64,000 bases of DNA, from the NCBI RefSeq assembly GCF_902713615.1, contig NC_052146.1, positions 309,644,335 through 309,708,334 of the forward strand. The letters run 5' to 3'. The position numbers and the translations under genes were made by a program. The notes under the pieces are model-generated. The model had not been told where the DNA came from. It saw only the letters and a list, made by a program, of their open reading frames with translations, and made no database searches. Positions within the stretch are counted from its first letter, which is position 1. The number at the start of each line of letters is the position of its first letter. The stretch is from Scyliorhinus canicula (taxonomy: Eukaryota). Below are positions 1 through 64,000 of this stretch, one piece after another.

Positions 1-3000
1 CGACCCTGGCATCCGGCACCGACCCCGGCACCCGGCACCGACCCCGGCACCCGGCATCGACCCCGGCACCCGGCATTGACCCCGGCATCCGGCATCGACC
101 CTGGCATCCGGCACCGACCCCGGCACCCGGCACCGACCCCGGCACCTGTCATCGACCCCGGCACCCGGCACCGACCCCGGCACCTGTCATCGACCCCGGC
201 ACCCGGCACCGACCCCGGCACCCGGCATCGACCCCGGCACCGACCCCGGCACCGACCCCGGCATCCGGCACCCGGCACCCGGCATCAACCCCGGCACCCG
301 GCATCGACCCCGGCATCCGGCACCGACCCCGGCACCCGGCATCGACCCCGGCATCGACCCCGGCATCCGGCACCGACCCCGGCACCCGGCATCGACCCCG
401 GCACCGACCCCGGCACCCAGCACCGACCCCAGCACCCGGCAGCGACCCTGGCATCCGGCACCGACCCCGGCACCCGGCACCGACCCCGGCACCCGGCATC
501 GACCCCGGCACCGACCCCGCACCCGGCATCGACCCCGGCACCGACCCCGGCACCGACCCCGGCATCCGGCACCCGGCATCGACCCCGGCACCGACCCCGG
601 CACCCGGCACCGACCCCGGCACCCGGCATCGACCCCGGCACCGACCCCGGCACCCGGCACCGACCCTGGCACCCGGCATCGACCCCGGCATCGACCCCGG
701 CATCCGGCACCGACCCCGGCACCCGGCATCGACCCCGGCACCGCCCCCGGCACCCGGCACCGACCCCGGCACCCGGCATCGACCCCGGCACCGACCCCGG
801 CACCCGGCACCGACCCCGGCACCCGGCATCGACCCCGGCATCGACCCCGGCACCCGGCATCGACCCCGGCATCCGGCACCGACTCCGGCACCCGGCATCG
901 ACCCCGGCACCGACCCCGGCACCCGGCACCGACCCCGGCACCCGGCATCGACCCTGGCATCCGGCACCGACCCCGGCACCGACCCCGGCACCCGGCATCG
1001 ACCCCGGCACCCGGCATCGACCCCGGCATCCGGCATCGACCCTGGCATCCGGCACCGACCCCGGCACCCGGCACCGACCCCGGCACCTGTCATCGACCCC
1101 GGCACCCGGCACCGACCCCGGCACCCGGCACCGACCCCGGCACCTGTCATCGACCCCGGCACCCGGCACCGACCCCGGCACCCGGCATCGACCCCCGGCA
1201 CCGACCCCGGCACCGACCCCGGCATCCGGCACCCGGCACCCGGCATCAACCCCGGCACCCGGCATCGACCCCGGCATCCGGCACCGACCCCGGCACCCGG
1301 CATCGACCCCGGCATCGACCCCGGCATCCGGCACCGACCCCGGCACCCGGCATCGACCCCGGCACCGACCCCGGCACCCAGCACCGACCCCAGCACCCGG
1401 CATCGACCCTGGCATCCGGCACCGACCCCGGCACCCGGCACCGACCCCGGCACCCGGCATCGACCCCGGCACCGACCCCGGCACCCGGCATCGACCCCGG
1501 CATCCGGCACCGACCCCGGCACCCGGCATCGACCCCGGCACCGACCCCGGCATCCGGCACCGACCCCGGCACCCGGCATCGACCCCGGCACCGACCCCGG
1601 CACCGACCCCGGCACCCGGCATCGACCCTGGCATCCGGCACCCACCCCGGCACCCGGCACCGACCCCGGCACCTGTCATCGAACCCCGCACCCGGCATCG
1701 ACCCCGGCACCCGGCATCGACCCCGGCACCCGGCATCGACCCCGGCACCCGGCACCGACCCCGGCACCCGGCACCGACCCCGGCACCGACCCCGCACCCG
1801 GCATCGACCCCGGCACCGACCCCGGCACCCACCCCGGCATCCGGCACCCGGCCCCCGGCATCGACCCCGGCACCCGGCGACGACCCCGGCACCCGGCATC
1901 GACCCCGGCACCGACCCCGGCACCCGGCACCGACCCCGGCACCCGGCACCGACCCTGGCATCCGGCACCGACCCCGGCACCCGGCACCGACCCCGGCACC
2001 TGTCATCGAACCCCGCACCCGGCATCGACCCCGGCACCCGGCACCGACCCCGGCACCCGGCATCGACCCCGGCATCCGGCACCGACCCCGGCACCCGGCA
2101 TCGACCCCGGCACCGACCCCGCACCCGGCATCGACCCCGGCACCGACCCCGGCACCGACCCCGGCATCCGGCACCCGGCACCCGGCATCGACCCCGGCAC
2201 CCGGCATCGACCCCGGCACCCGGCATCGACCCCGGCACCCGGCATCGACCCCGGCATCCGGCACCGACCCCGGCACCCGGCATCGACCCCGGCATCGACC
2301 CCGGCACCCGGCATCGACCCCGGCACCCGGCATCGACCCCGGCATCCGGCACCGACCCCGGCACCCGGCATTGACCCCGGCACCGACCCCGGCACCCGGC
2401 ACCGACCCCGGCACCCGGCATCGACCCCCGGCACCGACCCCGGCACCCGTCATCGACCCCGGCACCGACCCCGGCACCCGGCACCGACCCCGGCACCCGG
2501 CATCGACCCCGGCACCGACCCCGGCACCCGGCACCGACCCCGGCACCCGGCATCGACCCCGGCACCGACCCCGGCACCCGGCATCGACCCCGGCATCCGG
2601 CACCGACCCCGGCACCCGGCATCGACCCCGGCACCGACCCCGGCACCCGGCACCCGGCACCGACCCCGGCACCGACCCCGGCATCCGGCACCCGGCACCC
2701 GGCATCGACCCCGGCACCCGGCATCGACCCCGGCACCCGGCATCGACCCCGGCACCCGGCATCGACCCCGGCACCCGGCATCGACCCCGGCACCGACCCC
2801 GGCACCCGGCACCGACCCCGGCACCCGGCATCGACCCCGGCACCGACCCCGGCACCCGGCATCGACCCCGGCACCGACCCCGGCACCGACCCCGGCACCC
2901 GGCATCGACCCCGGCACCCGGCATCGACCCCGGCACCCGGCATCGACCCCGGCACCCGGCATCGACCCCGGCACCGACCCCGGCACCCGGCATCGACCCC

Positions 3001-3572
3001 GGCACCGACCCCGGCACCGACCCCGGCACCCGGCATCGACCCTGGCATCCGGCACCCACCCCGGCACCCGGCACCGACCCCGGCACCTGTCATCGAACCC
3101 CGCACCCGGCATCGACCCCGGCACCCGGCATCGACCCCGGCACCCGGCATCGACCCCGGCACCCGGCCCCGACCCCGGCACCCGGCACCGACCCCGGCAC
3201 CGACCCCGCACCCGGCATCGACCCCGGCACCGACCCCGGCACCGACCCCGGCATCCGGCACCCGGCACCCGGCATCGACCCCGGCACCCGGCATCGACCC
3301 CGGCACCCGGCATCGACCCCGGCACCGACCCCGGCACCCGGCATCGACCCTGGCATCCGGCACCGACCCCGGCACCCGGCACCGACCCCGGCACCTGTCA
3401 TCGAACCCCGCACCCGGCATCGACCCCGGCACCCGGCATCGACCCCGGCACCCGGCACCGACCCCGGCACCCGGCACCGACCCCGGCACCTGTCATCGAA
3501 CCCCGCACCCGGCATCGACCCCGGCACCCGGCATCGACCCCGGCACCGACCCCGGCACCCGGCATCGACCCC
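1..3572. repeat. GC/CpG-rich satellite of CGACCCCGGCAY (12 nt) and CCGGCAY (7 nt) units, often forming a 19-mer
   Basis: Directly visible irregular tandem array, running off the window start. All long ORFs here are repeat translations. Confidence 0.95.
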
Positions 3573-5271
3573 ATCACCACAAAGTCCCTTTCCTAACATT
3601 CAGGAGCTTTGGCCAAGATTGGGAGAGCTAATTGACAGACAAGTCAAAGAGCAGCCTGACACGGTGATCCTGACACCATCCTTCAATCTGACCTGTCTCA
3701 CCCACAGCGCACACCCAGCTGAGGTGGTGGTGCAGTGGTGTACAGTCGGGAGTGAGGGGTGTCCGGGAATCCTCAATGTTTGTCCCAGAGGAACTGTATG
3801 AACATTGTCTGGATTTCTGTGACAGAGTCAGGGGGAGGGGCCAATGTGACGAGCCGGTACCACAACATGGAGGCAATCAGCTGGTTTATGGCCAGAACTG
3901 GGCCCCTGTGAGACAGCACTCGGAGCAGTCCTGCCCACTCTCTCAGGCGAGCCTTTGCCTCCAGCTCCTGCCAGTTATCCGACCAGGATTCCTCAGCCAG
4001 ATAAAGATGAACTCCCAGGTAGAAGAGGCTGGTCCTGCTCCAGGTGAAAGGCCTGATCTCCCCTGGGAGGGATGTCCATCCGCCCCGGACTGATCCGGCC
4101 CAGTGGATCCAGGGAGGAGAGGCAGCTTCCTCTGCAGGTCAGCAGGGTTCATGAACATGAGGACATGTCATCAGCGGAGGCCAGAAGCACCAGTCCAATA
4201 CCCAGCTGGCACAGAACCAATCCCGACCACCTCCTCCGCAGGAGGCGCTGAACATCAGTTCAACAACAGGAAGACTCCTTCAATCACCACCAGAGGCAAT
4301 GGTTGGGTTCAACAAGCATTGACAAGTTAATTATTTTCTCCTGACTCCAAGTTTCGGGAAGTGCTGTGTGCTTTGAGGAATTAGCTTGCAGTTGCTGCAG
4401 GAAGTTGAGCTGCACATGAGGAAGGTGTGCGTTTGGAATGCCAGCTCTCTGGGCAAACCACTTCACCCTGATTATGGGTCAAGGGTAAGATTCCGCCTTG
4501 GGGAATGGGAGGGAAGTGGAGAAGAGGAAGAGGCACTGCTCATAGAGAGAGGAGGAGGTGGAGGGAGAGAAGGTCTTGTAGCAGGTCACCTTATCCATGC
4601 TGGGTGTTCAGGGAACATGTTCCATATCTCCTGTAGTATCTAGAGTTACGCATGTGTCTGTGGTTCCTGGGGGAGGCCCTCACAGAGATTTACTCCTCTG
4701 GAATCAGATCCACATTCCAGTTCTGTGAAAAGGTCCCTTTGATCCGAAACGTGGTTCCCTCTCCAAAGACACTGCCAGACTTGCTGAGGTTATCCAGCAT
4801 TTTCTGTTTATATTCCATGGGCACCGTGCCCACCACCTGCCCACCCACCCTGACCCCGTCACAATTGTACCCATGGCAAGGGTAATATCAGGAGGCCTAC
4901 CTGTCCACTGGGCCAATGGAGGCCATTAATTGGTCAATCATTTTGCCACCACTGGCATTGAGCCAGTAGCAGGAGAGATCCAAACCTGACCTGCAGCCGG
5001 GCAGCTTTCATTGGATGGGCTGCTGGCGAGCGAGGGGGCTCCTCCTTTATGCTCCCATTAGGCCTATCTAGGCAATGCCCCCAAACTCTTCCCCACATCC
5101 CCTGCCCCCACCCCCCCAGTGAAGTTCCTCATCCTCAAACCATTTCTGTCAATCTTTTCTGCATTTTCTCCAATGTCTTCACGTCCTTTCTAAAGTGTGG
5201 TGCCCAGAACGAGACGCAAACCTCCATTGAGACTGGGCCCGTGATCTATAAAGGTTCAGAAGACCATCCTT

Positions 5272-5940
5272 GATTTTAGTCTACATCACAATATACATGA
5301 ACGATCTGGAAGAAGGAACTGAAGGCACTGTTGCCAAGTTTGCAGATGATGCAAAGATATGTAGAGGGACGGATAGTATTGAGGAAGCAGGTGGGGCTGT
5401 AGATGGGCTTGGACAGGCTGGGGGAGTGGGCAATGAAGTGGCAGATGGAATACAATCTGGAAAACAGGTTATGCATTTTGGTAGCAGAATGGAGGCATAG
5501 ACTCTTTCTAAATAGGGAGATGCTTTGGAAATCAGAAGCACAAAGGGACTTGCGAGTCCTTATTCACAATTCTCTTAAGGACAATGTGCAGGTTCAGTTG
5601 GAAGTTGAGAAGGCAAATGGAATGTTCGCATTCATGTCAAGAGGGCGAGAATACAAAACCAGGAATGTTCTTCTGAGGATGTATGAAGCTCTGGTCAGAC
5701 CCCATTTGGAGTATTATGAGCAGTTTTGGGCAATGTATCAAAGGAAGGATGTGCAGGCCTTGGAAAGAGCCCATAAGACGTTCACAATAACAATCCCTGG
5801 AATGAAGAGCTTGTCATATGAAGAATGTTTGAGGACTCTCGGTCTACACGTGGAGTTTAGAAGGATGAGGGGGGATCTAATTGAAACTTACAGAATACTG
5901 CGATGCTGGATAGAGTGGACGTGGAGAGGATGTTTCCACT
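5272..5940 (+). mobile_element. CR1/HER1 LINE fragment (RT C-terminal part)
   Basis: YMNDLEEGTEGTVAKFADDAK and YEALVRPHLEYYEQFW are CR1 RT motifs. Frameshifted. Confidence 0.85.
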
Positions 5941-6110
5941 CGAGGCATTTCCACGTGGAGAAGAGTTTCAAAATGGAGACAGTGATTGCTTATTCAGTCA
6001 AAGAGAGATAATGGCTACCCAGCCAGGGATTTCCCTCTCCGGCTTGGGCATGCTCTAAAGCATACTTCCCCATCTCTACAATCGTCAGTGACACATTATA
6101 AAGTCTCTTT

Positions 6111-6495
6111 GGGGCGAGGCAGTGGTGCAGTGGTATTCCCACTGGACTAGTAATCCAGACACCCAGGGTAGTGCTCTGGGGTCACGGGTTCGAACCCCAC
6201 CAGGACCCACGGTGAAATTTGAATTCAACAAAAAAATCTGGAATTAAAATCTAATGATTATTAGGAAACCAGTGTCAATTGTCCTAAAATCCCATCTGGT
6301 TCACTATGTCCTTCAGAGAAGGAAATCTGCCAGCCTTACCCGTTCTGGCCGACATGTGACTCCAGACCCACACAACAATGGGGTTGACTCTTTACTGCCC
6401 CCCCACTAAAATGGCCGAGCAAGCTCAGTTCAAGGGCAATTAGGGATGGGCAACAAATGGTGATCCAGCCCAACGACTCCCACATCCCTTCAGAC
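6111..6495 (+). mobile_element. tRNA-derived Deu-domain SINE (SacSINE1-like)
   Basis: A/B box-like head (GCAGTGGTGCAGTGG...GGGTTCGAACCCC) followed by a Deu-like core, GAAGGAAATCTGCC...GTGACTCCAGACCCAC...GTTGACTCT. Confidence 0.7.
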
Positions 6496-7607
6496 TCCCT
6501 CTGAACAACAACATGGAGAAGCTTCATACCTTTTCCAAAATATTCTCCTTTCCATTCTCATCATCAAAGTGACAATTTTCCACATGATTCCCAACTTCTA
6601 TCCACACCCGACTGTTCCTTTCATTCCAGGGGCTTGTTGACAAGACAATTACTTTACCAAACTTATTGTGGAAGACCGTGTGGACATTTGTAGCTTTCCG
6701 TCCCATCATCTAAGTTGTTGATACATTTGGTGAATAGTTGAGTCCCCAACACAGATTATTGAGGGACACATTCATCACATTCTGTCCCCAATCATTCCGA
6801 CTTTCCTTCTCCTCTTAATTTCCCAACATCCACTGACATTCCACTGTGTTAGCCACCTCTTCAAAAGTTCAATAACTTTTGGCAGACATGACCAACCCTT
6901 TACACATCCACAATGAATCTCTTCTTCATTTCCCTTGTGGGAGAGTCTCGGATTTTAACACAGAGATCAGGAGAAATCAGGGGGGGTGCAGGGCGATCGG
7001 ATCGATCGGCAGGCGGGCCTGTGCCATGGGGGCACTCTTTTCCTTCCGCCGCCGCCACGGACTCCACCAGCTACCGCGCATGTGCCGCTGGTGACGTCAG
7101 CGGCCGCTGACGCACCGGCGCAAGCGCGAACTGGCGAAGGCCTTTCGGCCAGCTCCGAAGCCGGGCAGCGGGCGTCAAAGGCCGTTGGCACCAGTTTTGG
7201 CGCCAGTCAGCATAGCACCAACCACTCCTGCGCAGGCCTAGACCCTAAAGGTGCGTAGAATTCCACACCTTTGGGGGGGGGGGGGCCGGACGCCAGAGTG
7301 ATTGGCACCACTCCGCTACGCCGGGACCCCCCGCCCCGCCGGGTAGGGGAGAATCCCGGCCCTGCTGTCAGACAGATTGCAATCATTGTATATTTTTAAA
7401 ATGTCTTCCTTAAATGTTTCAACGCAGAGTTCAGTGGAGAATGACAAGGACAGCAGCATTTTGCAACCTGCTGTTTGACAGTCACATGTGCAGAGGTCAC
7501 AACTCCACAAACAAAAGCGAGCATTGAGATATGTTCAATCCGAGGAGGTCCCAAAGATGATTCACTACCCTCTGGGAGGAGAAATTTCTCCTGATCTCTG
7601 TGTTAAA

Positions 7608-8835
7608 ATCCGAGGTCCCAAAGATGATTGATGCAGGTAGGGCAGTGGATGTTGTCTATACGGACTTCAGTAAGGCCTTTGACAAGGTCCCTCATGGCAG
7701 ACTGGTACAAAAGGTGAAGTCACACGGGATCAGGGGTGAGCTGGCAAGGTGGATACAGAACTGGTTAGGTCACAGAAGGAAGAGAGTAGCAATGGAAGGG
7801 TGCTTTTCTAATTGGAGGGCTGTGACTAGTGGTGTTCCGCAGGGATCAGTGCTGGGACCTTTGCTGGTCGCAGCATATATAAATGATTTGAGGAAAATGT
7901 AACTGGTCTGATTAGTAAGTTTGCGGACGACACAAAGTTTGGTGGAATTGCGGATAGCGATGAGGACTGTCAGAGGATACAGCAGGATTTAGATTGTTTG
8001 GAGACTTGGGCGGAGATATGGCAGATGGAGTTTAATCTGGACAAATGTGAGATAATGCATTTTGGAAGGTCTAATGTAGGTAGGGAATATACAGTGAATG
8101 GTAGAACCCTCAAGAGTATTGGCAGTCAGAGAGATCAAGGTGTACAGGTCCACAGGTCACTGAAAGGGGCAACACAGGTGGAGAAGGTCGTCAAGAAGGC
8201 AAACGGCATGCTTGCCTTCATTGGCCGGGGCATTGAGTATAAAAATTGGCAAGTCATGTTGCAGCTGTATAGAACCTTAGTTAGGCCACACTTGGAGCAT
8301 AGTGTTCAATTCTGGTCGCCACACTACCAGAAGGGTGTGGAGGCTTTAGAGAGGGTGCAGAAGAGATTTACCAGGATGTTGCCTGGTATGGGGGGCATTA
8401 GCTATGAGGAGAGGTTGAATAAACTCGGTTTGTTCTCACTGGAATGACGGAAGTTGAGGGGCAACCTGATAGAGGTCTACAAAATTATGAGGGGCATAGA
8501 CAGAGTGGATAGTCAGAGACTGTTTCCCAGGGTAGAGGGGTCAATTACTACGGGGCATAGGTTTAAGGTGCGAGGGGCAAGGTTTAGAGGAGATGTACGA
8601 GGCAAGTTTTTTACACAGAGGGTAGGGGATGCCTGGAACTCGCTGCCGGAGGAGGTGGTGGAAGCAGGGACAATAGTGATGTTTAAGGGGCATCTTGACA
8701 AATACATGAATAGGATGGGAATAGAGGGTCACAGACCGCGGAAGTGCAGAAGATTTTAGATTAGACGGGCAGCATGGCCGGCACAGGCTTGGAGGGCCGA
8801 AGGGCCTGTTCCTGTGCTGTACTTTGCTTTGTTCT
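7608..8835 (+). mobile_element. 5'-truncated CR1/HER1 LINE with 3' tail
   Basis: ORFs 7600-7902 (DFSKAFDKVPH, GVPQGSVLGP), 7998-8447 and 8454-8759, plus the 3' tail GAGGGCCGAAGGGCCTGTTCCTGTGCTGT. Confidence 0.9.
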
Positions 8836-9179
8836 TTATTCTTTGTTCAAAAATAAACTCCTGTGGTATTGTTTAAAGTTCAACTTCCCCTTTCCAGCTT
8901 CTTTAATAAAATTTCCATCAAGAAGGGTTTGTTTCCTTTACATATCTGGCCAGCACTGAAAACTGAGTCAGTAACAAACTCTGATGTATTTCTTATCAAA
9001 GCTGCTATTCTGGAAGGAAGGTACCTGAATAAAGAGCCAAAAAAGAACAGTTACATTTCTGTAGCACCTTTCACATCAGCAGGAATTGTCCCAGGACATC
9101 ACAGCCGCTGTCTGCCTTGTAAAGTAGGAAATTCAGCAGCTAATTTTCACACAACGGTTTCACAATGGCAGGTTTTAGA

Positions 9180-9395
9180 TTTTCATAGAATTGCTACAGT
9201 GCCCAAGAAGACCATTCGGCCCATCTGGTCTGCACCTAGCCTCTGACTGATTACCCTATCTAGGCCCACTCCCCGCACTATCAGCGTAACCCCACCAAAC
9301 CAGCACATCTTGGACTGGGGGAGGAATCCGGAGCACCCGGAGGAAACCCACGCAGACACGGGGAGAACGTTCAGACTCCGCACAGATAGTGACCC
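9180..9395 (-). mobile_element. HE1-like V-SINE, partial
   Basis: V-domain core GTCTGCGTGGGTTTCCTCCGGGTGCTCCGG on the minus strand. Confidence 0.75.
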
Positions 9396-9397
9396 AA

Positions 9398-12300
9398 TGA
9401 GTTGAGTGAAGAGTGAGGGAGTCGGGGAAGAGGGAGGAAGGTGAGGGAAGAATGAGGGAGATGAGGAGATGGGAAGAGTGAGGGAGACAGGGAAGAGTGA
9501 GGGAGACTCGAGTAGAGTGTCATTGGGTTAAGAGTGAGGATGGATGAGGGAGATTGAGGAAGACTCGGGGAGAGTGAGGGTGATGGGGTAGAGTGAGCGT
9601 GATGGGGTAGGGTGAGGAGGGATGAGGGAGATTGAGGAAGACTCGGGGAGAGTGAGGGTGATGGGGTAGGGTGAGGAGGGATGAGGGAGATGGAGGGAGA
9701 CTCGGAGTAGAGTGAAGGTGATTGGGTAGAGTGATGAGGGAGATTGAGGGAGACTCGGGGTGGAGTGTGGGTGATAGGGTAGAGTGGGGGTGATGGGGTA
9801 GAGTGAGGGTGATGGGGTAGAGTGAGGAGGGATGAGGGAGATTGAGGGAGACTCAGGGTAGAGTGAGGGTGATGAGATAGAGTGAGGGAGATGGGGTGGA
9901 GTGAGGAAGGATGAGGGAGATTGAGGTAGACTCGGGGTAGAGTGAGGGTGATGGGATAGAGTGAGGGAGATGGGGTGGAGTGAGGAAGGATGAGGGAGAT
10001 TGAGGTAGACTCGGGGTAGAGTGAGGGTGATGGGGTAGAGTGAGGGTGATTGGGTCAAGTGAGTGTGATGGGGTAGAGTGAGGGTGATGTGATAGAGTGA
10101 GGAGGGATGAGGGAGATTGAGGGAGACTCTGGATAGAGTGAGGGTGATGGGGTAGAGTGAGGGTGATGAAGTAGAGTGAGGAGCTATGAATGAGATTGAG
10201 GGAGATTTGGGGATGAGTGAGGGTAATGGGGTAGAGTGAGCGTGATGGGGAGAGTGAGGAGGGACGAGGGAGATTGAGGGAGTCTCGGGGTAGAGTAAGG
10301 GTGATGGGGTAATGAGGAGGGATGAGGGAGATTGAGGGAGACTAGGGTAGAGTGAGGGTGGTGGGTTAGAGTGAGGGTGATGGGGTAGTGAGGAGGGGTG
10401 AGGGAGATTGAGGGAGACTAGGGTAGAGTGAGGGTGGTGGGTTAGGGTGAGGGTGATAGGGTAGAGTGAGGAGGGCCGACGGAGATTGAGGGAGACTCGG
10501 GGTAGAGTGAGGGTGATGGGGTAGAGTGAGGGGGATGAGGAGATTGAGGGAGACTTGGGGTAGAGTGAGGGTGATGGGATAGAGTGAGGGCGATGGGGTA
10601 GAGTGAGGGCGATGGGGTAGTGAGGCGGGATGAGGGAGATTGAGGTAGACTCGGGGTAGGGTGAGGGTGATGGGATAGAGTGAGGGTGATGTGATAGTGT
10701 GAGGGCAATGGGATAGAGTGAGGAGGGATGAGGGAGATTGAGGGAGACTCGGGGTAGAGTGAGGGAGATGGGGTTGAGTGAAGGTGATGTGATAGAGTGA
10801 GGAGGGATGAGGGAGATTGAGGGACACTCTGGATAGAGTGAGGGTGATGGGGTAGAGTGAGGGTGATGAGGTAGAGTGAGGAGCGATGAGGGAGATTGAG
10901 GGAGTCTCGGGGTAGAGTGAGGGTGATGGGATAATGAGGAGGGATGAGGGAGATTGAGGGAGACTCAGGTAGAGTGAGGGTGATGGGATAGAGTGAGGGT
11001 GATGGGGTAGTGAGGAGGGGTGAGGGAGATTGAGGTAGACTCGGGTAGAGTGAGGGTGATGGGGTAGAGTGAGGACGGATGAAGTTGAGGGATACACGGG
11101 GTAGAGTAAGGATGAATGGATAGAGTGAGAGTGATGGGGTAGAGTGAGGAGGGATAGAACATAGAACATAGAACAGTACAGCACAGAACAGGCCCTTCGG
11201 CCCTCAATGTTGTGCCGAGCCATGATCACCCTACTCAACCCACATATCCACCCTATACCCGTAACCCAACAACCCCCCCCTTAACCTTACTTTTATTAGG
11301 ACACTACGGGCAATTTAGCATGGCCAATCCACCTAACCCGCACATCTTTGGACTGTGGGAGGAAACCGGAGCACCCGGAGGAAACCCACGCACACAGGGG
11401 GAGGACGTGCAGACTCCACACAGACAGTGACCCAGCCGGGAATCGAACCTGGGACCCTGGAGCTGTGAAGCATTTATGCTAACTACCATGCTACCCTGCT
11501 GCCCCGAATGAGGGAGATTCAGGGAGACTCGGGGTAGAGTGAGGGTGATGGGGTAGAGTGAGGAGGGATGAGGAGATTGAGGGAGACTCGGGGTAGAGTG
11601 AGGGTAATGGGGTGGAGTGTGGAGGGATGAGGGAGATTGAGGGAGACTCGGGGTAGAGTGAGGGTGATGGGGTAGAGTGAGGGTGATGGGGTAGAGTGTG
11701 GGTGATGGGGTAGAGTGAGGAGGGATGGGGTAGAGTGAGGGTGATGGGGTAGAGTGAGGACGGATGGGTTAGAGTGAGTGTGAAGGGTGTAGAGTGAGGG
11801 TGATGGGGTAGAGTGAGGGTGATGGGGTAGAGTGAGGGTGATGGGGTAGAGTGAGGGTGATGGGGTAGAGTGAGTGTGATGGGGTTGAGTGAGGGTGATG
11901 GGATAGAGTGAGGGTGTTGGGTAGAGTGATGGTGATGGGGTAGAGTGAGGGTGATGGGGTCGAGTGATGAGGGATGGGGTAGAGTGAGGGTGATGGGATA
12001 GAGTGAGGGTGATGGGATAGAGTGAGGGTGATGGGAGAGAGTGAGGGTGATGGGGTAGAGTGAGGGTGATGGGTTTGAGTGATGAGGGATGGGGTAGAGT
12101 GAGGGTGATGGGGTAGAGTGAGGGTGATGGGGTAGAGTGAGGGTGATGGGGTAGAGTGAGGGTGATGGGGTAGAGTGAGGGTGATGGGGTAGAGTGAGGG
12201 TGATGGGATAGAGTGAGGGTGATGGGATAGAGTGAGGGTGATGGGGTAGAGTGAGGGTGATGGGGTAGAGTGAGGGTGATGGGAGAGAGTGAGGGTAATG

Positions 12301-12628
12301 GGGTAGAGTGAGGGTGATGGGGTAGAGTGAGGGTGATGGGATAGAGTGAGGTGATGGGGTAGAGTGAGGGTGATGGGGTAGAGTGAGGGTGATGGGGTAG
12401 AGTGAGGGTGATGGGGTAGAGTGAGGGTGATGGGGTAGAGTGAGGGTGATGGGGTAGAGTGAGGGTGATGGGGTAGAGTGAGGGTGATGGGGTAGAGTGA
12501 GGGAGACTCGGGGTAGAGTGAGGGAGACTCGGTGTAGAGTGAGGGTGAGGGGGTAGAGTGAGGGTGATGGGGTAGAGTGAGGGTGATGGGGTAGAGTGAG
12601 GGTGATGGGATAGAGTGATGGAGACGGG
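9398..12628. repeat. G-rich, purine-biased minisatellite (GGGGTAGAGTGAGGGTGAT)n, ~19 nt, interrupted by a SINE
   Basis: Directly visible. Most homogeneous at about 11800-12610 and degenerate towards 9400. Confidence 0.95.
11154..11505 (-). mobile_element. Full-length HE1-like SINE (tRNA head, V domain, HER1/CR1 tail with TTCTATG repeats)
   Basis: Head GGGCAGCAGGGTAGCATGGTAGTTAGC...GGTTCGATTCCC, V core and CR1 tail. Near-identical to the copy at 32350-32702. Confidence 0.9.
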
Positions 12629-12899
12629 ATGAAGAGCTTCTTTACACTTTGATTGGAGGGTACTCGGCTGCCACCGTCAGTGAGAGAGATCAACACTCGC
12701 TCCGCGCTGTCCATCTCTATCTGAGAGTTCTTTCTTGGCTCATGTGCTTTCCATGTCTGTTTAGTTTGGGGATATTTTTTAAGCCAGTACATTTTAATAA
12801 CTCACTTAATTATCTGCTTTGAAATCACTGCTGTATTGATCCCATTTTGGGTGAATTGATTCCGCAGCCTGAAGTTTACACAGGGCCTGTGGACCTGGA

Positions 12900-13162
12900 A
12901 TTGAGTGGGAGTCACTGGATTCAATAAGAGAGACATTGAAGGGTGATTGGTGCCAATCTGTCTGCCCTCTTGTTCCTGATTTGTGAATTGTATATCAGAG
13001 GGCAGGCCCTCTTTCTCTTGTTATTCCTTCCTCTTTCTGTGACTGGTATTCGAGTTACGTGACCGTAGTGAGATTCAGTTACATCTGAAACTTCAGCAAT
13101 ATCAGATTGTACTCGGTGTGAAAGATCAGGAATTTCACCTTTGGAAAATCAGCTTATTTGAA
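12900..13162 (+). promoter_or_regulatory. Putative proximal promoter/5'UTR of the Ig-like receptor gene
   Basis: Unique sequence upstream of the leader ATG. Contains an inverted CCAAT pair GATTGG-TG-CCAATC (12945-12958), TTCC (ETS-like) tracts and an E-box CATCTG. A RUNX-like TGTGGTT lies at 13248-13254 in intron 1. No Ig octamer seen. Motif-level evidence only. Confidence 0.3.
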
Positions 13163-13214
13163 ATGTTGGACTGGATTCTCTCAGCGTTGACTCTGGCTCT
13201 CGGTGTCACAATCA
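13163..13214 (+). CDS. Exon 1 (signal peptide MLDWILSALTLALGVTI) of the triple-V Ig-superfamily receptor
   Basis: ATG, 17 hydrophobic codons plus 1 nt, then a perfect GTAAGT donor. Phase 1 joins in frame to the V1 exon. Confidence 0.8.
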
Positions 13215-13930
13215 GTAAGTAAACACCCAGGGTTGGCTTTGGTTTGGTGTGGTTATGTTTTGGAATTTGATTTGCTGGTTATCGGTGGGCGACGTGTATT
13301 TTGGGTCAGATATTTCTGTTTTGGAAGGTGATAGTTTGGGATTCCTCGCTGTTCGATGGGAAAGTCGGAGATAAGACTGAGTCCCCAGCCCAGTTATCGG
13401 TGTGTGTCAGACTGCTGGACTTGGAGGCCAATCAGTTGCTCTTCGAGCTCGAGAAACCACCCAAACATTTTCCTGCCAGCCTCCCAGAGAACAATCATTT
13501 CCACACCAGGGCTGACATCACCTGTCAGTTCAAGCTGATATTAAACTAAAAGGCTGACACTGATACAATCAAAAATGTGAAAAGGAAAGAGATAAAATCA
13601 GCAACAGGATACAGAGAGAGTGAGAGAGAATAGTGAGGAAAGGAATGCAGGAAATGACTATGAAGAATGATGGATGAGAAGGAAATGGCAGGTTTGTTCA
13701 CTGAGAATGTTGCAGCCCTTTAGGAAAACAAATTGGATTTGATACGGGTAAACACAATGACAGTGGAGTAAGTGTTGGGATTTAAGATCGATAAATCTCA
13801 AGGACCTGATGGTTTCCATGTCAAGTTATCAAAAGAATAGGTGAGAAAATTGTAAACGTGTTCATCAGAAGTTTCCAAAGCTCGAGAGATCCATGGGTAG
13901 CATTTGCTGGAGAGTAACAAATGTCACTCC

Positions 13931-14118
13931 GGGAGGCACGGTGGTACCATGGTTAGCACTGCTGCCTCACAGCGCCAGGGACACCGGTTCGATTCCGACC
14001 TCAGGTGACTGTGTGGAGTTTGCACGTTCTCCCCTTGTCTGTGTGGATTTCCTCCGGGTGCTCCGGTTTCCTCCCACAGTCCAAAGATGTGCAGGTTAGG
14101 TGGATTGGCCATGATCAC
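13931..14118 (+). mobile_element. HE1-like V-SINE, 3'-truncated, following a CR1 fragment (~13700-13930)
   Basis: GGCACGGTGGTACCATGGTTAGCACTGC...GGTTCGATTCC head and V core. Confidence 0.75.
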
Positions 14119-14744
14119 TCCGTGGGGTTGGGGGGGGAGTGGGCCAAAGGGAACAATTGGAAGTTGTTCAAACTTTCCTCATTTCCTCTGTTCAGAAGGT
14201 TCTTCTTTCACAATCCGTATTCCCCGGATCTGCTCCAAATAACAGTTTCTCAGCCATTGCCAGAAAATGTAACTGTGAAGCAATTCTTTAGCAAGAGGAA
14301 GTTGTGAAACTGAAGCAAGGAGAACATTGTGAATTCCGGTCATACCCACAATATACAACCTGGCCAGCACTCAATTTCCTGTCCTGAGCTCAGATAGCAG
14401 TTGGTCGGGTCGATATCAGAGGGTGTTGGGTGTGGGGCTGGGGGTGCTGGAGAGCAGAGTTGACCATTTCACACTGCGATATGTGTTAGTTACTAACCCT
14501 GCCCACCCCACTTCTCCCAGGGATTAACAGCTAGTTAATGGACATGCAGGGAACTGCCCAAACCACTGGAACCCACTGCCTGAGAGGGTGGCAGAGACAG
14601 AATCCAAACCACATTTATTTGGATACACTTTTAAGATGCTGTAAATTCAAGGCTCCAACTGAGGGTGCGATTGGTGTCGCCTCAATGTGCCGAATGGCTT
14701 CCTTCTGCACGGTTAAAGGAGGGAGGGAGGCAGAAGACGGGAAA

Positions 14745-15620
14745 TAATAGGCCGGATAGCCTGACTTCAGTCATTGGTAAGATTTTAGAGTCTGTCATAA
14801 AGAGGAGGTAGCAAGAAAGTTAGACAAAGGAGAACCAGTGGACGTGGTTTATTTAGATTTCCAGAATGCCATTGACAAGGTGCCGCACAGGAGACTGTTA
14901 AATAAGTTAAGAGCCCATGGCGTTAAGGGTAAGACCCTGGCATGGGCAGAGGATTGGCTGACTGGCAGAAGGCATAGAGTGGGGATAAAGGGGTCTTTTT
15001 CAGGATGGCAGCCGGTGACTAGTGGTGTGCCTCAGGGGTCTGTGCTGGGACCACAGCTTTTCACAATATACATTAATGATCTGGAAGAAGGAACTGAAGG
15101 CACTGTTGCTAAGTTTGCTGATGACACAAAGATCTGCAGAGGGACAGGTAGTATTGAGGAAGCAAGGGTGCTGCAGAAGGATTTGGACAGGCTAGGAGAG
15201 TGGGCAATGAAGTAGCAAATGAAATACAATGTGGAAAAGTGTGAGGTTAGGCAATTTGGAAGGAGGAATTTAGGCATAGACTATTTACTAAATGGGGACA
15301 TGCTTAGGAAATCAGAAGCAAAAGGGACTTGAAAATTAAATGAAAATCGCTTATTGTCACAAGTTGGCTTCAAATGAAGTTACTGTGAAAAGCCCTCAGT
15401 CGCCACATTCCGGGGCCTGTTTGGGGAGGCTGGTACGGGAATTAAACCGTGCTGCTGGCTTGCCTTTGTTTGCTTTCAAAGCCAGCAATTTAGCCCTGTG
15501 CTAAACCAGCCCCAAGGACTTGGGAGTCCTTGTTAATGATTCTCTTGAGGTTAATGTGCAGGTTCAGTCGGCAGTTCAGAAGGCAAATGCAATGTTAGCA
15601 TTCATGTCAAGAGGGCTTCT
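14745..15620 (+). mobile_element. CR1 RT fragment interrupted by a minus-strand tRNA-SINE (~15332-15513)
   Basis: ORF 14838-15215 has DFQNAIDKVPH, GVPQGSVLGP and FADD. The SINE matches the + strand copy at about 39810-39985. Confidence 0.8.
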
Positions 15621-16241
15621 GAAGAGGAATTGGGGGGTTAATTTCATCCTGAGGGACTGTTGGTCAGTACTGTGCAATGTGAAAGAGTCGCTAAGTTCTG
15701 ATGCAGCGTTGTCAGTTTGAAAAGTTTTGCCAGTGTATGAATTCAGAGCAGCAGGAGGTGCCTGTCATAATATACACGCAAGTATATGATGGTGCACAGA
15801 CTGGGAGTGATTGACACACGGGATGACCAGTGAACACACAGAGCACAGCAGCCAATCACCACACAGGACACGACCACTATCAAGCCAGAGGGCACTAGTT
15901 TTCTCACTCTAGGATCCAGCCTCTGAGACAGAGCCCGTGAGCAACAACTAGAACAAACACCATGTGGTAGTAAGATAGTCTGCTCAGGTTAGCTTCAGGT
16001 CTCCAGTCAACTCAGCATAGTGTCAACCCACAGTTAAAGCATGTATTATAGTTAAGTGTTCAATAAAATTGAGTCGCAGTTCTTCAAGTGTTGGAAGCCT
16101 GTCTCTCTCACTGCTGCAGTAAACGCAGTCCTCGCAGACCCAGCTTACCCAACACATCATGGTACCAGTGAGCTATGCTTGGGTTTGATGGACCTACCTT
16201 GAGATAATTTGCCTTTGACCAGCGATCAGCCATCTGGTGAA

Positions 16242-17298
16242 ATGGACAGCGTCCGCCCTCCCTCCGCAGCTCCGCATCACCGCATCGGTGCCAACTGGAA
16301 GATTTTTAAGCAGAAGTTCCAGCTGTATCTCGAAGCCACCGACCTCGAGGCCGCATCGGATGCCAGGAAGATCGCACTCTTCCTCTCTGCAGCCGGGGAC
16401 CACGCTATCCACACCTTCAACTCCCTCACCTTTGCTGAAGGCCAGGACAAGATGAAGTTTAAAACAGTCCTGCTGTAGTTCGCCAGCCACTGTGACATCG
16501 AAGTCAATGAGAGCTTTGAACGCTACGTGTTTCAGCAGAGGCTTCAGGGTAAGGATTAACCTTTTCAGTCCTTTTTAACCCATCTCCGCATCCTCGCGCA
16601 GTCCTGCAACTATGGCTCCACTTCCGATTCCATTATCCGGGATAAGATTGTTTTCGGGGTCGACTCCAAACCCCTTCGCCAGCAGCTCCTAAAAGTTAAG
16701 CAGCTCACCCTTACCATCGCCATCGAGACCTGCGTCCTCCACGAGCACGCTAACAACCGGTACTCCCACATCAAGGCGGCAGAAACGGCACGGCAAAACC
16801 CCCACCATGCGGAATGGGTGCATGCCATCAAACAAATACAGGGCCTGAGTCTGGATGAGGGCGGCCATTCCGCGCGCTTTTCCCGGGTTCCTGTGCATGC
16901 GCGCCATGACCAAGGGGACGGCGAGGCCGACGACCGTAATCGCGCAAGTGCACACGTCGTTCGACCGCACTGCGCATGCGCAGTGGTGCACGGAACGTCC
17001 TGACGGCAGCACCATGATGTGCGCCAACTGTGGCTCCGCCCATTTAAAGTGGGAATGTCCCACAAAATCTCGACGTTGCCTCCAGTGTGGCAAGCTTGGC
17101 CACTACACAGCCCTTTGTAGATCTGCTCCACTGCCCAACACACAGCAATCCCAGCCGCAGCGCAGGAGCGTCCGGTCAGTACAGCAACCCGTCACAGACT
17201 TCGACTCCGACATTCTTCCAGATCTCGACACCGAGGGCCTCACATCCCCATTCCGGGTGGGCATCATCACCAACCATACGCTGCCTTTATCAACGATG
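16242..17298 (+). pseudogene. gag: Gypsy gag with stops and frameshifts
   Basis: NWKIFKQKFQLYLEA, then stops at 16477 and about 16556, then the zinc knuckle CLQCGKLGHYTALC. Confidence 0.8.
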
Positions 17299-17383
17299 AT
17301 GTGGAGATGCCGGCGTTGGACTGGGGTGAGCACGGTAAGAAGTCTTACAGCACCAGGTTAAAGTCCAACAGGTTTGATTCAAA

Positions 17384-17418
17384 CACGAGCTTTCAGAGCG
17401 CAGCTCCTTCCTCAGGTG
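17384..17418 (-). ncRNA. Minimal type I hammerhead ribozyme motif (Penelope-associated)
   Basis: Minus strand reads CAC-CTGAGGA-AGGAGCTGCGCTCT-GAAA-GCTC-GTG. This gives a CUGANGA/GAAA core, stem II, a palindromic AGCU stem III, a CUC cleavage triplet and a 3-bp stem I. Confidence 0.7.
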
Positions 17419-18038
17419 AATGGCGAGGTATGTTCCAGAAACATTTATATAGACAAAGTCAGAGATGCTGGACAATGCTTGGAATGCGAGCATTTGCAGG
17501 TAATCTGCTAATGCTCGCATTCCAAGCATTGTCCAGCATCTCCGACTTTGTCACAGGAAAGGATGTCCCGAAGCGTGGTACATTGGCGAGACCATGCAGA
17601 CACTGCGACAGCGAATGAACGGGCATCGTGCGACAATCACCAGGCAGGAATGTTCCCTTCCAGTCGGGGAACACTTCAGCAGTCAAGGGCATTCAGCCTC
17701 TGATCTCCGGGTAAGCGTTCTCCAAGGCAGTCTTCAGGACACGCGACAACGCAGAATTGCCGAGCAAAAACTTATAGCTAAGTTCCGCACGCATGAGTGC
17801 TGCCTCAGCAGGGATCTTGGATTCATGTCGCATTACATCCACCCCCCACCATCTGGCCTGGACTTGCAAAATCCCACCAACTGTCCTGGCTTGAGACAAT
17901 TCACACCTCTTTAACCTGTGATTATCCCTCTCCCTGGATCTGTAATGATTTGATTACCTGCAAATGCTCGCATTCCAAGCATTGTCCAGCATCTCTGACT
18001 TTGTCTATATAAATGTTTCTGGAACATACCTCGCCATT

Positions 18039-18073
18039 CACCTGAGGGAGGAGCTGCGCTCAGAAAGCTCGTG
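18039..18073 (+). ncRNA. Second hammerhead motif copy with a mutated core
   Basis: CAC-CTGAGGG-AGGAGCTGCGCTCA-GAAA-GCTC-GTG, with A9>G and a mismatch at the base of stem II. Confidence 0.5.
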
Positions 18074-18111
18074 TTTATCAACGATGGTGAGACAACTCCC
18101 AATAATGAGCA

Positions 18112-21100
18112 TTGATCCAGACGACGAGTGGTGTTACGGTCAACAAGGCTCCCATACGCTTCAAGCTGGACACTGGCGCTTCAGCAAACCGCATTTCAAA
18201 GTCTGACCTTGACACCGTCCGCGTCAAGCCAACCATTCTTCCACCGGCTTGCCAGCTCCTTGACTACAATGGCAATGCCATTGCTGCCAATGGCTCATGC
18301 CAGCTTGCGGTGTCCCATCATTCTTCAAAAGCTACGCTGCATTTTGAAATTGTAGGAACCAACAGAGCTTCCCTGCTTGGTGCTCGGGCCTGCAAACTCC
18401 TGAACCTTGTGCAGCGGGTTCACTCCATGTCGTCCGCAGAGGCAACGGCCTCACCAGATGTTAACTTCCAAGCCCAACTCGATGGCATCATGGCACAATA
18501 CCACAGCGTCTTCGAAGGTATAGGCACCCTCCCTTACCAATATAAAATCCTGTTGAAGCCGAATGCCACCCCTGTTGTCCATGCACCGTGTCGGGTGCCG
18601 GTGCCCCTTAAGGACCGCCTCAAGCAGCAGCTGCAAGACCTCCAGGACCAGGGCATCATTTCTAAGGTCACGGAACCCATGGACTGGGTTAGCTCCATGG
18701 TTTGTGCCAAAAAGCCATCAGGGGAACGTCGAATCTGTATTGACCCCAAAGATTTGAACCGCAACATCATGAGGGAACACTACCCAATACCTAAACGAGA
18801 AGAGATAACCAGCAAGATAGCTCATGCCATATTCTTCACGAAGCTGGATGCCTCCAAGGGGTTTTGGCAAATACAGCTGGATGCGTCCAGTCGAAAGCTG
18901 TGCACATTCAATGCCCCGTTCGGTCGCTACTGTTACAACCGAATGCCCTTTGGCATCATCTCCGCCTCAGAGGTGTTCCACCGCATAATGGAACAAATGA
19001 TGGAGGGTATCAAGGGAGTGCGAGTGTACGTCGATGATATCATAATCTGGTCAACGACTCCTCAGGAGAACATTGATCGCCTAGAGCGGGTGTTCCACAG
19101 GATCCACGAGCATGGCCTCCGACTCAACAGAGCCAAATGCTCCTTCGGTCAATCAGAAATCAAGTTCCTTGGCGACCACATTTCGCTGTTCGGCGTGCAG
19201 CCAGATGCAGAGAAGGTGTCGGCGATCAACGCCATGAAGACCCCAGAGGACAAGATGGCGGTCCTCCGCTTCCTAGAGATGGTCAACTTCCTTGAGAAGT
19301 TTATCCCCAATGTTGCATCACACACCATAGCTCTCCGCCATCTCATTAAAAAAACTACGGCCTCCCAGTGGCTACCCGCTCATGAGCAAGAGTGGCGTGA
19401 GCTCAGGGCGAAACTCACCAAGGCCCTGGTGCTGGCGTTTTTCAACCCCGCCAAGGAAACGAAAATATCCACCGACGCGAGCCAGGCTGGCATTGGGGCT
19501 GTGCTCCTCCAGCGGGATGACTCCTCTTCCTGGGCCCCAGTCACATGTGCTTCTAGAGCCATGACACCCACTGAGCAACGATACGCTCGGATTGAAAAAG
19601 AATGCCTGGGCCTCCTCACAGGGATTGCCAAATTCCATGATTATGTGTACGGCCTCCCCAAATTCACGGTCGAGACGGACCACAGGCCATTGGTTCACAT
19701 CATCCAAAAAGACCTCAATGACATGACGCCACGGCTACAACGTATCCTCCTCAAACTCCGCCGCTACGATTTCGACCTGGTGTACACCCCGGGCAAAGAG
19801 CTCATTGTGGCCGATGTACTCTCCAGATCCATCACCACACCGTGTTAGCAGACTGACTTTGTCTGTCAAATAGACGCCCAGATGGAATTCTGTGCCTCCA
19901 ACTTTCCGGCCAATGATGAAAGGGTTGTGCAAATTCGTCAGGAGACGGCCAGGGATCCTCTACTCCAGTGGGTCTTGCGACATCTCACAGATGGTTGGCA
20001 AAAGGGGCAGTGCCCCCAGTTTTATAATGTAAAGGATGATCCAGCGATAGTGGACGGCATACTAATGAAGCTTGACAGAATTGTGATCCCACAGAGCATG
20101 TGAGAGTTTGTCCTCGGCCAAATCCACGAGGGTCACCTGGGGGTCGAAAAGTGTCGCCTTCGAGCCCGAGAGGCAGTATATTGGCCAGGCATCAGCCAAG
20201 ATATCGCCAACACGGTCCTCAATTGCCCAATATGTCAAAGATTCCAGTTGGCTCAGCCTAAAGAGACTCTACAGCCGTATGAAATGGTGACCTCCCCATG
20301 GTCCAAAGTTGGTGTTGACCTCTTTCATGCCAAGGGCTGGGACGATGTCCTCCTAGTGGACTACTTTACCAACTACTCCGAGGTGGTCAAACTGACTGAC
20401 CTCACCTCAGCAACAGTAATCAAGGCACGCAAGGAGACTTTTGCCCGGCATGGGATCCCACTCACAGTTATGAGTGACAACGGCCGCTGCTTCTTCAGCC
20501 AGGATTGGACAGATTTTGCCCGACTGTACAATTTTTGGCACGTCACATCAGGCCCCCACTACCCCCAGTCGAATGGGAAGGCTGAAAAAGGGGTCCACAT
20601 CGTTAAAAGACTGTTGTGCAAAGCTGCTGACTCGGGTTCGGATTTCAATCTGGCGCTGTTAGCCTCCAGGGCGCCTCCTTTGTCCACTGGCCTGTCCCCA
20701 GCACAGCTCCTAATCAACCGCACACTGCGAACGACAGCGCCAGCTATCCACGTTCCGGACCTTGACAATTTCCCGGTCCTACAGAGGATGCAACAGTCTC
20801 GGGCCCAATGCAAGTCGGGGTATGGCACCCACGCCACAGATCTCCCTGCTCTGGCCCCTGCTGACCGAGTTCTTGCTCAGCGACCTGACGGCGGCTGGTC
20901 TGCCACAGCTGTGGTGGTCAAGCAAGTGGCCCCGAGATCGTTCCTCGTTCACATGCATGATGGCTCTTTTCTTCGGCGCAATAGGCGGGCACTGCAGCGA
21001 CTTCCACGCCCGCCACCTAACCGTGATGTCCTGCCTCGCACGCTGGTTCCTCAGGACGTGCCCTTCCACGAGGCCACCGATCTGCCAGTTATTCTACTGA

Positions 21101-21159
21101 CCTCTACATTGAGGCTGTTACGCCCTTTCAAGTGCAGGCGGCCCCTGACCCACCCTTGA
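18112..21159 (+). pseudogene. pol: Gypsy pol (protease, RT, RNase H, integrase) with in-frame stops
   Basis: KLDTGA protease, YVDD RT, STDASQAGIGAVL RNase H and an integrase core (VMSDNG, PHYPQSNGKAEKGV) across ORFs 18112-19848, 19882-20103 and 20248-21159. Confidence 0.93.
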
Positions 21160-21800
21160 GGCGGTCAACCAGAATTTGTCGCCCGCCACAGAGAATGAAT
21201 TTAGAGACTTAATGTGGCATTACCTTGTGATCTCATCGTTTACATATCTGTACATATTGTTTTTTTTCTAATGTGTTATCTGCCCTCTATCTGCACTAGA
21301 CACCTTCCCATGTAAATACATTAGCATATATTATATATAGTCACACACACTCACTATTTATTGACCTGAACACATTGTTTATAAAAAGGCGAGAGATAAT
21401 ATAATATACATCCAGGTATATGATGGTGCACAGACAGGCAGTGATTGACACACAGGATGACCAGTGAACACACAGAACACAGCAGCCAATCACCAGACAG
21501 GACACGGCCACTATAAAGCCAGGGGGCACTAATTTTCCCGCTCTCTCGGGATCCAGCCTCTGAGACAGTCAGAGCTCGTGAGTAGCAACTAGAACAAATA
21601 CCATGTGGTAGTAAGATAGTCTGGTTGGGTTAGCCTCAGGTCTCCAGTCAAGTCAGCATAGTGTCATCCCACAGTTAAAGTATGTATGATAGTTAAGTGA
21701 TCAATAAAATTGAGTTGCATTTCTTCAAGTGTTGGAAGCCTGTCTCTCTCACTGCTGCAGTAAACGCAGTCCTCGCAGACCCAGCTTACCCAACACATCA

Positions 21801-22297
21801 GTGCCTGGGCCCCTCGAGCCTGTTCCACCATTCAACACGGTCACGGTGATCTGATTGTCCCTGTCTCTCAGTCTCCAGAGGCCCCTGGGCCCCTCGAGCC
21901 TGTTCCACCATTCAGCACGGTCATGGTGTCTGATTGTCCCTGTCTCTCTGTCTCCAGAGGCCCCTGGGCCCCTCGAGCCTGTTCCAGCATTCAGCACGAT
22001 CACAGTGATCTGATTGTCCCTGTCTCTCAGTCTCCAGAGGCCCCTGGGCCCCTCGAGCCTGTTCCACCATTCAGCACGGTCATGGTGTCTGATTGTCCCT
22101 GTCTCTCAGTCTCCAGAGGCCCCTGGGCCCCTCGAGCCTGTTCCCCCATTCAGCACGGTCATGGTGACTGATTGTCCCTGTCTCTCTGTCTCCAGAGGCT
22201 GCTGGGTCTCCTGAGCCTGTTCCACCATTCAACATGGTCATGGTGATCTGATTGGCCCTGTCTCTCTGTCTCCAGAGGCTGCTGGGTTTCCTGAGCA
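21801..22297. repeat. ~79-80 bp minisatellite, about 6 copies, partly derived from a CR1 3' tail
   Basis: Unit starts at 21881, 21960, 22040 and 22119. Contains GGCCCCTCGAGCCTGTTCCACCATTCA, similar to the CR1 tail at about 29100. Confidence 0.9.
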
Positions 22298-22489
22298 TTC
22301 ATTCCCAGCATTTTCTGAAATCCTGATTGTCAAAATCTGCAGCACTTTGCTTGGGGTTAATTTGAACAAGTTAGTGTGGATAATACACAATATCCACACA
22401 TCAATACACAGGAGACTTTATAACCTGCTCTAAGCTTCTATTTTGTATTTTCTTATCTGTTCTGATCTTCAGTTATTTTCTGTTTACAG

Positions 22490-22840
22490 GTCATGTGACA
22501 GGGACGGTTCTTATCCAATCGCCTCAAGTTGTGAAAGTGCCTGAGGGTGAAACAGTGAAGTTTCTGTGTGACTTACAGAGCGACCATGTAGATCACACTG
22601 TGGATAAATACGATGTACATTGGTACTACCCAGAAAGTAAGGAATCGATATTGAGTCATTATGTAAATGGCCATGTTTACCGGCCGACAGGTCTGTCTGA
22701 TCGGTTTCAGCCGTCCAGAGATGTTGTCGGTAACAGCTACATTCTGACAGTCAGAGATGTGAAGCTCGGTGACTCCGCTGTCTATATCTGTGGGATTTGG
22801 GGGACAATCTTTGGGAATGGAACCCGGCTGAATGTAACCA
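22490..22840 (+). CDS. Exon 2: Ig V-set domain 1 with germline J-like strand
   Basis: Polypyrimidine TTTACAG acceptor and GTAAGT donor, 351 nt, phase 1-1. Motifs: LIQSP, FLC, VHWY, DRF, DSAVYICGIW, FGNGTRLNVT. Confidence 0.93.
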
Positions 22841-24629
22841 GTAAGTACTGTCTATCTTATATTGCTTTGATTCCATATTGACCATATATTAGAGGAATAT
22901 GATGGAACATTGCCAGCCTCGGAGGCTGTGACCCAGAGGGAGGAACGATCTGGGAAGAAGCCTGAAGTCTGTGAAGTAAAAATGTACAATTTAAACACAC
23001 ACACAGACAGAAAGCGACAGGGTGAGTGGAAAGGTGTGATATCAAAGTTTCACCCCTAAAATCTCTCAGAGCTCCAGGGGGTGTCTGTGATTTTCCCGTT
23101 CAGATTCCCAGTGGGGATTCGGGGTGGATTTTGACAGAACTGAAAGTGTGAATTTCTGTCCTCTCTCTCTCTCTCTGCCTTTCCCCAGCTGATTAGAATT
23201 AAACTTTACTGTGCGGGGGGTGTGGGCACTCTGCTGGTCTGTGGGCAGGGAAGCTGCTGATGTGGCTCTGATAGGTGGGCTCCAGAACCTCTGGTCAAAC
23301 AGGGAAGCTCTTCCACAATGTCCTCCCTGGATGGTCTATCCTGGCTAGCCTCTCCCTCTGCTGCCCCCACTGCAAACCCTCTTGTTGACCAGCCTGAGCT
23401 CCTCCCTTGTCACATCCCCCTCCTCCTGCTCCTGAGGTTACGGGAATATTGGGCGTATCAGATCCAGAGGTGTTCCAGTGGCCGATCTGTGTCAAGAGGG
23501 AAGGCAGTGAGGAGAGAAAATGTGTGCCCCTGGATTTCACCCATATAACTGATGGACAGTGAGCTTCCCAACTCAGGGAAAGAAGCCAGAGTTAGAACAG
23601 CAAGGAGCATTGGCATTCCGGGTCTGGAAGAGGGTGGAGAGATAGGATGGGATAAGACTAGATGGAGATTTGAAGATGAAAACATGCCATCTATTTGGTG
23701 AATTCAGAGACAGGCACATAGCTAATGACTCCAGTGATAAATGAGCAGCACTGAGCTTGATGCTGTGAGCTGGGAGTTAATCTGGTGTGATGAATGTAGA
23801 AACTGTTATTTAATGATAATAATAATTATTATTACCTTTATTGTCACAAGTAGGCTTACATTTACACTGTCATGTTGTTTAAAAAAACCTGGTTTAAAAT
23901 ACATGCATGCAGTATGTCTGTGAAAGCTGTAATTAAGGAATGGTAAAAAGGTGATTGAATCCAACCATTTACTTGTTTACAGATGAAGGACTAATAGAAT
24001 CATGTTTTGATTGCTCGGGATTCCCTGGAGTATAGATAATTTATGGGGGCGTGATGTTTCATCCGAGCTAAGGAAGCCATGGAACTCAGTGGGATCCAGA
24101 TGATGTAATTAATGGGAGGTGCCAGGTCTGTCAATAGTTGCGCATTTTTAAGTTGAACAGCAGTTTTCCCAAAAACTGCTAGTTTGAAGATAAGTGGACT
24201 GCATCTGCTCTTGAAAGGATCGCTCTACAAAATTCTTTGCACAGCTGAACAAATTATCTGTTTGTTATCTTATTCATAAGGGACATTTGAACTGTATTAA
24301 AGTTGTTCCTTTTATTTCAGAACTGTTCAACTATTAATTGTAAAATTATTTCTTTGATGTTAATGTGGTTCATTCTTTGTTTAAATTAAAGTTGTTTGAA
24401 CAGAAAAGGGACCTATTGGTCAGACTATTCACTCCTGGGGTGAAGAATATTTTCCTCACAAATTTACAAATTGAAACTAATGTTTGAGGGTCTTGTCCGA
24501 TACCCTAACACATGTTGGGATCTGGTCCGGATCCTAACACATGTTGGGGCCTGCTCCGGGATCTTAACAAATGTTGGGATCTGGTCTGGGATCCTACAAA
24601 TAAGTAATAATGATTATATTACAATCATT

Positions 24630-24930
24630 ATTATTGTCACAAGTAGGCCTACATTAAACACTGCAATGAGGTTAATGTGAAAATCCCCGAGTCGCTGTAT
24701 TCCGCCGCCTGTTCGGGTACACAGAGAGAGAATTCAGAATGTCCAATTCACCGAACAGCACGTTTTTTGGGACTTGTGGTAGGAAACCGGTGGACCCAGA
24801 GGAAAACCCATCAGACACACACAGAACGTACACACTCAGCACAGACAGTGACCCAAGCCTGGAATTGAACCTGGGACCTTGGAACTGTGAAGCAACAGTG
24901 GTACTCACCGTGCGACCGTGGCCGCCCACA
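24630..24930 (-). mobile_element. tRNA/V-type SINE
   Basis: Minus-strand head ...GGTCCCAGGTTCAATTCCAGGCTTGGGTCACTGTCTGTG, and a tail shared with the SINEs at 15332 and 39810. Confidence 0.7.
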
Positions 24931-25501
24931 AATGTTAGGGTCTGGTCTGGGATCTGAACAAATGTTGGGGTTTGCTCCGGGATCCTAACACTGGATGGAT
25001 TTGAACAGGTGGATTTGAGATGGTTTATGGAATGAGATTAGATGAAGAGTCAGCAGTCGGAGGGACAGATATGTCTGGATGGTTTCTGTGAAGAGAGGAT
25101 TAATGACAATGGTTTTGAATATTTGAGGAAAGCCCCCAGTGTGTGACCCTCGAGTAAACAATGACAAAATATCGGGGGAGGGAAGAAATAGAAATTAACA
25201 GGGGAGGGGGGCATTTAGGAAATATGGAGAGAGGGATTGGGAGGGAGAATGGGAAGAATCTGCAGTGATAGGGATCAGGGAGGAGGAATAGCGGAGTTCG
25301 GAATGATGGGGGGAGTGGCAGAGACAGCTGAACATGTGACCTTAAACAAATAAATCTTTAGCTTTTTCTGATGAGAACGTTTGATAATATCTTCACTTGG
25401 TCCCCAAGGTAACATCAGCGGATATATTCTTCACTGAAACATTTGCAGATATTCACAACCTTCTGACTGGTGTTTAACTTGTTGATATTTTTCTCTTAAA
25501 G

Positions 25502-25846
25502 GTGCGAATCCTCCAATCCTTATCCAGTCTCCGAGTCTGGAACGTGTCACAGAGGGTCAGACTGCACGGTTACAGTGCACCATGCGGAACGCCACAGTGA
25601 CACACACCGATGTTCACTGGAACCGGGAGCTGCCAGGGAAAGATATGGAGAGGGTTTTAACACATGATATAAAGAACAACACACAACGGAGTCCAGGTTT
25701 CACTGAGCGTTTCCATCCTTCCCGAGACACGTCCAATAAAACCTTCATCCTGACAATCAGCAACGTGCAGCCCAGTGACACTGCCGTCTATTACTGCTCC
25801 GTGTGGGGAGATATCAGTGGGAATGGATCACAGCTGAGTGTAACCA
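25502..25846 (+). CDS. Exon 3: Ig V-set domain 2 with germline J-like strand
   Basis: TTCTCTTAAAG acceptor and GTAAGT donor, 345 nt, phase 1-1. Motifs: LIQSP, LQC, VHWN, ERF, DTAVYYCSVW, SGNGSQLSVT. Confidence 0.93.
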
Positions 25847-39800: not shown

Positions 39801-40310
39801 GAATACTGTTAGCTCACTGGGCTAATCACTGGCTTTTAAAGCAGACCAAGCAGGCCAGTAGCACGGTTCGATTCCCATACCAGCCTCCCCGGACAGGCGC
39901 CGGAATGTGGCGACTAGGGGCTTTTCACAGTAACTTCATTGAAGTCAACTCGTGACAGTAGGCGATTTTCATTCCATTTCATTTCAGTCTCACGATATCA
40001 CATGTAAATATAATGATGATAAATGATAATATATTAAGTTATTCCTTCAAAGAAAAGGGGATGTATTGATTTCATGGTTGCGTTGTAATTCACCAACTGA
40101 CCATTAGGCGTCTCATTCGTATATAAGTGAATGATAGAGTCAGGTGACCCCTCAGACTGTTTGGAGGAAGCTGGAGAGAGGTTGCTGATCTTACTGTTAT
40201 TCATCTGTTGTTTTTAATGTAGTTTACCCACAGTTAATATTAATAAATTGTTTATAGCTTCAGTTACAAGTGTTCTTGTAATATAAATGAGGTCATCTGA
40301 CAAGAACATG
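36880..40310 (+). mobile_element. 5'-truncated, highly degenerate Gypsy (RT, RH, IN) with PPT and 3' LTR (~40062-40310)
   Basis: RVYVDDIIIW at about 37490, an integrase remnant at 38611-39300 (PQANGKAE), and AAAGAAAAGGGGA followed by TG. Confidence 0.8.
39315..39487. mobile_element. Short MITE-like insertion with imperfect terminal inverted repeats
   Basis: Ends GGGGCGAAATTCTCC and GGAGAATCCTGGCCC. The right end is shared with 7332-7362, and a similar left end occurs at 47057. Confidence 0.55.
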
Positions 40311-40389
40311 ACACCGAGGTACCAATCAGGGATGTCCACTGTCACCTTTGCTGTTTGCACCAGCAATAGAGCCGCTAGCACAGCCCTGA

Positions 40390-40990
40390 GGTCCTCGAAT
40401 ACATGTGGAGGAATAGTTAGAGGAGGGTTGGAACACAAGGTCTCACTGTACACCGACGATCCAGAGGGATCCAGAGGCGTCAGTAGATAACATTATGGAG
40501 ATCATGCTGTATTTTGGGGCCTTCTCTGGTTCTAAGATAAATATAGGAAAGAGTGAATACTTTGTGGTTGGGTCGATGAAGCAGAGGGGGGAGGGTTTAG
40601 GGGAGTTCCGTTCCGGATAGCTGGAAGTCAGGAAGGTATTTGGGAATCCCTTGGCGTGGCTACGTGACTCGATGGAGTTTTTACACCTCGAGATGGATAC
40701 ATTTACTGTGAGAGGGTCAGTGGAAGGGTTTTTACCACAGACGGCAGCTGTTTCCATTGTATTTTACAAAGCTGGTCACTGTTAGCTGTCAGGAGGGGGG
40801 ATGAGGGTGGGTGGGGGGGGGCGGCTGGACCTGGTAACTAAGTTTTACTGTTGTAAGGAAGAGGGGGATAGGGACAGGTCTCTTTCTGTTTACCTGTTGT
40901 TCTTTTTCGTAGGTTTTGAATTAAAGTTGTCAAAAGATGTCAGAAAGTTATTCCAAAAAAGGTTCAGCAAACGGCTACTAAAAATAAAAT
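40390..40990 (+). mobile_element. L1/Tx1-like RT remnant
   Basis: HKVSLYTDD...FGAFSGSKINIGKSE resembles the L1 RT YADD region. Confidence 0.5.
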
Positions 40991-41147
40991 CAAAGAGCGA
41001 GAATGGTCAATGAAAGGAAACTCGCAGAAAACATAAACACTGATACCAAAAGCTTCTATAAATACATAAAGAGGAAGAGAATAGCTGAAGAAAATGTTGG
41101 CCCTTACAGGACGATACTGGTGAGGTAATAATGGGGAACACAGGGAT

Positions 41148-41465
41148 CATGGAATCATAGAATTTACAGTGCAGAAGGAGGCCATTCAGTCCATCGAGTC
41201 TGCACCAGCCCTTGGAAAGAACACCCCTATCCCAGTAACCCCATCTAACCTTTTTGGACACTACGGGGTACTTGAGAAAGGCCAATCCACCAAACCTGCA
41301 CATCTTTGGACTGTGGGAGGAAACCGGAGCATCCGGAGGAAACCCACGCGGACACGGGGAAGAACGTGCAGAATCTGCACAGACAGTGACTCAAGTTGGG
41401 AATCGAACCCGAGACCCTGACATTATGAAGCAACAATGCTAACCACTGTTCTTCTACCGTGCCGC
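41148..41465 (-). mobile_element. HE1-like SINE
   Basis: V core and a CR1-derived tail on the minus strand. Confidence 0.7.
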
Positions 41466-41877
41466 CCCGGCAGATTGCGGAGTCACTGAACCAACATTTT
41501 GCCTCTGTCGTTTTGAAAAACGACAGTTCATGCAGAGGGACGTGGTGCAATAATCATCACTAGTGAATAACTAATGGGATTAATGATAGATAAGACTCCA
41601 GGCCCTGATTTTAATCGCTCCAACATTGGCAGTCGTGCCCTCAGCTGCCTGGATCCTAAAGTTCTGGAATTGCTTCCCGAAACCTCTCCCCCTCTCGTTC
41701 CTCCTTTAACATTCCCCTTGAAACCCATTCCTTTGACCATCTCCCCCTGTTGCTCCATATCTTGCTGGGTATCAGGATTGTGAAGCCCCTCGGGATAGGT
41801 TATTGTGTCCCAGATCCTCTTTAAATGCAAGTTCTATTTGTTTCCTTTGGGCTGAAACATGTGATTTCCTTTCACAG

Positions 41878-41994
41878 TTAATGAAACACCAGCTGATCAA
41901 GTTTCGATGCTGATACCTGTCTATGTCATTCTGGCTGCTGGGCCTGTGCTTATTGGAGGAATTTTAGTGACAATTTGTCTCAGAAAACGATCCG
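41878..41994 (+). CDS. Exon 5: short stalk and transmembrane segment of the triple-V receptor
   Basis: TTTCCTTTCACAG acceptor. In phase 1 it reads (V)NETPADQVS-MLIPVYVILAAGPVLIGGILVTICL-RKRS, ending at a non-canonical G/GCATGT donor. Read-through would stop at TGA 42024-42026. Confidence 0.8.
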
Positions 41995-42218
41995 GCATGT
42001 GTGAAAATTCATTCCGTTTGAGTTGATGGTGATGAAATTGGACAGAATTCCAGAATGAGGGAATGTTAACTGATTGTGAATGCTGATGCTGCAATAGAGA
42101 ATCGGACGCCAATCTTTTATTCAATACTGGGTTCATTTACAGAATGCAACATTGCACAGGTCTGCCTCCCCCCTCACCCACTCCAGTGTCCCATCACTCT
42201 CCTCTTGTATTCTTTCAG

Positions 42219-42283
42219 CATCAAATGAACAATTAACAGAATTAATGAATGGACAAACCCTCAAACGTGCACTGCCAGGATAA
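42219..42283 (+). CDS. Probable exon 6: short cytoplasmic tail (A)SNEQLTELMNGQTLKRALPG*
   Basis: Strong acceptor CTCCTCTTGTATTCTTTCAG. Phase 1 gives the longest reading, while the other two phases stop within 6 codons. Confidence 0.45.
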
Positions 42284-42365
42284 TATATAAGGAAATATAA
42301 TAATAAGTTTATTATCAAAATGGTGAGAGATTGCAGAGCTCTGAGTTACAGAGGGATCTGGGTAT

Positions 42366-42647
42366 CGGGGGTCAGCAGGAGAAAGGTTATCGGGGTCAGC
42401 AGGAGAAAGGTTATCGGGGTCGGCAGGAGAAAGGTTATCGGGGTCAGCAGGAGAAAGGTTATCGGGGGTCGGCAGGAGAAAGGTTATCGGGGGTCCGGCA
42501 GGAGAAAGGTTATCGGGGGTCGGCAGGAGAAAGGTTATCGGGGGTCGGCAGGAGAAAGGTTATCGGGGTCAGCAGGAGAAAGGTTATCGGGGGTCAGCAG
42601 GAGAAGGTTATCGGGGTCGCAGGAGAAAGGTTATCGGGGGTCGGCAG
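42366..42647. repeat. 23-24 bp minisatellite (GGGGTCRGCAGGAGAAAGGTTATC), about 12 copies, within a CR1 remnant
   Basis: Directly visible. Confidence 0.92.
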
Positions 42648-42817
42648 GAATGTGCGGTTGAGGTTACGATCGGAGCAGCCATGATATTATTGAATGGTGG
42701 AGCAGGCTCGAGGGGCTGAGTGGCCTCCTCCGAATTTGCAGGTTGAAATGTTTGTGTGTACATGGGAGTTTATCCAATTAAAGTAAAATATCTATTCTGA
42801 AGGTGGGGGGGGAGAGT

Positions 42818-43604
42818 TGTCATGATGCACTGCAGCCCCTGGACAGGGAGGGTGGGGCTGATGTGTCAATAATACTTGAGCAGAAGCCCCTCAAATAATG
42901 AAACAGGATCTCAGCCTCACACGGCCAAAAGAACATGAAATACGGGATCCTCGAGGGCCCAGCAATTATAGGCCACCTGGGAGTCTGTGAACCAACTTAA
43001 CATTGGGAAGGAGAGGCCGACTGAAAGCTATTGTGGAAGTGGATTACATTTATTGTCTTGTGTTTAACCTTGCTGTCTGTATGTAATATTAAGGTCCTGA
43101 AATGTATCTGTGAAAAAGAGGTTAAAAGGTTGAGGGAATGAAATGAGAGCAGAACTCTGTATTGTTAGTGCAGAGACAGCAAAGATGAGGTGTGTAAAAC
43201 CTTGTCAACAGAGACAATGGGCATTGGAATGTGAAAGAGCTGACTCAGGAGCACGAGAGGGAAGGAGATAAGGAAGTTGGACGGATAGGATAAGAAACCG
43301 TTAGCAGCAGCAGTATTAGTGATGTCATAGTCACCACCCTACCTCAGGATAATAATTCCATATAAGTACATGTTCTGGATCCTTGCCAAATCATTGGTGT
43401 GTTTAGGGAATTTAAGGGGACCACCTCTAAGCTATGATTGTATAAAGGGACAGTCCGTACTCTGGGACTTTGGCACTTCTCGAAGGTGGATCCCCGACTA
43501 CTTAGAGATTTGTCCCGGCCGTGAATAAACGAATATTCGTTACCAACGTGTTCGAGTGTTTTACTTCTGGACTGACGAACGGCTATGTGAAAGCGCAATT
43601 CACA
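42818..43604 (+). mobile_element. LTR-like segment
   Basis: G-rich tract followed by TGTCATG, an internal TATAAA and AATAAA, and a ...TCACA end. No TSD found. Confidence 0.4.
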
Positions 43605-45439
43605 CTATCACCTTGCAGCTGATCCACTCCAAGTCCTTACCAGTGACCCCTCTCCCTGTGACCCCCATCCCAACCCACTGGCCTCTGTCTCCAGGGATCC
43701 AGTGATGATTCCTGGTGAGGGCCTAGTGTCAGCAGCCACTCCTTCTGGAAGCGCTGCTGCAGAGGGGACAGCCTCTGATTGGGCGGCTGCTTTTGGGGCG
43801 GGAATCTCTGCTGTGCTGGGGGCTTAATCTGAGGGGAGGCCCGAGCTGTCCAGGTAGGTGCCTGTTTGCCTGGTAAATGTAGTGGGCCTCCCATTGAAAG
43901 GCAACAAGTGTTTCTATCAGTTCTCCAACAGGTCTGCAGGACCCCTGTCACCGCAAATAAATTCCGTCCTTCGTGTACAATGCAGAGCCAAACCTTCCAG
44001 GAGGGAAATTAGGAAACATCTCTTCACAAAGGGTGAAGTTTGGAACTCACTTCCACAAATGGTCATTGATGGGAGATCAATTATTAACTTTATATCTGTA
44101 ATGAAGGGTGTGATCGACCAGCCAAGATGGGCCCGATCGTGAGCGCGAGGTGGCCGGGAGGGGCTGGGTGAGGCTTTCCTCAGGCTTCCCGGCAGCCACG
44201 ATGCCTCCCGGGATCTACCCAATTCCCATGAGGAGGGGTGAGCAGAATCCGGCCCACAATGGGCGGGACCAGGCCATGCTCCAGTTGGTTATAAACCTAT
44301 TGAAGCGTGCTTACCCACAATCTACCCGCCTCCCAGGATGTTCCGGCCTCCCCAGGGAGCCCTCAGCCGGGCACCGCTCAGTACTGGGCCACACAAACAT
44401 GGACCAGGCGGAATGGCATCCGGGGGATCTCCCGGGCCACCGGGGGTCCCTGGGTGGCCAGGAATAGTGCAGGGTGGCTCGCTGGCCCTCCCCTGGAATG
44501 TGGGCACCTTGGCACTGACTGGCTGGGACCTCAGCTCTGCCAAGCTGGCACTGCCAAGGTGCCCGGGTGGCAGTGACAAGCCGGCAGGAGCACTCCCAGG
44601 GTGGCCGGGTGCCCAGGTGGCACTGCCCAGGGTCAGGGGCTGCGGGGGGCCATGCCCATGAAAGGAGGCTGGAGGGGGGGGGTATGAAGGGTGTGATACC
44701 GGCCTCGTCACCGGGAAACCCATGCGGCGGCGTGGGACTGGAATATCCCGGCGGTGTGACCAGCCGGTAAATCCCACCCTAACCGTGGGTTAGATAGCGG
44801 TGGGGAACTCACTGACAGAGCCAGGGAGAAACTCCCACCAAAACCCACCACAAATCACACTGAGAAACTTTCCGTTAGATCGTGCCTCAGAGATTTCTGT
44901 GATCCAATGGATGTGGTGAATAGACAGAGATATGGAGTTAGGTGACAGATAACCATGATCTCATTAAATGGGTGGAATGGGCAGAAGGGGCAGAATGGCC
45001 TCCTCCTGTTCCCATCAGGCTGATGTTCCAATCATTTTTCTAACCTTTGCTTTCAGAAGTGTTTAACATTCAGGGTAATGTTGTCAACAATATAACACTG
45101 GTTTCATGGTGATTTTGACCATTTATTTCACAGCTTCATCAGGGAGAGCTGGTGATCAGAGCCAGGCTGCAGGTGACAGAAACCCTCGTTGGACAGGATC
45201 CCAATGGGTGAGATTGGCTGTTTCTTACTGTCTGTCTTTGTGTAACAGCAAAGGGCCCACCGGGGGAGCTGGTGTCAATGTCAGTTTGTGATTTCAGATC
45301 CATTTCCTCTGCACACACCAACATTGCATTTTCTCAACGAATACAATCCATGTGATTGGACCATCACTCAGTGACATAGCTCCAGATTCATTTCAAACCT
45401 TTCTTGGGATGTGTGTGTCCCTCGCTCCATCAGAATTGT

Positions 45440-48400
45440 TGCTCAGGGATTCATGCAGCACAGAAAAGGCCCTTCAGCCCATCACATCTCAGCTGGTCAA
45501 ATACACCGAACTATTCCAAACCCATTTCCCAGCGCGTGGCCCAGAGCCTTGTCTGCCCTGGCATTCTAATGCACATTTAAATACTTCTTCAATGTTCCGA
45601 GGGTCTCTGCCTCCACCACCCATTTAGGCAGCCAAACTCCAAACTCCCACCACCCTCTGGGTAAAACCCTCCTGCCCTTTATGCCCTTTATGTTCATTAC
45701 AAAATCCACATATTGTGACAATGAAGGCAAGTACACCAGAAGCCTTCTTAACCACTGTATCCACNNNNNNNNNNNNNNNNNNNNNNNNNNNNNNNNNNNN
45801 NNNNNNNNNNNNNNNNNNNNNNNNNNNNNNNNNNNNNNNNNNNNNNNNNNNNNNNNNNNNNNNNNNNNNNNNNNNNNNNNNNNNNNNNNNNNNNNNNNNN
45901 NNNNNNNNNNNNNNNNNNNNNNNNNNNNNNNNNNNNNNNNNNNNNNNNNNNNNNNNNNNNNNNNNNNNNNNNNNNNNNNNNNNNNNNNNNNNNNNNNNNN
46001 NNNNNNNNNNNNNNNNNNNNNNNNNNNNNNNNNNNNNNNNNNNNNNNNNNNNNNNNNNNNNNNNNNNNNNNNNNNNNNNNNNNNNNNNNNNNNNNNNNNN
46101 NNNNNNNNNNNNNNNNNNNNNNNNNNNNNNNNNNNNNNNNNNNNNNNNNNNNNNNNNNNNNNNNNNNNNNNNNNNNNNNNNNNNNNNNNNNNNNNNNNNN
46201 NNNNNNNNNNNNNNNNNNNNNNNNNNNNNNNNNNNNNNNNNNNNNNNNNNNNNNNNNNNNNNNNGACCTCTTCTAACCCTCCTGACTCCTTGCTTAAGTT
46301 CCTTCCTAATTTCCTTATATTCCACACAGGCTTTGTCTATTCCTAGCCTTCTAGCCCTGACAAATGCCTCCTTTTTCTTTTTGACGAGGGTTACAATATT
46401 TCTCGCTATCCAAGGTTCCCGAAATTTGCCGTATTTATCCTTCTTCCTCACAGTAACATGCTGGTCCTGAATTCCTTTCAACTGACATTCGAAAGCCTCC
46501 CACATGTCAGATGTTGATTTACCCTCAAACATCCACCCCCAATCTAGGTTCTTCAGTTCCCGCCTACTATTGTTATAATTAGCCTGCCCCCAATTTAGCA
46601 CATTCACCCTAGGACCACTCTTATCCTTGTCCACCAGCGCTTTAAAACTTACTGAATTGTGGTCACTGTTCCCGAAATGCTCCCCTACTGAAACTTCTAC
46701 CACCTGGCCGGGCTGATTCCGCAATACCAGGTCCAGTACAGCCCCTTCCCTAGTTGGAATGTCTACATATTGTTTAAAGAAGCCCTATTGGATTCTCCTT
46801 ACAAACTCTGCCATCCAGGCCCCTAGCACTAAGTGAGTCCCAGTCAATATTGAGGAAGTTGGAGTCTCCCTGAAGTCTTCCTGATCGCTACCCATATAGC
46901 CTCACTGCCCTCTGAGGTGTCCTCCCTTAGTACAGCTGTGATATTCTCCCTAGCCAGTAGCGTAACTCCGCCATCCCTTTTACATCCCCCTCTATCCTGC
47001 CTGAAACATCTAAATTCTGGAACGTTTAGCTGCCAATCCTGTCCTTCCCTCAACCAGGGGCGGGATTCTCTGACCCCCCTGCCGTGTCGGAGAATCGCTG
47101 GGGGCCAGCTTCAATCCCGCCCCCACCGTGTCCCGAATCCTCTGCCACCAGAGATTCGGCGGGGGCGGGAATCGCGCCGCACCAGTCGCCGCCCCCCCCC
47201 CCCGGCGATTCTCCAAAGTCCCGCCGCTGTCAAGCCACTCCCGCCGGCGGGAATCAAAACACCTACCTGACAGGCGGGACTGGCGGCGCGGGCGGGCTCC
47301 GGGGTCCTGTGGGGGGCACGGAGCAATCTGGTCTCGGGAGGTGCCCCCAGGGTGGTCTGGCGCGCGATCGGAGCACACCGATCGGTGGGCGGGCCTGTGC
47401 CGTGTTGGCGTTAGTACCAATATGTACAACAACCTCTGCCTGTTTGCCCTCCCCCTTCAGGATGCCCGCTAGCCATTCGGAGACATCCTGGACCCTGGCA
47501 CCAGGGAGGCAGCATACCAACCTGGAGTCTCTTTCACGTCCACAGAAGCGTCTATCTGTGCCCCTGACTATAGAATCCCCTATGACTATTGATCTTCTGC
47601 GCTTTGACCCTCCCTGCTGAGCATCAGAGGCAGCCATGGTGCCACTGCTCTGGCTGCTGCTGTTTCCCCCTGATAGGCTATCCCCCCCCGACAGTATCCA
47701 AAGGGGTATACCTGTTCGAGAGGGGGACAACCACAGGGGATTCCTGCACTGACTGCCTGCCCCTTCTGGTGGTCACCCATTTCTCTGCCTGCACCTTGGG
47801 TGTGACCACATTTATATAACTGCTATCTATGACGCTTTCCGCCACCTGCATGCTCCTCAGTGCATCCAACTGCTGCTCCAACTGAACCATGTGGTCGGTG
47901 AGGAGCTCCAGTTGGGGGCACTTTCTGCAGATGAAGCCATCCGGGATGCTGGAAGCCTCCCGGATCTGCCACATCTCACAGTCAGGGCACTGCACCCCTC
48001 TAATTGACATTCCGTCAATTAATTAGTAAATTACATTTTAAACATTTTAAAAAGAAATTTACTGTTAACTATATGTTTTCTAGCACTAGATTTCTACTAT
48101 AAATGTGAAAGCTAAATACCTCTGGCTTAGATACCCCTCTAAATTATAATTAAGTGATTATGTTTAATTAGTTTAACAATGCTTAATTTTTAAATTTAGT
48201 GTTGACTCCCAACCAGCCAATAGGTCAAAGCTTTACTGTTATGTCACTTCAGTTTCACCCCCCCCCCCACCTCCCCCAAACACAATTTGGAAAGGTAATA
48301 AGTAGAAAAATGAATTAAAATCACGTAACTTCCCAGGTTCTCAGATGCTCTCTGGTTGTTTCCCTGCAGATTAAAAGTTGCAGGTCAGAAGAAAGAGAGA

Positions 48401-48540
48401 GAATAAAACAGTAGGGAAAAAGAACCTCTCCCACTCTGTACTGAATTTCCTCACTACACCAAATTACCCAGTTTCAAATTCCCACTCCGCCTGTGTCTCC
48501 TTCACTTGCGCAAAGCTTACTGAGTGCGCTTTCTGTGTCA
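45440..48540 (-). mobile_element. CR1 LINE, 5' half (ORF1 zinc finger/SGNH esterase, ORF2 endonuclease and linker), spanning the gap and interrupted by a GC-rich insert at ~47057-47420
   Basis: QCPDCEMW...CRKC and IVIGDSIVRG...VVVHIGTN, plus VGEHFGNSDHNSV (endonuclease). Confidence 0.85.
45765..46264. other. Assembly gap (500 N)
   Basis: Run of N. Confidence 1.
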
Positions 48541-48689
48541 GTTTAGTTTTTGTGTCAGTGATGTTCGGCTCCTTGCAAGTTCATGCTGAGGAGGTTGATG
48601 TCGATGGCTGTAACCAGAGATGAAGTGGGGCCCTAAAGTGTGTTAGCAATAGAATCCTGTGGGTACAAACAAATGCCTTCCAGTGCTCA

Positions 48690-51184
48690 ATTAGTATTCT
48701 AACATTCGCATCATTTCCACTCCTTCCTCCAATACATCCTCTCCCTGTCTTTGTCCCATATCCTGAGACACTCTGGTGGCCCATCGACAAACCCAGATAA
48801 TCCCTATGACAGGTGCAGCAGCTGCCAATGCCATGGCAACCCCCTGCTCCTTGGATCCGCTGACCCACCGGAGGGATCTCTCAGTCTTTGTGACTATGGG
48901 ACTACCCATGGGGATATGGTTTCACTGTGTCCAATGCCGCCCCCGCGGACTGGGTTTCTCGTCTATTAAAGCACATGTTTGTCCAGCAATGATTACTGCA
49001 TAGGGTCCCTCCCATCGAACCCCTAGTCCCTTTTTACCTGTCATGAGTTTGACCATGACCCTATCCCCTGGTGTTGGTAGTTTTGGGGTATCCTTTCCAG
49101 TCAGTTTGGTCCAATCTCTATGCTGTTGCTGTGCAATTACCTGACCCTTAAGGACATGCCGGCGGTTTACCAGATCTTTCATACATTGGAGTACAGTTCC
49201 TTTGTTTATCTCGAGTTCCGCCCCTCCAGTTATCAGCTCCTCCGGGAGGTGCATTGCTTTTCCTGTCATTAGCTCAAAAGGGGTTAGACCCGTTCCCTGG
49301 GTGGGGGTGGCTCTTTGTCGCAACAATATTGCCGGAAGGGCCCGTACCCAATTATTCCCTTCCTACAACATAGCTTTGGCCAGGCTGTTTTTAAGGTTCA
49401 TCACCATTCCCGAGCTCTGAGGATGGGATGGGATGTGGAATCTTTGCTGGATTCCCAAAACTTTACAGTCCTCTTTCATGGCTTTCCCCGTGAAATGGGC
49501 CCCTTGGTCAGAATCCAGTTGGAGGGGCATCCCCCCCCCCCCCCCTCTCTCTCTTTCCCCCCCCCCCCCCCCCACCTTGGGATTATTTCATTCGCCAATA
49601 TCAATGCCACGGTACTAGCGGTGGGGTCCTTACTCGGGAATGGTCCCAGCCTATCACTATAGCTCTATCACCAAACAGTATGTTCTACCCTGTACCCGAG
49701 GCAAAGGCCCAGGAAAATCTGATTGCAAATTTTCCCATGGTCCCTTGGGATGGGGCTGACTTCCCATTTTTATCTTGCAGGGACGGCCTGGTTCCACCAG
49801 GGTGCACTGTATGTATCGCTGGCAGAATTTGGCCACATCCCTGCCCATTCCCTTCCACCCACCAACATTCCTTTAATAGTTTGATCATATTGTCTCTCCC
49901 TCTGTGCTCCTGTCCATGGTATATGTCTAACAGGGATTGTTGCACGGCCTCAGGGGCAATTATCTTTCCCTCTCTCCTCCATATTCCATTATGGTCCATC
50001 CGTCCCCGGTTATTTCCCCACCCATCCTTTCCCTCCACTAGTGCTTGTTCCAGCACCTGCCTTCCATAAATATCATCATTGTTTCTGGCCTTCACAGCTG
50101 CTATTCCTGGAGTCTGCATTCCCACCCGTTCCTGCTCTAATAGGCCTTCCGCTGCCTGATTGGCCCAACTGTTACCTGACTGTGCGTAATTCTCAATTCT
50201 CCGATGGGCTTTGACCTTAATCATGGCTGCTTCTCAGGGCTGTTGGGCAGCCAGGATTAAGGCCTTGATTAAATACTCATGCAGTATGTGTCCTCCACTG
50301 GAGGTCACAATCCCTCGCCTACTCCAAGCTGTCATAATGATGAACTACGCCAAAAGCGTACATAATGTCAGTGTACACATTGATTCGCTTTCCTTTGCCC
50401 CATTCCAGGGCCTTTGTTTAAGATATTAATTCAGCAATTTGTGCTGAGTGGATTCCCGAGGATCTGTTCTGCTGCAATCAACTCACCTTCACTATCCACT
50501 ACAGCCCATGATGCACGGGGCTCTCCACCTATACACGTCCTTGCTCCATCCACATATAATCCGCTCACTCCCTCTAACACTAGTGGCTCTTCTGCCAATC
50601 CTCCACAAGTGTCCTCCTCTACTTCCACAAGGCATTCATCCTCCATTCCTGTATCGTTAAGCCTATTGTGGGATATTCCATCATATCTTTACAGATTTCC
50701 ACATGTCTGTCCCCAGGTAAGGGATTCGCTTCCCACTTTGAGTGTCTACTATCTGAGACACCGTTCAGTATTCCTGCCTCTAAGAGTTGAACACGAGTAT
50801 GAGGGCTGAAAAACAGCTTCTTCCCCGCTGTTACCAAACTTCGAAACGACCCTCTTATGGACTGACCTCATTAACATACCACCCTGTATGCTTCACCCGA
50901 TGCCGGTGTTATCTAGTTACATTGTGTACCTTGTGTTGCCCTATTATGTATTTTCTTTTTTTCCTTTTCTTTTCATGTACTTAATGATGTGTTGAGCTGC
51001 TTGCAGAAAAATATTCTTCACTGTACCTTGGCGCACGTGACAATAAACAAATCCAATCCAATCCAATCCAATCCAATCCAATCCAATATGGAGGATTATC
51101 TTACCCATCAGTCTGATGGGTTCAGATGCATTTATTGCCTATGAGGTGCACGCCAAGGCCCGCACACATCGGTGCATGCCAGTA
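48690..51184 (-). pseudogene. pol: Endogenous retrovirus pol fragment (tether, RNase H, integrase), possibly followed by the start of env
   Basis: Tether (GMHRCVRALACTS*AI...LMGKIILH / SRHSKWEA), RNase H (LYVDG; IKVKAH...GNSWANQAA), HHCC, and integrase core (DSDQGAHFTG, PSHPQSSGMV, TGLTPFELMTG). Frameshifted. Confidence 0.75.
50760..51087 (+). mobile_element. LINE 3' end (L2/Rex-Babar type) with (ATCCA)n tail, inserted in the ERV tether
   Basis: AACAGCTTCTTCCCCGCTGTTACC...CAATAAAC followed by an (AATCC)n tail. Confidence 0.6.
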
Positions 51185-51616
51185 TGTGGTGATATAACCA
51201 CTGTAGTTATGCGTACTTGCAGTAGGGGGATGTATGCCTGTACCTGTAATACAGGTTCCTCCGGTAAGCCCCTGGCGGCTAGCTCCGCCCACAGGGAGCT
51301 TGTGTATAAATATGCATGTGAGTCACTCAGACCTTTAGTCTACAGTTGCAGATGGAGGGACAGCATCGTACAACAATAAAGCCTCTATTGTACTAGTCTC
51401 TCGGCTTTGAGTATAATTGTTAGTGCTACAATTTATTGTTGTACAATTTCCCATTCACCATGGACATCAGAATCAAGCCTGACCGTCTGCAGCTGGATCC
51501 GCAGTCGCCTCATGCCAGAAAAGACTTTGTTCACTGGCTTGCAGTCTTTGAGGCCTACATCTCTTCAGCGGACCCTCCCCCGATGGTGGCTCAGAAAACG
51601 CAACTCCTGTACTCCA

Positions 51617-54600
51617 TGTCGTGATTGTAGATTTGACTAGATGCAATACAACTGAGCAAACACTAGAGGGAGCACGGGAGAGCTATAAATGCACCGGGAC
51701 AGGAAGTGAGGACAGACTTCATGGAAGGCAGAACTCGTAGCAGGACAGACACACGAGCAGGCAGCATTTGAGGTAGCCGTAAGTTAAGCTCTGAAGAGAG
51801 AACGAATTCACAATAAAGCATCTTCTCCACATTTGAGACTATGAGCTTTATTAAGACACGAGGAACAACACATGGTACCAGCAGTGGCTTCAGACGCTTA
51901 CTACAGGACAACTCAGCTGCAGATACAGAAAGAACAAAATGCCATGGAAATCTCCTACTGGACATTCGACTTGGGAAGACATCGCTGATTGGAGGATGTG
52001 GCTTGGATACCCACCTCAGCTGGACACGACCGGCAATGTAAGAAATGTCTGGAAAATGTTTAAACAATGGTTCGATTTATATATCATAGCTAATGATTGT
52101 TGCACGTTTTACTATGGGCGTAAAACGCGTTTATTGGAGTGTATTAACACGCCTCCGAGTTCGACGTGTGCTTAACACTACTAGGCTCTGTTCTATGTAA
52201 TTATTTAGCTCTTGAGTCGCCAGTTGCCGTCTAGGCAACGTCACAAGTATTCCAAGGTCAAGTTCAAAGTAATAAAGACGATACACCGATTAGTAAAGTT
52301 CAAACGATCAATATTTATTATACAGTTATAATAAATACTCATGCACACACTAAGAGACTAAGCTATAACTAAACTTAAGTGAACAGAATACTTATCTAAC
52401 AGGAACAGGCAAGGTCAGAGAACGAGGCCTTCATCCTGGTTTTGTACTGCAGCCTTCAGCAAGCGTTCTGGTACTTGGGAGTCTAGTGGGCTTGGATCGC
52501 GTAGCGAGCGTTGAACTTACGGTTTCGGCGGCTGGTGCTCAACGGCTGGAGTCAGGATGCAAGATGTCAGTCAGAGCCGGAGCACGAGTTTAACAGACCG
52601 GGCTCTGTGGGGAATTTGCTTTTATACCCCTCTCTAATGTCCTTGCCCCCTTCTAGGCGGGCTCTACCTTTCGGTACCGATTGGAACGTTTCCAAACGGC
52701 TACCTTCGAAATCCTCCAATGCGGGGCTTCCCTCGATGTTGGGGGGTGGTTTCGATATTCGTTACTCTGGTGCCATCCTGTCTGCTCCACCAATTAAGTG
52801 CTACATTGAGATGGAAATGTTGCCATTGTGTGTGCCTGGATCTGGGCCGCCTCATCAGAATGTTAAGCGCTTTGCCATTAACACCTTTGGCTTGGAGATC
52901 TGCACCTGGCCAGAAAACTGGTTTGCTGCTTGCAAAATGCTAATTAGTTGAGAGCAGGCTGTCTGTTCTCACTAAACAGGCTTTCCCTGCTGTCTTCCAT
53001 TTTAGTTTGGCTCAGTGTCCATTTTGCGTGGCCAGCATGGCTACATGATGTAGCAGCAGCCTCAGACGAAATTAAAATGGCAATGCTCATCGCAGGACAT
53101 GAAGCTAGGAAAGTTTATAATGGATTTAAATACTCAAAAGATGAAGACAGCAACAGCTTACAAACAATACTAAACAAATTTGAAGAGTAATGTAAGAAAT
53201 TTGAACAGCAAGGCATGCTCAGAGGCCAAACTGCACAGAGACTGAGTGATGCAAAACTTAAACAATCACAAAAAGAACAAGAAATCGCGAGTGAAAAGTA
53301 CAGATCAAAAAGAAGAAATAACTTGAATTTTTCACACAGCCACAATGCTGAAATCCAGTCCAGATTGAAAGGAAAAGGTAACTTACAACTTTCAGAAAGA
53401 AAAAACGCTGAAATCCATGATAAAATGGCGTCCGATCACATTTTACAGTCTCGGGCAGACAAACTATAAACTGCGTCTGCGCATGCGCAGGGAACGGAAG
53501 CCGCGCATGCGCTGTTACAATCACCCGTTTATCGTTATCAGTTTAAAAAAGTTCGAGTTACTGATCATTATGCGCATGCGCAATCTCAAAATGTTTTGGT
53601 CGCGGATCGTTATGCACACGCGTAAGCCGCGCATGCGCAGTGGACACAAAACCGCAGAGTGAAGGAAGGCCGATTTGCGCATGCGCAATTGATTCCTACG
53701 CATGATGTCATGAGCGTCATGACGTCTGAACATCCAGACCGCGCCTACTTAAAAGGGAAATGCCCGAAAATTGAAAACAAGATACTTAAAGCGGTAAAAC
53801 CAAACTTTCTTGCCTCAGAAGACAAAAAAACGCCTGAACTTAAACCAACAGTTAAAAACAACTTGCACAACACCCTGGAAAAAGCAGTCTGCACCACCCA
53901 AAGTGAAGAGAACAAAAAGAATTCCGAAACAACAAAAGATAATTTGTTTTTCGAAAATTACTACTCAGACATGGCTGAGTTATCGGATATGCTGATCACA
54001 GCATCAGCGACACGGTCGCAAAGCTCAACACGAATCTACTCGTGGTAGATGAATCCAACCAAGGTGATTTGGTTTTTGAAGAATACTACTCAGACATGGC
54101 TGAGTTATTCGGATATGCTGATCACAGCATCAGCGACACGGTCGCAAAGTTCAACACAAATCTACTCGTGGTAGATGAATCCAACACCATGGTGCCATGG
54201 CAGATCGTCGATACATTGGATGACAGCAATACCCAAGACCAAGACGACGCCATACAGAGAGCACAGAAAGACTCCACAGAGTGAGCGATGACAGGCTCCA
54301 CAGTGCGAGTGATGAAAGACTCCAAAAGGGAAGCAAGCAAACACTCCCTGGCAAACACCATGCATGAACAAGACCATGAAGGTCAACCCACTGTATCTGA
54401 GCAACCGCAACAGACCATGAAAGTCTACCAAGCTCACATAAACAAGAAGAAGACAATGTACATCTACCCACTGCATGCGAAAACAGTGACAAGGTGATCA
54501 CACTCAACGTACAGGATCACAGCGAGACTGACAGTTCTCAGCTTGTCTGTACAGAAGCACAGAGTCGGGCCACCCAAGAGTCCAGTGAGACCATGCCAAA

Positions 54601-55967
54601 AGAAACCATGCAGATTTTGATGCAGGAAGAGGAGCACCAAGAGTCCAGAGTGACCGCGTCAAATGAAATCGTGAAGAATTTGACTCCAGAAGAGGAGCAC
54701 CAAGAAAGCAAAGATGAGGAATCAAATCCACCACAAATGACTGATGTCACCAGCATCAATGCAACATCAGATCAGTCTCACCATTCTCGAGACGAAACGT
54801 TCAATGCAACAAATTCCACAAAGGACAGTCGCACCAATAACTGTGACAATGACTCAAATTATCCACACGGGACACTCATTGAGCATAACAAGGAAAACGA
54901 AAGCCAAAAGAAGCACAGCAGAAACGAGAACAACAACAGCAAGAACAAAAGCAACATGAAGCGCGACAAGAACAACAAAAATCACAAGAAGCACTGCAGA
55001 AACAAGAACAACAGCACCAACAAAAACTACAAGCACAACGACAAAAACTACAAGAAGAACAACAAAACTAACAAGAAGCATAACAAAGATAGCGATAACA
55101 ACAAAGACAGAAACGACAAAAACAGCAACAAGAACGGCAACGAAAACAACAAAGACAAGAATGACAGAAACAACAGCAATGAAACAATGACTTGTACAAA
55201 ATAGTACAACTCTGCACATGAAGGACAATGCCACAGCACACTGCAAAACAATGACAAGACTACAAACATGCCATGGGATGACAACGAATCGCACAAACTC
55301 ACATCTGCTACAGAACAAGCAAGCATACCAGCTTTCAAGGCAGATGAAATAATAAATCGATACAACAAGCACAAAAAAAAGTCCATGTCAGTCAACATCA
55401 GTGGTTCGACCATGCAAACACCTCGGGATGACGCAATGGTTACTTAAAATAACAAGGAACACCAACAACATTCACAACTGAGTTGCAATATCAATATCAC
55501 CACGTCAGCAACAACAAAAGAAAAGAACTCTGAACAAATTCATCAAGTTTGGATTCATAAATGTTTTATTAAGATTGGACTCATAAATATAAATTGGCTT
55601 TGTAAAATATGCAATAGCACCATCTCTTGTATAGATACACATTTCATAAGTAACTGTTTTGTACAATTTTCTTTAACGATGTACAGAAAATATGTAAAGA
55701 AAAAAGGGGGATGTCGTGATTGTAGATTTGACTAGATGCAATACAACTGAACAAACACTAGAGCGAGCACGGGAGAGCTATATATACACAGGGACAGGAA
55801 GTGAGGACACACTTCACGGAAGGCAAAACTCGTAGCAGGACAGACACACAAGCAGGCAGCATTTGAGGTAGCCGTAAGTTAAGCTCTGAAGAGAGAACGA
55901 ATTCACAATAAAGCATCTTCTCCACATTTGAGACTACGAGCTTTATTAAGACACGAGGAACAACACA
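51617..55967 (+). mobile_element. Non-autonomous Gypsy element B (256-bp LTRs, gag remnant, low-complexity interior, no pol)
   Basis: LTRs 51617-51872 and 55712-55967, TSD CTCCA, PBS TGGTACCAG and PPT AAAGAAAAAAGGGGGA. Confidence 0.92.
52098..53045 (-). mobile_element. Solo LTR C (948 bp), related to the LTR of the tandem element
   Basis: TGTTGC...GGCTACA termini with a 4-bp TSD TGAT. Removing it restores B gag (IIAND-VAAASDEIK). Shares long blocks with 56317-57212. Confidence 0.9.
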
Positions 55968-57597
55968 CTCCAGACTTAGCTCCAGTGTCTTTCCGCTAAT
56001 TCGAGATGTGACTGACTACACCACAGCTATGGAACTGCTCAAGGAGAACTATGCACCGTCGGCGAACACCCTGTTTCTACTCACGTCCAGCAGCCGGGTG
56101 AGTCGATTGAGGACTTCTGGAGGGCCCTTATACCTCTGGTACGAGACTGCGACTGCCGGGCCCTCACAGCCACGGAACATTCTGATTTACTTATGCGCTA
56201 TGTCTTTCTTACTGGCATTGCATCGGATCCCATCCGGCAATGACTGCTGGAAGGGGCCGCCCAGACCTCACGGCAGCAAAAGCCCTGGCGCTTTCCATGA
56301 CGGCCGCCTCCCATAGCGTTGCTCGTTTTAAGTAAGTGTGCTTAACACTCACTTGGCTCTGTTTCTCTCTCTATGCTCTGGAGTCGCCAGGTGCCAGAAC
56401 AGACACCGTCACAAGTATCAAGGTCAAGTTCAAAGTAATAAAGCTATACACCAATTAGTAAGTCCAAACAGTTAGAGTTTATTATAACAATTATAATAAA
56501 TACTCATGCACACGCTAAAGACTAACTTACTTCTGCCATTAAACGACTAATACTTATCTAAGAAGGAACAGGCAAGGTCAGGGAACAAGGCCTTCGTTCC
56601 GTTCTGGTCTGCAACTTCTTGTTACTACTGGTCGGCACGGGTATAAGTAATGCCTGGGTCAAGGTAGCGATCGTCGTTTGGCACTTACTTATCGATGGCT
56701 GCTGCTCGACGGCTGGTGTAAAAGACAGGAGTCTGGAGGCCGGAGACAGGAGACTGAACCATGTGCAGGACCTTTTTTTATAGGTCCCAGGAGGTCCGTG
56801 CCCCTTGGGGCGGGCTTCCTCACCTGCTGGGGATCGATTGGGCCATTTCCCAATCGATATGATTTGAACCCCCCTATCCTAGGGCCGTTCCTTGATGGCT
56901 GGGGCGGTTCTTTGAACTCATTGTCCTGGCTTCGCTGGCTCCATCGTGTCTGCTTCGCTATTGAAAGTATCGATTGATACTTGAGTGCATCTATTGTGCC
57001 CGGGACTGTCCCGGTATCACCTCATTAATATGTAAACTGTTTTCCCATTTACTGCGCTGCCTGAACTCTGCAGCTGTGGGGAAACAGGTTTTTGCAAGTG
57101 TCTCCATGCTGAAAGCTTCGGCAAGCTGTTTGCTCTTTACTATGTCCGTTTTTCCCTGCATTCTTTGCAGTCTTCCATTTTGTGTTACCAGTGGCCATCT
57201 TAGACGGCTACACTCCCTCCTTGTGATCCTCTCGAGAAATTGTGAAGGATCACCTATGTACGGTTCCTTTGTGTTCCTTTGGGTTCCCTGTGTTCTTTTG
57301 GGTTCCCTGACCTTAGCGAGTTCCAGGGCGTCTACTCTGTCCTTAACTATGGCACAGATTTTTAGCTAACATTTCTCTAATTGGCACTATGTCAAAGGGG
57401 ACATGCATTACCAATAATCGGAAACCTCTACCTATCGAAACAACTACTCTCGTCTTACTTTTAAAACATCCTATCACATTCTAAAATCTTACTCATTCAT
57501 ACCACAGTACATCTTGCTTTCTGACTCGGCAGTCGAGCACAGAACAATATAATCCATCCGTAATCCTTTTATTTACAGATCGCATTAAATAAATCTC

Positions 57598-57942
57598 TTA
57601 CACATCAAGGGGTTGGGGGGATTGGTGAAAACCGAAAATAGGGGATTGAACTCCGTAAATAGTTGAGGGGCAAGAGCGGGAGGCTCTCCTTTTCCATTTC
57701 CTCAACCTGAGGGTCTGCACTATGATGCAGAGAATTGCAATCACCAAAAGTGATTCAATTATATACGCCAGCGAGTACCAGGTCATGAATTTGGTGCACC
57801 AGGTCTGAACCTCACTGTTCATCGCGGAGCATGGAGAAGTCGGTGTGTGGGAAACATTAACGGCGGGGGTCATGGGGGAAACATGGTTTGCATCTGCGCG
57901 CAACAATACAACAACAATAAATAGAAATATGTAGGCTTCCAT
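57598..57942 (-). CDS. 114-aa type I membrane protein (signal peptide, short ectodomain, one TM, polybasic tail) in the env position
   Basis: Strong Kozak context ACCACGATGG. Sequence blocks: MEAYIFLFIVVVLLRADA, NVS sequon, C-x10-C, WYSLAYIIESLLVIAILCIIVQTL, RLRKWKRR. The frame is open upstream to 58200. Confidence 0.7.
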   Translation of the reverse strand: MEAYIFLFIVVVLLRADANHVSPMTPAVNVSHTPTSPCSAMNSEVQTWCTKFMTWYSLAYIIESLLVIAILCIIVQTLRLRKWKRRASRSCPSTIYGVQSPIFGFHQSPQPLDV

Positions 57943-58894
57943 CGTGGTCTTCTTTCTTCTCTTCCTTCTCTGCCTTTTGTATGGCTGATCTTGCTGTGAT
58001 CCCTCCTTCGACTGTTCGAAAGCTATGGGATCAAGCACAGTATCTGTCAATACATAGTTTAATATCTGTAATGTTAGTGTATCTGTCCTCTCATTCCAAT
58101 TGTCCCTTAAATGAATGGCCAAGTCACACCCTGTGACTCCCCTCATTTTTTTTTTCAAATGCGAATTTAGGACCAGACATACACCTAACAACTTTTCCAC
58201 TGCGAGCCGTCTCGCAGGCTTTGCGATTTACCATCCGAATGTTCCTGGATGTAAATAGCATGTGGGATGGCTGCCGATGGGCTACCTATAGAAAAATGAA
58301 AGCAAAGTTTGGAACAAAAAGGTCGAATGAGTTGCGTGTGGGCCGCTACGGGTAAGGTTTGAATGGGATCTCCTGGTAAGGCGTGCTGTGCTGTACCCGA
58401 GCTTAGCTGACCAAAAGGGGGGGTCCTCAGACAGGGCGGGTGCTCAATGCCGTTTCTCCACTGCCAGAGCAACCTGAAATGAACGGGCAAGAATGTAGTC
58501 ATAGTGGAATTGCAGCCTCTATTCCCAGAATAGAGGGGCACCTAAAAAAACAAGGGAGGAGCCAAGATGCTCCAACATCTACAAACAGAAGACAAGTCGT
58601 GAACATTGTCGGTTCACCAGAGGATATTTAAATTGAGTGAAGTTCTCAGAAGTATCTGCGGATTAACTAACGTGCATGTGAGGTGGTCACAAGCTTTTCA
58701 GCTGAAAAGGAAGTGGCCAATCTCCAAACAAACATTTTACAAAAACAAACAAAACATACGTGCAGGTTCCATCAGTGGTGGCGTGGGGCTGTGAAAAGCT
58801 GTTTAAATTTAAACACTGAACATTTAACAAACACATACAAACAAACATGCAACGAATATCGTACAGGTTCCATCAGACAGAAGGATACCGTAAA

Positions 58895-60946
58895 TTACAT
58901 TTGGCTTGGGGTGTAACTAGCATATGGAGTCAGTGCAGTGTGACCGAAGAAGAGAGGAAGGAGAGAAACAAAAATGAACTGGCATTGCTGAGGTATCCCT
59001 ACCATGAGAAGTGGTGGGTAAGCGCTGATAGTTTGCATGGGGCAGCTGGCACCTTGTAGCTGCTGTGGGTGGTGTTCTCTTTCATATCTGGGGGCGGGTC
59101 TAGCTGGTGCTGGGGGTCTCCTGCAATCTCGGGCGAAGTGTCCTGGCTGCCGACAGTTGTAACATGACCCCTGAGGCACATAAGGCGGAGCAGGCACTCT
59201 GGTGCATTGTTCCCTTGTGTACTGTTCCCTGAGTGGGGGGTCTGGGCTGTTGGTTTCGTTGCTGCTTCGGGGGGCATTGGTGGGCTGATTCTGTTGCTGT
59301 TTGGGGGGGGGGGCTTGACATTCTCGAGCGTAATGTCCTAATTGTCCATAGTTAAAACATTCCTGTGACTTGGTCTGCTGTGGGCCGTTCCTTCCCTCAT
59401 TTACACATGCTGGGTTTTGATGTGTTTTAACTGGATTCATGTCTGCATCTGCCTGCTCTTCCTTGGGATTTATAAATGCTATTATATTGTGGACGGATTG
59501 CTGCCAAACGCGGGACAATCTTTTCAAGACCCATTTTTCATTTTGGGCCTCTTCTGAGGGGTCATAATTGCTGCAGACATTCTGTCCTGCATCTGTGGCA
59601 TGGGAGATTATGGTGCGGGTCCATTTAACCATATTGTCTCGGTTTAAATGTGCGCGGTCTAATTCGCCAAAATCGGCAGTGAAATGAATCCACAGCCTTC
59701 CTGCGAATGCTGTGGGATGCTCTGTCCTCTTCTGCCTACATTTATTTAGGCCTTCGACTAGGTCTCCTCTATGGTACCCTATCGTGTCTAAAATGGATGT
59801 TTGCATCTCCTCTAGTGTGCCTCCTCCAACGTTCTGTGGGTCGGGGAGGGCTGCAACTACCGATGGGTCTAAACTCAAAACAGTGAGCTTAACCTGCTCT
59901 CTTTCATCCAGGCCATACATGGTAGCCTGCTGTTTTACCTTTGCGAAAAATTGGTGAGGGTCTGCGGTGGGGAGAAACGGGGTGATTTTCTCACACGCAT
60001 CCCTGAGTTGCGTTACAGTTAAGGGGGTGGTGTAGGTAACCTCGGGTGCGCCGTCTGTGGTTGCCTTTCTTTGGGTGGTGACTGGGTTCATAGGTGCGGG
60101 TGCTATCTGATCTGTGGGGGGTTGGGGTGCTTTCCTCTTTTGTTGCGCTGCTGGCGCACATGTTCCCTGAACATAGCGCTGCGCTGTCTCCCTCAGTTCC
60201 TGCCAGCCTGGGGCATTTTTCTCATCTAACTGTGTTCCAAAGGTGCTTTGGAACCCATTCTGCACTGAAAGCAGAGATTGCAGCTCTGCAATCTGCTTCC
60301 TACACTTTGCGTGGTCCACTGTGCTCTGTCTTTGTTCTGTGGTGGCAGCGTGGTGTGGTCTTAAAGCTGCCTTTAGGTCAGAGCATTGCCTCTGCAATGC
60401 CTCTACCTGCTTTTCTGATTCATCTCGTATCAGGACTGCACGTTGCACATCCTGATAGGCTTTTTCGTATTGTGTCTGGGAACTGCTCAGATGGGCTAGA
60501 CACGACTGATGTGCCCTCTTGGCATCATCTACCTCTCTACCCTTCTCTGCCAGCTTCCCTCTTAGCTCGAGGTTTTCCTTTTCGATGTCCCTGACATCCA
60601 CTTTACTCATTCTGTTTCGTTCCTCTAACTCTACTCGGAGCGTCCGAACGACCTCCTCAATGCCTCGCAACTGTGCCAAACAGGACACGATTGCCATCGG
60701 CTTGCGTGCTTTACTTAGATTTTTCTTATGAATTTGAGAGAGGTTCTCCCACCAAGTATGTTCTATTCTCCCGGGACCTGTCTCCTCATTCATACTAAAC
60801 TCATTCCAAAGGGGCCATCCTTTCCCTTTTAGATACTTGCGGAGTTCCAGCTCCCATACGGGACACTGGCCTACTCTGCTACTGCTGATCGCTGCGACCA
60901 AGGACTGCTCTGGATTCATGAGGTGTTCCATTGCCTGCATGGCCAT
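58895..60946 (-). CDS. gag: Gag polyprotein, 683 aa (coiled-coil, capsid-like region, two zinc knuckles)
   Basis: Intact ORF about 280 nt after the PBS. Knuckles are CFNYGQLGHYAREC (degenerate) and CYNCRQPGHFARDC. No protease or RT follows. Confidence 0.85.
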   Translation of the reverse strand: MAMQAMEHLMNPEQSLVAAISSSRVGQCPVWELELRKYLKGKGWPLWNEFSMNEETGPGRIEHTWWENLSQIHKKNLSKARKPMAIVSCLAQLRGIEEVVRTLRVELEERNRMSKVDVRDIEKENLELRGKLAEKGREVDDAKRAHQSCLAHLSSSQTQYEKAYQDVQRAVLIRDESEKQVEALQRQCSDLKAALRPHHAATTEQRQSTVDHAKCRKQIAELQSLLSVQNGFQSTFGTQLDEKNAPGWQELRETAQRYVQGTCAPAAQQKRKAPQPPTDQIAPAPMNPVTTQRKATTDGAPEVTYTTPLTVTQLRDACEKITPFLPTADPHQFFAKVKQQATMYGLDEREQVKLTVLSLDPSVVAALPDPQNVGGGTLEEMQTSILDTIGYHRGDLVEGLNKCRQKRTEHPTAFAGRLWIHFTADFGELDRAHLNRDNMVKWTRTIISHATDAGQNVCSNYDPSEEAQNEKWVLKRLSRVWQQSVHNIIAFINPKEEQADADMNPVKTHQNPACVNEGRNGPQQTKSQECFNYGQLGHYARECQAPPPKQQQNQPTNAPRSSNETNSPDPPLREQYTREQCTRVPAPPYVPQGSCYNCRQPGHFARDCRRPPAPARPAPRYEREHHPQQLQGASCPMQTISAYPPLLMVGIPQQCQFIFVSLLPLFFGHTALTPYASYTPSQM

Positions 60947-62164
60947 TTCCTCCTTCTGTCTTAATTTTGAACAGGGGATGTTCTGGTAATGTTTTAAAAG
61001 ACGGGTAATGCTTTTGCTATGTTCCGCTTAAAAACCCACGACAGTTTGTCGCAACAAAAATCTCTCAGGTTAACCTTACAACCCTGTTAGTTACGCATGC
61101 ACAAACCACACTTCCGAATTATCGTTATTGGTTTGAACTCCTTGAACACTTGTGATATTTCCTTTTTCCCAATTAGATTTCCAATTCAAATTTCTGGGTT
61201 CTCTCGGAGTGGGGGGGCCACTTCTAATCGAATCCCGGCTGATGTCGCCACTAAATGTTGCTCGTTTTATGTAAGTGTGCTTAACACTCACTTGGATCTG
61301 TTTCTCTCTCTATGCTCTGGAGTCGCCAGGTGCCGTAACAGACACCGTCACAAGTATCAAGGTCAAGTTCAAAGCAATAAAACTATACACCAATTAGTAA
61401 GTCCAAACAGTTAGAGTTTATTATAACAATTATAACAAATACTCATGCACACGCTAAAGACTAACTTACTTCTGCCATTAAACGACTAATACTTATCTAA
61501 GAAGGAACAGGCAAGGTCAGGGAACAAGGCCTTCGTTCCGTTCTGGTCTGCAACTTCTTGTTACTACTGGTCGGCACGGGTATAAGTAATGCCTGGGTCA
61601 AGGTAGCGATCGTCGTTTGGCACTTACTGATCGATGGCTGCTGCTCGACGGCTGGTGTAAAAGACAGGAGTCTGGAGGCTGGAGTCGGAGGCCGGAGACA
61701 GGGGATTGAACCATGTGCAGGACCTTCTTTTATTGGTCCCAGGAGGTCCGTGCCCCTTGGGTCGGGCTTCCTCACCTGCTGGGGATCGATTGGGCCTTTT
61801 CCCAATCGATATGATTTGAACCCCCCTATCCTAGGGCCGTTCCTTGATGGCTGGGGCGGTTCTTTGAACTCATTGTCCTGGCTTCGCTGGCTCCATCGTG
61901 TCTGCTTCGCTATTGAAAGTATCGATTGATACTTGAGTGTATCTATTGTGCCCGGGACTGTCCCGGTATCACCTCATTAATATGTAAACTGTTTTCCCAT
62001 TTACTGCGCTGCCTGAACTCTGCAGCTGTGGGGAAACAGGTTTTTGCAAGTGTCTCAATGCTGAAAGCTTCGGCAAACTGTTTGCTCTTTACTATGTCCG
62101 TTTTTCCCTGCATTCTTTGCAGTCTTCCATTTTGTGTTACCAGTGGCCATCTTAGACGGCTACA

Positions 62165-64000
62165 CTCCCTCCTTGTGATCCTCTCGAGAAATTGTGAAGG
62201 ATCACCTATGTACGGTTCCTTTGTGTTCCTTTGGGTTCCCTGTGTTCTTTTGGGTTCCCTGACCTTAGCGAGTTCCAGGGCGTCTACTCTGTCCTTAACT
62301 ATGGCACAGATTTTTAGCTAACATTTCTCTAATTGGCACTATGTCAAAGGGGACATGCATTACCAATAATCGGAAACCTCTACCTATCGAAACAACTACT
62401 CTCGTCTTACTTTTAAAACATCCTATCACATTCTAAAATCTTACTCATTCATACCACAGTACATCTTGCTTTCTGACTCGGCAGTCGAGCACAGAACAAT
62501 ATAATCCATCCGTAATCCTTTTATTTACAGATCGCATTAAATAAATCTCTTACACATCAAGGGGTTGGGGGGATTGGTGAAAACCGAAAATAGGGGATTG
62601 AACTCCGTAAATAGTTGAGGGGCAAGAGCGGGAGGCTCTCCTTTTCCATTTCCTCAACCTGAGGGTCTGCACTATGATGCAGAGAATTGCAATCACCAAA
62701 AGTGATTCAATTATATACGCCAGCGAGTACCAGGTCATGAATTTGGTGCACCAGGTCTGAACCTCACTGTTCATCGCGGAGCATGGAGAAGTCGGTGTGT
62801 GGGAAACATTAACGGCGGGGGTCATGGGGGAAACATGGTTTGCATCTGCGCGCAACAATACAACAACAATAAATAGAAATATGTAGGCTTCCATCGTGGT
62901 CTTCTTTCTTCTCTTCCTTCTCTGCCTTTTGTATGGTTGATCTTGCTGTGATCCCTCCTTCGACTGTTCGAAAGCTATGGGATCAAGCACAGTATCTGTC
63001 AATACATAGTTTAATATCTGTAATGTTAGTGTATCTGTCCTCTCATTCCAATTGTCCCTGAAATGAATGGCCAAGTCACACCCTGTGACTCCCCTCATTT
63101 TTTTTTTCAAATGCGAATTTAGGACCAGACATACACCTAACAACTTTTCCACTGCGAGCCGTCTCGCAGGCTTTGCGATTTACCATCCGAATGTTCCTGG
63201 ATGTAAATAGCATGTGGGATGGCTGCCGAAGGGCTACCTATAGAAAAATGAAAGCAAAGTTTGGAACAAAAAGGTCGAATGAGTTGCGTGTGGGCCGCTA
63301 CGGGTAAGGTTTGAATGGGATCCCCTGGTAAGGCGTGCTGTGCTGTACCCGAGCTTAGCTGACCAAAAGGGGGGGTCCTCAGACAGGGCGGGTGCTCAAT
63401 GCCGTTTCTCCACTGCCAGAGCAACCTGAAATGAACGGGCAAGAATGTAGTCATAGTGGAATTGCAGCCTCTATTCCCAGAATAGAGGGGCACCTAAAAA
63501 AACAAGGGAGGAGCCAAGATGCTCCAACATCTACAAACAGAAGACAAGTCGTGAACATTGTCGGTTCACCAGAGGATATTTAAATTGAGTGAAGTTCTCA
63601 GAAGTATCTGCGGATTAACTAACGTGCATGTGAGGTGGTCACAAGCTTTTCAGCTGAAAAGGAAGTGGCCAATCTCCAAACAAACATTTTACAAAAACAA
63701 ACTAAACAGACGTGCAGGTTCCATCAGTGGTGGCGTGGGGCTGTGAAAAGCTGTTTAAATTTAAACACTGAACATTTAACAAACACATACAAACAAACAT
63801 GCAACGAATATCGTACAGGTTCCATCAGACAGAAGGATACCGTAAATTACATTTGGCTTGGGGTGTAACTAGCATATGGAGTCAGTGCAGTGTGACCGAA
63901 GAAGAGAGGAAGGAGAGAAACAAAAATGAACTGGCATTGCTGAGGTATCCCTGCCATGAGAAGTGGTGGGTAAGCGCTGATAGTTTGCATGGGGCAGCTG
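62165..64000 (-). mobile_element. Unit 2 of the same element, sharing LTR 61256-62164 and running off the window
   Basis: Repeats 57213-59048 at an offset of 4952 with only scattered substitutions. Includes the 3' end of gag (63847-64000). Confidence 0.93.
62550..62894 (-). CDS. Second copy of the 114-aa membrane protein (identical translation)
   Basis: ORF track 62550-63152. It differs from copy 1 only by one residue (L>F) upstream of the Kozak ATG. Confidence 0.7.
   Translation of the reverse strand: MEAYIFLFIVVVLLRADANHVSPMTPAVNVSHTPTSPCSAMNSEVQTWCTKFMTWYSLAYIIESLLVIAILCIIVQTLRLRKWKRRASRSCPSTIYGVQSPIFGFHQSPQPLDV

Follow-up and report, generated by a model that had tools for sequence, protein, structure and literature searches.

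A probable helper-dependent satellite of a catshark endogenous retrovirus family, with a small membrane-protein gene in the env position

How an LTR element without enzymes of its own multiplies, and what a 114-residue membrane protein does for it in the place normally held by env, are the questions raised by an insertion in the genome of the catshark Scyliorhinus canicula. The element lies in a stretch of 64,000 nucleotides, which is referred to here as the window. An initial annotation of this DNA, made from its letters alone, described the insertion as a satellite that supplies a capsid and a minimal membrane protein.

Anatomy of the pol-less element and its tandem

All parts of the pol-less element lie on the minus strand in the order LTR-PBS-gag-small ORF-PPT-LTR, and the complete LTRs, PBS and PPT reported initially are all present, with the 5′ LTR (61256..62164, 909 bp, TG...CA) and the 3′ LTR (56317..57212, after which the 4-bp target duplication occupies 56313-56316) sharing 98.0% identity. 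A spacer of 5 nt separates the 5′ LTR from the PBS (61233..61250), which by eye is of the tRNA-Arg(TCT) type, slightly diverged in the window copy and complementary at all 18 nt in L168, L169, and L178; a tRNA-Arg(TCT) gene to which it is complementary is present in the S. canicula genome. The PPT (57213..57222) directly adjoins the LTR edge at 57212. The gag ORF (58895..60946), said to encode an uninterrupted Gag of 683 aa, is indeed without interruption in the window copy. Its product comprises a coiled coil, a capsid-like region (Retrotrans_gag/Ty3_capsid-like features, atlas 0.91-0.95), two zf-CCHC zinc knuckles, the first of which is degenerate in the window copy, and a satellite-specific C-terminal extension; its AlphaFold model is of too low a confidence (pLDDT 40) to be of use. 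A dN/dS of 0.08-0.22 over codons 1-545 shows that gag is under purifying selection. In place of the gag stop and pol of related, pol-bearing elements (helpers, below), a block of ~535 bp (58775..59310) contributes the second knuckle and the gag tail and marks the pol-less lineage. The absence of protease, RT, and integrase was confirmed, with tblastn of helper Pol finding no pol in the window element (best E 0.38).

The unit had been delimited as 56317..62164, and it is flanked by LTRs as described, but position 62164 is where the second of three LTRs in a tandem ends. The 5′ LTR of the pol-less unit is hence also the 3′ LTR of an adjoining second unit (62165..64000, also on the minus strand, running on to a third LTR that ends at window-equivalent position 67000), which contains a PPT, a small ORF (62550-62894) and the 3′ end of an interrupted gag. 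The three LTRs share 96.2-98.0% identity and the internal regions of the two units 97.7%, with a 4-bp TSD (one mismatch) flanking the whole tandem only and not the single unit. The tandem likely arose by unequal crossing-over between LTRs, or alternatively may be a false haplotype duplication. By d/2u, a divergence of 2-4% corresponds to ~5-9 My if the mammalian rate of PMC7947760 applies, and to ten times that age under the rate that PMC4422223 assumes for sharks.

Pol-bearing helpers, satellite copies and their lineage

The relatives of the element in the 4.2 Gb S. canicula genome indicate where its enzymes would come from. DNA searches with the small ORF, the satellite block, and an RT segment returned 2761, 1676, and 3205 candidates, respectively, of which 40 were scored in each case; these totals are not copy numbers. 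Within the small-ORF set, 22 of the 28 non-window loci were extended, and 20 of these 22 contain pol, the remainder being L037, which has the short structure of the window element, and the truncated L033; the pol-containing relatives with a matching LTR that the initial annotation proposed to look for thus exist. Pol is absent from all 17 loci chosen by their match to the satellite block. Matches to the block are spread over many contigs (40 scored of 1676 candidates), and pol-less copies span 5.7-6.0 kb and have their own TSDs, exact in six of eight, with one mismatch in one and absent from one, in addition to that of L037. The TSD is 4 bp long and matches in most copies with readable ends, pol-less and helper types alike.

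Full-length helpers (~9.7-10.1 kb) consist of LTR, gag, a UGA-CGG stop, pol (in the order PR-RT-tether-RNase H-IN), ~0.95 kb of non-coding sequence, small ORF, PPT, and LTR, with gag, UGA-CGG, and pol in frame in 7/7 copies inspected. PMC13517186 lists UGA-CGG as the type II readthrough context of VEEV and CTFV. Helper and satellite LTRs are 85-95% alike, and a young subfamily, with LTRs 99.9-100% identical, has the same gene order and a small protein that is 72% identical. No env was found in any S. canicula copy read, with only the ~0.95 kb of non-coding sequence and an ORF of 114-118 aa lying between pol and the LTR, while the 0 matches of a genome-wide search with PF00523 are uninformative, as its controls gave none either. 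The membrane protein had been taken for a speciality of the satellite, a view that does not hold, as helpers with pol carry it too, and likewise do so without env. The same genome houses helpers that agree with the window element in LTRs, PBS type, and 4-bp TSD, and the element is very probably the helper-dependent satellite it was proposed to be, a reading that covers its anatomy and its relation to the helpers. It combines all the properties of a non-autonomous LTR element, namely cis ends without pol, dispersed short insertions, and a pol-bearing relative.

The satellite block gives Gag both its second knuckle and a new tail, whose stop position is shared by several copies. Divergence among pol-less pairs is 2-4% in the block, a figure biased low by the choice of pairs for block likeness, compared with 11-17% in the gag core and 16-40% in the small ORF, and pol-less copies and helpers intermingle on trees of the 3′ region and of gag. 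This contrast in divergence points to repeated template switching, such as co-packaging would give, by which pol-less copies would have exchanged sequence with helpers.

The initial annotation recognised no family for the element; the family is now likely placed among SnRV-like ERVs, and gag-only satellites are themselves known (Bik-2, ENS-1). The only Gag homologs matched are Scyliorhinus torazame models (70-79%), and the best matches of helper Pol are anuran and coelacanth proteins (41-48%). In an ML RT tree of 44 of 46 rows (two dropped for short RT overlap), which was without labelled SnRV, foamy, or loki rows, the helper grouped with coelacanth and anuran Pols and away from gamma/epsilon-like ERVs and Ty3/Gypsy. 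The motif GSWRLTIDYR has three occurrences in the loki alignment supplement of PMC7947760, and both of the passages shown are SnRV rows. By hand count, the first RT block has 32/53 identities to SnRV and 22/53 to MuLV, and this motif comparison by eye suggests that, of the rows compared, that of SnRV is most like the helper RT. The SnRV primer is tRNA-Arg, and env loss, which is common in ERVs, leaves membership of an RT-defined clade unaffected. A foamy-like affinity was considered but appears unlikely, with near equal Pol scores for foamy (233 bits), MLV (232 bits), and Ty3 (225 bits); a CCHC Gag and a readthrough pol are also unlike foamy viruses. Membership of the lokiretroviruses was rejected, as the helper RT reads PQGFHNSP against the PFGYANSP of lokiretroviruses (31 occurrences in PMC7947760) and its long motifs are common to SnRV; the same source scored S. 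torazame, C. milii, and R. typus negative for lokiretroviruses. SnRV-like ERVs have already been reported in elephant shark, coelacanth, and amphibians (PMC12193657, PMC4422223, PMC4977317), and a catshark ERV, ERV-Spuma.0-Sca, is described as foamy-like in PMC10699275.

The family resembles SnRV and its clade, including CmiERV lineage I of elephant shark, in gag-pol stop readthrough, dual RNase H, and a small spliced 3′ gene. It differs from SnRV in that the copies read are without env, that the readthrough context is UGA-CGG rather than UAG-GGC, that one selected micro-protein with a predicted signal peptide and a TM occupies the env position, and that the family is numerous and includes a pol-less satellite. 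Dual RNase H, a coiled-coil Gag, and aquatic vertebrate hosts are also shared with lokiretroviruses, whose Env is paramyxovirus F-like and long (PMC7947760), whereas none is seen in the catshark elements read. Zebrafish BHIKHARI elements Bik-1 and Bik-2 and chicken ENS-1 likewise combine a coiled-coil and capsid Gag with the absence of pol (PMC12067270); unlike the lokiretrovirus-related Bik elements, of which Bik-2 is without pol and env, the catshark satellite adds a membrane-protein gene and an extra zinc knuckle.

The small ORF: features, constraint and expression

The 114-aa membrane-protein ORF noticed initially (57598..57942, minus strand) is real, with a hydrophobic N-terminus, an ectodomain that is 45% S/T/P and bears the sequon N29-x-S31, a TM from ~57 to ~75-78, and a tail with a polybasic patch (six basic residues among its first ten) and a conserved end. 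A signal peptide is predicted at residues 1-18 from hydropathy and the -3/-1 residues only, the hydrophobic core having a 10-mer KD of 2.3-3.9 and small residues at -3/-1. The TM contains E63 and is preceded by a Trp-rich amphipathic segment (48-56) that includes C49. The short ectodomain, single TM, and polybasic motif occur in 14/14 aligned copies, all 14 of which are without the N-myristoylation residue Gly2. In a wider alignment of 91 copies, window included, from 114 loci tried (the others not spanning the ORF in one piece), the sequon is near-invariant (N29 90/91, S31 91/91), as are W48, W55, the basic patch, a Pro-Ile-Phe segment, a polar TM face (E63 90/91, Y60 89/91, S64 91/91), and a Y96-x-x-Q99 motif in the tail (Y96 90/91, Q99 87/91). 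The C-x10-C loop described earlier is present in the window copy but is not a family trait, with C49 kept in 90/91 and C38 in only 40/91. A structure model leaves the tail without helix past residue 90, with coil and pLDDT <50 from residue 91. An in-frame upstream ATG at 58146 would give 182 aa; this start was rejected, as the 68 extra codons look neutral and the ATG is missing in 31/31 divergent copies.

The small ORF is a gene under purifying selection across the family. Between subfamilies (91 copies), the ORF as a whole has a dN/dS of 0.17-0.43, with values of 0.06-0.18 over residues 48-79 and 0.06-0.33 over the tail, compared with 0.61-1.56 for the upstream 68 codons, such that the amphipathic Trp-rich membrane-proximal helix, the TM, and the polybasic patch form the most constrained part. 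Six single pairs, which are not independent, give 0.14-0.28 for the ORF (bootstrap upper bounds <=0.46) and 0.64-1.03 for the upstream codons, and other reading frames are without a constraint signal, save an antisense shadow frame with common third positions. Furthermore, in two sets of copies not picked by the ORF, indels within it add up to a multiple of 3 in 14/22 copies of one set and 12/13 of the other, compared with 8/22, 7/19, and 5/18, and 4/13, 1/10, and 7/13, in the respective flanks. Among 31 copies of the divergent group, shared variants give 0.18 against 0.63 for singletons, while 27 window-like copies show no stronger constraint on shared variants (0.65) than on singletons (0.60). 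As most ORF divergence predates the satellite block, this selection is evident at the level of the family rather than for pol-less lineages in particular. Two outcomes were named initially as fatal to the proposal, a neutral or disrupted ORF and a fortuitous product of deletion in this copy only. Neither was found, the small ORF being a selected gene with homologs across the family. Deletion of env in one copy was rejected as its origin, with the ORF shared by the tandem partner, other loci, the young subfamily, and the profile homologs described below.

Upstream of the ORF, a predicted branch point and 3′ splice acceptor (58023..58050, minus strand, AG at 58024-58023) are followed by a purine-rich stretch with no ATG before the start, and the branch-like motif and AG, ~80 nt upstream of the ORF, are kept in 6/6 subfamily groups. 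The match to the genome of two database gene models, P0113 and P0114, ends exactly at the acceptor AG, which supports the conserved acceptor independently at the level of gene models. Spliced LTR-to-ORF reads had been proposed as a check. Two stranded oligo-dT runs contain reads of the 3′ region on the strand expected of element-sense RNA, mostly from copies 90-95% alike, and none of four RNA runs lists a leader-to-ORF splice joint, which is weak evidence as most reads come from copies only 90-95% alike. RNAalifold gave the 3′ non-coding region negative z-scores against column shuffles, a control too weak to support a conclusion.

Possible roles of the small protein

Our main reading, held tentatively at a probability of roughly 0.38, is that the window element is a pol-less, env-less SnRV-like copy that borrows the enzymes of helpers, with the 114-aa protein standing in for Env in cell-to-cell transfer. 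Satellite RNA would be translated into Gag and copied by helper Pol, with PR, RT, and IN provided in trans in mixed particles, where template switching between satellite and helper RNAs could take place. A spliced RNA would yield a glycosylated type I membrane protein with a signal peptide, its surface topology being deduced from sequence, and by analogy this micro-glycoprotein may help Gag particles to pass directly into a neighbouring (germ) cell, replacing Env. This role is suggested by the position of the ORF in the env slot behind an env-style acceptor, by the strong constraint on the membrane-proximal helix, TM, and basic patch, and by an insect precedent, in which env-less LTR elements with sORF2 pass capsids from soma to oocyte; in PMC11952523, the requirement of sORF2 for fusion is listed as not determined.

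Like sORF2 of the Drosophila MDG1 clade (412, Stalker2; PMC11952523), the catshark protein is a short, selected, single-TM product of an env-less LTR element, with an ectodomain of ~30-40 aa, an amphipathic segment, and a polybasic patch, and some insect sORF2 are also placed downstream of pol. The sORF2 elements are Metaviridae rather than Retroviridae and their sORF2 is mostly N-myristoylated and unspliced, whereas the catshark protein combines a predicted signal peptide with a sequon and a TM glutamate, and its ORF follows a predicted splice acceptor; no sequence similarity was detected between the two proteins. Size, a short ectodomain, a membrane-proximal amphipathic region, a single TM, and a polybasic motif are similarly shared with the reoviral FAST proteins p10, p14, and p15 (PMC7830690), from which the catshark protein differs in having a sequon and no myristoylation site or conserved cystine noose; its model shows no endodomain amphipathic helix but is of low confidence there. 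Proteins of the FAST/sORF2 kind have a type III topology without a cleaved signal peptide, whereas one is predicted for the catshark protein. The initial comparison with FAST through a cystine loop is not supported, given the poor conservation of C38. As judged from sequence features, namely signal peptide, sequon, and the absence of myristoylation and of a conserved cystine noose, the small protein is not a member of FAST or sORF2. The same features, together with the S/T/P stalk, speak against a transfer role, and the polar TM face and Y96-x-x-Q99 are just as compatible with partner binding or with signalling. ERVs without env can amplify inside cells without any membrane protein, which also counts against transfer.

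Somewhat doubtful, though still to be weighed seriously, is the reading of the protein as a host-modulating accessory glycoprotein. C49 and the polar TM face (E63) would mediate its pairing, with itself or with a host membrane protein, and its tail would serve signalling or trafficking, such that cells expressing it become more permissive or harder to detect while the element moves intracellularly. Similar layouts are known from Vpu, papillomavirus E5, and DAP12/CD3-zeta, and viral accessory proteins are usually type I glycoproteins in layout. The near-invariance of C49, E63, S64, Y60, Y96, and Q99 and the low dN/dS of the tail are in keeping with such a role, as are the small spliced ORFs of SnRV (52, 94, 76, and 205 aa; PMC12193657). 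No sequence or fold match to such proteins was found, however, with nothing over cut-off in Pfam, all atlas matches <0.9, no match in a word-based homolog search, and no hit of E <0.001 in the Foldseek comparison with viral structures that had been suggested initially; the gain for an element that replicates in the germline is also not obvious.

That an old Env was cut down to its signal peptide, membrane-proximal region, TM, and tail, and now anchors Gag at the budding or assembly membrane without fusion, appears unlikely. The env position and env-like acceptor agree with such a history, SnRV-clade viruses possess Env, and a signal peptide, Trp-rich segment, TM, and tail are what deletion of an ectodomain would be expected to leave. 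Against this, a profile search of 1.84 billion representatives gave four matches, all catshark gene models (two from S. canicula, two from S. torazame) with no Env among them, which suggests that homologs are known only from two catsharks; the S. torazame homolog has the same short form at 43% identity, and the longest open frame among the scored S. canicula matches is <=265 aa. Improbable, and compatible with the other readings, is a passive satellite, in which the ORF matters only in helpers, or did so formerly, and pol-less copies re-acquire it with their 3′ end by recombination. The mosaic distances of block, gag core, and small ORF, the interleaving on the trees, and the little constraint among close window-like copies favour this, but it leaves the role of the protein in helpers unexplained, and the two units of the tandem have the same 114-aa protein although they diverge by 2.3%.

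SnRV-clade ERVs in sharks, gag-only satellites, and env-less elements with sORF2 are already known. No earlier description of the micro-glycoprotein family was found in the literature searched, which included few subscription papers and not Repbase, and in which ERV-Spuma.0-Sca was known by description only. A bolder and rather doubtful extension of the transfer reading is that a lineage of vertebrate Retroviridae swapped its envelope for a 114-residue signal-peptide micro-fusogen, the third to arise independently after FAST and sORF2, and spread in catsharks from soma to germline to thousands of copies, with a satellite that exchanges modules with its helpers. Env-less ERVs are usually viewed as intracellular retrotransposons that need no membrane protein, and here an env-less vertebrate ERV retains a very small protein of surface type, with a membrane core under constraint as strong as that on Gag. 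The family therefore offers a direct and cheap test of insect-type, Env-independent transfer in vertebrate retroviruses, or may otherwise provide a new retroviral accessory protein.

C-terminal and non-coding segments of the pol-less element

Within the extension encoded at window 58895–59310 (minus strand), the 683-aa Gag of the pol-less element has a second zinc knuckle as well as a C-terminal segment of mild hydrophobicity (Kyte–Doolittle value of 1.5 for the best 19-mer). Both are lacking in the helpers, the full-length pol-bearing copies of the same SnRV-like family, and no source was found for the block encoding this extension. Between subfamilies, the non-coding stretch at window 58210–58470 (element positions ~3700–3960) is more conserved (7–19% in most bins) than the synonymous sites of the small ORF, and is likely a cis RNA element. 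In the single-cell run X20, most reads at window 58371–59030 are opposite in direction to the gag reads, suggesting antisense RNA or internal priming.

The small-ORF exon in gene models

The exon encoding the 114-aa predicted membrane glycoprotein is spliced to other exons in database gene models at the catshark loci L188 (G000:C3:214.09M) and L185 (G000:C1:121.13M), and in the model P0116. In one S. torazame model, the exon supplies the TM and tail of a HEPACAM2-like Ig protein, a joining that, as modelled, may represent exaptation or a prediction artefact.

Genomic surroundings and possible recent activity

The window begins with a strongly skewed, GC-rich stretch (79%; 1–4000), and contains an assembly gap of 500 Ns at 45765–46264. 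Nested insertions occupy window 51460–56316, where a gag fragment, which we take to be Gypsy-like, is interrupted by an element whose LTRs are 257 bp long (51616–51872 and 55711–55967), with the three-LTR tandem inserted in the same fragment. Within the 257-bp-LTR element lies a solo LTR (52098–53045) that matches, at 99.4% identity, a pol-bearing subfamily of the ERV to which the tandem belongs. This subfamily is very young, with paired LTRs 99.9–100% alike; the closeness suggests recent activity.
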